NCBI GenBank assembly: GCA_019119615.1
Contig: DWWQ01000006.1
Coordinates: 4,079-68,078, forward strand
Source: Candidatus Alistipes stercoravium
Lineage (GTDB): Bacteria > Bacteroidota > Bacteroidia > Bacteroidales > Rikenellaceae
Length of the DNA: 64,000 bases
Direction of reading: 5' to 3'
Made by a program: the position numbers and the translations under genes
In this document: positions 1 through 64,000 of the stretch, piece by piece
Position numbering within the stretch: the stretch's first letter is position 1
Layout: every line of letters begins with the position of its first letter
The notes under the pieces: model-generated
The model's database searches: none
What the model was told of the DNA's origin: nothing
Seen by the model: only the letters and a program-made list of their open reading frames with translations

Positions 1-297
1 GCCACCGTACAGGTCGCACCCTTCAACAGCATCAGCGGACCAAACGGCGTGGGTGGCGTTACGGTAGAAGGCACGGCCTCGAACATTCAGATCAAAACCG
101 ACAAGAGAGGAACCTCGATCTTCTCGATGAGCGTCATGGGGAAAGGCATATCGGCCACGGTGGTCATCACCATCCCCAAAGGATCCAACAACGCATCGGT
201 TACGGTCAATCCCAACTTCAACTCCAACCGGATTACGCTCAACGGCGTGATCATTCCCGGAGACGAGTCCAGGGTCTTCCAGGGCGTGGCATTCTGA
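1..297 (+). CDS. DUF4251-family protein, C-terminal part (5' truncated by window edge)
   Basis: Frame open from base 1 (ATVQVAPFNSISGPNGVGGVTVEG...FQGVAF*). The PNGVGGxTVEG segment resembles DUF4251. Followed by a terminator. Confidence 0.65.
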   Translation, partial: ATVQVAPFNSISGPNGVGGVTVEGTASNIQIKTDKRGTSIFSMSVMGKGISATVVITIPKGSNNASVTVNPNFNSNRITLNGVIIPGDESRVFQGVAF

Positions 298-315
298 CAG
301 CCACCGCAGGGTAAC

Positions 316-350
316 AAAAAGCCGTTGCATCTTGAATGCAACGGCTTTTT
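316..350. terminator. Bidirectional intrinsic terminator
   Basis: AAAAA-GCCGTTGCAT-cttga-ATGCAACGGC-TTTTT between convergent genes. Confidence 0.9.
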
Positions 351-389
351 CGCGTTCGGGAAGGCCGCACGACAGGCGGCAGAGGTACC

Positions 390-680
390 CTACTTCTTCT
401 GCCCGTTGATGGCGCTCAACTTCTCGAAAAGTTTCTCGAAGGAATCCACCATCTCGGCACGCAGTGCAGCATAGTGCTTGCGCACGAGCGAACGGTTATG
501 CGGCTCGACAGGGTTCATCGCCTTGGCGAACAGCGCGTTGCGAAGAGCTACAGCCTCCTCCATCACGGCGAAGATTTCCTGCTCCTTCGAAGGCTGGAAG
601 CAGATGGCCATATCGCAATCGAAAACAACCTCCTCGAGGCGGTAATCGATCTCTTTCTTCAGTACTCGTAAATTTGCCAT
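390..680 (-). CDS. Conserved hypothetical helical protein (96 aa)
   Basis: Clean ORF MANLRVLKKEIDY..., own -7 box at 712-719 and terminator at 316-350. Confidence 0.75.
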   Translation of the reverse strand: MANLRVLKKEIDYRLEEVVFDCDMAICFQPSKEQEIFAVMEEAVALRNALFAKAMNPVEPHNRSLVRKHYAALRAEMVDSFEKLFEKLSAINGQKK

Positions 681-711
681 ATTAAAATAGGTATTAAATT
701 CTTTCGGAGAA

Positions 712-719
712 CAAAGATA
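712..719 (-). promoter_or_regulatory. Bacteroidota housekeeping promoter -7 box (TATCTTTG)
   Basis: CAAAGATA on +, 32 bp upstream of ORF 390..680. Confidence 0.65.
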
Positions 720-881
720 CGAATTCCTTTCGGATTACCAAATATCCACCCGGGAATTCTGAATGCCCCCTGGCTGGACAGAAAAGGGTCCGGGGTCGAT
801 ATTTTGAAAAATTCCGGTTCCAGAGAATTTTTTTTCGGTTGGAATATTGGATTCGAAAAAATTTTTAGTATCTTTATCTCA

Positions 882-962
882 ATGATTACTCGCAACCATA
901 TCCATCGCCATCATCATCTCTTCGTCATCGGGGCAAAGGGACAGGCGGTGCTGTACAGGTAG
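882..962 (+). CDS. hisL: his operon leader peptide MITRNHIHRHHHLFVIGAKGQAVLYR (26 aa, 5 His)
   Basis: Hand-translated: ATG at 882, CAT codons at 897, 903, 909, 912 and 915, TAG at 960-962. Lies directly upstream of a terminator and hisG. Confidence 0.85.
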   Translation: MITRNHIHRHHHLFVIGAKGQAVLYR

Positions 963-995
963 ATCGGGAACAAACAACACGGAATACAAATACAG

Positions 996-1029
996 GAGCT
1001 CACCCTTTCGCGGGATGAGCTCTTTTTTT
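996..1029 (+). terminator. Attenuator terminator of the his leader
   Basis: GAGCTCA-CCC-tttcgc-GGG-a-TGAGCTC followed by T7, between the leader peptide and hisG. Confidence 0.85.
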
Positions 1030-1069
1030 GTTCATGGACGCGGAAGGCCGCTTCGAAAAACAGAATGTC

Positions 1070-1921
1070 ATGCTGAAAATCGCCATTCAGGCCAAAGGCC
1101 GGCTCAATGAACAGAGCATCGAACTGCTCGCCGAAGCGGGCATAAGCGTAGCGGAAAGCAAACGCAAACTCATATCGCGCGCCGAAGGATTTCCGCTCGA
1201 AGTCCTCTACCTGCGCGACGACGACATCCCACAGGCCGTCTCGATGGGCGTGGCCGATCTGGGCATCGTCGGGCTGAACGAGGTGGCCGAAAAGGGCTTC
1301 GGGGTCGAACAGCTCATGGACCTCGGATTCGGCGGCTGCCACCTCTCGCTGGCCGTACCCCAGACCGCAGCCTACGAGGGACCGGAGTTCTTCCGCGGAA
1401 AGCGCGTGGCGACCTCCTATCCCCGGATCCTCGCCCGCTACTTCGCCGAAAAGGAGATCGCGGCCGAGATCCACACTATCGAGGGGTCGGTCGAGATAGC
1501 CCCTGCCGTGGGGATGGCCGACGCCATCTTCGACATCGTCTCCTCGGGCGGTACGCTCATCTCGAACGGGTTGAAGGAGGTCGAGAAGGTCTTCTTCTCG
1601 GAGGCCGTGCTCATCGTTGCGCCGGGACTCGACCGGGAAAAGCGTTCGGAGGTCGAACAACTCACCTTCCGCTTCCATTCGATACTCGACAGCCGCGACA
1701 TGAAATATGTCTTGATGAACCTTCCGAAGGAGCGCCTCAAGGAGGCCGTGCGCATCCTGCCCGGCATGCGCAGCCCGACCGTGCTGCCGCTCGCCCAGGA
1801 GGGCTGGTGCTCGATACACGCCGTGATCGACAAGTCGCAGCTTTGGGAACGCATCGAGCGTCTCAAGGAGATCGGCGCCGAAGGCATCCTGATCCTCGCC
1901 CTCGAAAACATGATCCGCTGA
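1070..1921 (+). CDS. hisG: ATP phosphoribosyltransferase (long form)
   Basis: MLKIAIQAKGRL, LRDDDIP, ADAIFDIVSSGGTL, and the C-terminal regulatory domain (LPGMRSPTVLPL). Start trimmed to ATG 1070. Confidence 0.97.
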   Translation: MLKIAIQAKGRLNEQSIELLAEAGISVAESKRKLISRAEGFPLEVLYLRDDDIPQAVSMGVADLGIVGLNEVAEKGFGVEQLMDLGFGGCHLSLAVPQTAAYEGPEFFRGKRVATSYPRILARYFAEKEIAAEIHTIEGSVEIAPAVGMADAIFDIVSSGGTLISNGLKEVEKVFFSEAVLIVAPGLDREKRSEVEQLTFRFHSILDSRDMKYVLMNLPKERLKEAVRILPGMRSPTVLPLAQEGWCSIHAVIDKSQLWERIERLKEIGAEGILILALENMIR

Positions 1922-1940
1922 CTCAAAAAACCGAGAAGAT

Positions 1941-3230
1941 ATGCTGACGATATATGACAATCCCGCTCGGGCGGAATGGCCCGCACTCACCGAGCGTTGC
2001 GTCCGGCAGGACGAGGAGATTACCGGGCAGGTGGAGGCCATCCTCGCCCGCATCCGCCAGGGAGGAGACCGCGCACTGCGCGAAATCACCCGCGAGATCG
2101 AAGGACGCGACGCCGCCGCATTCGAAGTTTCGGAAGAGGCTTGCCGCAAGGCCGCCGGGGCGGTTCCCGGCCCGCTGAAGGAGGCGATCGAAACGGCCCG
2201 GAAGAATATCGAGGCGTTTCACCGGGCGCAGCTTCCGCAGGAGGTATCGGTCGAGACGATGCCGGGCGTACGCTGCGTACAGCGGGCCGTGCCGATCCGG
2301 CGCGTGGGGCTCTACGTCCCGGGCGGAAAGGCCCCGTTGTTCTCCACCGTACTGATGCTCGCCCTGCCGGCCCGCGTGGCCGGGTGCCGCGAGGTGGTGC
2401 TCTGCACCCCGGCAGGCCGCGACGGCGGGATCGCCCCGGAGATCCTCTATGCGGCAACGTTATGCGGCGTGAAGCGCATCTTCGCCCTGGGAGGCGCCCA
2501 GGCCATAGGCGCCATGGCCTACGGCACGGAGAGCGTTCCGAAGGTGGACAAGATCTTCGGACCCGGTAACCGCTACGTTACGCGCGCCAAGCAGCTGGTC
2601 GGCGCCGGAGAGGTGGCCATAGACCTTCCGGCAGGTCCTTCGGAGGTGCTGGTCCTCGCCGACGACGAGGCGTCGCCGGAGTTCGCGGCGGCCGACCTGC
2701 TCTCGCAGGCCGAGCACGGCGGAGACAGCCAGTCGATCCTTGCATGCGCCTCCATCGACTTTGCGCGCAGGGTGCAGCAGGCCGTCGGGGAGCAGCTGCA
2801 GCGGCTGGAGCGGGCGGAGATCATCCGCGATGCGCTCCGTTCGAGCCGGATCGTCGTACTCGCCGACCGCGGGGAGCGCATCGCCTTTGCCGAGGCATAC
2901 GCCCCAGAGCATCTGATCGTGGCGATGCGCGATGCGTGGGAGGCGGCCGTGCAGGTTCCGACCGCGGGGAGCGTATTTGTCGGGAACTGGGCGCCGGAAA
3001 GTGCCGGAGACTACGCCTCGGGGACGAACCACACGCTGCCGACGGGCGGATGGGGCCGCGCCTGCAGCGGTGTGAACACCGATGCCTTCCTGCGCAAGAT
3101 CACCTATCAGGAGCTCACGCGCGAAGGACTCGCGGCGCTCGTCCCGACGATTGTCCGCATGGCCGAGGCCGAAGGGCTCGGGGCACACGCCGCGGCAGTC
3201 CGCATCCGAATGAAAGGAGGTGCCGTATGA
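1941..3230 (+). CDS. hisD: Histidinol dehydrogenase
   Basis: GLYVPGG, DKIFGPGNRYV, AGPSEVLV, DLLSQAEHG, APEHL, GDYASGTNHTLPT. Confidence 0.98.
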   Translation: MLTIYDNPARAEWPALTERCVRQDEEITGQVEAILARIRQGGDRALREITREIEGRDAAAFEVSEEACRKAAGAVPGPLKEAIETARKNIEAFHRAQLPQEVSVETMPGVRCVQRAVPIRRVGLYVPGGKAPLFSTVLMLALPARVAGCREVVLCTPAGRDGGIAPEILYAATLCGVKRIFALGGAQAIGAMAYGTESVPKVDKIFGPGNRYVTRAKQLVGAGEVAIDLPAGPSEVLVLADDEASPEFAAADLLSQAEHGGDSQSILACASIDFARRVQQAVGEQLQRLERAEIIRDALRSSRIVVLADRGERIAFAEAYAPEHLIVAMRDAWEAAVQVPTAGSVFVGNWAPESAGDYASGTNHTLPTGGWGRACSGVNTDAFLRKITYQELTREGLAALVPTIVRMAEAEGLGAHAAAVRIRMKGGAV

Positions 3231-4261
3231 AGCCGCTCGAAGAACTCGTACGTCCCTGCATCCGGGCGCTGAAGCCCTACTCCACCGCACGGGACGAATA
3301 TGCCGGAGGAGAGATCTCGGTCTGGCTCGATGCCAACGAGAGTCCCTTTGACAACGGGATCAACCGCTATCCCGATCCGCACCAGCGGCAGCTCAAGCGG
3401 CAGATTGCCGCGATGAAGGGCGTGCGCGAGGAGCAGGTGTTCCTCGGGAACGGCAGCGACGAGGCGATCGACCTCGCCTACCGCATCTTCTGCACGCCGG
3501 GGCGGGACAACGCCGTGGCGATCTCCCCCACTTACGGCATGTATCGCGTGGCGGCCGACATGAACGACATTGAGCTGCGCGAAGTGCCGCTCGGCAGGGA
3601 TTTTTCACTGCCCGTGGAGGCGCTGCTCCAGGCGGCGGACGATCGCACGAAGCTCCTGTGGCTCTGCTCGCCGAACAACCCCACGGGAAACGTCTTCCCG
3701 GCGGAGGAGATCGGGCGGCTCCTGCGCCGTTTCGATGGGATGGTGATCCTCGACGAGGCCTACATCGACTTTGCCGACGAAGGGGGATTTCTCCCGCAGC
3801 TCGGGGAGTTTCCGAACCTGATCGTCCTCCAGACCGCCTCGAAGGCCTGGGGCATGGCGGGATTGCGGCTCGGGATGGCCTTTGCCGCGGAGCCCGTGGC
3901 GGAGCTCTTCGGCCGCGTAAAATACCCCTACAACCTCAACGTGCTGACGCAGCAAACAGCTGCCCGGCAGCTGGAAGCCGGCATCGGAACGCGCGTGGAG
4001 CTGATCCGCCGCGAGCGCGGACGCGTGGCGGAGGCATTGGCCGCAGCGGCGTGCATCGAGCGGGTCTACCCTTCGCAGGCCAACTTCCTGCTGGTCCGCA
4101 CGGCGGATGCCGACCGGCTGTACGAAGCGCTGATCCGCGCCGGGGTCATCGTCCGCAACCGTTCGCGCGTGGCCGGATGCGAGGGATGCCTGCGCATCAC
4201 GATCGGGACGCCCGAAGAAAACGACCGCATGTTGAATACCGTAAACGATTTTCGCATATGA
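3227..4261 (+). CDS. hisC: Histidinol-phosphate aminotransferase
   Basis: LDANESP, NRYPDP, GNGSDEAI, CSPNNPTG, DEAYIDF, TASKAWGMAGLRLG. ATGA overlap with hisD. Confidence 0.97.
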   Translation: MKPLEELVRPCIRALKPYSTARDEYAGGEISVWLDANESPFDNGINRYPDPHQRQLKRQIAAMKGVREEQVFLGNGSDEAIDLAYRIFCTPGRDNAVAISPTYGMYRVAADMNDIELREVPLGRDFSLPVEALLQAADDRTKLLWLCSPNNPTGNVFPAEEIGRLLRRFDGMVILDEAYIDFADEGGFLPQLGEFPNLIVLQTASKAWGMAGLRLGMAFAAEPVAELFGRVKYPYNLNVLTQQTAARQLEAGIGTRVELIRRERGRVAEALAAAACIERVYPSQANFLLVRTADADRLYEALIRAGVIVRNRSRVAGCEGCLRITIGTPEENDRMLNTVNDFRI

Positions 4262-5388
4262 AAAAAGCACTCTTCATAGACCGCGACGGCACGATCCTCG
4301 CGGAACCGGCCGACGAGCAGATCGACAGCCTCGAAAAGATGGAGTTCGTGCCCGGCGCCATCTCGGCGCTGAAGCTCCTCGCCGGACTGGACTACGAACT
4401 CGTGCTGGCCACGAATCAGGACGGGCTCGGCACTGAAGCCTTTCCCGAGGAGCAGTTTCTCCCGCCCCACGAAAAGATGATTGCGACGCTGCGCGGCGAG
4501 GGGGTCGTATTCGACGACCAGCTCATCGACCGCACGTTCGAACGGGACGGAGCCCCGACACGCAAGCCGCGGACCGGGATGTTCTCCCGCTACATGGACT
4601 CTTCATACGACCTGGCGGCATGTTTCGTCATCGGCGACCGGATCACGGACATCGAGCTGGCGCGGAACCTCGGGGCCCGGGGCATTCTGCTGGCGCCGGA
4701 TACGGCGGAGGGGCTGCGCCGCGTGCGCGAGGCGGGGCTCACGGAGGCGTGTGCACTTGTGGCAGCCGGCTGGGAGGAGATTACCGAGTACCTGCGGCGC
4801 GGGGAACGGCGCGTGGAGATACGGCGCGAGACGCGCGAGACGCAGATCGTCGTACGGCTCGATCTGGACGGGCGCGGCGATTTCAACGGGCAGATCTCGA
4901 CCGGACTGCGTTTTCTGGACCACATGCTGCAGCAGATCGCCCACCACGGAGGCGTGGCCCTCGCGGTGGAGGCCCACGGCGACCTCGACATCGACGAACA
5001 CCACACCGTGGAGGATGTGGCCATCACGCTGGGCGAGGCGATCGACCGGGCGCTGGGCGCCAAGGCCGGAATCGCCCGCTACGGATTCGCCCTGCCGATG
5101 GACGACTGCCGGGCGTTGGTGCTCCTCGACTTCGGTGGACGCATCGACTTCGAATGGGAGGCCCGGTTCCGGCGCGAGCGGATCGGAGACGTTCCCACCG
5201 AGCTGTTCCGCCACTTCTTCCACGCGCTCTGCTCGGCGGCGCGCTGCAACCTCCAGATCGCAGCCCGCGGCGAAAACGAGCACCACAAGGCCGAGGCGAT
5301 CTTCAAGGCCTTCGCACGCGCCCTGCGCATGGCCGTGGCACGTCAAGGTTTCGGATACGACATACCCAGCAGCAAAGGCGTCCTATGA
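4258..5388 (+). CDS. hisB: Bifunctional histidinol-phosphatase / imidazoleglycerol-phosphate dehydratase
   Basis: HAD motif FIDRDGT, then RETRETQI, FLDHML, DEHHTVED, NEHHKAEAIFKAF, PSSKGVL. ATGA overlap with hisC. Confidence 0.97.
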   Translation: MKKALFIDRDGTILAEPADEQIDSLEKMEFVPGAISALKLLAGLDYELVLATNQDGLGTEAFPEEQFLPPHEKMIATLRGEGVVFDDQLIDRTFERDGAPTRKPRTGMFSRYMDSSYDLAACFVIGDRITDIELARNLGARGILLAPDTAEGLRRVREAGLTEACALVAAGWEEITEYLRRGERRVEIRRETRETQIVVRLDLDGRGDFNGQISTGLRFLDHMLQQIAHHGGVALAVEAHGDLDIDEHHTVEDVAITLGEAIDRALGAKAGIARYGFALPMDDCRALVLLDFGGRIDFEWEARFRRERIGDVPTELFRHFFHALCSAARCNLQIAARGENEHHKAEAIFKAFARALRMAVARQGFGYDIPSSKGVL

Positions 5389-5987
5389 TAGCGGTAGTGG
5401 ATTACGATACGGGCAACCTGCGTTCGGTGGCCGAGGCTCTGCACCGACTCGGGGCCGAGTTCACGCTGACGGGCGATCCGGCGCAGCTGCGGCAAGCCGA
5501 ACGGGTGATTCTGCCCGGGGTCGGCGAGGCGGCGAGCGCCATGGCCAAACTCCGCGAGCGGGGGCTCGACGAGGTGATACCCCGTTTGGAAGTTCCCGTG
5601 CTGGGAGTCTGCATCGGCATGCAGCTGCTCTGCCAATGGAGCGAAGAGGGCGACACGGCGTGTCTCGGCATCTTTTCAGCACGCGTCGGGCGGATCCCGG
5701 CAACGACACGGGAGGGAGCGCGGCTGAAGGTGCCGCATGTCGGATGGGACACGATCGAAGGGCTCCGCACGCCGCTCTTCGACGGAATCGACGAGGGTGC
5801 GTATGTCTACTACGTCCATTCGTACGCCGCCGGGCGTTGCGAAGCGACCGCGGCGACGACCGATTACGGCGTGGCATTCAGTGCCGCACTGGCCCGCGAC
5901 AACTTCTTCGGCGTGCAGTTTCATCCCGAAAAGAGCGGGCGGACAGGGGCGCGGATCCTCGAGAATTTCCTCAACATGAATCGCTAA
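5385..5987 (+). CDS. hisH: Imidazole glycerol phosphate synthase glutaminase subunit
   Basis: VVDYDTGNL, LPGVG, GVCIGMQLL, YYVHSY, QFHPEKSG. Confidence 0.97.
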   Translation: MIAVVDYDTGNLRSVAEALHRLGAEFTLTGDPAQLRQAERVILPGVGEAASAMAKLRERGLDEVIPRLEVPVLGVCIGMQLLCQWSEEGDTACLGIFSARVGRIPATTREGARLKVPHVGWDTIEGLRTPLFDGIDEGAYVYYVHSYAAGRCEATAATTDYGVAFSAALARDNFFGVQFHPEKSGRTGARILENFLNMNR

Positions 5988-6000
5988 AAGATAAAACAAC

Positions 6001-6729
6001 ATGATCGAAATCATACCTGCCACGGACATCATCGACGGGCGCTGCGTCCGCCTGACACAGGGCGACTACACCCGGAAGAAGACCTACTGCGACGATCCGC
6101 TCGAAGCAGCGCTGCGGTTCGAGGAGGCCGGCATCCGACGGCTCCACATGGTCGATCTGGACGGGGCGAAGGCCGCGGAGCCCCGGAACCTCCGGGTACT
6201 GGAGCGCATTGCCGCGCGGACCTCGCTCGAGGTGCAGTATGGCGGCGGCATCAAGAGCCGCGAGGCGCTGGAGGCGGTCTTCAACGCCGGAGCGGGCCGC
6301 GCCATCTGCGGAAGCATCGCCGTACGGCAGCCGGAACTGCCCGCCGCATGGATCGCGGAATTCGGAGCCGGAAGGATCATTCTCGGGGCCGACATCCGCG
6401 ACGGCAAGGTGGCCATTCAGGGATGGACCGAGACGGCCGGAATAACGGCCGAAGAGCTCATCGGACGCTTCCGCCGCGACGGCCTCACGCAGGTCATCTG
6501 CACGGACATCGCGCGCGACGGCATGCTGTGCGGCATCGCAACGACATTTTACGCCGGGTTACAACGACAGTTTCCGGAGGTGGAGATCACCGTAAGCGGC
6601 GGCATCGGCACGATGGCGGACATCGAGGCACTGCGCAGCGAGGGCCTGCGCAGCGTCATTGTCGGGAAGGCCCTCTACGAAGGCCGTATCACCCTCAAAG
6701 AGATCGAACGATGCTTGCAAAACGGATAA
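6001..6729 (+). CDS. hisA: ProFAR isomerase
   Basis: [42 protein letters not shown]. Confidence 0.97.
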
Positions 6730-7463
6730 TACCCTGTCTGGACATCCGCGACGGCGCGACGGTGAAGGGCATTCACTTCGAGCAGCTGCGGCAGGTCGGC
6801 GATCCCGTGGCATTGGGTGCGAAATACGCCGCCGAAGGGGCCGACGAACTGGTCTATCTCGACATCAGTGCCACGGAGGAGGGGCGTCAGACCTTCACGG
6901 AACTCGTGTCGCGCATCGCCGCGCGGATCGACATCCCCTTTACCGTGGGCGGCGGTATCCGCTCGGTGGAGGATGCCGCACGGCTGCTCGACGCCGGGGC
7001 CGACAAGATCTCGCTCAACAGCGCCGCCGTGGCTGACCCCTCGCTGATCGACGCCATAGCCGCCCGCTACGGTTCGCAGTTCGTCGTCGCGGCAATCGAC
7101 GCCCGGCAGATCGACGGCCGCTGGCAGGTTACGACGCACGGCGGGAAACGCGCCACCGAACGCGAACTCTTCACCTGGGCCCGGGAGGCCGTAGACCGCG
7201 GCGCCGGGGAGATTCTCTTCACCTCGATGGACCACGACGGCACGAAGAACGGCTATCCGTGCGAGACCTTTGCGCGGCTGGCCGAGCTGCCCGTACCGAT
7301 CATCGCCTCGGGAGGCGCCGGGAGTGTCGCACACATCGCCGACGTGCTGACCCGGGGGCGGGCCGACGCCGCGCTGGCGGCCAGCATCTTCCACTACGGC
7401 GAAATTCCGATACCGCGGCTCAAGCGGGAGCTCCGGGAGCGCGGAATCGCCGTACGACTGTAA
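6711..7463 (+). CDS. hisF: Imidazole glycerol phosphate synthase cyclase subunit
   Basis: [45 protein letters not shown]. Start trimmed to 6711. Confidence 0.97.
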
Positions 7464-7494
7464 AGCAAAACAGACAAAAAACACGAAATACACC

Positions 7495-8115
7495 ATGAAA
7501 ATCGAAGCAAAACCCTTTTCGGAGCTCAACATCGAAAAGCTCCCCGACGGGCTCGTTCCCGCCATCATTCAGGACGACCGGACCCTCAAGGTGCTCATGC
7601 TGGGGTACATGAACCGCGAAGCCTACGAAAAGAGCCTCGCCGAGGGACGCGTAACCTTCTACAGCCGCACGCGCCGCACGCTCTGGACCAAGGGCGAGAC
7701 GAGCGGCAACCGGTTCGACATCGTCTCCATCGCCACGGACTGCGACAACGACACACTGCTCGTGAGGGTCATCCCCCACGGCCCGACCTGCCACACGGGA
7801 TCGACGAGCTGTTTCGGAGAGGCCTCGCCCGAAAACGAGGGTTTCATCCGCTACCTGCAGAGCGTCATCCGCGGCCGGCACCGCGACATGCCCGAAGGAT
7901 CGTACACCTCGAAGCTCTTTACGCGCGGCGTGAACAAGATTGCGCAGAAGGTCGGCGAAGAGGCCGTCGAAACCGTGATCGAAGCTGTGGCGCAGAACCG
8001 CGAGGCGATGATCTACGAGGCGTCGGACCTGGTCTACCACCTGCTCGTGCTGCTCGAAGCCACGGGATGCTCGATCGCCGACCTCGAACGGGAGCTGGCA
8101 CGCAGGCACGCCTGA
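7495..8115 (+). CDS. hisIE: Bifunctional phosphoribosyl-AMP cyclohydrolase / phosphoribosyl-ATP pyrophosphatase
   Basis: LWTKGETSG, DCDNDTLL, GPTCHTG, SYT..., KVGEEAVE, EASDLVYH. Confidence 0.97.
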   Translation: MKIEAKPFSELNIEKLPDGLVPAIIQDDRTLKVLMLGYMNREAYEKSLAEGRVTFYSRTRRTLWTKGETSGNRFDIVSIATDCDNDTLLVRVIPHGPTCHTGSTSCFGEASPENEGFIRYLQSVIRGRHRDMPEGSYTSKLFTRGVNKIAQKVGEEAVETVIEAVAQNREAMIYEASDLVYHLLVLLEATGCSIADLERELARRHA

Positions 8116-8151
8116 ATGACGGGCCCCTTCGGGGTCTCCCGGGATACGAAA

Positions 8152-8181
8152 CGCCCCGGCCGTAAGCAAACGGTCGGGGCG
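8152..8181. terminator. Terminator between convergent hisIE and argS
   Basis: CGCCCCGGCCGT-aagcaa-ACGGTCGGGGCG flanked by AAA and CTTT. Confidence 0.7.
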
Positions 8182-8205
8182 CTTTGCATAAACGCGGCCG
8201 GGAGG

Positions 8206-9987
8206 CTACATGCGCTCGGGAACGTCGATGCCCAGCAGCTTCATGCCGAGGCGGATGACGCGGGCGACCTGCTGTGCCAGCCGGAGGCGCAGCTTGCGCA
8301 CCTCCGCATCCTCCTCGCGCAGGATCGAGTGGTCATGGTAGTAGCCGTTGAAGCTCTTGGCCAGCTCGTAGACATAGGCGCCGATGATCGACGGGGCGAA
8401 GTTCTCGCCGGCGGCCTTCACCGTGGCGGGGTACTCCGTGAGCTGCTTCACCAGGGCGATCTCCTCGGGAAGGTACGAGGCCGATACGGCTCCCGTGAAG
8501 TCGATGCCCGCCTCGGCGGCCTTGCGCAGCACGGAGCAGATGCGGGCGTGCGTATACTGGATGAAGGGGCCCGTATTGCCGTTGAAGTCGATCGACTCGC
8601 GCGGATCGAAGAGCATCGTCTTCTTGGGATCGACCTTCAGGATGAAGTATTTCAGCGCACCGAGGCCCACCATCGTCGAAACAGCTTCGGCCTCCTCCTC
8701 CGTAGCGCCGTCCAGCTTGCCCAGCTCGGCAGACATCTCACGCGCCGTGCGGACCATGTCGGCGATCAGGTCGTCGGCATCGACCACCGTACCTTCGCGC
8801 GACTTCATCTTGCCCTCGGGAAGCTCGACCATGCCGTACGAGAGGTGCGTGATGTGGTCGCTCCACTCGGCATAGCCCAGCTTCTTGAGCACGAGTTTGA
8901 GCACCTGGAAGTGGTAGTTCTGCTCGTTGCCCACGACATAGATCATGTCGTCGAGGCGGTTGTCCTCGAAACGGCGGTAGGCCGTGCCGAGGTCCTGCGT
9001 CATGTAGACCGACGTGCCGTCGCCGCGCAGCAGCAGCTTCTCGTCCAGGCCGTCATTGCGAAGGTCGATCCACACCGAATTGTCCTCGCGGCGGTAGAAG
9101 ACACCCTTGCGGAGCCCCTCCTCGACGAGCGACTTGCCCAGCAGGTAGGTCTGCGACTCGTAGTAAACCTTGTCGAAATCGACGCCCAGCGCCTTGTACG
9201 TTACGTCGAAGCCCTCGTAGACCCAGCCGTTCATCGTCTCCCAGAGCGTGTAGACCTCCGGGTCCTTCGCCTCCCACTTGCGCAGCATCTCCTGCGCCTG
9301 GAGCATGATCGGCGCCTGCTTCTTGGCCTCCTCCTCCGACATGCCGCCGGCGACGAGCTCCTTGATCTGCGCCTTGTAGTGCTTGTCGAACTCGACGTAG
9401 TACTTGCCGACCAGGTGGTCGCCCTTCATACCCGACGATGCGGGCGTCTCGCCGTTGCCGTAGAGCTTCCATGCAAGCATCGACTTGCAGATGTGGATGC
9501 CGCGGTCGTTGACCAGATTGGCCTTGATGACCGTATGGCCGTTGGCCTTGAGGATCTGCGCCACGGAGTAACCCAGCAGGTTGTTGCGGATATGGCCCAG
9601 GTGCAGCGGCTTGTTCGTATTGGGCGACGAGTATTCGATCATGATCGTGCGGCCCGTCTGCGGAGCCTCGCCGTAGTGCGCATCGGCGGCGATCTCCGCG
9701 AAACGCTCACCCCAGAACGAGCTGTCGAGCGTCAGGTTCAGAAAGCCCTTGATGACGTTGAACGATGCGATCTGAGGCACATGGGCCTGCATGTATTCGC
9801 CGATCTCGGTCGCGGTGGCCTCGGGGGACTTGCGGCTCCGGCGCAGCAGCGGAAAGGTTACGAGCGTATAGTCGCCCTCGAACTCCCGGCGTGTCTTCTG
9901 GATCTGCAACGGCTCCCCGCCGAGCTCCCCGTAAAGCGTCTCGACCGCCTGCCGAACCGCTCCCGAAATATAGTTCTCGATATTCAT
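8206..9987 (-). CDS. argS: Arginine--tRNA ligase
   Basis: IEYSSPNTNKPLHLGHIRN (HIGH motif), GKMKSREG (KMSK-like), GNTGPFIQY, PERM C-terminus. Start trimmed to MNIENY at 9987, with a -7 box at 10008-10015. Confidence 0.98.
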   Translation of the reverse strand: MNIENYISGAVRQAVETLYGELGGEPLQIQKTRREFEGDYTLVTFPLLRRSRKSPEATATEIGEYMQAHVPQIASFNVIKGFLNLTLDSSFWGERFAEIAADAHYGEAPQTGRTIMIEYSSPNTNKPLHLGHIRNNLLGYSVAQILKANGHTVIKANLVNDRGIHICKSMLAWKLYGNGETPASSGMKGDHLVGKYYVEFDKHYKAQIKELVAGGMSEEEAKKQAPIMLQAQEMLRKWEAKDPEVYTLWETMNGWVYEGFDVTYKALGVDFDKVYYESQTYLLGKSLVEEGLRKGVFYRREDNSVWIDLRNDGLDEKLLLRGDGTSVYMTQDLGTAYRRFEDNRLDDMIYVVGNEQNYHFQVLKLVLKKLGYAEWSDHITHLSYGMVELPEGKMKSREGTVVDADDLIADMVRTAREMSAELGKLDGATEEEAEAVSTMVGLGALKYFILKVDPKKTMLFDPRESIDFNGNTGPFIQYTHARICSVLRKAAEAGIDFTGAVSASYLPEEIALVKQLTEYPATVKAAGENFAPSIIGAYVYELAKSFNGYYHDHSILREEDAEVRKLRLRLAQQVARVIRLGMKLLGIDVPERM

Positions 9988-10113
9988 GTCCTTTTGATTT
10001 TCGACCGCAAATTTAACGCTTTTCACCGAATAACCAATCGCCTGCACCCCTTTCTTTTGGCTTTTCGCTCCGCTTGCATTATCTTTGTCTTCCGAAATAC
10101 CCCGAACCGACAC

Positions 10114-11397
10114 ATGGAAATTCTCATCATCGTCATCCTGATCCTCCTCAACGGAGTATTCGCCATGTCCGAAATGGCTCTCGTCTCCGCCCGGAAGTCG
10201 AACCTCGAAATGCAGGCCCGGCAGGGCAGCAAAGGTGCACGAAAAGCCCTCAAACTCGCCAAAGACCCCGACCGATTCCTATCCACCGTGCAGATCGGAA
10301 TCACCCTGATCGGAATCCTTACCGGTATCTACTCCGGAGATACCCTCGCCGCCAGGTTCGGAACCAGCCTCGCCACCCTCGGAATACCCGTCCGGACGGC
10401 AACCGTCATCGCACAGGTCGCCATCGTCATCGTCGTCACCTACCTGACCATCATCTTCGGCGAACTCGTCCCCAAACGCATCGGCATGAACGCCGCAGAA
10501 CGCGCCGCAAAGATCGTAGCACGGCCCATGGGATTCCTCGCCGCAATCGCCTCGCCCTTCGTCTGGCTCCTCGCCAAAAGCACCGCTGCCGTTACCCGAA
10601 TCCTGGGACTCCGGGAGTCCGGAAGCAAGGTCACCGAAGCCGAAATCCGATCCATCATCCAGGAGGGAACCGAAGACGGGGCGGTTCAGGAGGTCGAACA
10701 GCAGATCGTCGGCCGCGTCTTCTCGCTCGGAGACCGTACCGTCGAGTCGATCATGACCCACCGAAGCGAAATCGCATGGATCGACCTCGCCATGACGCCC
10801 GAACAGATTCACGAAATCGTCGCACAGGCCCCACACAACCGATACCCCGTCGGCGACGGAAGCCTCGACAGAATCCTCGGCGTGGTCTATCTCAAAGACC
10901 TATTCCTCCACCTGACCGATCCCGACTTCGATATCCGAAAACTGATCACTCCCGGAAAATTCTTCCACGAGGAGTTCGAAGTCTACAACGCCCTCGAACA
11001 GCTCCGCAGCGAACAGCTCGGGTACGGAATCATCTGCGACGAATTCGGTGTCACCCGCGGAATCATCACCCTCAAAGACATCTTCGAGGCGCTCGTCGGC
11101 GAACTCCCCGACCCCCGCGAGGAACCCGACATCGTGCGACGCGACGACGGTAGCGCACTCGTCGACGGGCAGTGCCCCTTCTACGACTTCCTCGCCGCGT
11201 TCGGCGTCGAGGACGACTTCCCCGCCAATGCCTACAACACCGTCAGCGGTCTGATCCTCGACCTGCTCGGACATATCCCCGCAACGGGCGAAAAACTCGA
11301 ATGGTGCGGTTTCTCGTTCGAAATCGTCGACATGGACGGAGCCCGAATCGACAAAATACTCGTCACCCACCGTCCGCAAGAACCCGAAGAAGCATGA
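10114..11397 (+). CDS. HlyC/CorC (CNNM-CBS-CorC) family transporter-associated protein
   Basis: LNGVFAMSEMALVSARK, STVQIGITLIGIL, GELVPKRIG, CBS pair, DEFGVTRGIITLKD, VDMDGARIDK. -7 box TATCTTTG at 10080-10087. Confidence 0.93.
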   Translation: MEILIIVILILLNGVFAMSEMALVSARKSNLEMQARQGSKGARKALKLAKDPDRFLSTVQIGITLIGILTGIYSGDTLAARFGTSLATLGIPVRTATVIAQVAIVIVVTYLTIIFGELVPKRIGMNAAERAAKIVARPMGFLAAIASPFVWLLAKSTAAVTRILGLRESGSKVTEAEIRSIIQEGTEDGAVQEVEQQIVGRVFSLGDRTVESIMTHRSEIAWIDLAMTPEQIHEIVAQAPHNRYPVGDGSLDRILGVVYLKDLFLHLTDPDFDIRKLITPGKFFHEEFEVYNALEQLRSEQLGYGIICDEFGVTRGIITLKDIFEALVGELPDPREEPDIVRRDDGSALVDGQCPFYDFLAAFGVEDDFPANAYNTVSGLILDLLGHIPATGEKLEWCGFSFEIVDMDGARIDKILVTHRPQEPEEA

Positions 11398-12416
11398 AAA
11401 TCGCCGACATAGACCTCGGAGAACAGCCCCTGCTGCTCGCACCCATGGAGGACGTCACCGACCCCTCGTTCCGATACATGTGCAAACGCTTCGGCGCCGA
11501 TGTCGTATACACCGAATTCATCTCCTCCGACGGACTCATCCGCGATGCCGCCAAATCGCTCAAGAAACTCGAAATCGACGACGCGGAGCGCCCCGTGGGC
11601 ATTCAGATCTACGGCCATCTGATCGAACCGATGGTCGAGGCGGCCCGCATGGCCGAAGCGGCCCGGCCCGACATCATCGACATCAACTTCGGCTGCCCGG
11701 TGAAGAAGATCGCCGGACGCGGCGCCGGTTCGGGCATGATGCGCGACGTGCCGCTGATGGTCGAGATGACGCGGCAGATCGTCCGCGCCGTGAAGACCCC
11801 CGTAACGGTCAAGACCCGGCTGGGATGGGACGAGGAGTCGAAGAACATCGAGGAGATCGCCCTCCGGCTGCAGGATGTCGGCATCGCGGCGCTCACCATA
11901 CACGGCCGCACCCGCGCCCAGATGTACCGCGGAGAGGCGGACTGGACCCTCATCGGCCGCGTGAAGGACAACCCGCAGATCCATATTCCGATCATCGGAA
12001 ACGGCGACGTCGATTCGGGCCCCAAGGCCCGGGAGATGTTCGACCGCTACGGCGTGGACGGCGTGATGATCGGACGCGCGACCTACGGGCGCCCGTGGAT
12101 CTTCCGCGAGGTAAAGCACTACCTGCGAACCGGCGAGGTACTGCCCCAGCCCTCGGTCGTAGAGCGGGTCCGCATCGCCAAGGAGCACCTGCACAAATCA
12201 CTCGAAATCAAGGGCGATCATGTCGGAATTCTTGAGATGCGGCGCCACCTAACCAACTACTTCAAGGGGCTTCCCAACTTCAAGGAGACGCGGCTGAAGC
12301 TCGTAACGTCGCTCGACATCGATGAGCTGTTCGCCACGCTCGACCTCATCGCCGAACGGTGGGGAGACTACGACCTCTCGGCAGCCGTACCCGTCCCGCT
12401 CTCGCACGACCTGTAA
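11394..12416 (+). CDS. dusB: tRNA dihydrouridine synthase
   Basis: LAPMEDVTD, DINFGCPVKK, TVKTRLGW, IHGRTR, GNGD, GVMIGR. ATGA overlap with the upstream gene. Confidence 0.95.
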   Translation: MKIADIDLGEQPLLLAPMEDVTDPSFRYMCKRFGADVVYTEFISSDGLIRDAAKSLKKLEIDDAERPVGIQIYGHLIEPMVEAARMAEAARPDIIDINFGCPVKKIAGRGAGSGMMRDVPLMVEMTRQIVRAVKTPVTVKTRLGWDEESKNIEEIALRLQDVGIAALTIHGRTRAQMYRGEADWTLIGRVKDNPQIHIPIIGNGDVDSGPKAREMFDRYGVDGVMIGRATYGRPWIFREVKHYLRTGEVLPQPSVVERVRIAKEHLHKSLEIKGDHVGILEMRRHLTNYFKGLPNFKETRLKLVTSLDIDELFATLDLIAERWGDYDLSAAVPVPLSHDL

Positions 12417-12432
12417 CGACCGGCCTTCCCAT

Positions 12433-12469
12433 AAAAAAACGGCACCGCTGCTTGCGATGCCGTTTTTTT
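12433..12469. terminator. Bidirectional terminator (dusB/mgsA)
   Basis: A7-CGGCA...TGCCG-T7. Confidence 0.85.
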
Positions 12470-12495
12470 CGTCTCCGGGATCTGCTCCCCCGCTG

Positions 12496-12984
12496 CTATT
12501 TCAGCACCCGCTCGATATAGGCCTTGTAGTCCTTGACAACGGGCTTGTAGTTCTCGTCCTCGAACAGCGGCGAGGAAATCAGGAAGTCCGCCGTCGAGCG
12601 ATTGACGGCCGTCGGTACGTTGTAGAGCGTCGCCAGGCGCAGCAACGCCTTGACATCGACATCGTGCGGCTGGGCCGACATGGGATCCCAGAAGAAGATC
12701 AGCGCGTCGATGCGTCCGTCGGCAATGAGCGATCCCAGCTGCTGATCGCCGCCCAGCGGGCCCGACTTGAGCAGCGTGATCCGAAGCTCGGGATGCGGCA
12801 GGGCGTTCGGCTCCTCATCGCGATGGTGGTCACGGAGCGTACGCTCGACCATCTTGCCCGTCGTTCCCGTGCACACCAGATGGTGCGCGCTCAACTTCGC
12901 GCAGTTCCATTCGACCCACTCCGCCAGGTCGCGTTTCATGTTGTCGTGGGCCACAAGGGCCAGCACCTTCATCTTCTGTTCCAT
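12496..12984 (-). CDS. mgsA: Methylglyoxal synthase
   Basis: LALVAHDNMK, TGTTG, SGPLGGDQQ, FFWDP, PHDVDVKALLR. Confidence 0.96.
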   Translation of the reverse strand: MEQKMKVLALVAHDNMKRDLAEWVEWNCAKLSAHHLVCTGTTGKMVERTLRDHHRDEEPNALPHPELRITLLKSGPLGGDQQLGSLIADGRIDALIFFWDPMSAQPHDVDVKALLRLATLYNVPTAVNRSTADFLISSPLFEDENYKPVVKDYKAYIERVLK

Positions 12985-13035
12985 ACGGTCGTTATCTGAA
13001 CTCCCGGCACACCGTCCCGCAGGACGGCGCCCGCC

Positions 13036-13452
13036 TTACTCCTGCGCAGCCTCTTCCTCCGTCCCGGGAGCGAACTCCGTGAAGCCCGTTTGCACGAGGA
13101 GGTTGAACCATGCAAAGCACTTCTTCATGTCCGAAACATGCACGCGGTCCCGGTCATACTCCGGGAGCACCTCGGCAAAGTAGGCCTTCAGCTTCTCCGG
13201 AGCCTCCTTCGGGCTGATCGCCTCCTTGCCGCCGGTATGGGCGTAAAGGCGCGTGAAAACCTCGTGAAGCGGAATATCGTCGCCCTCGGTGAACATCGAA
13301 ATGTCGGACAGGGCGCTTACCCGCGCATTTGCCGCAGCGTTCATGCGCCGTCCGTCGAGCAGCGACTCGACGATCACGCCCCGCGTGGACTGTGCCACAT
13401 ATTTGTAAAGCCCGGGCTGCCCCGAAATGGCAAGAATCTCCTTCAGTTCCAT
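13036..13452 (-). CDS. DUF5606-family conserved Bacteroidota protein
   Basis: ILAISGQPGLYK...VSALSDISMFT...DRVHVSDMKK..WFN. Confidence 0.8.
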   Translation of the reverse strand: MELKEILAISGQPGLYKYVAQSTRGVIVESLLDGRRMNAAANARVSALSDISMFTEGDDIPLHEVFTRLYAHTGGKEAISPKEAPEKLKAYFAEVLPEYDRDRVHVSDMKKCFAWFNLLVQTGFTEFAPGTEEEAAQE

Positions 13453-13483
13453 AATTCCTTGAAAATAGTTGGGTTATAAATGG

Positions 13484-14419
13484 TTATTCATGCTTCACAT
13501 GGACATCCATCTGCGGGAACGGGAAGTTGATGCCCGCAGCGGGAAGCTCCTTGTAGAAGCGTTCGTTGTACTCGAAATAGACGTCCCAGTAATCGGTATT
13601 CTTCGTCCATACACGCACGGTGAGGTTCACCGAACTGTCGGCAAGGGCCGAAACCCGGACAACGGGCTCGGCAGGATCCTTCAGAATCCGCGCATCGGCC
13701 GCAAACATCGCCAGAATCGTCCGCCGTGCCACATCCACATCATCGCCGTAGGAGATCCCGACGCTCCAGTCCACACGCCGCAGGTCGGCCGTCGTGTAGT
13801 TGTCGATGATGGCCGTGGCGATCGAATTGTTCGGAATATAGATCGTCTGGTTGTCCGTCGTGGTGATGACCGTCGAGAAGAGCTTGATCTCCCGCACCGT
13901 ACCCGACTGTCCCTGAGCCGAGATGTAGTCGCCGACACGGTAGGGCTTCATCAGCAGGATCATCACGCCGCCGGCAAAGTTCTGCGCCGTGCCGCTCAAG
14001 GCCATACCGATGGCCAGCGTGGCGGCCGAGAAGACGGCGATCAGCGACGTAACGTTCACACCGAGCGTCGAGACGACGATGAGGACCAGCAACAGCATGA
14101 AGACTACGCGGATCGTATTGCGCAGGAACGACCGCAGCGAGATGTCCACCTGGCGACGCTCGCAGATGGCATCCACGATATGGATCAGCCGGTGCACGAT
14201 CCATCGCCCGATGAAGTAAACCACCAAGGCAATAAGGATCTTCACCAGAATCCAGATCGACTGCGACAGCAGGTTCTGCAGCAGCGTGTCCACATCCAGA
14301 TTGGCGAGCTTACGGACCGCCTCCGCAAAGTTGGCCTTCTGCACGCTGTCGGGGACAATCAAAGGTGCCTTGTCCGCCTGGGCGAAGAATCCGAATAGGA
14401 GGCCGTAAATACCGTTCAT
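13484..14419 (-). CDS. mscS: Small-conductance mechanosensitive channel
   Basis: GMALSGTAQNFAGGVMILLMKPYRVGD, IPN, RRVDWSVGISY, FPFPQMDVH. Start uncertain (14419 or 14431). Confidence 0.9.
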   Translation of the reverse strand: MNGIYGLLFGFFAQADKAPLIVPDSVQKANFAEAVRKLANLDVDTLLQNLLSQSIWILVKILIALVVYFIGRWIVHRLIHIVDAICERRQVDISLRSFLRNTIRVVFMLLLVLIVVSTLGVNVTSLIAVFSAATLAIGMALSGTAQNFAGGVMILLMKPYRVGDYISAQGQSGTVREIKLFSTVITTTDNQTIYIPNNSIATAIIDNYTTADLRRVDWSVGISYGDDVDVARRTILAMFAADARILKDPAEPVVRVSALADSSVNLTVRVWTKNTDYWDVYFEYNERFYKELPAAGINFPFPQMDVHVKHE

Positions 14420-14524
14420 AACGATTCGCATATAAAGTTTCGGGGACAAAAATAAAGAAAAAAAGGGGAAGTTTATTAACTTTGTCCATATTTTACAGCA
14501 GTAAGCGGAAACAGATCACTCAAA

Positions 14525-15748
14525 ATGCAGAACGACGTAGAAATCATCCAGATCAACATATCCGGCGAAGACAAACCCGGAATGACCTCCTCGCTGACCG
14601 AGATCCTGGCCCGGTACGACGCCTTCATCCTCGACATCGGACAGGCCAACATCCACCAGTCGCTGACACTCGGAATCCTCATACGCACCACGGCCGACAA
14701 GTCGGGAAGCATCATGAAGGAACTGCTGTTCAAAGCCTCCGAACTGGGCGTGATGATCCGCTTCACACCCATCACCGAGGAGCGCTACAACGACTGGGTG
14801 AGCCGTCAGGGCAAGAACCGCTACATCATCACCCTGCTGGGACGCACCGTAACGGCCCGGCACATCGCCGAAGTTACGAAAACCGTCGCCGAACACGGCC
14901 TCAACATCGACGCCATAAAGCGTCTGACAGGACGCGTACCCCTGCACAAGGACGACCGTGCGGCCCGTTCATGCATCGAACTCTCGGTGCGCGGTTCGCT
15001 CACGGATGCCGACCGCAGCACCATGCAGGAGCGTTTCATGAACCTCTCGGAGATCGGCCTCGACGTCTCGTTCCAGAAGGATGACATCTACCGGCGCAGC
15101 CGACGCCTGATCTGCTTCGACATGGACTCCACGCTCATCGAAACCGAGGTGATCGACGAACTGGCCGAAAAGGCCGGAGTCGGCGCCCAGGTGCGCGCCA
15201 TTACGGAACGCGCTATGCGGGGCGAAATCGACTTCCGCCAGAGCTTCACCGAGCGTGTGGCCCTGCTCAAGGGACTCGAGGTATCGGTCATGGAGGAGAT
15301 CGCCCATGCACTGCCCATCACCGAGGGTCTCGAACGCATGATGACCATTCTCAAGCGCGTGGGATACAAGACGGCGATCCTCTCCGGAGGTTTCACCTAC
15401 TTCGGAAACTACCTGCGGCAGAAATACGGCTTCGACTATGTCTATGCCAACGAACTGGAGATCGAGGACGGACGTCTGACGGGACGCTATGCCGGCGAGA
15501 TCGTGGACGGACGCCGCAAGGCCGAATTGTTGCGGCTGCTCTGCCAATTCGAGGGAATCAACATCGCCCAGTCGGTGGCCGTAGGAGACGGCGCGAACGA
15601 CCTGCCGATGCTCAACCTCGCCGGTCTGGGCATCGCCTTCCATGCCAAACCCAAAGTAAAGGCCACGGCCCGGCAGTCGATCTCGACGATCGGGCTGGAC
15701 GGCATCCTCTACTTCCTCGGTCTGAAGGATTCCCGTATCGAAGAATGA
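14525..15748 (+). CDS. serB: Phosphoserine phosphatase with two ACT domains
   Basis: FDMDSTLI, LSGGF, GDGANDLPM, N-terminal GEDKPG ACT motif. -7 box TAACTTTG at 14477-14484. Confidence 0.95.
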   Translation: MQNDVEIIQINISGEDKPGMTSSLTEILARYDAFILDIGQANIHQSLTLGILIRTTADKSGSIMKELLFKASELGVMIRFTPITEERYNDWVSRQGKNRYIITLLGRTVTARHIAEVTKTVAEHGLNIDAIKRLTGRVPLHKDDRAARSCIELSVRGSLTDADRSTMQERFMNLSEIGLDVSFQKDDIYRRSRRLICFDMDSTLIETEVIDELAEKAGVGAQVRAITERAMRGEIDFRQSFTERVALLKGLEVSVMEEIAHALPITEGLERMMTILKRVGYKTAILSGGFTYFGNYLRQKYGFDYVYANELEIEDGRLTGRYAGEIVDGRRKAELLRLLCQFEGINIAQSVAVGDGANDLPMLNLAGLGIAFHAKPKVKATARQSISTIGLDGILYFLGLKDSRIEE

Positions 15749-16515
15749 TTCGACGCTGTGCGATAGTCGCGGCCATGCTGTTGGCCGCGGGCTGCTACGA
15801 CGCTCCTTACGGAGAGCCGGACGAGGGCGAACAGCCGCCCCTGCGCACCGAGACCATCGCCACACTCCGCAAACGATATCCCGGAAAGACGCTGCGGCTC
15901 GAAGGCCAGATCATTGTCGAAGGTGTCGTATCGAGCTGCGACAAGGCCGGGAACTTCTACCGCTCGTTCTGCATCGAGGAGGAGGGCGCCGGCATCGAGA
16001 TCATGGCCGGTATCGACCAGCTGCACAACGACTACCCCATCGGTTGCCGCGTCTCGCTCTCGCTCGAAGGACTGGCGCTGGGCGAAAGCCGCGGCGTACT
16101 GCAGATAGGACGGATGCCCGCACCCGAGAGCGGATATGCCACGGATTACATCGGATCGAAGCCCGCTCTCGACCGCATCGTAACAAGACATGGCGAAGCA
16201 CTGCAGCCGCCCGAACCGGCATGGTACGAAATCCGCAACCTCACGACGGAACAGTGCGGAACGCTGGTCTGTGTCGGCCCGGTACGCTATTATCCGGAGG
16301 AGATGTCGGAATCGGCATGGGCCGGGTACAAGCAGTTTATCGACCGGGAGGGTACCGCGGTATACACCTATGTACGCGACTATGCCCGTTTCGCGGGGGA
16401 AGAGGTGCCTACGGGGGAGGTCATGCTCTCGGGAATACTCCAATACGACGAATCGGGCGAAGGCCGATACATCATCAAGCTGCGCGATGAGGAGGATTGT
16501 CGGAAAATACGGTAA
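15745..16515 (+). CDS. DUF5689-like (OB-fold type) lipoprotein 1
   Basis: Lipobox LLAAGC, then TIATLRKRY, EGVVSSCDKAGNFYRSFCIEEEGAGIEI, YPIGCRVSLSLEGLALG. Confidence 0.7.
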   Translation: MIRRCAIVAAMLLAAGCYDAPYGEPDEGEQPPLRTETIATLRKRYPGKTLRLEGQIIVEGVVSSCDKAGNFYRSFCIEEEGAGIEIMAGIDQLHNDYPIGCRVSLSLEGLALGESRGVLQIGRMPAPESGYATDYIGSKPALDRIVTRHGEALQPPEPAWYEIRNLTTEQCGTLVCVGPVRYYPEEMSESAWAGYKQFIDREGTAVYTYVRDYARFAGEEVPTGEVMLSGILQYDESGEGRYIIKLRDEEDCRKIR

Positions 16516-17278
16516 GGCCATCTGCGTCGCCCTGCTGCTCACGGCGGGTTGCGACAAGGCCTCCCGGCCGGAACCCCGCGAGGAGCAGCCGGCAACGAAC
16601 AGCATCGCCCATCTCAAATCGCTCTGCGACGGCCGCAGCAGCGTCGTCATCACGGACGAGATCACCATTGTGGGGTTCATCACGGCAAACGATCTCTACG
16701 GCGAGTTCTACAAGTCGCTGGTTCTCGAAGATGCGAGCGGCGGAATCACCGTGGCGGCCGACCTGGAATCGGTGGCGGAGGTCTGTCCCTTCGGATATGT
16801 GGCTACGCTGTATTGTCAAGGGCTCGTGCTGACCGACTACGGCGGAAAGATCCAGATCGGCACGGAGTCGGAAGGAAGCGGCGCCGGACGTATTCCCGAA
16901 GCGGATTTCGCCCGCTACGTCAGCGTACGGGTTCCTTCCGAGGGAGAAGTGCACCGCGCAAGGACTATCACGCTCGGGGATATCTCGGAACGACTCATCG
17001 ACACGCGGGTGAGGATCGACGGCGTGCACTTCACGCAACCCGACGCAACGTGGTGCGATACGGATCCCGAAACCGGACGCAGCATCACGACCGAGCGGAC
17101 CATTGCCGACGAACAGGGCCGGACACTCGTCGTGCGCAGTCCGGGAACCTGCTCCTATGCAAGAGAGCCCCTGCCTTCCGGCACGGGCTCCCTGTACGGT
17201 ATCATCGACTATTTCAACGGAAAATACACGCTCCGCGTTACGAATCACGATGTCGTGTTCCGGAACGGTCAGCGCTGA
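16487..17278 (+). CDS. DUF5689-like (OB-fold type) lipoprotein 2
   Basis: Lipobox LLTAGC, then [56 protein letters not shown]. Visibly paralogous to the upstream gene. Start could be slightly downstream. Confidence 0.72.
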
Positions 17279-18282
17279 AGCGCCTCCCAGAGCATGTCCT
17301 TCAACTGCGGGATGTTCATGCCCGAAACCGAGGAGATGAAAATCGACGGAACGCCCTCGGGCAGGTGGGCACGCATCTCGCGGATCAGCCCCTCGTCCAG
17401 CATGTCGCACTTGGTAACAGCCAGAAGCCGCTCCTTGTCCAGCAGTTCGGGATTGTACTGCGTCAGCTCGCCGAGCAGAATGTCGTAATCGCGGCGGATG
17501 TCGTCGCTGTCGGCCGGAATCATGAACAGCAGCACCGAATTGCGCTCGATATGGCGCAGGAAGCGGGTCCCCAGCCCCCGGCCTTCGTGCGCTCCTTCGA
17601 TGATGCCCGGGATGTCGGCCATGACGAACGACTTGTGGTCGCGGACCTCGACGATGCCCAGGTTCGGTTCGAGCGTCGTGAAGGCGTAGTTGGCGATCTT
17701 CGGCTTGGCAGCCGAGACAACCGACAGCAGGGTCGATTTACCCGCATTCGGGAAGCCGACCAAACCGACGTCGGCCAGCACCTTCAGTTCGAGAATAAAG
17801 GCCCCTTCGTCGCCCTCCTCACCGGGCTGTGCGTAACGCGGCGTCTGGTTCGTGGCGCTCTTGAAGTGCCAGTTGCCCAGGCCGCCCCGGCCGCCCTGCA
17901 GCAGCACGAGGCGTTCGCCGTCGGCGGTAACCTCGCCGACCAGTTCGGTCGTCGTCGTACCGTCTTCGAGTTCGACGACACGCCGTGCCACCGTGCCCAG
18001 CGGCACGGGTATCACGATATCCCTGGCATCCTTGCCCGAAGAGCGGGCGCCCGAGCCGTTCTGGCCGTCCTCGGCGAACTGGTGCCGCTGGTATTTGAGG
18101 TGGATGAGCGTCCAGTACTGCTTGTCGCCCTGCAGGATGATGCTGCCCCCGCGGCCGCCGTCGCCGCCGTCGGGACCGCCGAAGGCCACGAACTTCTCGC
18201 GGCGGAAATGCGCCGAACCGGCACCGCCGTGCCCCGAGCGGGCAAAGATCTTCACATAATCTACGAAATTGGAACCTGCCAT
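17269..18282 (-). CDS. obgE: GTPase ObgE/CgtA
   Basis: [42 protein letters not shown]. -7 box at 18304-18311. Confidence 0.98.
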
Positions 18283-18355
18283 AATCTTTTCATTCTCCGC
18301 CTGCAAAGATAATGCAATCCGGAATGCAAACCAAATCCGGAGGTCGGGCCAATGC

Positions 18356-18388
18356 AGCAGGGCCGCCGCACAGTGCGGCGGCCCTGCT
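18356..18388. terminator. Perfect 15-bp hairpin downstream of ald (probable terminator or stabiliser, no U-tract)
   Basis: AGCAGGGCCGCCGCA-cag-TGCGGCGGCCCTGCT. Confidence 0.6.
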
Positions 18389-18406
18389 CTCTCTCCTTAC
18401 GAGGAA

Positions 18407-19513
18407 TCAGAGCGTCAGGGGCTCGTAGGGAAACCCCCACGCCTCGGCTACGGGGCGGTAGACCACCTTGCCCTGCACGACGTTCAGGCCGAGGGCCAGT
18501 TCGTGATTCTCCCGTGCGGCACGCTCCCAGCCCTTGTCGGCCAGCTGGATGACATAAGGCAGCGTGGCGTTCGTCAGCGCGAGGGTCGAAGTACGCGGAA
18601 CGGCGCCCGGGATATTCGCCACGCAGTAGTGCAGGATGCCGTCCACATAATAGACCGGATCCTCGTGCGTCGTCGGACGCGACGTCTCGAAGCAGCCGCC
18701 CTGGTCGATGGCCACATCGACCATGACCGTGCCCGGCTCCATGTCGCGCAGCATGTCGCGCGTAACGAGTTTCGGAGCCTTGGCGCCCGGGATCAGCACC
18801 GAACCGATCACCAGATCGGCGTGCTTGAGCTCCTCGCGGATGTTGTACTCCGAGGACATGAGCGTCTTGACGTTGCGCGGCATCACGTCGGCCAGGTAGG
18901 TCAGACGCTGGAGCGAAATGTCGCAGATCGTAACATCGGCACCCGTTCCGGCAGCCGTGCGGGCCGCAGCCGTACCGACGACACCGGCTCCGATGACGAA
19001 GACCTTGGCGGGTTTCACACCCGGGACACCGCCCAGAAGCACGCCCTTGCCGCCGCGCGGCTTCTCCAGGAAATAACGGCCCTCCTGCGTGGCCATGCGG
19101 CCCGCCACCTCGGACATGGGAATAAGCAGCGGCAGCGACCGGTCCGCACGCTCGACCGTCTCATAAGCACAGCAGACGGCACCGCTTTCGATCATCGCAT
19201 GGGTCAGGGGCTCGCTGCTCGCAAAATGGAAATAGGTGAAAACCAGCTGGTCGCGACGCACCAGCTTGTATTCCGGAGCAATGGGCTCCTTGACCTTGAC
19301 GATCATCTCGGCCGTAGCATACACCTCCTCGATCGTGGGAAGGATCCGGGCTCCGACAGCCGTATAGGCCTCGTCCGGGAATCCGCTGTTCACACCGGCC
19401 AGCGTCTGCACACAGACCTCATGGCCCCGTTTGATCAGCTCCTGCGCACCTGCGGGGGTCAGCGCCACGCGATTTTCGTTGTTCTTGATCTCTTTGGGAA
19501 TACCGATAATCAT
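18407..19513 (-). CDS. ald: Alanine dehydrogenase
   Basis: [53 protein letters not shown]. Confidence 0.97.
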
Positions 19514-19603
19514 AAGGCGGGAAGTTTTTAAGGTTTTTCGCCCCTCAAAATACGAATTTTACGGCAAAATCCAAAAAATACAGACAATTTTTCAGCATCG
19601 GCA

Positions 19604-22027
19604 TCAGAACCGGTAAGAGATCGTAAGGTAGAACGAACGCGGATAGGCATAGGTGTAGCGCGTTGCATGCGGCGTCCACGAGGTTGCGTCGCCGGCCGAG
19701 ATACGGCGCACGCGCAGCGATTCATAACCGTTGTAGAGCGTATCCGAGGCATCCGTCAGATTACGCAGCATCAGCGCCACGGTAAGCCGCGAGCGGTCGA
19801 AATAGAAACTCTTGAAAAGCGAGGCATCGAGCGTAAAGGCATCGGAGAGCCGTTCCTGACGGGTGAAGGCCTCGAATGCTTCGGGCGTGAGCCCCGCCTG
19901 CGCCGTAACACGGTCCGTGCGGCGCAGGGGCATCGGTTCGACATAACGCAATCCGGCATAGCCCGCCGAAAGGTGGAAGCCCCACCCGCGCGGGCCGAAA
20001 TAGGTAAGTTCGGAGACGGCCGCAAGTTGGGGAGCTCCCCCGACATGACAGTCCGCCATGCGGGCCGTGGCTCGGGTCAGGACCGCCGTATTGTCCACGT
20101 CGGAGAGAACCGTTACCTCCGGGTCCCGAATATAGGTGAAGCGGCCGGCGGAGGCGGCAAGGGCCAGCTGCCAACGGTAGGAAAGGCGTATCTCGGCGGC
20201 CGCCTCCACGCCGCAGGAGAGGAGCCCGATGCCCGAAACGGACATGTCGCAGTAAAGCGACGCCAGGTCGTCGTAATAGCGGCGCGTCTCCAGCCGGTCA
20301 TAAACCGCGGCGGCATAAGCTGCAAGGCGCAGGTCGAACTGCGCGCCCGTACGACGCCACGAGAGCTCCGCAGCGTAGGTCCTTTCGCACCGGGGCAGTT
20401 CGACCGGGCGGTTGTTATAGAGCGGCTGGTAGAAGAGCTGGTCCGCACGAGGCACATCGGCCGACGCGAAGAGAATGCCCTCCAGGTAGCTGCGGGCCGA
20501 GAAGGACCAGCCGACGAGTGCTTTCACGAGCCACGGCGAGAAGCGCAGCGTACGCGAAGGCCCGTACGAGAGATCGCCCGGGAAGAGTTCCTTCTCGTAA
20601 TAGCCGCAGCGCGATATGCCCGCACTGCCCAGTTCGGCACAGAGGTCCGCACGCAGGCGGTCAGAGCGGTAGTCGGCCTGCAGCAGGAGGCGGGCCTCGC
20701 GCGTCAGCAGCGCATAGTCGTAGCCGAAGCGGTCGCCCTCGCGGATTTCGCGGTCGGGATGCCGCAGGTCGTTCTGAAGCAGGTTGCTGTAGGTATCGTC
20801 GTCGATCAGGTAGCGGTCGATATCCGTTACATACCGCGCACCGAGCAGGTCGCGCATCTGACGATAGGAGCGGCTGCGGTCGTAGCGCAGCGTCAGACCG
20901 TAACGCAGGGTCAGGGCGCGGTCGAGAGCCGTAGTGAAGGCAGCATCAAGGTGCAGATCCGTCGTACGCTCGACCCGGTCGTCGAGGGCGTAGACCGCCT
21001 CGCCGTTCCGCATCCGGTTGCAGCGGATCAGCTCGTCCCAATTGATCTGCGTATAGCGCGGATCGGCCGCAAGCCACGCCCGCTCGGTTTCGAGGTCGCC
21101 CGTATGGCTCGGCAGGTAGCGGTAGTTGTCCGGCATGGGCGTGCGGGCATCGTACCAGTCGAGCATGCTGTAACGCGAAAGGCCGGCTTCTCCGCCGAGA
21201 TTCACCGCCAGGGAGGTCTGCGCCGAGAGGCGGCCCTCATAACGGAAGGCCAGGAGAGGCAGAAACTCCCGACGCACGCGGGAGTTGCGGATACGGCCGT
21301 CCTGGTATCCCCACGCGGGGTTGTAGAAACGGTCGCCGGTCAGGGAGAAAGCCTCCTCGGAGGAAGAGAGGCGCGTACCGCGCGTCGAGGGCGGAAGGAT
21401 GCAAAGCAGCGAGAGGCGGTGATCGGAGCTCCACGCATGTGCGACGCGCAGGGCCGCGGTCATCGCGTTGGTAAAAACTCCCTGCACATGCAGGTCGCGG
21501 CCCGTACGGGCATCCATTGCCAGCGAAGCCGTCCAGCCACGGCCCAGATCGCCCGAAGCGGCGACCTTCGCGCCCAGGAGGTAATTGCGGTCGGTGAAAC
21601 GCACCGAGGCCAGGAAAGGCTGCATGGGCTCCTCAACCGGAAATTCGAAAAGCCGGACGCCGCCCGATCCGCCCGGAATCCCGGGCGCGGGGACCAGTCC
21701 CGCATAGCGGGTCTCCGTGGCACCCAGCAGACGAAGGACCGAGAGGTGGCGGTAGGAAAGCTCCATGCCCGAAAGCGAGATGCGCTCGGCATCCCATCCC
21801 AGACCGCGGCGTTTCATGGCAACCTGCGGGAGGTTGAAGTCGGTCAGTTCGCCGTAGAGGTCCACAGAAGACTGGATGGCCCGGTAGAAGAGCGTCGAGT
21901 CGGTGGCGAGCAGCTCGCGGCGCTCCTCCCGTTCGGCATAGGGATAGTACTCGTCGTCAAGGTACTGCGCAGCGGCCGGAGAACCGATCGCCAGCGAAAA
22001 AAGCAGCAACAGGACGGGACGGGACAT
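19604..22027 (-). CDS. Outer-membrane beta-barrel, divergent TonB-dependent receptor type
   Basis: Signal peptide, 807 aa, amphipathic strands, YNPAWGYQDGRIRNSRVR and PMPDNYRYLPS segments, C-terminal RSFYLTISYRF (terminal Phe BAM signal). Confidence 0.75.
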   Translation of the reverse strand: MSRPVLLLLFSLAIGSPAAAQYLDDEYYPYAEREERRELLATDSTLFYRAIQSSVDLYGELTDFNLPQVAMKRRGLGWDAERISLSGMELSYRHLSVLRLLGATETRYAGLVPAPGIPGGSGGVRLFEFPVEEPMQPFLASVRFTDRNYLLGAKVAASGDLGRGWTASLAMDARTGRDLHVQGVFTNAMTAALRVAHAWSSDHRLSLLCILPPSTRGTRLSSSEEAFSLTGDRFYNPAWGYQDGRIRNSRVRREFLPLLAFRYEGRLSAQTSLAVNLGGEAGLSRYSMLDWYDARTPMPDNYRYLPSHTGDLETERAWLAADPRYTQINWDELIRCNRMRNGEAVYALDDRVERTTDLHLDAAFTTALDRALTLRYGLTLRYDRSRSYRQMRDLLGARYVTDIDRYLIDDDTYSNLLQNDLRHPDREIREGDRFGYDYALLTREARLLLQADYRSDRLRADLCAELGSAGISRCGYYEKELFPGDLSYGPSRTLRFSPWLVKALVGWSFSARSYLEGILFASADVPRADQLFYQPLYNNRPVELPRCERTYAAELSWRRTGAQFDLRLAAYAAAVYDRLETRRYYDDLASLYCDMSVSGIGLLSCGVEAAAEIRLSYRWQLALAASAGRFTYIRDPEVTVLSDVDNTAVLTRATARMADCHVGGAPQLAAVSELTYFGPRGWGFHLSAGYAGLRYVEPMPLRRTDRVTAQAGLTPEAFEAFTRQERLSDAFTLDASLFKSFYFDRSRLTVALMLRNLTDASDTLYNGYESLRVRRISAGDATSWTPHATRYTYAYPRSFYLTISYRF

Positions 22028-22048
22028 CGGAAGATGCTATGAAAGAGT

Positions 22049-23338
22049 CTATCGGGTGAGGATCCGGAAACTCCACGGAGACATATCCTCCTCGACACGT
22101 CCGCGCAGCTCGTACGGCAAGCCGCTCATGGCGTCGGTGTAGAGGCCGGCGTAGATGCCCGTATAATAGTCGGCGTGGATGGCATACGGCGAGAGGTTCA
22201 TGATGCAGACCACCTGGTTGCCCTCCGCCTCGCGGACGAAGGTCATCAGGCAATCCTCGGCATTGTTGCGGATCTCGACCATATCACCCCCGCGGCCGCC
22301 TGCGGCAAGGGCCGGATGCGCATGATGCAGGGCCGTGAGATGGCGGTAAAACTCCGTATAGGCGTTGGGACGGTAGAGCGATGCGGGAATCGGGTCCCGG
22401 TCGAAGAAGGCGAAGGAGTGGTCGTAGCCGACCTCCTGTCCCGTATAGATGAGCGGAAGCCCGCACGGCACGACGAACGTGAAGGCCGTCATGATGCTCC
22501 GCGCAGCCCCGAGGCGCGTGAATTCCGAGCCGCTCCAGGAGTTCTCGTCGTGGTTCGAGGTGAAGGCCAGGCGCATGGCCGTGCGGGGATAGCGCCCGCG
22601 GTCGGCATACAGCCAGTCGCGCAGCGCTGTAACGCGCACGCGCTGCTGCGCCACGTCGCACAGCAGGTGGTGCATCTCCCAGCCGTAGCAGGCATCGAAT
22701 GTCCCGCCGTCGAAAAGATTCGTCTCTTCGGCTTCGGCAAGCAGGAAGAGATCGGGCTTCACCCGCCGCAGGCGGGCTGCCGTCTGTTGCCAGAACTCGA
22801 CAGGCACGAGCATCGCCATGTCGCAGCGGAAGCCGTCGATACGGTGTTCCGTAACCCAGAACTCCATGGCCGCGGCCTGCGCCTCCCAGACCTCGCGGTT
22901 CGCATAGTTGAGTTTTGCCGTATCGGTCCAGTCCCACGGCACGGCCGGAGCCCCTGCATCGTCGCGCTCGTACCACGAAGCCGGAGCTTCGGTGATCCAC
23001 CGCGCATCGCGCGAAGTGTGGTTGGCCACCCAGTCCATGAGCACCTTCAGCCCCAGGCGGTGCGCTTCGGCAACGAAGGCGTCGAAATCCTCCATCGTAC
23101 CCAGCTCGGGATTGATCGCCCGGTAGTCGCGGATCGAATAGTAGGAGCCCAGCGACCCCTTGCGCTGCTCCTCGCCGATCGGATAAACGGGCATCAGCCA
23201 CACGGCGTCGATGCCCATGTCGTGCAGAAAGGCGAGTTTCGAGGCAGCGGCACGCAAGGTGCCTTCGGGAGTGAGCTGCCGCACGTTCATCTCATACAGA
23301 ACGGCTCGGTAGCTCCATTCGGGATGCAGATTCATCAT
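22049..23338 (-). CDS. GH13 alpha-amylase family glycoside hydrolase (no signal peptide)
   Basis: WLMPVYP, DWVANHT, DGFRCDMA, LAEAE, NHDE. -7 box at 23379-23386. Confidence 0.93.
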   Translation of the reverse strand: MMNLHPEWSYRAVLYEMNVRQLTPEGTLRAAASKLAFLHDMGIDAVWLMPVYPIGEEQRKGSLGSYYSIRDYRAINPELGTMEDFDAFVAEAHRLGLKVLMDWVANHTSRDARWITEAPASWYERDDAGAPAVPWDWTDTAKLNYANREVWEAQAAAMEFWVTEHRIDGFRCDMAMLVPVEFWQQTAARLRRVKPDLFLLAEAEETNLFDGGTFDACYGWEMHHLLCDVAQQRVRVTALRDWLYADRGRYPRTAMRLAFTSNHDENSWSGSEFTRLGAARSIMTAFTFVVPCGLPLIYTGQEVGYDHSFAFFDRDPIPASLYRPNAYTEFYRHLTALHHAHPALAAGGRGGDMVEIRNNAEDCLMTFVREAEGNQVVCIMNLSPYAIHADYYTGIYAGLYTDAMSGLPYELRGRVEEDMSPWSFRILTR

Positions 23339-23442
23339 CTTCGGATTTTGTGGTCCGGCCCGGGCCGGATTCGGAGAACAAAGATACGATTTTTTCGGAA
23401 AAACAAACCATCCGGACTATCCGAACGGCATGCCGCACCGAC

Positions 23443-23479
23443 AAAAAAAGCCGGACTCCGCACGACGGCGGAATCCGGC
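23443..23479 (-). terminator. Intrinsic terminator of the nucleotidyltransferase gene
   Basis: A7-GCCGGA...TCCGGC. Confidence 0.7.
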
Positions 23480-23500
23480 ATCGGTTGCGGGTGCACTACC

Positions 23501-24412
23501 CTATTTCCAAAGGTTGCGCGGATATTTACCCTCGGCGATCATCCGCTCGATGGCGGCCATGAGCGCCGGTTTGTCCTCCTTGTAGGTTACGCCGTGCCAC
23601 TGGGCTGCGGAGCGCAGCACGCGCAGCGAAGCCTCGCCGTCGCCGATCAGCTTGTTCACCATCGTCGGGATGTAGAACTCGGCCTTCAGGTTGCCGCTGT
23701 TCCGGGCATACCACTCGGCAAAATAGGACTTCGAATGGGCGAAATAGTCGGGCGTGAAGCCGAAGAGGTTCATCGACACCGGCGTATCCTCGGCCAGCGG
23801 CTCATCGGCTCCGCCGTCGTGGAAAACGATCTGCCCGTCGGGCATACGCTCGATCTGCGTACGCTCGACCATCGAGGTGAGATTGCCCTCGGCATCGACA
23901 CCGCAGACACCGCGCGAAACGGTGCCGTTGTCCGAAAGCGTCTTGTTCAGGTCATAGGCCACCATGCAGTAGCGGCCCCGGCTTCCGTCCAGCTCCTTGA
24001 GGTAGGCGCCGATCGTCTCATAAGCCTCGGCACCGTAGAAGTCGTCGGCATTGATGACGGCGAACGGCTCGTGGATCGCATCGGCGGCCATCATCAGGGC
24101 GTGGTTCGTACCCCACGGCTTCACACGGCCCTCGGGAACCGCAAGGCCCTCGGGAAGATACTCCAGCTCCTGGAAGACATACTCCACAGCGATGCGTCCG
24201 CCGAAACGCTCTGCGGAGAAGACCTCCTGGAACTCTTTGGCAAACGAGTGGCGGATGACGAAGACCACCTTGCCGAAACCGGCCCGGACAGCATCGTAGA
24301 CCGAATAGTCGATGATGGCCTCGTTGTTCGGACCGACGCCATCCATCTGTTTGAGCGACCCGTAGCGGGAACCCATGCCCGCGGCGAGTACGAGAAGTGT
24401 AGGTTTTACCAT
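23501..24412 (-). CDS. Sugar-phosphate nucleotidyltransferase (NTP_transferase family)
   Basis: LVLAAGMGSRYGSLKQ, PWGTNHA, VINADDFYG, GVTYKED. -7 box at 24454-24461. Confidence 0.88.
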   Translation of the reverse strand: MVKPTLLVLAAGMGSRYGSLKQMDGVGPNNEAIIDYSVYDAVRAGFGKVVFVIRHSFAKEFQEVFSAERFGGRIAVEYVFQELEYLPEGLAVPEGRVKPWGTNHALMMAADAIHEPFAVINADDFYGAEAYETIGAYLKELDGSRGRYCMVAYDLNKTLSDNGTVSRGVCGVDAEGNLTSMVERTQIERMPDGQIVFHDGGADEPLAEDTPVSMNLFGFTPDYFAHSKSYFAEWYARNSGNLKAEFYIPTMVNKLIGDGEASLRVLRSAAQWHGVTYKEDKPALMAAIERMIAEGKYPRNLWK

Positions 24413-24644
24413 ACTTTTATCACTGTTTGAACGTTGATTCGTAATAAGTCAGGCAAAGATACGCAAAATAGCGCGACAAGCAAATGATTTGCAGCGGAAA
24501 ATATCCTCTTCGAAGGCATGGAAGGCCCGATGACGGTCCTCCGTGGAAAAGCATCTCCGTACGGCGAAGCTGTCGAAAGAAAATTTGGCAGTCCGCGCGG
24601 CATGTACTATCTTTGTAAGGTTTAAACGCTAACGATCCCGACCG

Positions 24645-25514
24645 ATGAAAACGATACAATCCATCCGGGCCTGGTGGCGCGGCATGTTCCGCAAACGCCG
24701 CTTCAACATGCTCAACGCCACGGACAACAGCGAAGAGTGGCATGTGCACATCTCACCGGCAAGCCTCATGGCCGGACTGGTGGCCTTCGTGCTGCTGCTC
24801 TTCATCCTCATCCTCACGCTCGTGGCATACACCCCCGTGCTGGAGTTCCTCCCCGGATACCGCACCGAGGCCGACAAGTCCCGAGAAAGCCTCATACAGA
24901 ACATCATACGCCTCGACTCGATGGAGCGCATGATGAACGACATGATGACCTACAACGAGAACATCGCCATGATCCTCGAGGGAAACACCCCCGTGGCCCG
25001 TTCGCTCCCGGCATCCGACACGACAAGGGCCAGCAAGGTGCTCGTCATGCCTTCGGCCGAAGACTCCCTGCTGCGGGCACAGATGGAGGGCGGCGGTCCC
25101 TATTCGCTGGCAGGGAATGCCGGGGCTTCACGCAAGCAGATCCGCGAGTCGATCGAACTAATGAAACCCGTCGAGGGGATCATCACCGAGCATTTCAATA
25201 TCAGCCAAAACCGGTTCGGCGTGAAGATCGCCGCAGCGGCGACAGACCGTATCGCGGCCGTGGACGGCGGCACGGTGATCCAGAGCAGCTGGACCCCCGA
25301 GCAGGGATACACCGTCATCATGCAGCATGCCGCAGGCCTGCTGTCGATCTACCGCAGCCTCTCGCAGTCGCTCGTCGCCCCGGGGCAGAAACTCCGCGCC
25401 GGAGAGCTCATCGGCTACAACGCCGAAGCCGAGAACGGCGAAGTCCCGATGTTCGAATTCGAATTGTGGAACAACGGGAAACCGGTGGATCCCGAAAGCT
25501 ATATCGTATTCTGA
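24645..25514 (+). CDS. M23-family peptidase with N-terminal membrane anchor and coiled coil
   Basis: TM segment, then AAVDGGTVI, GQKLRAGELIG, FELWNNGKPVDP. The usual HxH zinc motifs look degenerate. -7 box TATCTTTG at 24608-24615. Confidence 0.8.
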   Translation: MKTIQSIRAWWRGMFRKRRFNMLNATDNSEEWHVHISPASLMAGLVAFVLLLFILILTLVAYTPVLEFLPGYRTEADKSRESLIQNIIRLDSMERMMNDMMTYNENIAMILEGNTPVARSLPASDTTRASKVLVMPSAEDSLLRAQMEGGGPYSLAGNAGASRKQIRESIELMKPVEGIITEHFNISQNRFGVKIAAAATDRIAAVDGGTVIQSSWTPEQGYTVIMQHAAGLLSIYRSLSQSLVAPGQKLRAGELIGYNAEAENGEVPMFEFELWNNGKPVDPESYIVF

Positions 25515-25524
25515 TTCTGATCCC

Positions 25525-26676
25525 ATGAAACAACGTCTTGCCATACTGGGCTCCACCGGTTCGATCGGAGAGCAGACGCTCGACATCGTTCGTGAAAATC
25601 CGGACCGCTTCGAAGCCCGCGTACTGACGGCGAACAGCCACTGGAAACGCCTCGCCGAACAGGCCCGCGAATTCGATGCCGACACGGTGGTCATTGCCGA
25701 CGAAAAGTGCTACGCCCCGCTGTGCGAAGCCCTGAAAGATACGGACACCAAGGTCTTTGCCGGCGAGGAGGCCGTGGCGCAGATCACTGCGGCGCGCGGC
25801 ACGGAAGTGGTCGTGAATGCCCTGGTGGGATATGCCGGACTGGCCCCGTCGGTGGCGGCCATCGAGGCCGGGAAGAAACTCGCCCTGGCGAACAAGGAGT
25901 CGCTCGTCGTCGCCGGAGCCCTCGTGATGCCCCTGGCCCGCGAGCGGAGAGCCCCGATTCTTCCGATCGACTCGGAACATTCGGCTATTTTCCAATGTCT
26001 CGCAGGCGAGCAGGCCCCCGTGCGGCGCCTCATCATCACCTGCAGCGGCGGAGCCCTCCGCGACCTTCCGCGCGAAGCGCTCGGAAGCGTTACCGCGGAG
26101 CAGGCCCTGCACCATCCCCAGTGGCAGATGGGCGCCAAGATCACGATCGACTCCTCGACACTCGTAAACAAGGGTTTCGAGGTCATCGAGGCCCACTGGC
26201 TTTTCGGAACGCCCGCCGAGAAGATCGACGTCGTGATGCATCCCCAGTCGATCGTCCACTCGATGGTCGAATTCGAGGACGGCGCCATCAAGGCCCAGCT
26301 CGGCACACCCGACATGCGCATGCCCATCAGCTACGCGCTGATGTATCCCGAACGTGCCCGCAGATCCGGCGAGCGGTTCGACTTCACGGCCCATCCGCAA
26401 CTTACATTCGCTGCGGTGGATCATGAGAAGTACCCTGCGCTGGGAATCGCCTACGACTGTCTGCGGCACGGCGGCACGGCGGCCTGCACGATGAACGGTG
26501 CGAACGAGGTGGCCGTGGCAGCCTTCCTCCACGGGCAGTGCGCCTGGCTCGACATCGTCCGCACAATCGAACATGCACTCAAAACGGCGGACTTCACCCC
26601 GCAACCCACACTCGACGATTACGCCCGGGCGGATGCCGAAGCACGCGCCCGAGCCGCCGAATTCCTGAAACTGTAA
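25525..26676 (+). CDS. dxr: 1-deoxy-D-xylulose-5-phosphate reductoisomerase
   Basis: LGSTGSIG, LALANKES, PIDSEHSA, HPQWQMGAKIT, NGANE. Confidence 0.98.
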   Translation: MKQRLAILGSTGSIGEQTLDIVRENPDRFEARVLTANSHWKRLAEQAREFDADTVVIADEKCYAPLCEALKDTDTKVFAGEEAVAQITAARGTEVVVNALVGYAGLAPSVAAIEAGKKLALANKESLVVAGALVMPLARERRAPILPIDSEHSAIFQCLAGEQAPVRRLIITCSGGALRDLPREALGSVTAEQALHHPQWQMGAKITIDSSTLVNKGFEVIEAHWLFGTPAEKIDVVMHPQSIVHSMVEFEDGAIKAQLGTPDMRMPISYALMYPERARRSGERFDFTAHPQLTFAAVDHEKYPALGIAYDCLRHGGTAACTMNGANEVAVAAFLHGQCAWLDIVRTIEHALKTADFTPQPTLDDYARADAEARARAAEFLKL

Positions 26677-26698
26677 TATCCGTCTTTCCGAAACAACA

Positions 26699-28018
26699 AT
26701 GGATCTCGTAATCAAAATCCTCCAATTCTTCCTCTGCTTCACCATTCTGGTGGGTATTCACGAACTCGGGCACTTCATCATGGCCCGCATTTTCCACATC
26801 CGCGTCGAGAAGTTCTATATCTTCTTCGACCCCTGGTTCTCGCTCTTCAAGTTCCGGCACAAGGACACGGAATACGGTCTGGGATGGCTGCCGCTGGGCG
26901 GTTATGTCAAGATCGCCGGCATGATCGACGAATCGATGGACAAGGAGCAGATGAAACAGGCCCCGAAACCCGACGAATTCCGTGCTAAACCCGCCTGGCA
27001 GCGCTTTTTGGTCATGATCGCCGGCGTGGTGATGAATGTCCTGCTGGCCATCGTCATCTATTGCGGCATCTGCTACACCTGGGGCGACACCTACCTCGCC
27101 AACGAGGATGCCCGCTGGGGATACAACTTCAACGAGGCGGGACACAAACTCGGATTCCATGACGGAGACCGCATCCTCACGATCGACGGGCAACCCGTGG
27201 AAAAGATCCAGGACATCGTAACGGCACTGCTCATCACCGAAGGCGACCGGCAGGTACGCGTCCTGCGCGACGGTGTCGAAACAGACATCTCGCTTCCGCT
27301 CGACGATCTGATCGCCATGCGTCAGGAGAAGGGGTACGAAGGGTTCCTCACGCTGCGTTATCCCTTTATCGTGGACAGCATGACCTCGCAGGCGGCCATA
27401 GCCGCGCTGCGCCCGGGCGACGAGATCCGTGCCGTGGACGAACTCCGCAACGCCGAATTCCCCGAGTATCAGAAATACATCGCCTCGAAGGCCGGCGACA
27501 GCGTACACCTCGAGGTGCTGCGCGGGGACAACACGCTGCAGATCGCCCTTCCCGTATCCGACGAAGGGGTGATCGGCGTCATCTCCAGCAACCAAATCTA
27601 CACCCCCCGCACGCAGAAATACACCTTCTGGGAGTCCATACCCGCCGGAATACACCGCACCGGCGAGATGCTCTCCTCCTACTGGGAGCAGCTCAAGCTC
27701 ATCGTGCAGCCCAAGACGAAGATGTACGAGGAACTCGGCGGATTCATCGCCATAGGCAGCATCTTCCCCTCGGAGTGGAACTGGCAGGATTTCTGGATCA
27801 AGACCGCCTTCCTCTCGATCATCCTCGCCGTGATGAACATCATCCCCATCCCGGGGCTCGACGGCGGACACGCCATATTCACCTTCTGGGAGATGATTAC
27901 CCGCCGCAAGGTGAGTGAAAAGGTACTCGAGATGGCCCAGTATGTCGGGATGTTCATCCTGCTCATGCTGCTTCTCTATGCCAACGGAAACGACATATAC
28001 CGCTTCTTCATCAAATAG
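26699..28018 (+). CDS. rseP: RIP metalloprotease RseP (M50, PDZ)
   Basis: HELGH, LPLGGYVKIAGM, MNIIPIPGLDGGH. Confidence 0.96.
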   Translation: MDLVIKILQFFLCFTILVGIHELGHFIMARIFHIRVEKFYIFFDPWFSLFKFRHKDTEYGLGWLPLGGYVKIAGMIDESMDKEQMKQAPKPDEFRAKPAWQRFLVMIAGVVMNVLLAIVIYCGICYTWGDTYLANEDARWGYNFNEAGHKLGFHDGDRILTIDGQPVEKIQDIVTALLITEGDRQVRVLRDGVETDISLPLDDLIAMRQEKGYEGFLTLRYPFIVDSMTSQAAIAALRPGDEIRAVDELRNAEFPEYQKYIASKAGDSVHLEVLRGDNTLQIALPVSDEGVIGVISSNQIYTPRTQKYTFWESIPAGIHRTGEMLSSYWEQLKLIVQPKTKMYEELGGFIAIGSIFPSEWNWQDFWIKTAFLSIILAVMNIIPIPGLDGGHAIFTFWEMITRRKVSEKVLEMAQYVGMFILLMLLLYANGNDIYRFFIK

Positions 28019-28025
28019 CAGGGCC

Positions 28026-28604
28026 ATGACCGAACTGGAAAAGATGCTTGCAGGCGAGACCTACGACTTCACGGCTCCCGACGTGGCCGAAAGCCTCCGG
28101 CGCCGCCGCGTGAATCTCGCCCGGTTCAACGCCACCTCGTTCGACGACCCGCACTACGAGGAGGCGCTCTCGGCACTGATCCCCCACCGGGCTCCGACGG
28201 CCCGGATCATGCCGCCGTTCTACTGCGACCACGGACATCCGATCCATTTGGGCGAGGGGGTCTTCATCAACGCCAACTGCACGTTCCTCGACGGCGGCGG
28301 CATCACGATCGGCGCCCATACGCTCATCGGCCCCAACTGCCAGCTGTACACGCCCCAGCATCCGATGGACTACCGCGAGCGCCGCAAACCCATTGAGGTC
28401 GGACGCCCGATCACCATCGGCGAAGACTGCTGGCTCGGCGGCGGCGTGATCGTCTGCCCGGGAGTCCGGATCGGCGCCCGCTCGATCATCGCCGCAGGAA
28501 GTGTCGTCGTGCACGACATTCCGGAGGATTCGCTCGCGGCGGGAAATCCCGCCGTCGTGAAACGACGCCTCCGAGGACCGGCCGGTCCTCCGTCGGCCAC
28601 CTAA
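28026..28604 (+). CDS. Sugar O-acetyltransferase (maltose acetyltransferase-like, hexapeptide repeat)
   Basis: ELEKMLAG, PPFYCDHG, IGEDCWLGGG, AGNPA. Confidence 0.9.
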   Translation: MTELEKMLAGETYDFTAPDVAESLRRRRVNLARFNATSFDDPHYEEALSALIPHRAPTARIMPPFYCDHGHPIHLGEGVFINANCTFLDGGGITIGAHTLIGPNCQLYTPQHPMDYRERRKPIEVGRPITIGEDCWLGGGVIVCPGVRIGARSIIAAGSVVVHDIPEDSLAAGNPAVVKRRLRGPAGPPSAT

Positions 28605-29296
28605 TGTCAAACGAAAACAAACAGGACGAAAGCATGGAAACGAAACAGGCAACAAATACGATGACACAGGCCGAACGGCTCGAGGCATGCGCCTCAACGC
28701 TGCGCCGCCACGGATTCGACGTAACAGTCGTACGGGACGAGAAGGAGGCGTTCGAGCGGATGCGCGACGTCGTGGAGGCCGAGATGCCGCAACTGGTGTC
28801 GTTCGGAGACTCGATGACGATGCGCGCCACGGGAATCATCGAATGGCTGCGCAACGACCCGCGCTGGACGCTGCTCGACGGATTCGACGCCTCGATGCCC
28901 CGGCCCGAGCGGCTCGAAATACGCCGCAAGGCCCTCCTGTCGGACCTCTTCATCACGGGAATCAACGCCGTAACGATGGAAGGTACGCTCCACTGGCTCG
29001 ACATGGTCGGGAACCGCATCGCCCCCGTCGCCTTCGGACCCCGCAAGGTGGTGCTCGTCGCCGGAAGCAACAAGATCGTCGCAAACCGCGAAGAGGCCGA
29101 AGAGCGTATCCGACGGATTGCCGCCCCGCAGAACATCGCCCGCCACGAAGGTTTCCGGACACCGTGCGCCAAGACCGGCGTCTGCATGGACTGCAACTCC
29201 CCGGACCGCATCTGCAACACGCGGATGGAGATGTTGCGGTGCCACCCGAAGGGACGCATACATATCATACTTATCGACAAGGATCTGGGATTGTGA
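28604..29296 (+). CDS. LUD-domain (lactate utilisation-like) protein
   Basis: SDLFITGINAVT, DMVGNR, GPRKV..AG.NKIV, PCAKTGVC.DC.SPDRIC. Start uncertain (28604, 28634 or 28661). Confidence 0.85.
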   Translation: MSNENKQDESMETKQATNTMTQAERLEACASTLRRHGFDVTVVRDEKEAFERMRDVVEAEMPQLVSFGDSMTMRATGIIEWLRNDPRWTLLDGFDASMPRPERLEIRRKALLSDLFITGINAVTMEGTLHWLDMVGNRIAPVAFGPRKVVLVAGSNKIVANREEAEERIRRIAAPQNIARHEGFRTPCAKTGVCMDCNSPDRICNTRMEMLRCHPKGRIHIILIDKDLGL

Positions 29297-29301
29297 AAGA
29301 G

Positions 29302-29919
29302 ATGAAAAGAGTATTTTTCGCGCTGGCGGCGCTGCTCCTGGCAGCCTGCGGAGAGTCCACCGTGGTTTTCTACACGGTGCATTACCCCGTTGTTCTGGTC
29401 GAGGCCGAAGTAACCCTCGACGGAGGCAGCGGTTCCGGAGAGGACGACGGAACCACCCCCGACGACGGGACCTCCCCCGATGATGAAACCGCTCCGGATG
29501 ACGGAACGGAAGGGAGCGGCACGGACACCACGAACGGGACAAGGACGGAGAGCGATGGCACGGAGGATCCGCTTGTACAGGAGATCGAGGAGGCGATCGT
29601 CGCAGCGGCGCCCGTACAGGCCGGAGGCGGCTACACGCTCTACTTCTCGCAATACAACGGCGGCAGGGCCCGTATCGTCCGCAATCCCGAATCGGAGCCA
29701 GTCATGGGTCTGTTCGGTAAAGAGCCCACAAAAACCAGTTTCGAGGTGATCTTCGACGATGAGGACTATATCTGCAAGACCAGTTCCTACAACGACGGGA
29801 CGGAGGTGCGGAAAACCGTACTGGAGATCGATCTGACGGAGACCTTCCAGGCACTCTATCCCACGGCCGGCATCACGCGGGCCGTGCGCAGGGAGTACAC
29901 CACGGCAACAGCAAACTGA
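29302..29919 (+). CDS. Hypothetical lipoprotein with acidic repeat linker
   Basis: Lipobox LLLAAC, D/G/T-rich insert, beta-rich C-terminus. Confidence 0.75.
   Translation: MKRVFFALAALLLAACGESTVVFYTVHYPVVLVEAEVTLDGGSGSGEDDGTTPDDGTSPDDETAPDDGTEGSGTDTTNGTRTESDGTEDPLVQEIEEAIVAAAPVQAGGGYTLYFSQYNGGRARIVRNPESEPVMGLFGKEPTKTSFEVIFDDEDYICKTSSYNDGTEVRKTVLEIDLTETFQALYPTAGITRAVRREYTTATAN
29443..29514 (+). repeat. 4 x 18-bp degenerate tandem repeat (DDGTTP/DDGTSP/DDETAP/DDGTEG)
   Basis: GACGACGGAACCACCCCC GACGACGGGACCTCCCCC GATGATGAAACCGCTCCG GATGACGGAACGGAAGGG. Confidence 0.85.
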
Positions 29920-29926
29920 CAAGAAG

Positions 29927-31294
29927 ATGGCAAAGGTCAAGAAAGCCTATTTCTGCAAGAACTGCGGGTTCGAAGCCCCCAAATGGCTGGGCAAATGCCC
30001 CTCGTGCGGCGAGTGGAATACCTTCACGGAGGAGATCATCGCCCGTGAAAGCGGCTCGGTGCCGGCCGTAGCGGCCGGTTCGCTGCCGGCTGCCAGGCCG
30101 CAGCCCGTGCGCGAGATCCGCGAAAGCGAGCACCGCCGCATCAATATCGGCAACACGGAGGTAAACCGCGTGCTCGGAGGCGGCATGGTCCCCGGATCGC
30201 TCATCCTGCTCGGCGGAGAGCCCGGAATCGGGAAATCGACCCTCTCGCTGCAGATCGCACTGGCCGACAACGGGCTGAAGACCCTCTATGTCTCGGGCGA
30301 GGAGTCCGCCGAACAGATCAAGATGCGCGCCCTGCGCATCGGCATCGGGAACGACGACTGCATGATCTATCCCGAAACGCTGCTTGAAAATATCGTGGTG
30401 CAGATTGCCGAACAGAGGCCCGATCTGGTCGTCATCGACTCGATACAGACCATCTACACCGACCTGCTGGACTCCTCGGCGGGGAGCGTCTCGCAGATCC
30501 GCGAATGTGCCGCGACACTGCTCAAATATGCCAAGACGACCGGCACGTCGATCCTCATCATCGGCCACATCACCAAGGACGGCACGATTGCCGGACCGAA
30601 GATCCTCGAACATATCGTCGATGTCGTCCTGCAGTTCGAGGGCGACAGCAACAACATCTACCGCATCCTGCGCGGCATCAAGAACCGTTTCGGCGCGACG
30701 TTCGAAATCGGCGTTTTCGAGATGCTCGAAGGGGGGCTGCGCGGCGTGGACAACCCTTCGGAAATTCTGCTAACGCACTATGAGGAGCCGTTGAGCGGCA
30801 TTGCCGTAGGCGCCGCGGCCGACGGCGTACGTCCCTATCTGATCGAGGTGCAGGCGCTGGTGAGCGGCGCGGCGTACGGAACGCCGCAGCGCACGGCAAC
30901 GGGATTCGACACGCGGCGCATGAACATGCTGCTCGCCGTGCTCGAAAAGCGGCTCGGCATGAAGATGTTCCAGAAGGATGTCTTCCTCAACTTCGCCGGA
31001 GGATTCAAGGTCGCCGACCCGGGGCTGGACCTGGCCGTCGTCGCCGCGGTGATCTCCTCCTACTACGACCGGCCCATCGCCGAAGGGGTCTGCTGCGCAG
31101 GCGAGGTCGGACTCTCGGGCGAAGTGCGGCCAGCGCCGCGCACCGAGCAGCGCATCAGCGAAGCGGCCCGGCTGGGATTCCGCAAGATCATCGTCTCGGG
31201 ATATCTCTCCAAGGAGGCCCGCCGACCGAAGGGCATCGAGATCGTCCCGATCACGGGCATCGACCAGCTGCCCCGAGCTCTTTTCGTGGAATAG
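29927..31294 (+). CDS. radA: DNA repair protein RadA/Sms
   Basis: CKNC..KWLGKCPSC zinc finger, GGEPGIGKST, VIDSIQT, KNRFG motif. Confidence 0.98.
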   Translation: MAKVKKAYFCKNCGFEAPKWLGKCPSCGEWNTFTEEIIARESGSVPAVAAGSLPAARPQPVREIRESEHRRINIGNTEVNRVLGGGMVPGSLILLGGEPGIGKSTLSLQIALADNGLKTLYVSGEESAEQIKMRALRIGIGNDDCMIYPETLLENIVVQIAEQRPDLVVIDSIQTIYTDLLDSSAGSVSQIRECAATLLKYAKTTGTSILIIGHITKDGTIAGPKILEHIVDVVLQFEGDSNNIYRILRGIKNRFGATFEIGVFEMLEGGLRGVDNPSEILLTHYEEPLSGIAVGAAADGVRPYLIEVQALVSGAAYGTPQRTATGFDTRRMNMLLAVLEKRLGMKMFQKDVFLNFAGGFKVADPGLDLAVVAAVISSYYDRPIAEGVCCAGEVGLSGEVRPAPRTEQRISEAARLGFRKIIVSGYLSKEARRPKGIEIVPITGIDQLPRALFVE

Positions 31295-31418
31295 TTTTTC
31301 CGGGACCAGGCAGTACCGGAAGGTTACGGATGCACGAGGGGAACAGCACCGGAAAACCGGCAGATGCGGGCGGGCCGACAGCTTGATCCGGATACCGGGG
31401 GGGGGTGGCCGAACCGGA

Positions 31419-32102
31419 TCAGATTTCCAACTGCCAGGAAAGTTCCTCACGCAGGTAATTCTCGGCGTGAAGGTCTCCCACGGAGCCGACAGCACGAAGA
31501 ACCACCTGTCGGTTTTCTTCATGGCCGGAGGCGATACGGACCAGCAGGGCCACGGCTCCGCGGGCGATCAGCAGTGCCTGCTCCTTCGAGCAGACCGCAT
31601 CCGCCGATTCGGCCCGTTCGGCGGCCCGGTGCAGGGTCTCCAGCGCGCGGCCGATCCACGCCGGATCGGGTTCCGCAAGGCGCGACGCAGCCATCAAAGC
31701 GGCATATTGCAGGCTCCACGGCATGTCGGGAGCCGTCCATCGTTCAAAGAGGTTCGGGAAATCGGGCACGCGGTGCAGCAGAGTAAAGGCGGCCTCCTCA
31801 GCCAACTCGCTATTGACGATACCCTCGCCCCAGAACGGGTACTCTGCCTCGGTCAGGCGTGCAGGATCGGCGATATGGTAGGCTGCAAGGCGCAGTTCGC
31901 GCACGTCCTGCAAGGCCAGGTATTTCGCAAAATCGTAGTCGGGCGTTTCAGCGCGCGCCAGCATGCGCAGCGTCGGAAGGCTCACCCCGTAGTTCAATCC
32001 ATAGGGCGTGCCGACCGGGCGCATGGCATCGGCCACGGCGCCGTTCCGCTCGCGGCGCATGGCCCCGAGCAGTGCCGTCATACGGGTGGTAGGATTCATC
32101 AT
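31419..32102 (-). CDS. DNA alkylation repair (AlkD-like HEAT) family protein
   Basis: GTPYGLNYGVSLPTLRMLA...DVRELRLAA. Start trimmed to 32102 or 32099. Confidence 0.7.
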   Translation of the reverse strand: MMNPTTRMTALLGAMRRERNGAVADAMRPVGTPYGLNYGVSLPTLRMLARAETPDYDFAKYLALQDVRELRLAAYHIADPARLTEAEYPFWGEGIVNSELAEEAAFTLLHRVPDFPNLFERWTAPDMPWSLQYAALMAASRLAEPDPAWIGRALETLHRAAERAESADAVCSKEQALLIARGAVALLVRIASGHEENRQVVLRAVGSVGDLHAENYLREELSWQLEI

Positions 32103-32106
32103 CGGG

Positions 32107-33000
32107 CTATTTGCGGCGCGGAAGAGCAACGCGGACCGTACGTCCGAACTCGAAGAGCGGCAGCACGGCGCGGGCATACTCCTTGCCGCCGGCGATCACC
32201 GTACAGGTGGAGGGATCGGCCACGCGGCACATCACGACGCTCGTCTCCTTGGGTCCCGCCTCCACGGAGCAGGAGGTATTGCCCGAAGGCTCGATCTGCA
32301 GCACGACCATGTCGCCCGAAAGATCGTTCTCGGGAAGAAGGCCCGCAGCCGGGCTGAAACGGCAGAAGATATACTGCTTCTTGTCGGCCGAAGGATAGAC
32401 CAGATAGCGGTGCTCGACCGTCGTGCGGACCTGTTTGCCCAGGAACAGTTCGAGGTACTCCTGCTCGAGGCGGTCGATTTCCTCCAGCGCGGACTTCAGT
32501 CCCTCGCCGAAGACATGTTCGCCGGCCTCGCCCGTGATCAGCTCCATGCGGTGGCGGCGCAGGGCAAAAATCTGCTCGGCGGCACTCCGGGCGGCATCCT
32601 CCAGGGAAAGGATCGTCATCGAGGTGCGATCGGGCTGCAGGGCCGCAAAGGCCTCGTCCGAAGTGGCGTGCGACAGGACCTGCGATGTGGCGGGAGCCGG
32701 GGCCGGAGCCTCATAGACGGCATCGCCGGCCAGGGCGATGCGCGCGTCGGCAATGCTCCACGTCGTCTTGTCCGTAAGCGGAGCACGCACGCCGAGGTAC
32801 TTCTGTGCATAGCGCGCATAGGGGCCGCAGAGGACAGCCGTACGCTCGACCGTCAGATCGACGGCAATGACCGACCGGGGCAGATTGACCGAGATTCCCG
32901 AAGCACTCTCCGTAGCGCCCTCGGGCACGATATAGGGATTTTGCGCCGTGGCGGCAGCGCCGCAGCACAGCAGAAGCAGAGTCAAAAGACGGAATTTCAT
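32107..33000 (-). CDS. DUF4831-family exported protein
   Basis: Signal peptide, LPRS...GPYARYAQKYLG, IFALRRHR..LITG, YLELFLG, FGR near the C-terminus. -7 box at 33027-33034. Confidence 0.75.
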   Translation of the reverse strand: MKFRLLTLLLLCCGAAATAQNPYIVPEGATESASGISVNLPRSVIAVDLTVERTAVLCGPYARYAQKYLGVRAPLTDKTTWSIADARIALAGDAVYEAPAPAPATSQVLSHATSDEAFAALQPDRTSMTILSLEDAARSAAEQIFALRRHRMELITGEAGEHVFGEGLKSALEEIDRLEQEYLELFLGKQVRTTVEHRYLVYPSADKKQYIFCRFSPAAGLLPENDLSGDMVVLQIEPSGNTSCSVEAGPKETSVVMCRVADPSTCTVIAGGKEYARAVLPLFEFGRTVRVALPRRK

Positions 33001-33052
33001 ACGCGGTTCGTTTGAGATACTGAAAACAAATGTACGTTTTTTTCGCTTGCGG

Positions 33053-33754
33053 TCAAAATTTCAGGTAAAAATCACGCGTCAGCGCCCGGTATTCGGGAGT
33101 ATAGCACTCGTGTTCGCCCGTGCCGATAATCAGTTCGGTTCGCTCAAAGCCGACGGCGGCGGCCGCCTCCGGACGCATCAGCTCCAGCAGGCTCCGTTTG
33201 GCCGGATGGCGCGGTGTGGTCCGCACGTCGGTGCGGCGCACGGGCTGCAGCTGTCCGGCACAGACGGCCAAAAACCGCCCGGCCTCCTGCACGGGAAGGA
33301 TAAGCGCAAAACGGCCCGCAGGGGTCAGCAGCCGCAGCACGGCATCGCGCAGCTCCCCGAAGGTGAGGTGCACGGCATGGCGTGCGGCCGTACGGCCCGC
33401 ATCGGGGCAGGTAAGCGAATCGACGAAAAAGGGCGGATTCGAGACGATGAGATCGAACGGCGCATCATGAAAAGTCTGGACGGCACAGGTGCGGAACGTC
33501 AGGCGATCCCCCCACGGTGAGGCAGCGGCATTTTCGCGGGCCTGCTCCACGGTGTCGATATCGACCCCCACAATGCGGGCCCCGGGAAGGCGCTGCGCCA
33601 GCATCAGGGCGATAAGGCCCGTGCCGGTACCTATATCGAGGACCCGCCGGTCGGCGGCAGAGGTCGAAGCCCACGCCCCGAGAAGCACGCCGTCAGTGCC
33701 GACCTTCATCGGGCAGCGGTCCTGGCGGATGGTGAACTGTTTGAAACGGAACAT
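33053..33754 (-). CDS. trmN6: tRNA1(Val) (adenine37-N6)-methyltransferase
   Basis: FRFKQF, MKVGTDGVLLGAW, LDIGTGTG, IVSNPPFF, ARH, RDFYLKF. Confidence 0.93.
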   Translation of the reverse strand: MFRFKQFTIRQDRCPMKVGTDGVLLGAWASTSAADRRVLDIGTGTGLIALMLAQRLPGARIVGVDIDTVEQARENAAASPWGDRLTFRTCAVQTFHDAPFDLIVSNPPFFVDSLTCPDAGRTAARHAVHLTFGELRDAVLRLLTPAGRFALILPVQEAGRFLAVCAGQLQPVRRTDVRTTPRHPAKRSLLELMRPEAAAAVGFERTELIIGTGEHECYTPEYRALTRDFYLKF

Positions 33755-33757
33755 GGC

Positions 33758-34543
33758 TTAAAACTTCAAAGCGCCGTCGATACCGGCGCCGAACAGGGAA
33801 AAATCGTAATGTGCAGGGTCTTCGGCATCGAACGTGCGGAGCGCCGCGGTAAGCTCCTCAACGGCCCGCCAGTCGTTTTGCCGGCGTGTGAGAAGTCCCA
33901 GAGCCCGGGCCGTACGTCCCACATGCAGGTCCAGCGGAAGGCGCAGCGCAGACATCGGGATCCGCTGCCAGAGACCGAAATCGACACCCCGGTCGTCGCG
34001 GCGTACCATCCACCGCAGGTACATGCACAGGCGCTTGCAGGCCGCGCCTCGCTCGATGGAGGAGAGGTGTTTTTCGCAGCGCGGCGCGTGTTCCGCTGCG
34101 AAAAATTCGCGGCGGAAGCCGGCCAGAACGGCCGGCAGGTCGCCCGTGGCGGCATAGCGGCTTTCGAAAAAGCCGCCAAGGCCCCCGTAGCAGGTATCGA
34201 AACGGCGCAGCGCCCGGACAAAGTCGCGGGCATCGCTGCCCCGGAAGGTGCGGTGGACAAAGGCATCCAGTCCTGCCAGTTCGCGTTCCGAGGCGTGGCG
34301 CACGAAATCGGCCGGAGCGTCGTCCATATAGCGCATCAGGCGGTGGCCGTTGCGGACGATCTGCGGGCGGCTGCCCCAGGCGATCGTCGCGGCGAAGAAG
34401 CCCGCGATTTCCCGGTCGGCGGGATCCGTGAAGCGGTGCGGGACCGAAATGGGATCGTCGGGGATGAACTCCGGGCGGTTATAGGTGTCGTGGAGCCGTT
34501 CGAGCAGCTCGCGGAGCGACTCCCGGTCAAAGGATGCGTCCAT
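33758..34543 (-). CDS. TIGR02757 family protein
   Basis: [57 protein letters not shown]. Confidence 0.9.
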
Positions 34544-35183
34544 CGGACATGGTGATTTTCCGGTCGGCCATGGCGGCAAGACCTTCGTCGTGCGTTACGA
34601 TGACGATGGTCTGTCCCAACTCGTCGCGCAGGTCGAAGAAGAGGCGGTGGATCTCCTCGCGGTTGCGCGTATCGAGGTTGCCCGAAGGTTCGTCGGCCAG
34701 GAGGACCGCCGGAGCGTTGATGAGGGCCCGGGCGATGGCTACGCGTTGCTGCTCGCCGCCGGAGAGTTGTCCGGGGCGGTGGTCGCGGCGGGCCGCAAGG
34801 CCCACCAGCGAGAGCAGCTCATCGGCACGCCGCTCAACCTCGGCACGCGGCCGCCGGCCGATATAGCCCGGAATGCAGACATTCTCGAAGGCCGAAAATT
34901 CGGGAAGCAGGTGGTGGAACTGGAAGACGAAGCCGATGCGTTCGTTGCGGAACTGCGACAGGGCCCGGTCGCCGAGCGCAAAGGGATCGGCACCGTCGAT
35001 CTCCACACGGCCCGCATCGGGACGCGAAAGCGTGCCGATGATCTGCAGCAGCGTCGTCTTGCCTGCGCCGCTGGCTCCCACAACAGAAACCACTTCACGC
35101 GGCGCCACCTCGAGCGATACGCCCCGGAGCACCTCCAGTGATCCGAAGCTCTTGTGTATGTCCAAAACCCGTATCATGTGCAT
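34527..35183 (-). CDS. ABC transporter ATP-binding protein (LolD-like)
   Basis: [49 protein letters not shown]. Confidence 0.9.
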
Positions 35184-35192
35184 CTTGTCTTG

Positions 35193-36032
35193 TCAGTGTT
35201 TGTTCTGTTCATAAATCCGGAACAGCCGGACCGTATCGGCAGCCTCGCGCACGTCGTGCACGCGCAAGATCCTTGCACCCTGCCGCAGGCACTCCCAGTC
35301 CAGCGCGACCGTGCCGGCAAGCGACTCCTCGGGAGTCGTATCGAGCGCCTTGTAGATCATCGACTTGCGCGAAAGACCCGCCAGCACCGGGAATCCCAGT
35401 TCGCACAGGCGGTGCAGGCCGGAGAGCAGTTCGTAATTCTGGTCCACGGTCTTGGCAAAGCCGAAGCCCGGATCGAGGATGATCCGTTCGCGGCGGATGC
35501 CCGCGGCCAAAAACCGCTCCACGCGCTCGCGGAAATAGGAGACCACCTCCGTGGTGATGTCCCGGCGGTACTCCGTAAGCGACTGCATCGTCTGCGGGTC
35601 GCCCTTCATGTGCATGGCGATATAAGGAACCCCATAACGGGCGACAACGTCGAGCATCTGCGGATCGAGCTCCCCGGCCGAAATGTCGTTGATGATGACC
35701 GGACCGAACTCATCGAGGACCCGCCGGGCAACCTCGCTGCGGAAGGTATCGACCGAGACGACCGCATCGGGAGCCAGCCGCCGCGCGGCCCCGACACCCG
35801 CCTTCACGCGCGCCCACTCCTCCTCAACGGGGACCTCGGCAGCACCGGGGCGTGAGGAGTAGCCGCCGACATCGAGGATCGTGGCACCCTCCCCCACGGC
35901 TTCAAGAATACGCCGTTCGATGGTCTCGGGCGTACGGGTGCGACTTCCGGCATAGAACGAGTCGGGAGTAACGTTCACAATGGCCATCACCTGCGGCGCG
36001 GCCCAGTGTAGATCAACGATTGCGGGCTTCAT
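35193..36032 (-). CDS. folP: Dihydropteroate synthase
   Basis: VMAIVNVTPDSFY, DVGGYSSRPG, SVDTF, LDPGFGFAKT, GLSRKS, RVHDV. Start trimmed to 36032. Confidence 0.96.
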   Translation of the reverse strand: MKPAIVDLHWAAPQVMAIVNVTPDSFYAGSRTRTPETIERRILEAVGEGATILDVGGYSSRPGAAEVPVEEEWARVKAGVGAARRLAPDAVVSVDTFRSEVARRVLDEFGPVIINDISAGELDPQMLDVVARYGVPYIAMHMKGDPQTMQSLTEYRRDITTEVVSYFRERVERFLAAGIRRERIILDPGFGFAKTVDQNYELLSGLHRLCELGFPVLAGLSRKSMIYKALDTTPEESLAGTVALDWECLRQGARILRVHDVREAADTVRLFRIYEQNKH

Positions 36033-36609
36033 GGCGGAAACGGCGGTCGAGGGTTTCAACGGCGGGCTCGAGTTCCTCCTCGAGGATATTGACCAGCGAA
36101 AAATCGGCCCGGGCACAGAGCGTATCGTCGTCCGTCTGGGCCGCAATACGGCGGCGGACCGACTCGGCATCGCATCCGTCGCGGCGGCAGGTGCGCTCGA
36201 CGCGCAGTTCGAGCGGCGCCAGCACGGCGACCGTACGATCGACTTCGGAAGCGAAGCCCGCCTCGAAGAGGATGGCGCTCTCAAGGATCACATACTCCGA
36301 CGGCTGCCGTTCGGCCCAGGCGGCGAAGTCGGCACGCACGGCCGGGTGTACCAACCGATCCAGATCGGCCAGGGCCTGCGGATCGGAAAAGACGATTCGG
36401 GCCAGACGGGCCCGGTCGAGTGTGCCGTCGTCGCGGTAGGTTTCCGTTCCGAAACGCGCCTCGATACGAGCCCGCAGCTCTTCGGAGCTGTTCATCATGC
36501 GCTTCGCCTCGCTGTCCGAATCATAGACCGCAATGCCACGGGCCGCGAACAGCCGGCAGACGGTACTCTTGCCGCTGCCGATACCTCCCGTTATGCCGAC
36601 CTTGAACAT
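36013..36609 (-). CDS. coaE: Dephospho-CoA kinase
   Basis: VGITGGIGSGKSTV, VHP.V, ESAILFE. Confidence 0.96.
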   Translation of the reverse strand: MFKVGITGGIGSGKSTVCRLFAARGIAVYDSDSEAKRMMNSSEELRARIEARFGTETYRDDGTLDRARLARIVFSDPQALADLDRLVHPAVRADFAAWAERQPSEYVILESAILFEAGFASEVDRTVAVLAPLELRVERTCRRDGCDAESVRRRIAAQTDDDTLCARADFSLVNILEEELEPAVETLDRRFRHEARNR

Positions 36610-36613
36610 GCGT

Positions 36614-37021
36614 CTATTTCTTTTCGGGTGCGTCGATCTCTGGGATCGAATTCACGGAGATGACCTTGATATCGCTGAAACGCACCGAGATGGCATGCTG
36701 CAACGACTGGGGATCGATGACCAGCTTCCCTTCATGCCCCTCCTCTTCGGACGGTGTGGTCTGAAGCTCCGCAAGCGGAATGCGCAGCGTCTTGTTCATA
36801 TAGACCCGATAGCCGAACAGATTGGTTCCCAGGCCCTCGACCACACAGGATATTTCGACGGGCTGTCCGTCGATACTCAAACGGATCGTCTGCTCGGTAG
36901 TATAGGTATAACTTAACTTGGCCAGATACCACAGGATGAACGAGGCGACGAGCAACGCCAGAAAGATCGGCGATACATAACGGCGCAGCTTCCGCAGAAA
37001 GATGTCGATATACTTTTTCAT
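36614..37021 (-). CDS. Short membrane-anchored YbbR/CdaR-like protein
   Basis: N-terminal TM (FLALLVASFILWYLAKLS-Y) resembling the Bacteroidota gene usually found upstream of coaE. Only about 135 aa. -7 box TATATTTG at 37031-37038. Confidence 0.55.
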   Translation of the reverse strand: MKKYIDIFLRKLRRYVSPIFLALLVASFILWYLAKLSYTYTTEQTIRLSIDGQPVEISCVVEGLGTNLFGYRVYMNKTLRIPLAELQTTPSEEEGHEGKLVIDPQSLQHAISVRFSDIKVISVNSIPEIDAPEKK

Positions 37022-37124
37022 AACTTCCTGCAAATATAACGCATGATGGTCGCAATGCCAAATTTATTTACGCATTGCACCCCGTCGCGGGGAAATCCTC
37101 CGGCAGAAGAGGATACCTATTAAT

Positions 37125-37159
37125 AAAAGAGGGGCCGTTCCCGATCGGAACGTCCCCTC
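37125..37159 (-). terminator. Terminator of secDF
   Basis: AAAA-GAGGGGCCGTTC...GAACGTCCCCTC. Confidence 0.8.
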
Positions 37160-37178
37160 ATTCGGATTGCGGAGTCGA

Positions 37179-40100
37179 TTACTTCTCCTCGTCGAGCTTG
37201 GCACGCTTCTTCATCAGATCGTAGGCCATGGGCGTCGCGATGAAGATCGTGGCAGCCGTACCGACGATGACACCGATGATCAGCGCGAAGATGAAGCCGC
37301 GGATCGTCTCGCCGCCGAAGACGACGATAGCCAGCAGCGTTACGAGCGTCGTACCCGACGTGTTGATCGTACGCGACAGCGTCGAGTTGATGGCGCCGTT
37401 CACGAGCTCCTTCAGATTGCGCTTCGGATAGAGCGTCATGTACTCGCGGATTCGGTCGAAGACCACCACCGTATCGTTGATCGCGTATCCGATGATCGTC
37501 AGAATAGCCGCGATGAAAGCCTGGTTCACCTCCAGGTTGAAGGGCAGGATGCCGTAGAACATCGAGAAAATACCGATGATGAGCAGGGCATTGAAGGCCA
37601 GGGCCAGCGTGGCTCCCGTAGCCCACTGCCAACGCTTGAAGCGGAAGGTGATGTAGAGTCCGATGGCGATCAGCGAGAAGAGCACCGAATAGATGGCGTT
37701 CCACGTCATGTCCTGAGCGATCGAAGGTCCGATCTTGTCGGCCGTCAGAATACCGTTCAGGTCGGTCTGCGTGTTGCGGAACTGATCGAAGGAGATCTCA
37801 TAGGAGTAGAGCGGCTTCACGGCGTCGTAGAGGATGCGCTCCACCTCGGCCGTAGCCTCGTCCGACGTATCGTCGTAACGGTACTGCGTTACGATACGCA
37901 TCTGGTTCTCGTTGCCGTACTGCTTCACCTCGATACTGATCGACGAAGCATCGGCGTTGTCGATCTTTGCAAAGGCCTCGGTGAGGTTCTGGCGAACCTC
38001 CTCGGCCGATACGGCCTTGTCGAAGCGAACCACATAGGCGCGACCGCCCGTGAACTCGGCACCCAGATTCAGACCGCGCACGGCAAACGATGCGAACGAC
38101 AGAACCATCAGGGCAATGGAGATCACATAGGCAACCTTGCGCTTGCTGATGAAATCGATATGCGTGTTATTGAGGAAGTTCTCCGACCACTTGTACGAGA
38201 AGGAGATCGTACCCCACTTCGCAACGATCCACTCGATCAGCAGACGCGTGATGAAGATGGCGCAGAAGACCGACGTGAGGATACCGATGATCAGCGTCGT
38301 TGCAAAGCCCTGAATAGGACCCGTACCGAAGACGAAGAGCACGACACCCGTGATAATCGTCGTCAGCTGACCGTCGATGATGGCCGAGTATGCCTTCGAG
38401 AAACCATCCTTGATGGCCAGCGAAAGGCCCTTGCCGCCGCGAAGCTCCTCCTTGATACGTTCGTAGATAATGACGTTCGCATCCACGGCCATACCCATTG
38501 TCAGTACGATACCGGCAATACCCGGAAGGGTCAGCACGGCGCCGAACGAAACAAGCACGCCCATCAGCAGGAAGACGTTGATAAGAAGCGCCACGTCGGC
38601 CATCCATCCCGCCGTCTTGTAGAACAGACCCATATAGAGAAGTACCAGGATGAAGGCGATCACGAACGAGAGCATACCCGCATTGATCGACTTCTGACCC
38701 AGCGAAGGACCTACGACCGTATCCTGGATGATCTTGGCCGGAGCGGGAACCTTACCCGAGTTGAGCACGTTGGCAAGGTCCTGGGCCTCCTGGATCGTGA
38801 AGTCGCCCGTAATCGACGACTGGCCCTTGTCGATCTTGCCGTTCACGCGGGGAGCCGAATAGACATAATCGTCGAGTACGATGGCAATGCACTTGCCGAC
38901 GTTCTCGCCCGTCAGACGCGCCCACTCCTGCGTACCCTCGGCATTCATCGTCATCGAAACCTCGGCCGTGGCACCGCGCTGCGCATACTGCTCGCGCGCA
39001 TCGGTTACGACCGAACCGTCGAGCGGAGCCTTGCCGTCGGGCGTCGAAACCTTGATGGCATAGAGGTAGTAGCGGCCGTCGATATGGTCGTCGCCCTTGA
39101 CCGCCCACTTGAAGGTGATGTCGGCCGGAAGAAGCTCGCGAACCGAAGGCTGCGACAGGTAGGCATTGACGGCAGCCATGTCGGCCTTATAGGCGGCACC
39201 GATGGCGGCACCTCCGGCATATGAAGGATCAAGCACGGCAAAGAGCGGGTTCTCCTCGCGGCTGAAATTGCCGCCCTGGGCAACTTCGGCGGCAGGGGCC
39301 TGCTCGGAAGCGCCCACCTCGGCGATAAGTCCGCTCTCTGTGGCCGTCGTGTCGGCAGCCGATGCTTCGGCGGCAACAGCCTCAACACCCTCCTCGGTGG
39401 AAACCTCCGCCGTCTGCTCGGTCATCTCCGACTTGAGCAGTTTGTCGGCCGATACGAGCATCGGAAGGATCTCGCGGGCATCGTAGGTCGTCCAGAACTC
39501 CAGCGATGCCGTACCCTGCAGCAGGTCGCGGACACGCTGCGGCTCCTTCACACCCGGAAGCTCGACCAGAATACGGTGCGAGTTCGGCAGACGCATGATG
39601 TTGGGCTGCGTTACGCCGAAGTGGTCGATACGGCTGCGGAGCACGTTGAACGATGCGGCGATGGCCGCCTCGGTCTCCTGCTTGAGCATCTTCTCCACAT
39701 CGGCATCCGAACTCTCGAGCGTGATATCCTTGCGGTCGGGGCTGACGAAAAGCGCAGCAAGCGGCTGACCGCCCGAAACACGCTCGTAAGCCTTTACGAA
39801 AACACCGATATAGTCGCTCGACGTACCCTGCTTCAGGGCCTCGTTGGCCTCCGCGATGGCGGCCTGGAACGAAGGATCCATCTGGCTGTCGCCGGCAAGA
39901 GCCTTGACCACATCCTCGACCTGAACCTCCAGCATGACGTTCATACCGCCCTTCAGGTCCAGACCCAGGTTCAGTTCCTTACCCTTGCACTCCTTGTAGG
40001 TGAACTTGCGCAGGCCCATATTGTAGACCGGCAGGTTCTGCACCGAATCGAGGTAGTGCTGCTCGGCACCCGACTGCTCGTCGAGCGGGAACTGTGCGGC

Positions 40101-40214
40101 GTACTCGGCCGCCTTCTTCTCTACGCTACGCGTCTTGAACGTAAACGAGAGCTGATAAACGCACGCGAGCACAAGCAGTACCGCGATGAGTTTAATAAAA
40201 CCTTTACTTTGCAT
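37179..40214 (-). CDS. secDF: Protein translocase fused subunit SecDF
   Basis: LNLGLDLKGG, GPSLG, GMAVDANV, GYAINDTVVVFDRIRE, TLSRT. -7 box at 40274-40281. Confidence 0.98.
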   Translation of the reverse strand: MQSKGFIKLIAVLLVLACVYQLSFTFKTRSVEKKAAEYAAQFPLDEQSGAEQHYLDSVQNLPVYNMGLRKFTYKECKGKELNLGLDLKGGMNVMLEVQVEDVVKALAGDSQMDPSFQAAIAEANEALKQGTSSDYIGVFVKAYERVSGGQPLAALFVSPDRKDITLESSDADVEKMLKQETEAAIAASFNVLRSRIDHFGVTQPNIMRLPNSHRILVELPGVKEPQRVRDLLQGTASLEFWTTYDAREILPMLVSADKLLKSEMTEQTAEVSTEEGVEAVAAEASAADTTATESGLIAEVGASEQAPAAEVAQGGNFSREENPLFAVLDPSYAGGAAIGAAYKADMAAVNAYLSQPSVRELLPADITFKWAVKGDDHIDGRYYLYAIKVSTPDGKAPLDGSVVTDAREQYAQRGATAEVSMTMNAEGTQEWARLTGENVGKCIAIVLDDYVYSAPRVNGKIDKGQSSITGDFTIQEAQDLANVLNSGKVPAPAKIIQDTVVGPSLGQKSINAGMLSFVIAFILVLLYMGLFYKTAGWMADVALLINVFLLMGVLVSFGAVLTLPGIAGIVLTMGMAVDANVIIYERIKEELRGGKGLSLAIKDGFSKAYSAIIDGQLTTIITGVVLFVFGTGPIQGFATTLIIGILTSVFCAIFITRLLIEWIVAKWGTISFSYKWSENFLNNTHIDFISKRKVAYVISIALMVLSFASFAVRGLNLGAEFTGGRAYVVRFDKAVSAEEVRQNLTEAFAKIDNADASSISIEVKQYGNENQMRIVTQYRYDDTSDEATAEVERILYDAVKPLYSYEISFDQFRNTQTDLNGILTADKIGPSIAQDMTWNAIYSVLFSLIAIGLYITFRFKRWQWATGATLALAFNALLIIGIFSMFYGILPFNLEVNQAFIAAILTIIGYAINDTVVVFDRIREYMTLYPKRNLKELVNGAINSTLSRTINTSGTTLVTLLAIVVFGGETIRGFIFALIIGVIVGTAATIFIATPMAYDLMKKRAKLDEEK

Positions 40215-40338
40215 TTGCGTGAAAAAAATTTGTTATTATTTGTTGTAATTCATTCATTACGCACAATAGCACGCAAAGATAAAAAAAAAGAATTGAAAAT
40301 ATGTATCCCCGCCGAAAAATCTCTATTTTTGGGGCGTC

Positions 40339-41229
40339 ATGATCCGCTACACCGAATACAAGTACCATCTGGCAGCCCTTTTTACGGTCTGCGTATGGGG
40401 CGCGACGTTCGTCTCGACCAAAGCGCTGATCGCCGCAGGTCTCACCCCCGAGGAGATCTTCTTCATACGCTTCGTGATGGCCTATCTGGGCATGATCCCC
40501 TTTGCGCCGCGCAAACTTCTGGCCGACAGCCTCCGCGACGAGGCGCTGCTGCTCGCCGCCGGAATAAGCGGCGGATCGCTCTATTTCCTGCTCGAAAACG
40601 TCGCCCTGGAGTATGCCCCGGCATCGAACGTCTCGCTGATCGTCTGCACGGCGCCCGTATGGACCGCACTCGCACTCGGCCTGACCGACCGCAGCGAACG
40701 CATGACGCGCCGCCAGGCGGGCGGTGCCGCACTGGCCGCGGCAGGCATGGCGCTCGTCGTCCTCAACGGCCGATTCGTCCTGCACCTCGCACCGGCAGGA
40801 GACCTGCTGGCGCTGGCGGCCGCCCTGATGTGGATGGTCTACTCGCTGGTAATCAAACGCCTCGGAGACCGCTACGCTGCGGCATTCGTCGCCCGGAAGG
40901 TCTTTTTCTACGGCATCCTGACCATTCTGCCCGTATTCCTCCTGCGGCCGTTCGACGTCCCGGCCGCACAACTCGCACAACCCGTCGTTTGGGGCAACCT
41001 GCTCTTTCTGGGCATCGTGGCCTCGGGCGTCTGTTATGCCCTCTGGAACGTCGCCATGCTCCGGCTGGGCGCCGTACGGGCCACGAACTACATCTATATC
41101 AATCCGTTGGTTACAATGCTCACGGCGGCACTCTGTATCGGCGAGCGCATCACCCTCGCAGCCATGGCGGGTGCCGCAATGATTCTCTACGGCATGTGGT
41201 GCGCGGAGCGGACCGGCAAAAGAAGCTAA
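40339..41229 (+). CDS. EamA/DMT family transporter
   Basis: About 10 TM helices in two EamA repeats (VWGATFVSTK; GIVASGVCYALWN; YIYINP). Confidence 0.92.
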   Translation: MIRYTEYKYHLAALFTVCVWGATFVSTKALIAAGLTPEEIFFIRFVMAYLGMIPFAPRKLLADSLRDEALLLAAGISGGSLYFLLENVALEYAPASNVSLIVCTAPVWTALALGLTDRSERMTRRQAGGAALAAAGMALVVLNGRFVLHLAPAGDLLALAAALMWMVYSLVIKRLGDRYAAAFVARKVFFYGILTILPVFLLRPFDVPAAQLAQPVVWGNLLFLGIVASGVCYALWNVAMLRLGAVRATNYIYINPLVTMLTAALCIGERITLAAMAGAAMILYGMWCAERTGKRS

Positions 41230-41296
41230 TTCCGAAGCCCGGAGGCGGATTTTCCGATCCTTTTCGTATCTTTGGGAAACAAATTCCCAAATCCGC

Positions 41297-42601
41297 ATGA
41301 AAAAACTCCTTCTCTGCTGCTGTGCCGCCCTGCTCGCCGCAAGCGCCGCAGCACAATCCGGGTATGTGCCGGCTCCCGAAAACATCGCCGCACGGCGGCA
41401 GTTCGCCGACGCCCGTTTCGGAATCTTCATCCACTGGGGTCTCTATGCCCTGCTCGGGCAGGGCGAATGGGTGATGACCAACCTCGACATCGACCGCGAC
41501 GAATATGCCAAACTCGCCGGAGGATTCTATCCGGCACGGTTCAACGCCCGGGAATGGGTTACGGCATTCCGCGAGGCCGGGGCCCGCTACATCTGTTTCA
41601 CGACGCGCCATCACGACGGATTCTCGATGTTCCGCACGGCCCGGTCGCCCTACAACGTCGTCGATGCCACGCCCTTTGCGCGCGACGTGGTGCGCGAACT
41701 GGCCGAGGAGTGCCACCGGCAGGGGCTGGGCGTGCACTTCTACTACTCGCTCATCGACTGGTGGCGCGAGGATGCCCCGCGCGGGAGAACCGGACGCGGC
41801 ACGGGCCGCGATCCCGAAAAGGAGGATCCCGACGCCTACTTCGCCTTCATGAAGGCGCAGCTCACCGAGCTGCTCACGCAATACGGTCCCGTGGGGGCCA
41901 TCTGGTTCGACGGCGTATGGGATCAGGACGAGAATCCCTCGTTCGACTGGCTGCTCGGAGAGTTATACGGGCTCATACACCAGCTCCAGCCGGCCTGTCT
42001 GGTGGTGAACAACCACCACCTCGCGCCTTTCGAGGGGGAGGATGCGCAGACCTTCGAACGCGACCTGCCCGGGGAGAACACCGCCGGACTGTCGGGACAG
42101 GAGGTAAGCCGCCTGCCGCTCGAGACCTGCCAGACGATGAACGGGTCGTGGGGCTACCGCATCACGGACCGGAACTACAAATCGACCGACGATCTGATCC
42201 GTTACCTTGCAGGGGCAGCCGGACGCGGCGGCAACCTGCTGCTCAACGTCGGGCCGCAGCCCGACGGCGCGCTGCCCGAGGCGGCGCTCGAACGCCTCGC
42301 AGGGATCGGCGCCTGGATGCGCGAAAATGCTTCCACAATCTGTGGGACGGAGGCCGGGCCCGTAACGCCACGCGCCTGGGGCGTTACGACCCGTTGCGGC
42401 GACCGGGTCTACGTCCATATTCTCGACTGGCCCGACACGGAGCTCTTCGTTCCGATCCGCGGCATGCGCGTCCGCAAGGCGGCAAACTTCGCCGACGGCC
42501 AAAAGATCGGATTCCGGCAGGACGAGGAGGGCGTAACGCTCCGGCTGGGCGCGGTGCCCGAAACGCCGGACCATATCGTCGTGCTGACCGTCGGGGAGTA
42601 A
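41297..42601 (+). CDS. GH29 alpha-L-fucosidase
   Basis: Signal peptide, FGIFIHWGLY, TTRHHDGF, IWFDG, ETCQTMNGSWGY, NLLLNVGP. -7 box TATCTTTG at 41267-41274. Confidence 0.94.
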   Translation: MKKLLLCCCAALLAASAAAQSGYVPAPENIAARRQFADARFGIFIHWGLYALLGQGEWVMTNLDIDRDEYAKLAGGFYPARFNAREWVTAFREAGARYICFTTRHHDGFSMFRTARSPYNVVDATPFARDVVRELAEECHRQGLGVHFYYSLIDWWREDAPRGRTGRGTGRDPEKEDPDAYFAFMKAQLTELLTQYGPVGAIWFDGVWDQDENPSFDWLLGELYGLIHQLQPACLVVNNHHLAPFEGEDAQTFERDLPGENTAGLSGQEVSRLPLETCQTMNGSWGYRITDRNYKSTDDLIRYLAGAAGRGGNLLLNVGPQPDGALPEAALERLAGIGAWMRENASTICGTEAGPVTPRAWGVTTRCGDRVYVHILDWPDTELFVPIRGMRVRKAANFADGQKIGFRQDEEGVTLRLGAVPETPDHIVVLTVGE

Positions 42602-42617
42602 CCCCGTCCGAACATAC

Positions 42618-42684
42618 AAAAAAAGCGGAGGAGTGTCGCCACTCCCCCGCTTTTCGTTTCGGAGGCACGGAACTCCGTGCATCC
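42618..42684. terminator. Bidirectional terminator plus second hairpin (fucosidase/dnaK)
   Basis: A7-GCGGAGGAGTG...CACTCCCCCGC-TTTT, then GGAGGCACGG-aact-CCGTGCATCC. Confidence 0.8.
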
Positions 42685-42699
42685 GGGGCCTGCGCCCGA

Positions 42700-44616
42700 T
42701 TATTTTACCTCCTCGAACTCGACATCCTCGGGCTGCGATTGTCCGTCGTTCGACTGCGCGCCCGTGTTGGCCTGCTGCTGGCCGGCGCCGGCGTTCTGCT
42801 GGGCACCCTGAGCCTGCTGCTGTGCGTAGATGTCCTGCGAGGCGGCCTGCCAGGCGGCGTTGAGCTCCGCGATGGCCGTGTCGATGGCTGCCACGTCGGC
42901 ATTTTTGTGTGCCTCCTTCAGCTTGCCCAGAGCCGTCTCGATGGCCGCCTTCTTGTCGGCAGGCAGCTTGTCGCCGTACTCCTTGAGCTGCTTCTCGGTG
43001 GCAAAGATGTTCGAGTCGGCGGCGTTGATCTTATCAATACGCTCCTTCTCGGCCTTGTCCTTCGCCTCGTTGGCCTTCGCCTCGTCGCGCATGCGCTGGA
43101 TCTCCTGCTCGGTCAGACCCGACGATGCCTCGATTCGGATCTTCTGCTCCTTGCCCGTGCCCTTGTCCTTGGCCGAAACGTTCAGAATGCCGTTGGCGTC
43201 GATATCGAACGTTACCTCAATCTGCGGCACACCGCGCGGTGCGGCCGGAATGCCGTCGAGGTGGAAGCGGCCGATCGACTTGTTGTCGCGGGCCAGCGGA
43301 CGCTCACCCTGGCAGACGTTGATCTCTACGGAAGGCTGGTTGTCGGCTGCCGTCGAGAAGACTTCCGACTTGCGCGTCGGGATCGTCGTGTTGGCGTCGA
43401 TGAGCTTCGTCATCACACCGCCCAGCGTCTCGATACCGAGCGACAGCGGCGTAACGTCGAGCAGCAGCACATCCTTCACTTCGCCCGTCAGCACACCACC
43501 CTGGATGGCGGCGCCGATAGCTACGACCTCGTCGGGGTTCACCGACTTGTTGGGCGTCTTGCCGAAGAAGTCGGCGACGATCTTCTGGATGGCGGGGATA
43601 CGCGTCGAACCGCCCACGAGGATCACCTCGTCGATCTGCGAAGCCTCCAGACCCGCATCACGCAGCGCCAGCTTGCACGGCTCGACGGTCTTGCGGATCA
43701 GATGGTCGCACAACTGCTCGAACTTGGCGCGCGTCAGCGTCATCACCAGGTGCTGCGGAATGCCGTTCACGGGCATGATGTACGGCAGGTTGATCTCCGT
43801 CGTCGTCGAAGACGAGAGTTCGATCTTCGCCTTCTCGGCAGCCTCCTTCAGTCGCTGCAGCGCCATCGGGTCCTCACGCAGGTCGATGCCGTGCTCGGCC
43901 TTGAAGGCCTCAGCCATATAGTCGATCAGCACATGGTCGAAGTCATCGCCTCCGAGGTGCGTATCACCGTTCGTGGACTTCACCTCGAAGACGCCGTCGC
44001 CCAGCTCCAGAATCGAGATATCGAACGTACCGCCGCCCAGGTCGTACACGGCGATCTTCATGTCGTTCTGCTTCTTGTCCAGACCGTAGGCCAGGGCTGC
44101 GGCCGTAGGCTCGTTGATGATTCGGCGAACCTTCAGACCCGCGATCTCGCCGGCCTCCTTCGTAGCCTGACGCTGCGAATCGGAGAAGTAGGCCGGAACC
44201 GTGATCACCGCCTCGGTAACCTCCTGGCCCAAATAATCCTCGGCCGTCTTCTTCATCTTCTGAAGAATGATCGCCGAGATCTCCTGCGGCGTATAGAGAC
44301 GTCCGTCGATATCGACACGCGGCGTGTTGTTGTCGCCACGGACGATCGAATAGGGAGCACGGGCGATGTCGGCCGTTACCTTGTCGTAGGTCTCACCCAT
44401 GAAACGCTTGATCGAGAAGACCGTGCGCTTGGGGTTCGTGATCGCCTGACGCTTGGCGGGATCTCCCACCTTGCGCTCCCCGTCGGCCGTGAATGCCACG
44501 ACAGACGGCGTCGTGCGGTGTCCCTCCGAGTTGGGGATAACCACGGGCTCGTTGCCCTCCATCACTGCCACGCAGGAGTTCGTAGTTCCTAAATCGATAC
44601 CAATAATCTTTGCCAT
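42700..44616 (-). CDS. dnaK: Chaperone DnaK (Hsp70)
   Basis: [46 protein letters not shown]. Confidence 0.99.
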
Positions 44617-44708
44617 AACTGTACTATGTTTTTAATTGTTCTTTTTCCGTTGTTGCTCCGCACCCCTTCGCTCTCGGGCTCCGGTCGTCGGATACGCCCT
44701 ACCTTCAA

Positions 44709-44723
44709 ACAAAGGTTGTACCA
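44709..44723 (-). promoter_or_regulatory. Candidate sigma54-type -24/-12 promoter of dnaK (TGGTACAACCTTTGT)
   Basis: GG-N10-GT spacing versus consensus TGGCACG-N4-TTGC. No TAnnTTTG box found on the minus strand in 44617-44980. Confidence 0.5.
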
Positions 44724-44735
44724 AACAGAAATTAC

Positions 44736-44809
44736 TGCCAATTTGACAGCCCGATGACAAAAAAACGGGCCGACCGACCTCCGACATCCGGCATTTTGGC
44801 ATTTTGGCA
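44736..44809. promoter_or_regulatory. Cluster of (T/C)GNCA pentamers upstream of dnaK, candidate operator/enhancer
   Basis: TGCCA 44736, TGACA 44744, TGACA 44755, CGACA 44782, CGGCA 44789, TGGCA 44797, TGGCA 44805. Several are in 8-bp phase (GGCATTTT repeated). Confidence 0.5.
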
Positions 44810-44910
44810 GGACCCGCCATCGAAGCGGCTCACACCCGTGATGGATCCGCACGGATACCCGCCCAGCAGCGGGCTCAATATATAAAGGAGTGATTGGCTC
44901 TGCCGAAGAG

Positions 44911-44945
44911 AAAAAAATACCGGAACCCCTTTCCGGATTCCGGTA
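44911..44945 (-). terminator. Terminator of the small HTH gene
   Basis: A7-TACCGGAA...TTCCGGTA. Confidence 0.75.
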
Positions 44946-44980
44946 CTGCATCCGGCCGATTGCCGGACAAATCCTATGTC

Positions 44981-45226
44981 TTATCGCTGCTGCTCGCTCA
45001 AGATGCGCATCGCCACATCGAGTATCGTCGTATCATCGAGCGTTACCACGCCGCCGTCCGGTCCCGGTTCGAAATGAACCCCGACGCACTCCTTCGCCTC
45101 GTGGCTGCCTCCGAAATAGTTGCGGACAGTTTCTACATCGATTCCCAGTTCATCTGCAATGCGTTGCGAACTGCCGCTCGGCAGCCGGTCCTTGATACGA
45201 CGCAACTCGTTAAATGTGATAATCAT
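44981..45226 (-). CDS. Small conserved Bacteroidales HTH-type DNA-binding protein (81 aa)
   Basis: ITFNELRRIKDRLPSGS..RIADELGIDVETVRNYFGG helix-turn-helix pattern, then EPGPDGG...LDDTTIL. Confidence 0.8.
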   Translation of the reverse strand: MIITFNELRRIKDRLPSGSSQRIADELGIDVETVRNYFGGSHEAKECVGVHFEPGPDGGVVTLDDTTILDVAMRILSEQQR

Positions 45227-45460
45227 ATCAGTTGAATTTTAGGTGTTACACTTCTGCACAACTAAATTAATACAATTTTGCGGATTTACAAAATTTCTGC
45301 CCGAAAAAGTGGCACAAAACCGGAAAAACCGGTTACGCATCGAAAAAAACCGAAAGCAGGACGAAACGGCACGGGAGAAATGCATCCGTCCGCATCGGAA
45401 TCGTCTTCCGGGGCGGTACCGGACCGCAATGCCTCCCTCCGAAGATAGATCCGGGCGGAC

Positions 45461-45498
45461 AAAAAAGAACTCCCGCGAAATAACTTTCGCGGGAGCTC
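45461..45498 (-). terminator. Terminator of the FKBP lipoprotein operon
   Basis: A6-GAACTCCCGCGAAA-taac-TTTCGCGGGAGCTC. Confidence 0.85.
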
Positions 45499-45520
45499 AT
45501 GCCATCCAAATCCGAAACGG

Positions 45521-47101
45521 CTAATCCTCGTCGTCGGGCTCGATGTAGAGTTCGAAGATAAGCGGCGTGAAGGGCGGAATCTCCGTACTGATGGTCGTCT
45601 CGCTCTCCGAATCGTCGGTCGTCGTACCGTACCCGTAACCATACCCGTACCCGTAATAGGGATTGTAGTAGCCACCGTAGTAACTGCCGTAGTAGCCGCC
45701 GTAGTAACCTCCGTAGTAGCCGCTGTTTCCGTAGTAGCTGTTGTAATAGCTCAAATAATTGAGGTAGTCCCAATAGGACGACGAATAGCCGCTGCTGTCC
45801 GTGGTCGTACCGCCCGAACGGCCGGTCGAACCGTAGCAGTTCGTCGAGGTGGCGATGATCGCGGCCCACTGTCCGTACTGCAGGTTGGGAACCGTATAGT
45901 ACCACGCCGTAATGGCACCACCCTCTTTGGGCGTATATTCGGATACCTTGCCCTCGGAAACGACCTCACCGTAGATGATCTGCTTCACCTCGTCGATGTT
46001 CGTGTCGAAGATAAAGCCGTCGAGGAAGCGGCCGATATACCAGATCTTCGCCGTACCGTCGAGCTTCACCGTATCGGCCTTCAACTCCTTGATGCCGGGA
46101 TAGGGCTCGTCCTCGTCGGGATGGAAGCGCTTGACGAGCGCCTCGTTGATCTGCGCCTCGAGCGTCGCCATCGAGGCGGCGTCGGCATAGGGAAGATATC
46201 CCGAGGCATAGGGTTTGGGGAAAGTCAGCCCCTTGACGGCCGGGTTGAAACGGTAATTGACATAGACCTGCGGGATGGAGTCGTTGGCGCTGACCCACTC
46301 CTCGGCCACGTTGTAGGGATGATCCGCATCCTCGGGATCTTCGGGGAGCGGCTTGGCATCCGCCGTCTCATCGTCATTGTCGTAAATCTTCAGACCGCCG
46401 TTCGTCTCATTGCAGAAGGTATCGACCTCGTGGCCCTCCTTCTCGAGCGGGTTCTTGACCGTATCGCAGATCGTCATCGTAACGATGAAAGGACGCTGCG
46501 CATCGAGCGTGAAGGTCTGGTTGTCGTCGTTCTGACCCTCATAACCACCATCGCCCGAGACACCGCTCGAACCCACGACGCGCGAAGGCATGTAAAGCAC
46601 CACCTTCGAGCCCTCGCGAAGCCGGATCTCCGTATCCAGACCGCGCGCCGAGGCGTAGTCGGGATCCAGATACAGCGTGTTGCGCATGGCCAGGTAGGTA
46701 CCTTCGATCTGTCCGGAACTCGTGGCATAGCTCTCGCCGCAGTAACGGTAATAGGGCACATAGTGCGTGTATTTGGTGAAAGAACCCACCTGATGCGCTT
46801 CGGCGGCATTGCGCGTGAGGATGATGTTGCCGCTCAAGTCGCGTCCCGAGAAGTCGAACGACACCCAGCAGACCGTATCGCTGATCGGCGCAGCATTCAT
46901 GTCGCCCGCCTCCAGCACATCGACATAATAGCCGCCGTCGGACTGGTAGTTCTTGACCAACTCGGGCCGGTGCTGGTGCATCCAGGCCTCGAGAGCCTGG
47001 TTCTCGAACTTGTCGAACGACTCGGTCTCCTCCTTCGCGCAGGAAGAAAGCAGCAGCACGGCCATCGCCGCAAGACACCATATACGGGTATACAATTTCA
47101 T
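45521..47101 (-). CDS. Lipoprotein with two FKBP-type PPIase-like domains and a Tyr/Gly-rich insert
   Basis: Lipobox LLLSSC. Domain 1: WVSFDFSGRDLSG, LREGSKVVLYMPS. Domain 2: WYIGRFLDGFIFDTN, ITAW, NCYG..., IPPFTPLIFEL. Confidence 0.8.
   Translation of the reverse strand: MKLYTRIWCLAAMAVLLLSSCAKEETESFDKFENQALEAWMHQHRPELVKNYQSDGGYYVDVLEAGDMNAAPISDTVCWVSFDFSGRDLSGNIILTRNAAEAHQVGSFTKYTHYVPYYRYCGESYATSSGQIEGTYLAMRNTLYLDPDYASARGLDTEIRLREGSKVVLYMPSRVVGSSGVSGDGGYEGQNDDNQTFTLDAQRPFIVTMTICDTVKNPLEKEGHEVDTFCNETNGGLKIYDNDDETADAKPLPEDPEDADHPYNVAEEWVSANDSIPQVYVNYRFNPAVKGLTFPKPYASGYLPYADAASMATLEAQINEALVKRFHPDEDEPYPGIKELKADTVKLDGTAKIWYIGRFLDGFIFDTNIDEVKQIIYGEVVSEGKVSEYTPKEGGAITAWYYTVPNLQYGQWAAIIATSTNCYGSTGRSGGTTTDSSGYSSSYWDYLNYLSYYNSYYGNSGYYGGYYGGYYGSYYGGYYNPYYGYGYGYGYGTTTDDSESETTISTEIPPFTPLIFELYIEPDDED
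45626..45718 (-). repeat. Coding micro-repeats: 5 x 6 bp (GY) and 4 x 12 bp (YYGG/YYGS)
   Basis: ACCGTA CCCGTA ACCATA CCCGTA CCCGTA at 45626-45655, and N4-CCGTAGTA x4 at 45671-45718. Confidence 0.9.
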
Positions 47102-47144
47102 ATCTCGTAAAATTCTCATTTCCATATCAATTTAAAGCAGAGCG

Positions 47145-47744
47145 TCATTCAACCGCCTCGACGGTGAAAAACCACGCCACGGGACTCTCGCGGGGTATCG
47201 TGCTGAAGTTCGCGTCCCCGTAGGCCATGTTGTAGGTCATGTAAGCCTCGACCTCATCGCCCTCGCGACATCCCAGTAACGCATAACGCAGCCCTTTTAG
47301 TATGTCACCGCGCATGTCGAGCGTCAGCGGCTCGAACGACCAGGCATCCTCGGCAAGCCCCAGCTCAAGATAGGCGCTGCGGAGCAGCGGATCGTTCGAA
47401 TAGTAAGGGAACGTGCTGTCGGTGATCGTCGAAAAGGTGAAGACATAGGCCCGGAAGGTGATCGTTACCTTCGACGAAGCCTCGACTACCCTTTTCTGGT
47501 CCCGGCCAGGTGCGTAATAGTTGTCGATATACCGATAGACCGTGTTACCCGAGACCGTATAGAAGGGCTGCTGCGCCTCCTGGTCGGCATCCGACTCCGC
47601 AACAAGCGCCGGGGCGTGGGACGACGTGAGGAAGGAGACGATCTTGTCCCGCTGGTTGGGAAGCACCTCCTCGTCGGAACACGAAAGGCAGCACACCGCA
47701 ACCAGTGCGACAAAGGCGTATGACCACAATCTTTTCATCGGCAT
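47145..47744 (-). CDS. Single-domain FKBP-type lipoprotein
   Basis: Lipobox CCLSC, ILKGLRYALLGCREGDEVEAYMTYNMAYG, IPRESPVAWFFTV. -7 box TAAATTTG at 47754-47761. Start 47744 or 47738. Confidence 0.8.
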   Translation of the reverse strand: MPMKRLWSYAFVALVAVCCLSCSDEEVLPNQRDKIVSFLTSSHAPALVAESDADQEAQQPFYTVSGNTVYRYIDNYYAPGRDQKRVVEASSKVTITFRAYVFTFSTITDSTFPYYSNDPLLRSAYLELGLAEDAWSFEPLTLDMRGDILKGLRYALLGCREGDEVEAYMTYNMAYGDANFSTIPRESPVAWFFTVEAVE

Positions 47745-47836
47745 AGAATCGTGCAAATTTACAAAAACAATCCGATTTACGAACAACAAACGCAAAAAAA
47801 CGCCCCTTCGTATGCCGAAGCTGCCGGCCGGAACAC

Positions 47837-47867
47837 AAAAAAAGGGACGGATATCACTATCCGTCCC
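47837..47867 (-). terminator. Terminator of the large surface lipoprotein gene
   Basis: A7-GGGACGGATA-tcac-TATCCGTCCC. Confidence 0.9.
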
Positions 47868-47894
47868 GAAATATGGAAGTAATTGGGATCCCAA

Positions 47895-50390
47895 TTATTC
47901 CGCAAGCGTAAATGCCTTGTTGATATCCTCGACGGACATCAGATTCGAGAAGTTGTTCCCGTCGCAGATCCAGATAACGGAAGTCGTCAGATTATCCGCA
48001 CCGGCACCCTTCACATAGTTGCCGGAGATGTTCATGTTGGCAAAGCGGAAGCCCAGAATGGTAATGGCGGAATCCTTGCAATACTCGCTGGAAACATTTT
48101 CAAAGGTACAGCCGGTAATTTCCACCGTAGCAGTCTCATTGACTGCATAACCATTGTCGCGCAGTTCGAGATGGATATAACGGTTGCCTTTCTTCGTATT
48201 CTTGAACGTACTGTTCCGGATTACGACCGACTCGATATCCTTGTCCGTCAGCTGAATAGCATCCCATTCCGCATCGACGAACGTGCAGTTCTCGAACGTA
48301 AGGTTCTTGCAGTTGCCTCCGGTAACATAGACAGCGGAACCGTTTTTCGAGGCATTGTGTCCATTGGCAAAGGTCAGATTCCTAACCGTAACCGACGATC
48401 CGTTGAAATAGACGGGCGAACCTTCGAACGTTACACCCTGGCCGTCCAGCACGACATCCTCGTTGAACGAAACCGGGGCCGTCAGAACCACGGTATTCGA
48501 GCCGCTTTCAACAGCGGAGGCAATCGCATTCTGGATCTCGGCGGCCGAATCGACCTTCACGCCGGGAACAACCTCGTAGGTGGCGGGATTGTCGCTCACC
48601 TTCTCCGAGGAGTAGCCCGCGGCCACGAAGTTCGTACCCGCACCCTCGGCACGGTTGTTGGCCGGATCGAAATTCACGAACGTTCCGCCCGTGATGCTGA
48701 CCTTGGCCGTGCCGTTCTTGTAATTCGCATCCAGGCAGTTGATCAGATAGTTGGTACCCCAGGTCGGGTATTCATCCGTCTTGACAAGATCGAAGGTTCC
48801 GCCCTTGATCTCGACAGTTCCCTTATGCACATAGACAGCATCCACATAGCCGAGGTAGGTGCCGCTCTCGATGACCACATGTCCGCCGTTGCGGATATCC
48901 AGGCCATAGACACCGTTGCCCCCGGACTGAACCGTACCGTTCTTGATGGTGAGGTTGCCGCCCAGCACCGAAACAACCGACCAGGTTACATTACCGTCCC
49001 AGGTATCGTCCGATGCGATGGTATGACCGCCCAGATCGAGGTCGAGGGTCTTTCCGGCAGGCACGATGATCGGCTCCTTCAGCACAAGATCCTCCTCCAG
49101 GGTAAAGGTACCGCCCTCCATGGCCGCAACCGTAAGCGCATTCTCATAGTACTGCAGCACACGCGAAACGGAAACCTCCTGTCCTTCCTTATCGATAAGC
49201 GTAACCTTCAGAATCGCCTTGTCTCCATTGGCGGCATCGACGGGCGTTACACGGACCTTGGCATTATTCTGATAAACGCCATCGGCAAAGGCCGGCTTAG
49301 TCAGATCAACCTGCCACGGCGAAGCTGCACGGGTCTGGATATCCATGCCCGTACCGGCACTGTTCTTCACTTCGGCAACCATGGCCGTATAGTCCGACTC
49401 CTTGAGCCCCTGCGGCAATACGATGGCAACATCCGAACCTTTGGCATACACGGTGAAGGGCTCATAGCTGTCAAAGCCTACGGTCAAGGTGTTGGCGCGC
49501 GGAACAATCAGCTGCGTACCATCCACCAGCGTGAAAATCACATTATCCGGATCGCTCGTGTAATCGACGCCATTCTCGGCGAAGACCGCGTCGCCCTTGT
49601 CGCCTTTATCACCATCTTCGCCTTTCTCGCCGGTAGCCTTCACGCCCGTAGAGGCCCAGGTAACTCCGCCGTCGGTCGAAATCTCCCATTCATTGCTGTC
49701 AGCATTGATCCGAACCTGGGGAGCAATGGCATCCTCACCCTGGGCCTTCACACCCGTATCCGTCGTGCCGATCCACCAGTTGCCGTCCTTGATATAGGGA
49801 GTCTGACCATCGTCGCCCGTATCACCCTGGGCCTTCACGCCCGTATCCGTCGTGCCGATCCACCAGTTGCCATCCTTGATATAGGGAGTCTGGCCGTCAT
49901 CGCCCGTGTCGCCTTTGGGACCCGTCACGGGGATCTTGTTGCCGGCCCCATCGGTCATAAATTCAGCTGCGGCATCGCCGATCTTCACGGTCCAGTAATA
50001 GACCCCGTCCGTATCCTTCGCTACACCGATAACCGGAGTCTCACCATCGATACCGTCCACTCCATGCTTGATGGTAATCGACTCACCGGTCTGGAACGTA
50101 ATCGTATAACCGACCTCAATGCCGTTTTCCTTCACGGGAGTTATGTCGGTGATGAAGTTCTTCTCTTCAAGAGCCTTGACAAGGCTTTGGAGAGACTGGA
50201 TGTCCGAATTGACAGACTTCTGCCAGGCCTCAAGTGCTGCTACCCGGTTTTCGAGATCTTCGATATCGGCACGAAGTTCCGAATCATCGTACTCGTCGCT
50301 GCAGGACGAAAACACCAATGTGCTTACACACATCAGTAACCATGCAATCCTGCGACAGAAAAACGTCGCAAACGTGTAAACCTTCTTCAT
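47895..50390 (-). CDS. Large surface lipoprotein: DUF4988/PL29-N-like region with coiled coil and collagen-like Gly-X-Y, followed by beta-helix-like domains
   Basis: Lipobox VFSSC, YDDSELRADIEDLENRVAALE, GVDGIDGETPVIG...YYWT, GEKGEDGDKGDKGD, and (I/V)xGGTF and ENCTF/NSTF/GCTF repeats. Sampled lines are about 47-48% GC. -7 box TATCTTTG at 50535-50542. Confidence 0.8.
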   Translation of the reverse strand: MKKVYTFATFFCRRIAWLLMCVSTLVFSSCSDEYDDSELRADIEDLENRVAALEAWQKSVNSDIQSLQSLVKALEEKNFITDITPVKENGIEVGYTITFQTGESITIKHGVDGIDGETPVIGVAKDTDGVYYWTVKIGDAAAEFMTDGAGNKIPVTGPKGDTGDDGQTPYIKDGNWWIGTTDTGVKAQGDTGDDGQTPYIKDGNWWIGTTDTGVKAQGEDAIAPQVRINADSNEWEISTDGGVTWASTGVKATGEKGEDGDKGDKGDAVFAENGVDYTSDPDNVIFTLVDGTQLIVPRANTLTVGFDSYEPFTVYAKGSDVAIVLPQGLKESDYTAMVAEVKNSAGTGMDIQTRAASPWQVDLTKPAFADGVYQNNAKVRVTPVDAANGDKAILKVTLIDKEGQEVSVSRVLQYYENALTVAAMEGGTFTLEEDLVLKEPIIVPAGKTLDLDLGGHTIASDDTWDGNVTWSVVSVLGGNLTIKNGTVQSGGNGVYGLDIRNGGHVVIESGTYLGYVDAVYVHKGTVEIKGGTFDLVKTDEYPTWGTNYLINCLDANYKNGTAKVSITGGTFVNFDPANNRAEGAGTNFVAAGYSSEKVSDNPATYEVVPGVKVDSAAEIQNAIASAVESGSNTVVLTAPVSFNEDVVLDGQGVTFEGSPVYFNGSSVTVRNLTFANGHNASKNGSAVYVTGGNCKNLTFENCTFVDAEWDAIQLTDKDIESVVIRNSTFKNTKKGNRYIHLELRDNGYAVNETATVEITGCTFENVSSEYCKDSAITILGFRFANMNISGNYVKGAGADNLTTSVIWICDGNNFSNLMSVEDINKAFTLAE
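49741..49914 (-). repeat. 2 x 87-bp tandem duplication (29-aa unit GDTGDDGQTPYIKDGNWWIGTTDTGVKAQ)
   Basis: Copies at 49741-49827 and 49828-49914, 8 mismatches, all at third codon positions. Confidence 0.95.
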
Positions 50391-50743
50391 GTTGTTTGGA
50401 TTAAGAATAAAACAATGTATCTGTTTACCCAACAGGCAATTAGAGACACAGCGACAGAGATTTCAAGAAAGAGCATGCACAGTACTACACATCAACAGTC
50501 TGCCACACATCCCCAACAATACCTAATCAAGATACAAAGATAGCAAAAAAATCCCAACAGGTAGCACGCAAAGATTAAAAAATTGTGAAAAACAGGCAAA
50601 AGGATCCTTTCAGAGAGCCCGTTATTCTCGGGACATGGCAAGGACGCATGGCGAGATAACGCCTTGCATCCGAACAGAAACGGAAGCACTCCGCACGGTC
50701 GAGCCTTCGCTCGCCGACGAATCCGAGAAATAAGGATGTCAGA

Positions 50744-51328
50744 TCAAAGCCGCTTGAGCGACATGCGCACCAGCTCCTCGACCGAAGCCGACGGAGTCTC
50801 CCGCAGCACCCCGCGCAGCACCTTTTCGGCCGCCGTGCGCGCAAAGCCCAGCATGACCAGCGCGGCAAGGGCCTCGTCGAAATTCCCGCTGTCGGCAACA
50901 GGTGCCGCGGCATCCGCTTCGGCACCGAGCGCCGTGAGCTTGCCCGTGAGTTCCACGATGATCTTCTGCGCCGTCTTCAGGCCCAGCCCCTTGACATTCT
51001 TCAGCAGCACGGCATTGCCCGTGGAGATGATGTTCTGCAACTCCCGCGGCGAATAGGTCGAGAGGATCATCCGCGCCGTATTGCCCCCGACGCCCGAAAC
51101 GCCGATCAGCAGGCGGAAAAGTTCCCGTTCGACACGCGTCGAAAAACCGTAGAGCAACTGGGCATCCTCCCGGACCACATAGTGCACATAGAGCTTCGCC
51201 CGTTCGGCATGCTCGATGGCCGAGAAGGTTTCGAGCGAGATGTTGAGGTAGTAGCCGACACCTCCGGCATCGAGAATCGCATAGGTCGGAGCCACCTCGG
51301 CGATTGTGCCGCTGATATATTCGTACAT
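50744..51328 (-). CDS. ruvA: Holliday junction branch migration protein RuvA
   Basis: MYEYISG, GVGY, REDAQLLYGF, VSGVGGNTA, VKGLGLKTAQKI, ALVMLGF. Confidence 0.97.
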   Translation of the reverse strand: MYEYISGTIAEVAPTYAILDAGGVGYYLNISLETFSAIEHAERAKLYVHYVVREDAQLLYGFSTRVERELFRLLIGVSGVGGNTARMILSTYSPRELQNIISTGNAVLLKNVKGLGLKTAQKIIVELTGKLTALGAEADAAAPVADSGNFDEALAALVMLGFARTAAEKVLRGVLRETPSASVEELVRMSLKRL

Positions 51329-51426
51329 GATTGTCAAATTTTGGTCGCAGACAGGCAAAAATAAAGATTTTTTCCTACCTTTGTGTCCCAAAGGAGAAAT
51401 AATTACCAAAAAACAGCATACCCAAT

Positions 51427-52026
51427 ATGAAAAAAATTCTCTTCCCGCTCCTGGCCGCAGCGCTCGCCATGACCGCCTGCGACTCGAAAACGACGGAGCA
51501 GGCCGCAGGCGCCGAGGCGCAGACCGAAGCGACGGCCCAGATCGGATCGAGCGACATCGCCTATGTACAGGTCGAGGCGGTGCTGGCCCAGTGCGACCTC
51601 TTCCTCAACGAAGGCAAGGCCCTTCAGGAGAAAACCGAGAAAGCCCAGAAAAGCTGGGCCCAGCGCGAGCAGAGCCTCCAGGCCGAAGCCGCCCAGCTGC
51701 AGGAAAAATACCAGAAAGGCCTGATTACCACACGCGACGCGCAGGCCCAGCAGGAAAGCATCCAGCAGCGTGTGGCCTCCTATCAGAACAACGCACAGAA
51801 AGAGGCCCAGACGCTCGACGAAGAGAATTACGTCTTCACGAACCGTGCACAGGACCTGCTCCAGCGCGCCGTGCAGGAGATCAACGCCGACAAGCGCTAC
51901 AAGCTCATCATCAACGCTTCGGCCCTCATAGACGCCGACACGACACTCAACATCACGCCCGCCGTGCTGAAGAAGGTCAATGAGCTCTACGCCGCCGACA
52001 AAAAGGCCGACAAGGCGAAAAACTGA
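51427..52026 (+). CDS. OmpH/Skp-family chaperone (lipoprotein signal)
   Basis: LAMTAC lipobox, IAYVQVEAVL, long Q-rich helical hairpin, NITPAVLKKVN. -7 box TACCTTTG at 51376-51383. Confidence 0.88.
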   Translation: MKKILFPLLAAALAMTACDSKTTEQAAGAEAQTEATAQIGSSDIAYVQVEAVLAQCDLFLNEGKALQEKTEKAQKSWAQREQSLQAEAAQLQEKYQKGLITTRDAQAQQESIQQRVASYQNNAQKEAQTLDEENYVFTNRAQDLLQRAVQEINADKRYKLIINASALIDADTTLNITPAVLKKVNELYAADKKADKAKN

Positions 52027-52050
52027 TCGGACAACCGGTCAAGACGCAAG

Positions 52051-52087
52051 ACGGTTTCCTCCGAATAGCGGGGAAACCGTTTTTTTT
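52051..52087 (+). terminator. Terminator of the ompH-like gene
   Basis: ACGGTTTCCTCCG-aatag-CGGGGAAACCGT-T7. Confidence 0.85.
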
Positions 52088-52132
52088 CGTACATTTGCAC
52101 GAAAATGAAAACGAACTAATTTTTCCGGACAG

Positions 52133-52933
52133 ATGGGATTCGTTCCGTTCACATTCATCGACTTCATAGACATCATCCTGGTGGCTGCGATCATGTACTG
52201 GATCTACCGCATGACCAAAGGCACCAACGCCCCCTACATCCTTTCGGGAATCATCGCCATATACCTGCTCTGGGTCATCGTCCGGGCTCTCAATATGGAG
52301 CTGCTATCGACCATTCTCGGGCAGCTGATCTCGGTAGGCGCCATCGCCCTGATTATCGTCTTCCAGCCCGAGCTGCGACGATTCCTCCAGATGATCGGCA
52401 TGCGGCAAAAGCACTTCAACTTCATCACCCGCATCTTCTCCTCGGGCGAGGATCCCGTGCAGACGAACGTCGTGCCGATCGTTACGGCCTGCCGCGAAAT
52501 GTCCGAAGCGAAAATAGGAGCGCTGATCGTCATCGGACTGCGCAGCGACCTGCGACTGATTACCGAAGGCGGCATCGCCATCGACGCCAAGATCTCCACC
52601 CCGCTGCTCGAGAACATCTTCTTCAAAAATGCCCCATTGCACGACGGAGCCGTTGTAATCGAAGGCGACCGCATCGTGGCTGCCAAGTGTATTCTCCCGG
52701 TAACGCAGAGCGCCGTACCCAAATCCTACGGAACACGCCACCGCGCAGCCATCGGCATGAGCGAAATTTCCGATGCGATCATCATCGTCGTCTCGGAAGA
52801 GACGGGAGGAATCTCGATCGCACAGAACGGAGACATTCACCACAACATCAGCCCGCAGCATCTGCAGCAGACCCTGCAGCGCTACCTGGCCCTCAACAGC
52901 CGCAAACAGACCAAGGACGAAGTGGCCGAATAG
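52133..52933 (+). CDS. cdaA: Diadenylate cyclase CdaA (TIGR00159)
   Basis: 3 TM helices, FQPELRRFL, GALIV, PLHDGAV, GTRHRAA, VSEETG. -7 box TACATTTG at 52090-52097. Confidence 0.96.
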   Translation: MGFVPFTFIDFIDIILVAAIMYWIYRMTKGTNAPYILSGIIAIYLLWVIVRALNMELLSTILGQLISVGAIALIIVFQPELRRFLQMIGMRQKHFNFITRIFSSGEDPVQTNVVPIVTACREMSEAKIGALIVIGLRSDLRLITEGGIAIDAKISTPLLENIFFKNAPLHDGAVVIEGDRIVAAKCILPVTQSAVPKSYGTRHRAAIGMSEISDAIIIVVSEETGGISIAQNGDIHHNISPQHLQQTLQRYLALNSRKQTKDEVAE

Positions 52934-52985
52934 CCGCAGGGCCGAAGAACCACAGGACCGAAGAGCTGTACGCCGGAACAAAATG

Positions 52986-53021
52986 AAAGCGTCCGCACCT
53001 TCAAAGGTGCGGACGCTTTTT
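52986..53021. terminator. Bidirectional terminator (cdaA/GH3)
   Basis: AAAGCGTCCGCACCT-tcaa-AGGTGCGGACGCTTTTT. Confidence 0.92.
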
Positions 53022-53038
53022 CGCAAAACAGACCGCTG

Positions 53039-55273
53039 TTATTTCAATGTGAAATCCACTACGCCGCGGATATCGTCCGAAGCGGCGCCGACAAAGGCCT
53101 TGAAGTCGCCCGGCTCGGCAACCCAGGCACCCTTCGTATCGTCGTAGTACTGCAGCGCCTCGGGCGTGAGCGTAAAGGTTACCGTACGCGTCTGGCTGGG
53201 TTCGAGGGCTACCTTTTCGAAGCCCTTGAGCTCCTTGACCGGACGCGGAAGCGCCGAGGCGCAGTCGCCGACATAGAGCTGCACGACCTCCTGGCCGGCC
53301 CGCTCGCCCGTATTGGTAACATCGACCGAGATGCGGATCGTGCCATCCGAAGCAAGCTCCGTGCGGTCGCTGCGGATGTTGTCGTAAGCGAAGGTCGTAT
53401 AGCTCAAGCCGTGGCCGAAGGCGAAGAGCGGCGCGATCTGCTGCTTCTCGGCCCAGCGGTATCCGACGAAGATGCTCTCGTTATACTTCACCGAGTCGCC
53501 GCCCGGGTACTCGCCCAGTGCGATGGCGCCGTTGTCCTCCAGACGTACGGGGAAGGTGAAGGGCAGCTTGCCCGAGGGATTCACCGCACCGAAGAGCACA
53601 TCAGCCAGGGCATTGCCCGCCTCCGAACCCGAATACCATGCCTCCAGCACGGCGGGAACGCGATCGATCCACGGCATCGCTACGGCATTGCCCGAGACGA
53701 AGACCGCAACCAGGTGCGGATTAGCCTCGGCAAGCGCCTCGATCAGACGGTCCTGCCCATAGGGAAGCCCCAGTTGCAGGCGGTCGCTGCCCTCGGCATC
53801 CTGGTTGGCACTCTTGTTCAGACCGCCGATGAAGATCACGGCATCGGCATCGCGGGCCGCAGCCACGGCATCGGCGATGAGGCGGTCGGCCGTGCGCGTC
53901 TCGTTCAGATCCTGCCCGGTCTCCACGCCGTTGAAGCTGCTCGACACGTCGCCGACGTAGCCGCGTTCGTAAACCACCTCGGCGCGCTCGCCGACGGCGG
54001 CGAGGATACCCTCCAGCGGCGTCGTCTCGTGTTTCACCTTCAGCGAGGAGGAGCCGCCGCCGATAGTCATCATCTTCACGGCATTCTCGCCGATGACGGC
54101 AATGCGTTTCGTCTGCTGCAGATCCAGCGGCAGCACGCCGCCGTCGTTCTTCAGCAGCACCATGCCTTCGCCCGCAATGCGGCGGGCAGCGGCGGCGTGT
54201 TCGGGTGAATTGAGCGATCCGAAAGGCTTGCGCGTGTTCATCGCCGTGCGGAAGATCAGGCGCAGCACGCGGCGCACCTTGCCGTCGAGCGTCTCGACCG
54301 AAGCCTCGCCCCGGCGGAGCAGGTCGAGGTAGGGAGCCGCCAGGAAGTAGTTGTCGTAGGCGTTGCTGGCACCCCATGTCAGGCCGTCGGTCCACGATCC
54401 GTACTCCAGGTCGAGACCGTTGTCGATCGCCTCGCGCGTATCGTGCGTACCGCCCCAGTCGGAGATCACCGTACCGTCGAAGCCCCAGTCGCGTTTGAGA
54501 ATGTCGTTGAGCAGGTAGCGGTTGTGGCAGCAGTACTCTCCCTTATATTTATTATAGGAGCCCATGATGGCCCAGGCGCCACCCTCCTGGACGGCCGCCT
54601 TGAAGGCCGGAAGGTAGATCTCGTACAGGGCCCGGTCATCCACGACGACATCGACGCCGTGACGGTGTACCTCCTGGTTGTTCAGCGCGAAGTGCTTGAC
54701 ACAGGCCGCCACGCCGTTCTGCTGCACGCCCTGCACATAGGGCACGACCATGCGCGACGAAAGATAGGGATCCTCGCCCATATATTCGAAGTTGCGGCCA
54801 TTGAGCGGCGTGCGGCAGATATTGACGCCCGGGCCGAGCAGCACGTCCTTCTCGCGGTAGCGGGCCTCCTCGCCGACGGACTTGCCGTAGAGGGCCGCCA
54901 TCTCGGGATTCCACGTCGCCGCAAGGCACGTCAGAGCCGGGAAAGCCGTACAGGAGTCATTCGTCCAGCCGGCCTGGTCCCACTCGTCCCACAGCACCTC
55001 GGGACGGATGCCGTGAGGGCCGTCCGTACACCACAGTTCGGGAATGCCGAGACGAGGAACTCCCGCCGAGGAGAATTTCGACTGCGCATGCAGCACGGCA
55101 ACTTTCTCTTCGAGCGTCATCCGCGAAAGTGCATCCTCGACGCGCCGTTCGATCGGCTGCGTCTCGTCAAGATAGACGGCCACGGTCTCTCCGGAAGGGC
55201 GGCCATCGCCGCATGCTGCGGCCGTAAGCACGCCGCAGGCCACACAGGTTTTCATAAGCGTAGATTTTTTCAT
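53039..55273 (-). CDS. GH3 beta-glucosidase/xylosidase-type lipoprotein
   Basis: LTAAAC lipobox, TDGPHG, GRNFEYMGEDP, VKHFA, VISDWGG, FAFGHGLSYT, FnIII ELKGFEKV. -7 box at 55322-55329. Confidence 0.94.
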   Translation of the reverse strand: MKKSTLMKTCVACGVLTAAACGDGRPSGETVAVYLDETQPIERRVEDALSRMTLEEKVAVLHAQSKFSSAGVPRLGIPELWCTDGPHGIRPEVLWDEWDQAGWTNDSCTAFPALTCLAATWNPEMAALYGKSVGEEARYREKDVLLGPGVNICRTPLNGRNFEYMGEDPYLSSRMVVPYVQGVQQNGVAACVKHFALNNQEVHRHGVDVVVDDRALYEIYLPAFKAAVQEGGAWAIMGSYNKYKGEYCCHNRYLLNDILKRDWGFDGTVISDWGGTHDTREAIDNGLDLEYGSWTDGLTWGASNAYDNYFLAAPYLDLLRRGEASVETLDGKVRRVLRLIFRTAMNTRKPFGSLNSPEHAAAARRIAGEGMVLLKNDGGVLPLDLQQTKRIAVIGENAVKMMTIGGGSSSLKVKHETTPLEGILAAVGERAEVVYERGYVGDVSSSFNGVETGQDLNETRTADRLIADAVAAARDADAVIFIGGLNKSANQDAEGSDRLQLGLPYGQDRLIEALAEANPHLVAVFVSGNAVAMPWIDRVPAVLEAWYSGSEAGNALADVLFGAVNPSGKLPFTFPVRLEDNGAIALGEYPGGDSVKYNESIFVGYRWAEKQQIAPLFAFGHGLSYTTFAYDNIRSDRTELASDGTIRISVDVTNTGERAGQEVVQLYVGDCASALPRPVKELKGFEKVALEPSQTRTVTFTLTPEALQYYDDTKGAWVAEPGDFKAFVGAASDDIRGVVDFTLK

Positions 55274-55352
55274 TTCATTCGGGTATTTTTGTTACATGTT
55301 CGGCAGTCCCTGCATCGGGAACAAAGATAGACATTTATCCGCGAAATGGCTC

Positions 55353-55389
55353 AAAAAAAACGTCCCTCTGCCAGGCAAAGGGACGTTTT
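55353..55389 (-). terminator. Terminator of secG
   Basis: A8-CGTCCCT...AGGGACG-TTTT. Confidence 0.85.
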
Positions 55390-55427
55390 GTATACGCTTC
55401 TCCGAATTCCGGAGAGGAGATCCGCAC

Positions 55428-55802
55428 CTACTCGGCCGAAGTTTCGGCAGGCTCCGCAGCGGGCTGCTCCGCGGGAAGCTCGGCCTGCGGCATCGCGGGA
55501 ACCGCCTCCGTGTTGAGCATCTGCTCCTGAAGAGCCTTGGCATCCTTCGAGATCTCCGAATTGCTCTCCGCAACGAGGCCCTTGTCCATGGCCAGCGTGG
55601 CAACAAGGCTCAAAACCACAATGGCGATGGCCATCGTCCAGGTAAACTTCTCCAGAAAATTCGTCGTCTCACGCACGCCCATCACCTGATTCGACGCGCC
55701 GAAGTTGGCGGCCATGCCGCTCTTGGGATTCTGCACCAGTACCGCGAGAATGATCAGAACGCTCGCAATAAGTATCAGGGCAATGCAAATCGTGTATAAC
55801 AT
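55428..55802 (-). CDS. secG: Preprotein translocase subunit SecG
   Basis: VLVQNPKSG, FGASNQVMGVRETTNFLEKFTW, 2 TM helices. Confidence 0.93.
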   Translation of the reverse strand: MLYTICIALILIASVLIILAVLVQNPKSGMAANFGASNQVMGVRETTNFLEKFTWTMAIAIVVLSLVATLAMDKGLVAESNSEISKDAKALQEQMLNTEAVPAMPQAELPAEQPAAEPAETSAE

Positions 55803-55817
55803 ATCTCAGTCTTTTAA

Positions 55818-56309
55818 TTATTGTTTTTCGGTTTTTTCAATAAGTTCGGCAAAGTAAATACTTTTTTCGGGATTTAGCAAACTTAATTTGCGATAAATTG
55901 CCACAGCCTCGTCGCGGAGTCCCTGCGAAAGGTAAACCGCAGCCAGCTCCTCGCTTACGAGTTCGTCCTCGTCGTCCAGATCGGGAGCCGTACGCACCTC
56001 CGTATCGGGAGCCGTCTCGTCGGCGACGATACGCAGGTTCTCCTCCTTCAGGAAACGGTCGATAACCTCCCCGGACGTAAGGTGCGTCAGCGCATCGGCA
56101 TCCACGGCCGCACGGCACAGGGAGCTCTCCCCGCGCCACGGGGCCATGAGCCCGACCAGCGGATCCGTCTCTCCCGAAAGCCGTTCGGCAGCGGCATGCA
56201 GCGGAAGGAACCACGCATAACGCTCCAGCGCCGCGGCAAGTTCTTCGGCGGAGGGTTGCGACGCCCCGCAGGGCGAAAGCAGATAGTCGCGCAATCCGGC
56301 CATGGGCAT
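55818..56309 (-). CDS. Conserved TPR-like protein between lptE and secG
   Basis: IDRFL, LVSEELAAVYLSQG...A..IY.KLSL.NPEKS.YFA. ATG couples to the lptE stop (TGATG). Confidence 0.75.
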   Translation of the reverse strand: MPMAGLRDYLLSPCGASQPSAEELAAALERYAWFLPLHAAAERLSGETDPLVGLMAPWRGESSLCRAAVDADALTHLTSGEVIDRFLKEENLRIVADETAPDTEVRTAPDLDDEDELVSEELAAVYLSQGLRDEAVAIYRKLSLLNPEKSIYFAELIEKTEKQ

Positions 56310-56818
56310 CACCAGTTGGAGGCCGAAGCCTGGAAGATATCCGTTACGATCTTATCGACGATGACCGGGATGAGCGTGCCCTCCACCTCCGTAAGCAGCT
56401 GCGTCGAGTCGTAGTCCTCGTAGGCCGAGAAGGTGCGGTTGAACGACATGCTGTCGTCGAGGGCATTCGTGAAACGCACCTTGACGGTGATCGTCAGGCG
56501 GTTCAGCAAGGCATATTCGTCGCTCGACACGGACGAGGTCGTCGAGGTGTAGTTCGTGATCTCACCCTCGAAGGCGAAGTCGCCGCCCTCATCGACCTGC
56601 GTCAGGCGCGTACGCCGCGAAAACATATCCACCAGCGCATCGGTAAGCGTCGAACTCAAAATCGGCGACACCATCGTCGCGTTATTGGGGAAATAGGCCA
56701 CCGAGAAGGTCTTGGCATCGGGAGGAATCGACGCTCCCGACAACGAATACTTGATGGCCACGCCGCAGCCGGCGAAGAGCGCCGTGCAGCAGAGCATTAT
56801 GAGCAGCTTGAATTTCAT
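56309..56818 (-). CDS. lptE: LPS assembly lipoprotein LptE family
   Basis: LFAGC lipobox, YSLSGASI, FEGEITNY, RLTITVKVRF, FNRTFS. Confidence 0.88.
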   Translation of the reverse strand: MKFKLLIMLCCTALFAGCGVAIKYSLSGASIPPDAKTFSVAYFPNNATMVSPILSSTLTDALVDMFSRRTRLTQVDEGGDFAFEGEITNYTSTTSSVSSDEYALLNRLTITVKVRFTNALDDSMSFNRTFSAYEDYDSTQLLTEVEGTLIPVIVDKIVTDIFQASASNW

Positions 56819-56821
56819 ACG

Positions 56822-58033
56822 TCAGTTTTCGGTTATTCCCAGTTCCTTGATCTTGCGGTAGAGCGTGCGTTCCGACATGAAGAGCTCCGCGGCAGCCTCG
56901 CGCCGGCGGCCGTTGTTGCGGCGCAGGGCGCGGATGATCTGCTCGCGCTGCATGTCCGCCTTGGTCTTCTCGCGCGGCGCCTCGTCGGTAACCTCCTCGC
57001 TCTCGGCAAACTCCGCAGCCGGCCGGGCCGGCTCCAGCGAGCTCTGGGCCGTCGTGGGAAGCAGCGCCTTGATATCGTGCTGGGGTTCCGCACGGTGTCC
57101 CGATGCCTGCTGCATCAGTTCGGTCATCATCCGCTTGAGGTCGTTGATGTCGGCCCGCATGTCGAAGAGCACCTTGTAGAGCAGTTCGCGCTCGGTGGAC
57201 ATGTCGTCGTCAAAACGCGGAGCACCCGCAGCCACGGGAGCACCGGCCTCCTGGGGCGGCAGGTAGCGCGAAAGTATCTCGGAGGTGATGACCCGCGCCG
57301 GCTCGATGGCCGAGATCTGTTCGGCGACATTCTTCAGCTGGCGGATATTGCCCCGCCAGTAGTAGTGCATCAGCATCTGCCGCGCCCCCTCGTCGAGCGT
57401 TACGGCCGGCATGCGGTACTGCACGGCGACATCGGCGGCAAATTTGCGGAACAGCAGCGGAATGTCCTCGGGACGCTCGCGCAGCGACGGCACGGAGATG
57501 GGCACCGTGCTCAAGCGATAGAAAAGGTCTTCGCGGAAACGTCCCTGAACGATAGCCTCCTGGAGGTTCACGTTCGTGGCCGCGACGACCCGTACGTTGG
57601 TCTTCTGCACCTTCGACGAACCCACGCGGATAAACTCCCCGGTCTGCAGCACGCGCAGCAGGCGCGCCTGGGTCGAATGCGGCAGTTCGGCAACCTCGTC
57701 CAGGAAGATCGTGCCTCCGTCGGCCTCCTCGAAATAACCCTTGCGGGCCTCCGTAGCACCGGTGAAGGCCCCCTTTTCATGTCCGAAAAGTTCCGAGTCG
57801 ATCGTACCCTCGGGAATCGCCGCACAGTTCACGGCGATGTACTTGTTATGCTTGCGCGCGGAATAGGCATGGATCACCTGCGGGAAAAACTCCTTGCCCA
57901 CACCGCTCTCGCCCGTTACGAGAACCGTCAGATCGGTGGGCGCCACGCGCAGAGCCACCTCCAGCGCCCGGTCGAGCAGTTCCGAGGTGCCGATGATGCC
58001 GAAACGTTGTTTTACGGTTGCGATTTCTGTCAT
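56822..58033 (-). CDS. Sigma54-dependent AAA+ activator (bEBP) with Fis-type HTH and no N-terminal sensor domain
   Basis: TGESGVGKE, VNCAAIP, ELFGHEKGAFTGA, FLDEV, FREDLFYRL, WRGNIRQL, SERTLYRK. Confidence 0.93.
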   Translation of the reverse strand: MTEIATVKQRFGIIGTSELLDRALEVALRVAPTDLTVLVTGESGVGKEFFPQVIHAYSARKHNKYIAVNCAAIPEGTIDSELFGHEKGAFTGATEARKGYFEEADGGTIFLDEVAELPHSTQARLLRVLQTGEFIRVGSSKVQKTNVRVVAATNVNLQEAIVQGRFREDLFYRLSTVPISVPSLRERPEDIPLLFRKFAADVAVQYRMPAVTLDEGARQMLMHYYWRGNIRQLKNVAEQISAIEPARVITSEILSRYLPPQEAGAPVAAGAPRFDDDMSTERELLYKVLFDMRADINDLKRMMTELMQQASGHRAEPQHDIKALLPTTAQSSLEPARPAAEFAESEEVTDEAPREKTKADMQREQIIRALRRNNGRRREAAAELFMSERTLYRKIKELGITEN

Positions 58034-58069
58034 TGCCAAAAAAGTTGGGGTCCGTGGATCCGCGGGCGG

Positions 58070-58927
58070 TTACATCGGTTGCTCCGAAGTATCCCCGGCG
58101 GCAGGAGTTTCGGATGCCTCCGGTGCCGCAGATGCCGGCGCGGAGAAATCGATCCACTCCGCCTCCTCGAGCTGCCGCTCGCGCATGTCGCGGTAATAAC
58201 CGTAGCCGATGGCGGCAAGTGCCAGCACGGCGGCGATCACGGCGATCCAGATGAAACGATCGGCCCTCCGGCGGGGAGCCCGTCCGACATAGGTATAGGC
58301 ATTGGTGTTCTTCGGCGGCTTGCCGTAGCGCAGACCCCGGACCGAAGGATCGGGATTCATCTTGGCCGAAGGCGAGATATGCGGCTCGGTAAAGGCCGCC
58401 GTCGCGGAGCGTTTCACAGGACGGGGCTCCGGAAAATCCGGGGAAGAACCGATATTTTCAGACGGCGCAGGGACGGCGGCAGCCGGCGCGGGTTCCGCAT
58501 GGGATTGCGGGATATCGGCCGGCCGGGGATCGGCCGCAGGCGCTGTCGGAGATTCGGGTTGCGGCGGTTCCGGCTCGGCAGACTGTGCAGCCGCGGCCCC
58601 TTCGAGCAGCGCCGGATCCGGTTCGTAACGGAAGGCGATGGTCCCGTTCGCCCCGGGACACAGTGTGCCGAAACCGGGCAGCGGGCACGGTGTGCCGTGT
58701 TCAACGGCATGGCGCACTTCGAAGACGAAACGGTCGATCTCGCCGGCGGCCTCCAGTTCATGGACGCCCTCGGCCTGCAGCAGGCCGCGCAGCACGCCGT
58801 CGTCGCGCTTGAGCAGTTCGGAGAAGAGCACCGTATGCTCCGGCTCCTTGACGATGAAGGCCCCGAGTTGGGGAACAACGAGGCGCTTGTGCGTCTCGAG
58901 ATATTGCGATATGATACGAATGAGCAC
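58070..58927 (-). CDS. HU-CCDC81-like N-terminal domain protein with Pro/Ala linker and C-terminal TM anchor
   Basis: ISQYLETHKRLVVPQLGAF, LPGFGTL, IAF (HU-like), TM FIWIAVIAAVLALAAIGYGYY. GTG start, -7 box TAATTTTG at 58957-58964. Confidence 0.7.
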   Translation of the reverse strand: MLIRIISQYLETHKRLVVPQLGAFIVKEPEHTVLFSELLKRDDGVLRGLLQAEGVHELEAAGEIDRFVFEVRHAVEHGTPCPLPGFGTLCPGANGTIAFRYEPDPALLEGAAAAQSAEPEPPQPESPTAPAADPRPADIPQSHAEPAPAAAVPAPSENIGSSPDFPEPRPVKRSATAAFTEPHISPSAKMNPDPSVRGLRYGKPPKNTNAYTYVGRAPRRRADRFIWIAVIAAVLALAAIGYGYYRDMRERQLEEAEWIDFSAPASAAPEASETPAAGDTSEQPM

Positions 58928-59236
58928 GATCGGAATCTCGTTGGTTTATCAGGGTTCAAAATTACCTCTTTCCCGCCAAAAAAACAAGCATCCGGGCCAT
59001 TCCCTGCACAAAAAGCCCGAAAAAAGAGCCGCCCGCAAAGACCGCACGGAGCATCGCACGGCAATGCGGAGGGCCGAAATGCGATTTTCCTGAAAAATAT
59101 TCGTACGGGAAGTTGGTTAAACCAAAAATATTCACCTATTTTGCATCGCAAAATCCCGGAAAATCCGGGCGAGCTACTTCGGCCGATTTCAGACAATGTA
59201 GCGAAGCCGGATTGACAAAAACCCTACGAACGAAAA

Positions 59237-60631
59237 ATGAAAGACAAGTACATTGACCTGATCGAACAGTCGTTCGACTTCCCGCAGGACGAGTTTTCCG
59301 TCGAAGACAGCGAGCTGCTCTTCCACGACATCCCGCTCATGGAGCTGATCAAACAGTACGGCACACCGCTCAAGATCACCTACCTGCCGAAGATCTCCCA
59401 GCAGATCAACCGCGCCAAACGCATGTTCAATGTGGCAATGGCCAAGGTCGATTACAAGGGCTCGTACAACTACTGCTACTGCACCAAGTCGAGCCACTTC
59501 TCGTTCGTCCTCGAGGAGGCCATGAAGAACGACATCCACCTCGAAACCTCCTCGGCCTACGACATCCACATCATCAACGCCCTCTACGACGGCGGAATCA
59601 TCGACAAGGACCGCTACATCGTCTGCAACGGATTCAAACGCCCGCAGTATGTCGAAAATATCGCCCAGCTCGTGAACGACGGATTCACGAACACGATACC
59701 CGTGCTCGACAACAAAGAGGAACTCGACCTCTTCGAAGACGCCTTCACCAAGAAGTGCAAGGTCGGCATCCGCATCGCCTGCGAGGAGGAGCCCAAGTTC
59801 GACTTCTACACCTCGCGCCTCGGAATCCGCTACAACGATATCGTGGACTTCTACAAGGCCAAACTGAAAAACAGCAAGAAATTCCAGCTCAAGATGCTGC
59901 ACTTCTTCATCAACACCGGTATCAAGGATACGGCCTACTACTGGAACGAGTTGTCGAAGTGCATGAACGTCTATTGCGAACTGAAGGCCATCTGCCCCGA
60001 GCTGGACAGCCTCAACATCGGCGGCGGCTTCCCGATCAAGAACTCCCTGAACTTCGAATACGACTACGAGTACCTCACCGAGGAGATCGTCGCCCAGATC
60101 AAGAACATCTGCCAGCGGAACGGCATCGAGGAACCCAACATCTTCACCGAATTCGGCTCGTTCACCGTCGGCGAAAGCGGCGCTTCGCTCTACTCGATCG
60201 TCAATCAGAAGCAGCAGAACGACCGCGAGAACTGGTACATGATCGACTCGTCGTTCATCACGACCCTGCCCGACACCTGGGGAATCAATCAGCGCTACAT
60301 CATGCTGGCCATCAACAACTGGGACAAGGAGTACCAGCGCGTATTCCTCGGAGGACTGACCTGCGACAGCGAGGATTTCTACAACTCCGAGTGCCACACG
60401 AACGCCATCTTCCTCCCCAAACTCGAGAAGGGAAACACGCAGTATATCGGTTTCTTCCACACGGGAGCCTACCAGGAGTCGCTCGGCGGATTCGGCGGCA
60501 TCCAGCACTGTCTGATCCCCGCGCCGAAACACATCATCATCGACCGCGACAAGTCGGACAACGAATACTACACGCGACTCTTCGCCAAGGAGCAGTCCTA
60601 CCGTTCGATGCTCCGCATCCTCGGGTATTGA
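59237..60631 (+). CDS. speA: Arginine decarboxylase (Bacteroidota short type, fold III PLP)
   Basis: YCYCTKSSH, LETSS, CNGFK, SRLG, LHFF, NIGGGFP, TEFGSF, GGLTCDS, GAYQE. Confidence 0.92.
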   Translation: MKDKYIDLIEQSFDFPQDEFSVEDSELLFHDIPLMELIKQYGTPLKITYLPKISQQINRAKRMFNVAMAKVDYKGSYNYCYCTKSSHFSFVLEEAMKNDIHLETSSAYDIHIINALYDGGIIDKDRYIVCNGFKRPQYVENIAQLVNDGFTNTIPVLDNKEELDLFEDAFTKKCKVGIRIACEEEPKFDFYTSRLGIRYNDIVDFYKAKLKNSKKFQLKMLHFFINTGIKDTAYYWNELSKCMNVYCELKAICPELDSLNIGGGFPIKNSLNFEYDYEYLTEEIVAQIKNICQRNGIEEPNIFTEFGSFTVGESGASLYSIVNQKQQNDRENWYMIDSSFITTLPDTWGINQRYIMLAINNWDKEYQRVFLGGLTCDSEDFYNSECHTNAIFLPKLEKGNTQYIGFFHTGAYQESLGGFGGIQHCLIPAPKHIIIDRDKSDNEYYTRLFAKEQSYRSMLRILGY

Positions 60632-60656
60632 AACCCGGTCCGGGACCGAAAATAGG

Positions 60657-60687
60657 AAAGGCCTCCGCTTCGGGCGGAGGCCTTTTT
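60657..60687. terminator. Bidirectional terminator after speA
   Basis: AAAGGCCTCCGC-ttcgg-GCGGAGGCCTTTTT. Confidence 0.9.
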
Positions 60688-60704
60688 GTGTCCGACAGGC
60701 CGCA

Positions 60705-61040
60705 TTACCTCACATAATTCCAGACAATCAATACGACAGCAACGACAAAAAAGGCGACGGATACCAAACTGTCCGCCTTACGGGCAACCTGCTCGCCGCG
60801 GGCGTTCCGCAACCGGGATGCACGGCCCCGATGCACCTGCACCGACACATACACGGCACGGATCACAGCCGCCGCTACGCAGACCATGGCCAGCGCCAGA
60901 AGGATACTCGCAGCCTTCTCCGAAACAAACCAGCTGACAATTAAAAGAGTAAGACCATTAGCCCAACACCAGGTGATCCAACGGTCCCTGCCCAACGCCG
61001 TACCGTATCGGTACATGCGGTCCACATTTACATCTTTCAT
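60705..61040 (-). CDS. Hypothetical small membrane protein (about 3 TM)
   Basis: 111-aa ORF with hydrophobic segments, filling the gap between speA and the barrel gene. Confidence 0.55.
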   Translation of the reverse strand: MKDVNVDRMYRYGTALGRDRWITWCWANGLTLLIVSWFVSEKAASILLALAMVCVAAAVIRAVYVSVQVHRGRASRLRNARGEQVARKADSLVSVAFFVVAVVLIVWNYVR

Positions 61041-61449
61041 GGTCGGTCGTTTTTATCCGGATCGCACGCCCGGCAAGGGCACTCTCCGGCCGGTTCGTAA
61101 TAGGAGGTATCAAGAAGTGTTAAAATATACCGAATCCTACAGACAAAAGGAAATTCGGGCCGCGCAATCCAACGTTAAGACCACATATAAGGAAAAATTG
61201 AACAACACCGGATGGTGATTGCTCCGGAAGCTGCCATACGGGTCTGCGGCAGGTCGGGAGGAGCCGGCGGATTCTGCGGAACGGAGACCGCAAGCCCTCC
61301 TTTCCCGGAGAAAACAAGGCGTTTGCGGGACATTGACGGAACGGCAGGAGCGTCGGGCCGTGATTTTTGCGGAAGATTCGCACGAAGGCGTGCCGCAGAT
61401 TGTGGAAAAATTCGTACCTTCGGGTCCCGAAGTCCGAAGCGCCGACCCG

Positions 61450-62826
61450 ATGAATAACCGCAACCGCCATCGATACACGCACCTTTTCGCGGGATTTATC
61501 CTGTGGATGGCAGCATGCATCTGCCCCGGAACGGCTCCGGCGGCCGGCAACGGGACTTTCGAAGCCGACACGCTGGCTCTGCACGGAGCAGAAGGCATAC
61601 CAGGGTGCATAACGGGAAGCGCAATCGATGGCGCGACAGAGGATGCCGGGAACAGAAGATCGCATATCGGGGAATTCGGTGCGAACAACACCGCTCAAGA
61701 AGACCCGGCGCAGAAACGGCCTCTCACGCACCGCATCGGCGCCGAATTCCGGCCCGAGCACATCTTCACGATCAATCCCTTTCTGCAGGGTGAGAATCTG
61801 GCCCAACTGCCCGTAAACTTGTCGCTTGCCGCCCACCTGAAATATGCCTTCGGATTCCATCCCGGCAGCCGTGCCGACCGGGTCTACGGAGGAGTCTATC
61901 AGGGAATCGGCGCGGCCTACTACGACTTTGCCAACCCCCGGGAACTGGGCAATCCCGTGGCGGTCTATCTCTTCCAGGGCGCCCGTATCGCCCGGCTCAC
62001 GAACCGGCTGTCGCTCGATTACGAATGGAATTTCGGCCTTTCGTTCGGATGGAAGCCCTACGACCGGGAGCAGAACAGCCACAACGTCATGATGGGATCA
62101 AAGGTGAATGCCCTGCTCAACGTAAACTTCTTCCTGCGCTGGATGCTCACCCGCGAGTTGGACCTCACCGTCGGCCCGACACTCACCCACTTCTCGAACG
62201 GAAACACCCGGCTGCCCAATGCCGGGCTCAACTCGGCGGGGCTTCAGGCCGGTCTGACCTACAACTTCGGACGCGAACGGGCCGAGATTCCCGAACGCAG
62301 CGCAACACCGCAGTTCCGCCGCCACATGAGCTACGACGTGGTGCTCTTCGGCTCGTGGTGCAGCAAGGGCGTGGAGGTCGGCGGGGCCTACTACGCCTCG
62401 CCCGACACCTATCCCGTCGTGGGACTCAACGTCTCGGCGCTCTACAACTTCGGGTACAAGTTCCGCGCGGGAGTCTCGCTCGACGGCGTCTATGACGGCA
62501 GCGCCAACGTCTATGTCCCCGACTACATCATCGGCACCGATATGGAGTTCGTCCGCCCGTCGATCGACCGGCAGCTCGCCCTCGGGCTCTCGGCACGCGC
62601 CGAATTCGTCATGCCCTACTTCACCATCGGACTCGGACTCGGGGCGAACATTCTCCACAAGGGCGGCGACCTGAAGGCATTCTACCAGATCCTCGCCCTG
62701 AAGGTCGGCATCACGCGCAGCTCGTTCCTCCACATCGGCTACTCGCTGCGCGATTTCCACATGCCCAACTTCCTCATGCTCGGCGTCGGATACCGCTTCA
62801 ACAACAAATACCCGCGCCACTACTGA
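61450..62826 (+). CDS. Acyloxyacyl hydrolase / lipid A deacylase (PagL-related) outer-membrane protein family
   Basis: LGNPVAVYLFQG, YEWNFGLSFGW, GSKVNALLN, THFSNGN...PNAGLN, FYQILALK, MLGVGYRF. Start trimmed to 61450. Confidence 0.75.
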   Translation: MNNRNRHRYTHLFAGFILWMAACICPGTAPAAGNGTFEADTLALHGAEGIPGCITGSAIDGATEDAGNRRSHIGEFGANNTAQEDPAQKRPLTHRIGAEFRPEHIFTINPFLQGENLAQLPVNLSLAAHLKYAFGFHPGSRADRVYGGVYQGIGAAYYDFANPRELGNPVAVYLFQGARIARLTNRLSLDYEWNFGLSFGWKPYDREQNSHNVMMGSKVNALLNVNFFLRWMLTRELDLTVGPTLTHFSNGNTRLPNAGLNSAGLQAGLTYNFGRERAEIPERSATPQFRRHMSYDVVLFGSWCSKGVEVGGAYYASPDTYPVVGLNVSALYNFGYKFRAGVSLDGVYDGSANVYVPDYIIGTDMEFVRPSIDRQLALGLSARAEFVMPYFTIGLGLGANILHKGGDLKAFYQILALKVGITRSSFLHIGYSLRDFHMPNFLMLGVGYRFNNKYPRHY

Positions 62827-62944
62827 TCGCGTCCCGGCGGAATTTGGCCATCCCGCGGCTTTGCACTATCTTTGCAACGCAAACAGACGACAGCCCTCCG
62901 TCCAGGCCGGGAACGGACGGACGGTTCGACAAAAAACAGAGACG

Positions 62945-63538
62945 ATGGATATCCGAAAAGCCGAATTCCGGTGCAGTTCCGAACGCATTTCGCAGGTCCC
63001 GAAGGACGACCTGCGCGACATCGCCTTCATCGGCCGCAGCAACGTCGGCAAATCGTCGCTCATCAACATGCTCACCGGCCGGCCGGGACTCGCCAAAGTC
63101 TCGGGAACACCCGGCAAAACCCGGCTTATCAACCACTTCCGCATCGACGACGCCTGGTATCTCGTGGATCTGCCCGGGTACGGATACGCCCGTACGTCGA
63201 AGAGCGTACGCGGCGCCTTCTCGAAGCTCATCACCGACTATGTGCTCCGCTGCGAACGGCTCCACTATCTCTTCGTGCTGGTGGACATCCGCCTCGAACC
63301 CCAGAAGATCGACCTGCAGTTCATCGAGATGCTCGGCATGAACGGCATCCCCTTCGGGCTGATCTTCACCAAGGCCGACAAGCTCTCGAAAGCCCAGCGG
63401 CAAAAGAGCGTCGAACGTTACGCCGCACAGCTCGCGGAGAGCTGGGAGGAGCTCCCGCCGATGCTCGTCTCCTCGTCCGAAAAGGGCACCGGGCGCGAGG
63501 AGATTCTCGATTTCATCGACCAATGTCTGAAAGTTTAA
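62945..63538 (+). CDS. engB: Ribosome biogenesis GTPase YihA/EngB
   Basis: IGRSNVGKSSLIN, PGKT, VDLPGYG, FTKADK. -7 box TATCTTTG at 62867-62874. Confidence 0.96.
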   Translation: MDIRKAEFRCSSERISQVPKDDLRDIAFIGRSNVGKSSLINMLTGRPGLAKVSGTPGKTRLINHFRIDDAWYLVDLPGYGYARTSKSVRGAFSKLITDYVLRCERLHYLFVLVDIRLEPQKIDLQFIEMLGMNGIPFGLIFTKADKLSKAQRQKSVERYAAQLAESWEELPPMLVSSSEKGTGREEILDFIDQCLKV

Positions 63539-63623
63539 CCGATTGTTGAAAAAACACGCTGTCAAAGGCGCGCTTTCTCATCCTATTACCGTATATTTGT
63601 ACCATCAAAACCCCATCGTACCA

Positions 63624-64000
63624 ATGGCTATCCATAAAATCAAGATCTTTTCGGGCCGCGGTTCCGAATACCTCGCCCAGAAAATCGCCGCAAGTTTCGG
63701 CACGACGCTCGGTCAGTCCGAGGTACTGCGCTTCAGCGACGGTGAGTTCCAGCCCTGTTACAACGAATCGATCCGCGGCTGCACCGTATTCATCATCCAG
63801 TCCACGTTCCCGCCCTCGGACAACCTCATGGAGCTGCTGATGATGATCGACGCCGCACGCCGCGCCTCGGCCTACAAGGTCGTAGCCGTCATGCCCTACT
63901 TCGGATGGGCCCGTCAGGACCGCAAGGACCGTCCCCGCGTGCCGATCGGCGCCAAACTGGTAGCCAACCTGCTCATGGCCGCAGGCGTGGACCGCGTCAT
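63624..64000 (+). CDS. prs: Ribose-phosphate pyrophosphokinase (3' truncated by window edge)
   Basis: Hand-translated MAIHKIKIFSG...FSDGE...NLMELL.MIDAARRASA...MPYFGWARQDRK. -7 box TATATTTG at 63592-63599. Confidence 0.96.
   Translation, partial: MAIHKIKIFSGRGSEYLAQKIAASFGTTLGQSEVLRFSDGEFQPCYNESIRGCTVFIIQSTFPPSDNLMELLMMIDAARRASAYKVVAVMPYFGWARQDRKDRPRVPIGAKLVANLLMAAGVDRV

What the first reader, a model, noticed from the sequence alone, without database searches (positions are those of the whole stretch)
44709..44809. dnaK appears to use a sigma54-like promoter with a repeated (T/C)GNCA upstream array instead of the housekeeping promoter or CIRCE
Seen: about 20 genes in this window have a TAnnTTTG -7 box, but I found none on the minus strand between the HTH-gene terminator (44911-44945) and the dnaK start, and no CIRCE repeat. 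Instead there is TGGTACAACCTTTGT (44723-44709), with GG-N10-GT spacing, about 90 bp upstream of the ATG. Immediately upstream are seven (T/C)GNCA pentamers, partly in 8-bp phase (TGCCAAAATGCCAAAATGCCG on the minus strand). Known: sigma54 promoters are TGGCACG-N4-TTGC and need an AAA+ activator bound upstream. Inference: an RpoN-controlled heat-shock circuit, unlike the sigma32, HrcA, CtsR and HspR paradigms. The -12 GC is GT here, which is a real mismatch.
Basis: partly seen in the sequence, partly recalled or inferred. Interest (0 to 1): 0.62.

Follow-up and report, generated by a model that had tools for sequence, protein, structure and literature searches.

The report
Sigma-54 heat-shock promoter of dnaK
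The main chaperone gene dnaK of this gut Alistipes very probably has a sigma-54 promoter with a phased array of TGNCA activator sites, shared with its other chaperone genes; this wiring is already published for the phylum, but its activator and enhancer are not described in the papers I could search.

Summary
TGGTACAACCTTTGT lies at 44723-44709 on the minus strand, 92 nt before the dnaK ATG. There is no TAnnTTTG box and no CIRCE half-site between the upstream terminator and dnaK. Five exact TGNCA pentamers, plus two degenerate ones, lie just upstream.

The -24/-12 match alone is no better than chance. Its weight comes from context:
- The same box precedes groES-groEL, htpG, clpB, grpE-dnaJ and hsp20 in this genome.
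- It is kept before dnaK in 78 of 79 Alistipes species, 23 of them with the canonical C at -12.
- It is present in all 16 other families of class Bacteroidia sampled.
- rpoN is present; hrcA and rpoH are absent.

The pentamers sit at fixed, helically phased offsets from the -24 box in all 78 species.

A sensor-less activator encoded in the window (56822-58033) has an ortholog in all 106 Bacteroidota genomes sampled. It is the only such activator in a 0.52-Mb endosymbiont-size genome that keeps both the promoter and the palindrome. That makes it the likely regulator, still untested.

Sigma-54 promoters at these genes were mapped in Flavobacterium psychrophilum (2021) and predicted across the phylum (2025).

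The parts
42700..44616 (-). dnaK coding sequence (638 aa), monocistronic
   Evidence: ORF list. 88-100% identical to the DnaK of 80 Alistipes genomes. The downstream genes are convergent.
44617..44697 (-). Predicted 81-nt 5' UTR. It starts at a conserved GCGT (44697-44694), forms a stem-loop near the 5' end, and ends in an A-rich leader.
   Evidence: The start is inferred as 12 nt after the -12 position. GCGT is conserved at this offset in most Alistipes species. The first 45 nt fold better than shuffles, with mean z of -1.56 over 78 species. No start site was mapped.
44709..44723 (-). Sigma-54-type promoter TGGTAC-AACCT-TTGT: -24 GG at 44722-44721, -12 G at 44710 followed by T
   Evidence: Conserved as TTTGG(T/C)A..N..TTTG(T/C/A) in 78 of 79 Alistipes species and as TGGCAY-N5-TTG(A/C/T) in 16 of 16 other Bacteroidia families.
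44736..44759 (-). Proximal activator site. Three pentamers, TGTCA (44759), TGTCA (44748) and TGGCA (44740); the last two form the 13-bp palindrome TGTCAAATTGGCA. The site ends 12 nt before the TGG of the promoter.
   Evidence: The offsets of -36, -25 and -17 from the TGG are the three commonest proximal positions across 78 species. htpG has the same palindrome at the same spacing.
44782..44809 (-). Distal activator site: TGCCAAAATGCCAAAATGCCG, then TGTCG. It holds two exact and two degenerate pentamers in 8-bp phase, centred about 106 nt upstream of the predicted start.
   Evidence: The offsets of -86 and -78 fall in, or within 2 nt of, the conserved -77 to -81 and -88/-89 clusters.
44916..44947 (-). 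Intrinsic terminator of the upstream small gene. It insulates dnaK from read-through.
   Evidence: Terminator scan: 13-pair stem followed by a T run.
44981..45226 (-). Small 81-aa helix-turn-helix-like ORF upstream of dnaK. Probably not part of the core circuit.
   Evidence: 80-99% identical copies lie next to dnaK in 26 Alistipes loci. No Pfam or NCBIfam family. Absent from the reduced genome G074, which keeps the palindrome.
56822..58033 (-). Candidate activator: a 403-aa enhancer-binding protein with no N-terminal sensor domain (AAA+ sigma-54 interaction domain with GAFTGA, lid, linker, Fis-type HTH). It sits in an operon with lptE, a TPR-like gene and secG.
   Evidence: A full-length ortholog is present in 61 of 61 Bacteroidia genomes and 45 of 45 other Bacteroidota genomes. 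It is the only enhancer-binding protein found in the 0.52-Mb genome G074.

Best explanation
dnaK of this Alistipes is transcribed by RNA polymerase carrying sigma-54 (RpoN) from the -24/-12 promoter at 44723-44709, with a predicted start near 44697. It belongs to a chaperone regulon that also covers groES-groEL, htpG, clpB, grpE-dnaJ and hsp20. In Bacteroidota this regulon takes the place of the sigma-32 and HrcA/CIRCE systems.

Sigma-54 closed complexes cannot open DNA on their own, so an ATP-driven enhancer-binding protein must act from upstream. The helically phased TGNCA pentamers are its most likely binding sites. They form a proximal triple site at 44759-44736 and a distal site at 44809-44782, with the core unit TGNCA-N3-TGNCA. 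The most likely activator is the sensor-less enhancer-binding protein encoded at 56822-58033.

Shown here: the sequence elements, their regulon-wide recurrence, their positional conservation, and the gene inventory (rpoN present; hrcA and rpoH absent).

Shown elsewhere: mapped sigma-54-type start sites at the orthologous genes of Flavobacterium psychrophilum.

Inferred: use of this promoter in Alistipes, heat induction, which protein binds the pentamers, and how stress is sensed. With no sensor domain, control by a partner protein or by chaperone titration is plausible but is speculation.
For: 1. hsp20 has one too, about 100 nt before its start codon. About 100 boxes of that quality occur among 1742 upstream regions, so 5 of 5 by chance is roughly 6e-7 (my arithmetic).
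2. 78 of 79 Alistipes species keep the box before dnaK, and 23 have the canonical GC at -12. 16 of 16 other Bacteroidia families have it as well.
3. rpoN is present with its RpoN box, and there are four enhancer-binding proteins with sigma-54 interaction domains. No HrcA is found, and no RpoH match passes the cut-off. There is no TAnnTTTG box and no exact CIRCE half-site.
4. TGNCA pentamers sit at fixed offsets (-17, -25, -36, -48/-49, -58/-59, -68 to -70, -77 to -81, -88/-89) in 78 species. Every species has at least 3. The commonest spacings are 8, 11-12, 21, 32 and 42 nt. Four of the genome's 14 TGNCA-N3-TGNCA palindromes are at chaperone promoters.
5. The reduced genome G074 (0.52 Mb, 21% GC) keeps rpoN and a single enhancer-binding protein, the ortholog of the sensor-less one. 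It also keeps the -24/-12 box with a palindrome at dnaK and grpE.
6. Published work: mapped start sites with the sigma-54 motif SM4 at groESL, lon, dnaK, grpE-dnaJ, htpG and clpB in F. psychrophilum (PMC9723704), and a phylum-wide enrichment of predicted sigma-54 promoters at these genes (PMC12316311).
Against:
- The -12 dinucleotide is GT rather than GC, and the single-site match is within chance.
- dnaK needs basal expression, which requires a partly active activator at all times or an unrecognised second promoter.
- The proximal site is centred only about 45 nt upstream of the predicted start. That is unusually close for an enhancer and would also suit a repressor or an architectural protein.
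- The grpE promoter has no clear pentamer array in its short intergenic region.
- The activator is assigned from phyletic pattern alone. Its ortholog is universal in the phylum, so no co-loss test is possible.
Confidence: 0.8

Rival explanations
1. The promoter is sigma-54 dependent, but the TGNCA array is bound by something other than the sensor-less activator. Candidates are one of the three receiver-domain enhancer-binding proteins of this genome, a repressor or anti-activator acting at the promoter-proximal site, or an architectural protein.
For: The genome has three more enhancer-binding proteins. The proximal site abuts the -24 box, a position typical of repressors or bending proteins. 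A conserved small HTH-like gene sits next to dnaK in 26 Alistipes species. No binding data exist.
Against: The reduced genome G074 keeps the palindrome at dnaK and grpE but has only the sensor-less activator and lacks the small HTH gene. The receiver-domain paralogs have no clear one-to-one orthologs across the class, whereas the sensor-less one is present in 106 of 106 genomes.
Confidence: 0.17
2. The -24/-12 resemblance is fortuitous. dnaK would then be transcribed by the housekeeping sigma factor, or by an ECF sigma factor, from an unrecognised promoter, and the TGNCA sites would serve an ordinary activator or repressor.
For: The single match is within chance. The -12 element lacks the C. 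A one-mismatch TTTGTTTG overlaps the -12 box.
Against: The exact GG-N10-G spacing is invariant in 78 species while the flanks diverge. Relatives and the other chaperone genes have canonical TGGCAC-N5-TTGC. Start sites with this motif were mapped in F. psychrophilum. No TAnnTTTG is conserved anywhere in the region.
Confidence: 0.03

Closest known systems
Sigma-54 (motif SM4) proteostasis promoters of Flavobacterium psychrophilum (Guerin et al. 2021, ISME Commun, PMC9723704)
   Same: Same phylum and the same gene set (groES-groEL, dnaK, grpE-dnaJ, htpG, clpB), each behind a -24/-12 promoter. The authors also noted that the genome's few PF00158 activators probably split the regulon.
   Different: There the start sites were mapped experimentally; here they are only predicted. 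The passages of that paper I read name neither an enhancer sequence nor the responsible activator. This case is a high-GC gut Alistipes whose -12 box is mostly TTTGT.
Predicted sigma-54 chaperone regulons of Bacteroidota and Planctomycetota (PSSM survey, PLoS One 2025, PMC12316311)
   Same: It reports enrichment of sigma-54 promoters at GroEL/ES, IbpA, GrpE, DnaJ, DnaK, HSP90, ClpB and Lon in Flavobacteriia, Bacteroidia and Cytophagia.
   Different: It is purely computational at the level of COG categories. The passages I read describe no enhancer motif, no positional analysis and no activator assignment.
PspF, the sensor-less enhancer-binding protein of the E. coli phage-shock system
   Same: The candidate activator starts directly with the AAA+ domain, aligned from position 1 of the PspF model, and ends in a Fis-type HTH. 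A sensor-less activator implies control in trans by a partner protein, as PspA controls PspF (established knowledge).
   Different: It scores 261.5 bits against a PspF cut-off of 443.55, so it is not a PspF equivalog. It has a linker of roughly 95 residues (between the lid, ending at 265, and the HTH, starting at 360). Its targets are cytoplasmic chaperones. No pspA-like partner was looked for.
Sigma-32 (RpoH) and HrcA/CIRCE heat-shock control
   Same: The same target genes and, presumably, the same physiological purpose.
   Different: A different mechanism: an enhancer-dependent sigma-54 promoter instead of an alternative sigma-70-family factor or a repressor. hrcA, rpoH and the exact CIRCE half-site are absent here.

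Membership tests
Sigma-54 (RpoN) dependent promoter | GG at -24 and GC at -12 with exact 10-nt spacing (TGGCAC-N5-TTGC) | tested here: inconclusive
   GG-N10-G and 12 of the 15 consensus positions match, but the C of the GC is a T. At the orthologous site, 23 of 78 Alistipes species have C. The single match is within chance.
Sigma-54 (RpoN) dependent promoter | The genome encodes sigma-54 and at least one enhancer-binding protein with a GAFTGA loop | tested here: met
   rpoN is at G000:C62:25314-26732, with the Sigma54_DBD domain at 180 bits and the RpoN box. There are four PF00158 proteins. GAFTGA is present in the one encoded in the window.
Sigma-54 (RpoN) dependent promoter | Transcription starts about 12 nt after the -12 element and depends on rpoN and ATP hydrolysis by an activator | not testable with these tools
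The only indirect support is a conserved GCGT at the predicted +1.
Sigma-54 (RpoN) dependent promoter | Upstream activator sites (enhancer) | tested here: met
   Phased TGNCA pentamers lie at conserved offsets in 78 species and are enriched over the intergenic background. Binding itself was not tested.
Bacteroidota sigma-54 chaperone regulon (SM4 type) | The same -24/-12 motif precedes the core chaperone operons of the genome | tested here: met
   dnaK, groES-groEL, htpG, clpB, grpE-dnaJ and hsp20 all carry it.
Bacteroidota sigma-54 chaperone regulon (SM4 type) | The promoter is conserved at orthologous genes across the lineage | tested here: met
   78 of 79 Alistipes species, 16 of 16 other Bacteroidia families, and the reduced genome G074.
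HrcA/CIRCE regulon | CIRCE inverted repeat upstream, and hrcA in the genome | tested here: not met
   No exact CIRCE half-site between 44617 and 44945. No PF01628 match in the genome, which is 92.7% complete.
Sigma-32 (RpoH) regulon | rpoH present | tested here: not met
   The only TIGR02392 match scores 163 bits against a cut-off of 323. I read it as the 287-aa housekeeping sigma factor.
PspF family (for the candidate activator) | Score above the curated equivalog cut-off; sensor-less architecture | tested here: not met
   The architecture is sensor-less like PspF, but the TIGR02974 score is 261.5 against 443.55, and no other NCBIfam equivalog is reached either.

The most novel reading that the evidence does not exclude
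The sensor-less enhancer-binding protein at 56822-58033 would be the master activator of the chaperone (heat-shock) regulon of the whole phylum Bacteroidota. It has one ortholog in each of the 106 sampled genomes of the phylum and is the only one left in a 0.52-Mb endosymbiont-size genome. On this reading it assembles on helically phased TGNCA pentamers (unit TGNCA-N3-TGNCA). Having no sensor domain, its activity would be set in trans, for instance by titration by free DnaK or GroEL. That would make it a third general logic of bacterial heat-shock control, beside sigma-32 and the HrcA/HspR/CtsR repressors. I found no paper naming this activator or its enhancer in four further full-text searches. 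Other agents of this scan have reached the same idea independently from other genomes.
Probability: 0.5. Interest if true: 0.65.

Novelty: new member of a known kind. Interest (0 to 1): 0.4.

Why it matters
Bacteroidota are a dominant gut phylum, and how they control heat shock and protein quality has no textbook answer. This locus adds a high-GC Alistipes to the published evidence that the phylum drives its core chaperones from sigma-54 promoters.

The comparison of 78 species also sharpens what is still missing. It defines the enhancer (TGNCA pentamers at fixed, helically phased positions) and points to one specific sensor-less activator as the regulator. Both can be tested directly in Bacteroides or Flavobacterium, which have genetic tools. 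A confirmed activator would give a handle on stress tolerance of gut commensals and would show how a sigma-54 system can supply the constant basal expression that essential chaperones need.

Tried and rejected
- Rfam scan of 44300-45400 at E up to 1: nothing found, so the leader is no known riboswitch or RNA thermometer.
- Sigma-70 consensus scan: two weak hits, at 45249-45222 and 44906-44877. Both are irrelevant for an organism that uses TAnnTTTG.
- First crude ORF caller: it mis-called genes in this 61% GC genome. I replaced it with a codon-usage caller.
- A matrix trained on Alistipes dnaK promoters alone was too dnaK-specific. htpG ranked 10th and grpE 14th of 1742, but groES and clpB dropped out of the top 25. 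The generic consensus score was more useful.
- Autoregulation of the activator operon, suggested by earlier notes on other genomes: not seen here. Upstream of 58034-59300 there is only a TAATTTTG housekeeping box, with no -24/-12 box and no palindrome.
- The small HTH-like gene upstream of dnaK as the pentamer binder: unlikely, because it is absent from G074, which keeps the palindrome.
- Co-loss test for the activator in other classes of the phylum: impossible, because every sampled genome has an ortholog. In many of those classes the 400 nt before dnaK look like coding sequence (Hsp20-like by eye), so the promoter was out of reach.
- Reference 80 of PMC12316311, cited for sigma-54 dependence of grpE and groES in B. 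thetaiotaomicron, is a Blattabacterium genome paper and does not seem to support that sentence.

Full report
**What is there.** The window is contig C52:4079-68078 of a 2.12-Mb, 61% GC genome. Its DnaK is 100% identical to that of an Alistipes MAG and 88-96% identical to that of 79 other Alistipes or Rikenellaceae species. dnaK is at 42700-44616 on the minus strand.

Upstream of dnaK on that strand, in order, lie:
- an 81-aa ORF (44981-45226);
- that ORF's terminator (44947-44916);
- TGCCAAAATGCCAAAATGCCG (44809-44789);
- a T run;
- TGTCA-N6-TGTCAAATTGGCA (44759-44736);
- after 12 nt, TGGTACAACCTTTGT (44723-44709);
- an 81-nt predicted leader.

**Check of the observation.**
- No TAnnTTTG and no exact CIRCE half-site occur on the minus strand between 44617 and 44945. 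By contrast, 19 of 34 window genes with an upstream gap carry TAnnTTTG.
- Exactly five pentamers fit (T/C)GNCA, and two more are degenerate.
- The -24/-12 pattern on its own is not beyond chance: one match in the window, and 37 of 100 shuffles give at least one.
- The pentamer cluster is beyond chance. There are five in 86 nt against a mean of 0.21, and only 0.05% of intergenic windows reach five.
- TGNCA-N3-TGNCA occurs only 14 times in the genome. Ten of those are intergenic, and four of the ten are at dnaK (two), groES and htpG.

**Regulon test within the genome.** I made codon-usage gene calls and scored all upstream regions with a generic sigma-54 consensus. A -24/-12 box precedes each of these genes (hsp20 distance is my count from the sequence):

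| Gene | Box | Distance to start codon |
|---|---|---|
| clpB | TGGCAGGCGTTTTGC | 48 nt |
| htpG | TGGCACACCGTTTGT | 43 nt |
| groES | TGGCACACCTCTTGT | 58 nt |
| grpE | TGGTATGCAATTTGC | 35 nt |
| dnaK | TGGTACAACCTTTGT | 92 nt |
| hsp20 | CGGCACGGAATTTGA | about 100 nt |

groEL follows groES, and dnaJ follows grpE. About 100 such boxes occur among 1742 upstream regions, so the chance of five out of five is near 6e-7 (my arithmetic).

TGNCA sites accompany the box at htpG, groES, clpB and hsp20:
- htpG has CTGTCAAAGTGGCAG with the same 11-nt gap to the TGG as dnaK.
- groES has TGCCATTTTGGCA.
- clpB has several pentamers.
- hsp20 has four TGACA repeats at a 10-11 bp period.

grpE has no clear array in its 67-nt intergenic region.

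**Gene inventory.**
- rpoN is present and carries the RpoN box.
- Four proteins carry a full sigma-54 interaction domain.
- There is no HrcA match.
- The only RpoH-model match is far below the cut-off, and I read it as the housekeeping sigma factor.

**Conservation.** In 78 of 79 Alistipes species with enough upstream sequence, a box TTTGG(T/C)A..N..TTTG(T/C/A) lies 53-147 nt before the dnaK ATG.
- The TGG, the A at position 5 and the TTTG are invariant, while the flanks diverge.
- The base after the -12 G is T in 43 species, C in 23 and A in 12.
- A conserved GCGT lies 13-16 nt after the -12 G, at the expected start (44697 here). In most species a stem-loop of variable sequence follows it.
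- In a sample of the class, 16 of 16 other families have TGGCAY-N5-TTG(A/C/T) 37-71 nt before dnaK, again with TGNCA sites upstream.
- In other classes of the phylum the 400 nt before dnaK often look like coding sequence (Hsp20-like by eye), so nothing can be said there.

**The enhancer.** I aligned the 78 Alistipes promoters on the TGG. Exact TGNCA pentamers pile up at -17, -25, -36, -48/-49, -58/-59, -68 to -70, -77 to -81 and -88/-89, and are almost absent in between.
- Every species has at least three, and the mean is 4.5.
- The commonest spacings are 8 nt (the 13-bp unit), 11-12, 21, 32 and 42 nt, which are multiples of a helical turn.
- In the window the pentamers are at -17, -25, -36, -78 and -86.

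This is the signature of a protein array on one face of the DNA. Relative to the predicted start, the two sites are centred near -45 and -106. The proximal one is unusually close for an enhancer, which keeps a repressor or an architectural role open.

**The activator.** One of the four enhancer-binding proteins is encoded in the window (56822-58033, minus strand).
- It has no N-terminal sensor or receiver domain. It consists of the AAA+ domain with GAFTGA, a lid, a linker of roughly 95 residues and a Fis-type HTH.
- It reaches no curated NCBIfam equivalog. PspF, NifA and NtrC all fall below their cut-offs.
- Only its AAA+ part matches solved structures.
- It lies in an operon with lptE, a TPR-like gene and secG.
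- A full-length ortholog (46-62% identity, cleanly separated from paralogs) is present in 61 of 61 genomes of the class.
- A sensor-less best hit (40-53% identity) is present in 45 of 45 genomes of the other classes.

The most telling case is G074, a 0.52-Mb, 21% GC genome of endosymbiont size.
- It has rpoN and only this one enhancer-binding protein.
- Its dnaK has CTGCCATTTAGTCAT upstream of TGGCACAAGTATTGAA.
- Its grpE has the perfect palindrome TGCCAATATGACA 13 nt before TGGCAAGAATTTTGA.
- Only five exact palindromes occur in its 519 kb.

This points to the sensor-less protein as the chaperone activator. It is still an inference from phyletic pattern, not a binding result. Unlike what earlier notes of this scan report for other genomes, its own operon here has a TAATTTTG housekeeping box and neither a -24/-12 box nor a palindrome.

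**What is already known.**
- Guerin et al. 2021 (PMC9723704) mapped start sites in Flavobacterium psychrophilum. They found the -24/-12 motif SM4 before groES-groEL, lon, dnaK, grpE-dnaJ, htpG, clpB and skp, and remarked that three PF00158 proteins might split the regulon.
- A 2025 matrix survey (PMC12316311) found these same chaperone families enriched for predicted sigma-54 promoters in Flavobacteriia, Bacteroidia, Cytophagia and Planctomycetota. Its reference for B. thetaiotaomicron looks mis-cited.
- Four further full-text searches found no paper that names the enhancer or the activator. The library is incomplete, so this does not prove absence.

**Verdict.** The circuit is a new member of a published kind. 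The residual interest lies in the sharply defined, phased TGNCA enhancer and in the candidate sensor-less activator. Use of the promoter, heat induction and activator binding remain untested here.

Noticed in passing
window 44617-44697 (minus strand): The predicted dnaK leader begins with a conserved GCGT. A stem-loop follows within the first 45 nt or so. Its sequence varies between Alistipes species, but a hairpin is kept in most (mean z of -1.56 against shuffles, and two thirds of 78 species below -1). It may be a 5' stabiliser. No Rfam family matches.
   Followed up: partly
window 44981-45226 (minus strand): This 81-aa ORF has a helix-turn-helix-like segment (SQRIADELGIDVETVRNYF) and no Pfam or NCBIfam family. 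It is unusually conserved, at 80-99% identity, and lies next to dnaK in 26 of 80 Alistipes loci, usually upstream and sometimes downstream or inverted. It is absent from the reduced genome G074. Its function is unknown.
   Followed up: partly
genome contig C8:14864-15100 (outside the window): The hsp20 promoter has four TGACA repeats at a 10-11 bp period (TGACAATTCATGACAATTTATGACATCTTCTGACAATC) upstream of CGGCACGGAATTTGA. It is the clearest direct-repeat version of the enhancer in this genome.
   Followed up: partly
genome contigs C8:6794, C62:7691, C32:77400, C20:5753, C2:50160 (outside the window): Near-consensus -24/-12 boxes lie 33-52 nt before non-chaperone genes: a lipoprotein, a membrane protein, a 69-aa protein, an outer-membrane beta-barrel-like protein and what looks, from its sequence alone, like a glutamate decarboxylase. 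None has a TGNCA array. They are presumably targets of the three receiver-domain activators.
   Followed up: no
window 55428-58927 (minus strand): The sensor-less activator sits in the gene string HU-like gene, activator, lptE, TPR-like gene, secG. A TAATTTTG housekeeping box lies at 58964, and there is no sigma-54 box or palindrome. Autoregulation, reported by earlier notes for other Bacteroidota, is therefore not evident here.
   Followed up: yes
PMC10994844 (B. thetaiotaomicron atlas): In B. thetaiotaomicron, expression of the TPR protein BT_1675 correlates at r = 0.91 with the chaperone gene set (DnaK, GroEL). A TPR-like gene also sits in the activator operon here. I did not check whether the two are related.
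   Followed up: no
Alistipes loci L074, L079, L081, L083, L084, L086 (dnaK upstream): In one Alistipes subgroup the proximal palindrome reads TGCGTCA-N4-TGRCGCA, with a longer half-site and N4 instead of N3 spacing. This variation could be used for co-variation analysis with the activator's HTH.
   Followed up: no

Follow-up and report, generated by a model that had tools for sequence, protein, structure and literature searches.

In the window, by which we mean the whole analysed stretch of 64,000 nucleotides from Candidatus Alistipes stercoravium, a lipoprotein of 534 residues with two FKBP domains (P0001) carries a 79-residue insert dominated by tyrosine and glycine in the flap (80s loop) of its C-terminal domain. 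The insert comprises residues 436-514 (positions 45584-45820) and is predicted to be disordered; the flap that carries it borders the substrate pocket. We propose, with somewhat less than even confidence, that it may serve a foldase on the cell surface as a disordered Tyr/Gly element for the capture of clients. To our knowledge, there is no earlier case of a disordered, tyrosine-dominated segment at the flap site of an FKBP, and full-text searches covering 8.1 million PMC articles and 0.36 million preprints returned no description of a tyrosine-rich FKBP flap insert.

The insert is bordered by the AYG-type motif NCYGSTG (residues 429-435) and by EIPPFTPLIFEL, which begins at residue 515. An N-terminal Ser/Thr/Gly spacer, RSGGTTTDSS (residues 436-445, 45791-45820, delimited by sequence and the AF2 model), is followed by the conserved aromatic motif GYSSSYWDYLNYLSYYNSYYG (residues 446-466, 45728-45790, from an alignment of 67 orthologs), by a variable low-complexity tract of the type (GYY)n/(GY)n (residues 467-500, 45626-45727, from Tandem Repeats Finder and the length variation among orthologs) and by a C-terminal Thr/Ser/acidic spacer, TTTDDSESETTIST (residues 501-514, 45584-45625, from sequence). 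The 55-residue core contains 24 tyrosines, 15 glycines, 7 serines and 4 asparagines, with aspartate as the sole charge. Translation of the open reading frame reproduced exactly the 79-residue insert and the 24 tyrosines of its core given by the first-pass annotation, and the 12-bp and 6-bp micro-repeats described there correspond to arrays of period 12/24 (45665-45723) and period 6 (45623-45655) found by Tandem Repeats Finder. Chance is excluded as the source of the tyrosine enrichment: the probability of 24 or more tyrosines in 55 residues is 3e-14 at P0001's own tyrosine frequency outside the insert (6.8%), and 1e-25 against the crude background of the genome's six-frame ORFs of at least 200 residues. 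Elsewhere in the 2.1-Mb genome, the densest stretch in any open frame has at most 12 tyrosines per 40 residues; the insert has 20. O-glycosylation of the spacers was considered and rejected, as the four D-[ST]-[AILVMT] sequons (residues 83, 221, 282 and 351) are all located outside the insert.

An assembly artefact or a strain chimera is ruled out by identical contigs from independent studies: contigs of four runs from four studies show 0 differences and 0 gaps over positions 45400-46000. Moreover, all sampled words are present in 20 public runs from at least nine studies. Metagenome contigs with shorter tracts stem from co-occurring related species only; rare variants cannot be revealed by contigs.

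The gene of P0001 occupies positions 45521-47125, stop codon included, and was delimited by ORF translation, Pfam, AF2 and Foldseek; it lies on the minus strand, as do all of its parts, its operon partner, the promoter box and the intrinsic terminator. The signal peptide begins at Met9, the probable start, and ends at Cys29, the lipobox cysteine (LLSSC; 47039-47101), in line with the earlier assignment as a lipoprotein. Among the 67 aligned orthologs, Cys29 is invariant and Met9 nearly so; Met9 (47099-47101) is likely the true start, which corrects the annotated ORF start. Next to the cysteine lies the putative acidic lipoprotein export signal AKEETE (residues 30-35, 47021-47038). The N-terminal FKBP-like domain (about residues 60-225, 46451-46948) was recognized by AF2 and Foldseek and has no Pfam match. 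It is degenerate: on reading the sequence, equivalents of the catalytic Asp and Tyr are absent, as are the other pocket residues, and the domain has a flap insert of its own of about 25 residues. Inter-domain helices and a middle segment follow (about residues 226-345, 46091-46450; AF2 helices 226-241 and 316-334); this segment is absent from the shorter relatives in other Rikenellaceae genera, which have 340-470 residues and match P0001 at about residues 8-240 and 348-532 only. The first part of the C-terminal FKBP domain (residues 346-435, 45821-46090, from Pfam and HMMER) runs to NCYGSTG. Beyond the insert, the last FKBP strand EIPPFTPLIFELYIE (residues 515-529) and an acidic tail occupy positions 45524-45583. 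The AF2 strands 509-513 and 522-528 have pLDDT values of 87-97; P521 is invariant, and L522 and F524 are nearly invariant in the 67 orthologs.

An intrinsic terminator (14-bp stem with 8 GC pairs and a T-run; 45457-45498) is found 23 nt past the stop codon of P0001. On the other side, the operon partner (47145-47744) encodes a small FKBP lipoprotein of 199 residues, which has a Pfam FKBP_C match of 22.2 bits, over the cut-off, an AF2 model with FKBP fold (pLDDT 90), and a lipobox CLSC followed by SDEE, which resembles a surface-export signal. The two genes lie side by side at 81 of 83 named Alistipes loci, and likewise at every insert-bearing locus of Rikenellaceae. Inspection of the sequence just upstream of the small gene identified a Bacteroidota-type -7 promoter box, TAAATTTG (47754-47761). 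The upstream 845-aa gene has a terminator at 47844-47867, and the FKBP pair is therefore served by a promoter region of its own. Metatranscriptome contigs span the Tyr tract and the junction of both genes; the two lipid-anchored FKBPs are co-transcribed, and the insert is transcribed. Downstream of the pair, the window contains dnaK; in two Alistipes relatives, the neighbourhood comprises Skp/OmpH, dnaK, secDF, secG and lptE. Three further FKBPs are encoded in the genome: a cytoplasmic SlyD, which has a true IF domain, and two Mip-like lipoproteins, neither of which bears an acidic export signal.

The AF2 model of P0001 (pLDDT 80.5, pTM 0.78) reaches values above 90 in both FKBP domains and agrees with the FKBP fold, a five-stranded sheet around a short helix. 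Its top Foldseek matches are multi-FKBP proteins with a probability of 1.00 (FKBP51/52, wheat FKBP73, Mip, FkpA); the alignments to FKBPs of two or three domains cover about 470 columns. The two FKBP folds predicted by the first-pass annotation were thus recovered, and so was the expected disordered flap of low confidence: over residues 443-508 the pLDDT stays below 50, at 24-38. Based on these values and on its composition, we regard the insert as predicted to be disordered, although a segment with 42-44% tyrosine could instead self-associate or form beta structure. AF2 placed a short strand at residues 439-443, inside the N-terminal spacer, and a low-confidence helix at residues 455-465 of the aromatic motif; as judged from the DSSP string of the model, strands 439-443 and 509-513 may pair as a stalk.

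Pfam FKBP_C (PF00254) matches residues 353-439 with profile positions 5-79 of 94 only, because the insert splits off the last strand; the score of 17.0 bits is below the gathering threshold of 21.1. For four orthologs, a precomputed PF00254 match exists. In HMMER alignments to FKBPs of the PDB, D374, W408 and Y431 fall opposite D37, W59 and Y82 of FKBP12. With Y26, F36, D37, W59, Y82 and F99 of FKBP12 as the reference pocket, these alignments and a reading of the sequence gave Y363, F373, D374, W408, Y431 and F524 in the C-terminal domain. In the 67 orthologs, Y363, D374, Y431 and F524 are conserved to at least 90%, and little or no variation is seen at Y363, D369, G370, F371 and G432. As judged from these residues, the C-terminal domain appears catalytically intact; since W408 is replaced by Phe in many orthologs and the Pfam score is below the cut-off, its PPIase activity is an assumption.

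The location of P0001 was assessed with the criterion for a lipoprotein export signal (LES), i.e. a lipobox cysteine followed by two or more acidic residues in the next six positions, which has also been applied to BamH-K (PMC12578637). P0001 (C29-AKEETE, with three acidic residues in six) and its small partner (C-SDEEVL) both show this pattern, and they are the only LES-bearing FKBPs of the genome; the ortholog consensus at the lipid cysteine of P0001 is SCAKExTES. The acidic residues after Cys29 make a location on the cell surface more likely than one in the periplasm. By this sequence rule, P0001 and its partner are probably exposed on the cell surface. This disagrees with the previously suggested role as an envelope foldase for unfolded beta-barrels, which presumes the periplasm, whereas AKEETE fits a Bacteroidota surface-export signal.

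In FKBP foldases, chaperone power is conferred by a folded domain within the flap. In work of Knappe et al. from 2007, the grafting of an IF domain into the flap of FKBP12 is said to have greatly raised its protein-folding activity, which makes a sticky element at the flap a plausible boost to a foldase. In the mechanism that we propose, the acidic residues after the lipid cysteine would direct the two FKBPs to the external side of the outer membrane, where the Tyr-rich loop would act as a multivalent capture element of low specificity. Tyrosine would offer pi-stacking and hydrogen bonds and glycine would confer flexibility, in a core that is nearly devoid of Lys, Arg and Glu. The loop, projected by the Thr-rich spacers as a stalk, would hold unfolded or partly folded secreted polypeptides beside the prolyl-isomerase pocket and would raise the local substrate concentration, as does the folded IF domain in SlyD. 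Candidate clients are surface lipoproteins and the loops of nascent outer-membrane proteins.

A different role is conceivable if both surface FKBPs are the Alistipes counterparts of BamJ/BamK in the BAM dome and the Tyr loop does the job of BamA EL3, e.g. as a YG-type mesh or in contact with lipoproteins arriving at the surface. We consider this unlikely, although several observations point in its direction. The EL3 loops of BtBamA and PgBamA are rich in tyrosine and project into the dome that is faced by the FKBP active sites (PMC12578637), and the preprint 10.1101/2025.01.31.636011 draws a comparison between EL3 and FG/YG hydrogel domains and puts forward a contact with surface lipoproteins. 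BtBamA and PgBamA have about 35 extra residues exactly at the EL3 point; in the BamA of Alistipes, and in all 30 BamAs examined, EL3 is short. The 30 BamAs were taken from genomes of known FKBP state, some of which belong to genera and families that lack the FKBP insert. Since EL3 is short in insert-less genomes too, there is no presence/absence complementarity within this 30-genome sample; the EL3 contrast holds only against the Bt and Pg BamA structures. A strict relocation of the Tyr-rich loop from EL3 to the FKBP was rejected for the same 30 of 30 short loops. EL3 of F. johnsoniae BamA is short as well, and several Rikenellaceae genera and other families lack both a Tyr-rich EL3 and a Tyr-rich FKBP flap. 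The best PDB sequence match of P0001 is the BtBAM PPIase 9his_I, but with E = 0.023; similarly, the PgBAM chain 9hjm_I is among the fold matches, but the likeness to BAM PPIases is no better than that to generic FKBPs. For the small partner, a BAM-specific fold was rejected: it is a generic FKBP, for which PgBAM chain I ranks 46th. Profile searches gave a similar picture. P0001 is below the equivalog cut-offs of the BamJ (NF053689) and BamK (NF053690) models, with 13.7 bits in the genome search, and an NCBIfam hmmscan of P0001 at E<=1 gave no match to either. The small partner aligns colinearly but weakly with the BamJ model (30-31 bits versus a cut-off of 100), and in the BamK search of the genome no score exceeded 16 bits. 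Among BamJ-like ORFs, the best (C47) have no surface signal and look like periplasmic Mip/FkpA proteins. Membership in BamJ, BamK, BamH or BamI was rejected, as no protein of the genome passes the NCBIfam cut-offs. That no BamK, BamH_bt or BamI equivalog was found by profile in a genome with just one LES-bearing FKBP pair would suit such a substitution, but for BamH and BamI it may reflect narrow models only.

Alternatively, the Tyr/Gly tract might cluster the lipoprotein on the surface of cells or vesicles as a condensate, hydrogel or amyloid-like patch, or make cells stick to each other, to the host or to dietary material, with the FKBP body serving mainly as a scaffold. The composition, which is like that of YG/FG hydrogel domains and of structural proteins with high Gly/Tyr content, would allow this, as would the five [GS]Y[GS] and eight YY motifs in a 55-residue core charged by Asp only. 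A lipid anchor leads to a high local concentration, and the tract is polymorphic in length within a species, as is common for surface contact proteins. Nevertheless, we regard self-association or adhesion as the main role as quite unlikely: the insert is always placed at the rim of a catalytic pocket with conserved residues, which a mere sticker does not need; the specific motif is conserved most, not the repeat tract; and other features of adhesins are absent.

The distribution of the insert bears on whether the tract is harmless rather than useful, i.e. a product of slippage in which codon repeats expanded in a permissive flap loop; this we hold to be distinctly improbable. The insert was found in 120 of 120 parseable database orthologs (48-90 residues) and in 71 of 71 parseable named Alistipes genomes; overall, it has 48-92 residues with 14-31 tyrosines. 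It also occurs in other Rikenellaceae genera, whose flanks are just 35-48% identical; such retention across genera argues against a tolerated by-product. Cultured strains bearing the insert are A. timonensis DSM 25383, A. muris DSM 112343, A. montrealensis and A. senegalensis. The pooled ortholog core consists of 42% Tyr, 21% Gly, 12% Asn and 10% Ser, with Lys, Arg, Glu, Phe and Trp at no more than 0.2% each, and this tight composition, with Tyr in place of Phe or Trp, is likewise not expected of a harmless expansion. The core of P0001 has 44% Tyr and almost no Gln. In the ortholog inserts, the aromatic motif (GYSSSY.DYLNYLNY.NSYYG) is joined by Thr-rich spacers and by a (GYY)n tract of variable length. 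The 21-residue motif is nearly invariant at eight positions (in the 67-ortholog alignment, Y465 invariant and Y451, D453, Y454, N456, Y460, Y464 and G466 nearly so), and its pattern [DN]Y.N[YLMF]..Y is present in 119 of 120 orthologs. The first-pass annotation had suggested comparing orthologs for constant composition and variable length; both were found (120 orthologs, 71 genomes).

The tandem units of 12 and 6 nt do speak for slippage, and two alleles of one species (L107 and P0002, 525 residues) are near-identical, differing by one substitution and a 16-residue in-frame indel in the tract. Together, the TRF arrays and this allele pair indicate that the tract length changes through slippage of 12-nt units; the targets of selection appear to be the composition and the conserved motif, but not the exact repeat number. 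Insert-less relatives from other Rikenellaceae genera and other Bacteroidales families have an ordinary short flap, and the lengths of the aligned region are bimodal (19-37 versus 73-118 residues) rather than a continuum, a further point against a tolerated slippage product. It follows from the short flaps that the insert is a gain within Rikenellaceae; the earlier claim that an aromatic flap replaced an IF domain has to be abandoned. On the tree, presence of the insert changed at least six times, including an independent gain of a similar insert in L071/P0203, which again argues for utility. On the other hand, a nested subclade has kept the Thr-rich spacer and lacks the Tyr core, which, because of the nested position, appears to be secondarily lost, and relatives have other low-complexity inserts at the same flap site (Pro/Lys/Asp-rich in P0144, Thr-rich in P0190). 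These cases favor a permissive loop and indicate that the element is dispensable in some lineages.

Finally, that the Tyr/Asn/Ser/Gly-rich loop binds sugars of capsule, LPS or mucin, with Tyr stacking on sugar rings and placing the foldase within the glycan layer, is very improbable: its composition is typical of carbohydrate-binding surfaces and P0001 comes from a gut bacterium on whose surface it is predicted to lie, but known sugar-binding sites are folded, profile searches of P0001 in Pfam and NCBIfam gave no likeness to any carbohydrate-binding module, and there is no PUL context.

If the insert is a client-capture element, it may illustrate a bacterial use of sticky disordered segments in the handling of proteins outside the cell, where P0001 is predicted to work and ATP is absent. 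It is expressed, conserved across the genomes read of Alistipes, an abundant gut genus (the source here is chicken gut), and lends itself to testing whether a low-complexity sequence rich in aromatic residues can serve as a chaperone module. It would also give a bacterial, extracellular counterpart to the YG/FG and FUS-type domains of eukaryotes, and might provide access to the puzzling Tyr-rich loop of Bacteroides BamA. In a wider reading, which we deem improbable, a disordered Tyr/Gly/Asn loop would be a recurrent part of the extracellular protein-assembly apparatus of Bacteroidales, with a different carrier per lineage: BamA EL3 in Bacteroides and Porphyromonas, and, in Alistipes and several further Rikenellaceae with a short BamA EL3, the active-site flap of a surface FKBP. 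The Alistipes protein would then be a soluble, non-essential and genetically separable carrier, and the function of the Tyr-rich BamA loop (client capture, YG-type mesh or hand-off of lipoproteins) would be directly testable.

Among known systems, SlyD and MtFKBP17 share the architecture: an extra element follows the AYG motif and precedes the last strand, beside the prolyl-isomerase pocket, an arrangement whose canonical form is seen in the genome's own SlyD. As had been noted from the sequence, the insert occupies the flap site of the SlyD IF domain; when aligned by HMMER to the archaeal MtFKBP17 (1ix5), P0001 matches as far as the shared AYG motif. The IF domains of SlyD and MtFKBP17 are folded, beta-rich, cytoplasmic and about 45-60 residues long, whereas the insert of P0001 is of low complexity and predicted to be disordered, belongs to an LES-bearing lipoprotein and was added to an ancestrally short flap. 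Accordingly, P0001 has the flap insertion after AYG but not the IF domain: for the insert (pLDDT 24-38 at residues 443-508), Foldseek found no match to an IF-like fold.

The insert is aromatic, rich in Gly/Ser, poor in charges and predicted to be disordered, as is typical of prion-like or phase-separating low-complexity domains. It resembles in this respect the [G/S]Y[G/S] domains of FUS and the Gly/Phe-rich region of DnaJ, a disordered element within a chaperone that modulates client handling. The latter, however, uses Phe and is a linker, whereas the insert of P0001 uses Tyr and is an active-site loop. In the FUS LC domain, where Gln and Ser abound, Tyr makes up about 12%; the core of the insert is several times denser in Tyr and, by composition, seems closer to YG-type domains.

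From its sequence, the closest compositional analogue of the insert is the Tyr-rich BamA EL3 loop. In B. thetaiotaomicron and P. gingivalis, EL3 is disordered, has 38-39 residues with 12-13 Tyr, and is enriched in Gly and Asn (PMC12578637; preprint 10.1101/2025.01.31.636011); in Bacteroides, the loop is the reported target of bacteroidetocin toxins (preprint 10.1101/2025.01.31.636011). Both elements are rich in Tyr, Gly and Asn, poor in charges, found in Bacteroidales and located near surface FKBP isomerases, and the insert is predicted to share with EL3 its side of the outer membrane. Disorder is indicated for EL3 by missing cryo-EM density and for the insert by low pLDDT. In contrast to the beta-barrel loop EL3, the element described here sits in an FKBP flap and has 48-92 residues with 14-31 Tyr, in a genus whose BamA EL3 is short. 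BamJ (BT_3612) and BamK (BT_3949) are, like the pair studied here, lipoproteins of FKBP fold that bear an acidic export signal and number two per genome; they are single-domain proteins of about 185-200 residues with short flaps, whereas P0001 has 534 residues and two domains. The YG domain of PEX13 and the FG domains of nucleoporins, cited as comparators for EL3 (preprint 10.1101/2025.01.31.636011), are aromatic-Gly sequences of low complexity with few charges, as is the insert, and are proposed to form a cohesive mesh for the hand-over of proteins; these domains are eukaryotic, much longer and located in transport pores, whereas the sequence described here is a single loop on an enzyme.

The minus-strand gene at 45521..47125 encodes P0001, a 534-residue lipoprotein with two FKBP domains, in which a conserved, expressed, predicted-disordered and Tyr-dominated loop borders the pocket of an FKBP domain that looks intact. 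The N-terminus contains the lipobox LLSSC29, whose Cys29 is invariant in the ortholog alignment; Met9 is the likely start. In the AlphaFold2 prediction (pLDDT 80.5, pTM 0.78; 67 orthologs in the input), two alpha/beta domains are modelled well, and the stretch 443-508 is below pLDDT 50. Foldseek ranked the multi-domain FKBPs wheat FKBP73 and FKBP51/52 highest (about 470 aligned columns), followed by FkpA/Mip proteins and a PgBAM isomerase chain; this is the outcome predicted by the first-pass annotation, namely two FKBP folds plus a flap of low confidence. Pfam detected the C-terminal domain alone and below threshold (17 versus 21.1 bits), and the match ends at profile position 79, because the last strand is separated by the insert. 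In HMMER alignments with solved FKBPs, D374, W408, and Y431 correspond to the FKBP12 pocket positions D37, W59, and Y82, and the alignment to the archaeal FKBP 1ix5, which bears an insert-in-flap (IF) domain, stops at the common AYG motif. Thus, the insert occupies the flap (80s loop), which borders the pocket. Since the pocket residues are kept (Y363, D374, Y431, and F524 vary little or not at all among orthologs), the C-terminal domain looks catalytically competent. The N-terminal domain, in which these residues have no equivalents, probably serves as an FKBP-like structural module. This degenerate domain has an additional segment of about 25 residues at its own flap position (VGSSGVSGDGGYEGQNDDNQTFTLDAQRP; 46500-46610, minus strand; residues ~183-212), of which G194, Y195, and G197 are invariant in orthologs.

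The insert consists of 79 residues (45584-45820), which lie, exactly as the first-pass annotation had quoted them, between the AYG-type motif NCYGSTG (residues 429-435) and the last-strand segment EIPPFTPLIFEL starting at residue 515. It is composed of a Ser/Thr/Gly spacer (436-445), an aromatic motif that is conserved (GYSSSYWDYLNYLSYYNSYYG, 446-466), a (GYY)n/(GY)n tract that varies (467-500), and a Thr/Ser/acidic spacer (501-514). The model contains a low-confidence helix (455-465) and short strands at 439-443 and 509-513, which, going by the DSSP string, may pair as a stalk. The core of 55 residues has 24 Tyr and 15 Gly; at the Tyr frequency outside the insert (6.8%), this many Tyr would occur by chance with a probability of 3e-14. 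The Tyr maximum in any 40 residues is 20 for the insert and at most 12 for every other open frame of the 2.1-Mb genome. Another aromatic-rich segment, CWWWYYPYYWTPGYWGDWAGWHYPYSVYYGY, lies in a 218-aa open frame on contig C7 of this genome; it has 12 Tyr, along with several Trp, in 40 residues. The DNA of the insert's second half forms a period-12/24 array (45665-45723; coding-strand unit GGC GGC TAC TAC), after which comes a period-6 array (45623-45655). All sampled words of the region are present in 20 public runs from at least 9 chicken or bird gut studies, and contigs from 4 runs of 4 studies match 45400-46000 with 0 differences and 0 gaps; on these grounds, an assembly artefact was rejected. 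Metatranscriptome contigs, from libraries that can include some DNA, cover the tract (X30; 45400-45956, 0 mismatches), and one contig (X29; 46446-47531) bridges the junction between the large gene and its upstream neighbour.

Among 8000 scored candidates from a search across 5.8 billion proteins, at least 722 are relatives; the named ones are Alistipes. The insert is present in all 120 listed parseable orthologs with a length of 48-90 residues (median 79); composition is conserved and length variable, which the first-pass annotation had proposed to check. The pooled ortholog core contains Y (42%), G (21%), N (12%), S (10%), D (4.5%), and L (4%), with no more than 0.2% each of K, R, E, F, and W. 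The preference is specifically for Tyr, rather than for aromatics in general. The motif [DN]Y.N[YLMF]..Y occurs in 119 of the 120 orthologs, and eight positions of the aromatic motif are at least 90% conserved in an alignment of 67 sequences. Scanning species-representative genomes confirmed 205 relatives. The best 80 of these loci are mostly named Alistipes and include cultured species, and the others come from MAGs labelled Rikenellaceae, Bacteroidales or Bacteroidetes; the closest among these 80 belongs to Candidatus Alistipes faecigallinarum (94%). In 71 of 71 parseable loci of the scan, the insert has 70-92 residues and 14-31 Tyr.

Whole-genome searches of 15 same-genus genomes found the protein at full length in every one. 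Other Rikenellaceae genera possess two-FKBP lipoproteins of 340-470 residues, some with Tyr-rich inserts of differing make-up (Y/N/S, Y/G/M, Y/Q/M) and others with a short flap; homologs in other families of the order have 320-380 residues and a short flap, for example GYGTSGSGSVIPEYAPLLF. When 1.84 billion representatives were searched exhaustively with HMMER, using residues 340-534 as the query, just 139 proteins came back; therefore, the family is narrow. A tree of 64 Tyr-rich and 74 short-flap members, computed with the insert columns left out, requires at least 6 changes between the two states, and nearly all Tyr-rich members fall in one well-supported clade. A nested subclade with the Thr spacer but no Tyr core most plausibly lost that core secondarily, and L071/P0203 represents an independent gain. 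The FKBP flap is a hot spot for low-complexity insertions. Inserts of individual relatives are Pro/Lys/Asp-rich (P0144, KPDYKPDNPDKPDKPDN), Thr-rich (P0190), or Gly/Met/Tyr-rich (P0156, GYGGMGYGGMGYGGMGYG). In loci L061-L063, L065, L067, L069, and L070 (Rikenellaceae genera g183 and g195; proteins of 460-500 residues), the short-flap homolog gained a domain of ~130 residues C-terminal of the FKBP domain, with the pattern …NGDGT..HPY…ELPEG.IRD.LNL.DN…. The same-species alleles L107 and P0002, compared over 525 residues, differ by one substitution and one in-frame indel of 16 residues within the (GGYY)n tract; therefore, the repeat number changes fast, while composition and motif are held.

The large gene is the second of a two-gene operon. 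A -7 box, TAAATTTG (47754-47761), precedes the gene of a small FKBP lipoprotein (47145-47744, minus strand; 199 residues), a gap of 19 nt separates the two genes, and a strong terminator (45467-45498) follows. Of 83 named Alistipes loci, 81 have the small partner next to the large gene, as do all insert-bearing Rikenellaceae loci; as it is also adjacent in some loci of other families, the pair predates the insert. In both proteins, three of the six residues following the lipid Cys are acidic, the criterion by which BamH-K were called surface lipoproteins (PMC12578637); P0001 thus bears a predicted surface-export signal. The genome's five FKBP_C ORFs are this pair, one SlyD, and two Mip-like lipoproteins, the latter without the acidic signal. 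Two other Alistipes genomes show ruvA, small FKBP, large FKBP, small HTH protein, and dnaK in this order; Skp/OmpH, secG, and secDF are close by in both genomes, and lptE in one of them. Here, ruvA and the operon are separated by the gene of an 845-aa lipoprotein (47895-50432, minus strand) with repeats of GDTGDDGQTPYIKDGNWWIGTTDTGVKAQG and C-terminal parts that resemble a beta-helix; this gene looks inserted, as ruvA is directly beside the small FKBP gene in the Alistipes loci L104 and L105. Between the operon and dnaK lies an 81-aa ORF (44981-45226, minus strand) with weak helix-turn-helix matches; L104 and L105 have an ORF of 80-110 residues at the matching position.

We infer that the insert would act on the cell surface by multivalent capture of exported polypeptides that are unfolded or partly folded, whose local concentration at the isomerase site would be raised by the loop, as by the IF domain in SlyD. 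Less probably, the insert could be an element of self-association or adhesion, or a glycan tether.

A role of the insert-bearing FKBP in the BAM dome is unlikely. The Bacteroidota BAM bears an extracellular dome or canopy containing two surface FKBP isomerases, BamJ and BamK, and extracellular loop 3 (EL3) of both B. thetaiotaomicron BamA and P. gingivalis BamA is disordered and Gly/Asn-enriched, with 12-13 Tyr in 38-39 residues (PMC12578637, PMC12611786; both 2025). EL3 has been likened to FG/YG hydrogel domains, suggested to meet surface lipoproteins, and noted as a bacteroidetocin target (preprint 10.1101/2025.01.31.636011). In BamA of this Alistipes genome (L074, contig C47:66191-68734), EL3 is short, SEQNDAYYIWQDATRY, where the chains of these two species are ~35 residues longer. 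EL3 is also short, without the Tyr-rich loop, in BamA of all 30 sampled Bacteroidales genomes (relatives L075-L103), including lineages without the FKBP insert, and EL3 of F. johnsoniae is likewise short. There is therefore no strict complementarity, and a strict relocation of the Tyr-rich loop from EL3 to the FKBP was rejected. Moreover, neither P0001 nor its partner, whose fold is that of a generic FKBP, reached the BamJ or BamK models, and searches with the possibly narrow BamH_bt and BamI models found nothing. For these reasons, the link to BAM is still hypothetical. As bacteroidetocins reportedly target the Tyr-rich EL3, the sampled short-EL3 lineages may differ in sensitivity.

Of the rivals, a neutral slippage product fits the conservation data worst. 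The length of the insert drifts through slippage, with its composition constrained. Full-text literature searches did not find a description of an FKBP of this kind. SlyD of the same genome (contig C36) has a normal folded IF domain at the flap site where P0001 carries its insert. FKBPs with a flap insertion are known; what seems new is an insertion predicted to be disordered and of YG type, in a lipoprotein that is probably extracellular.
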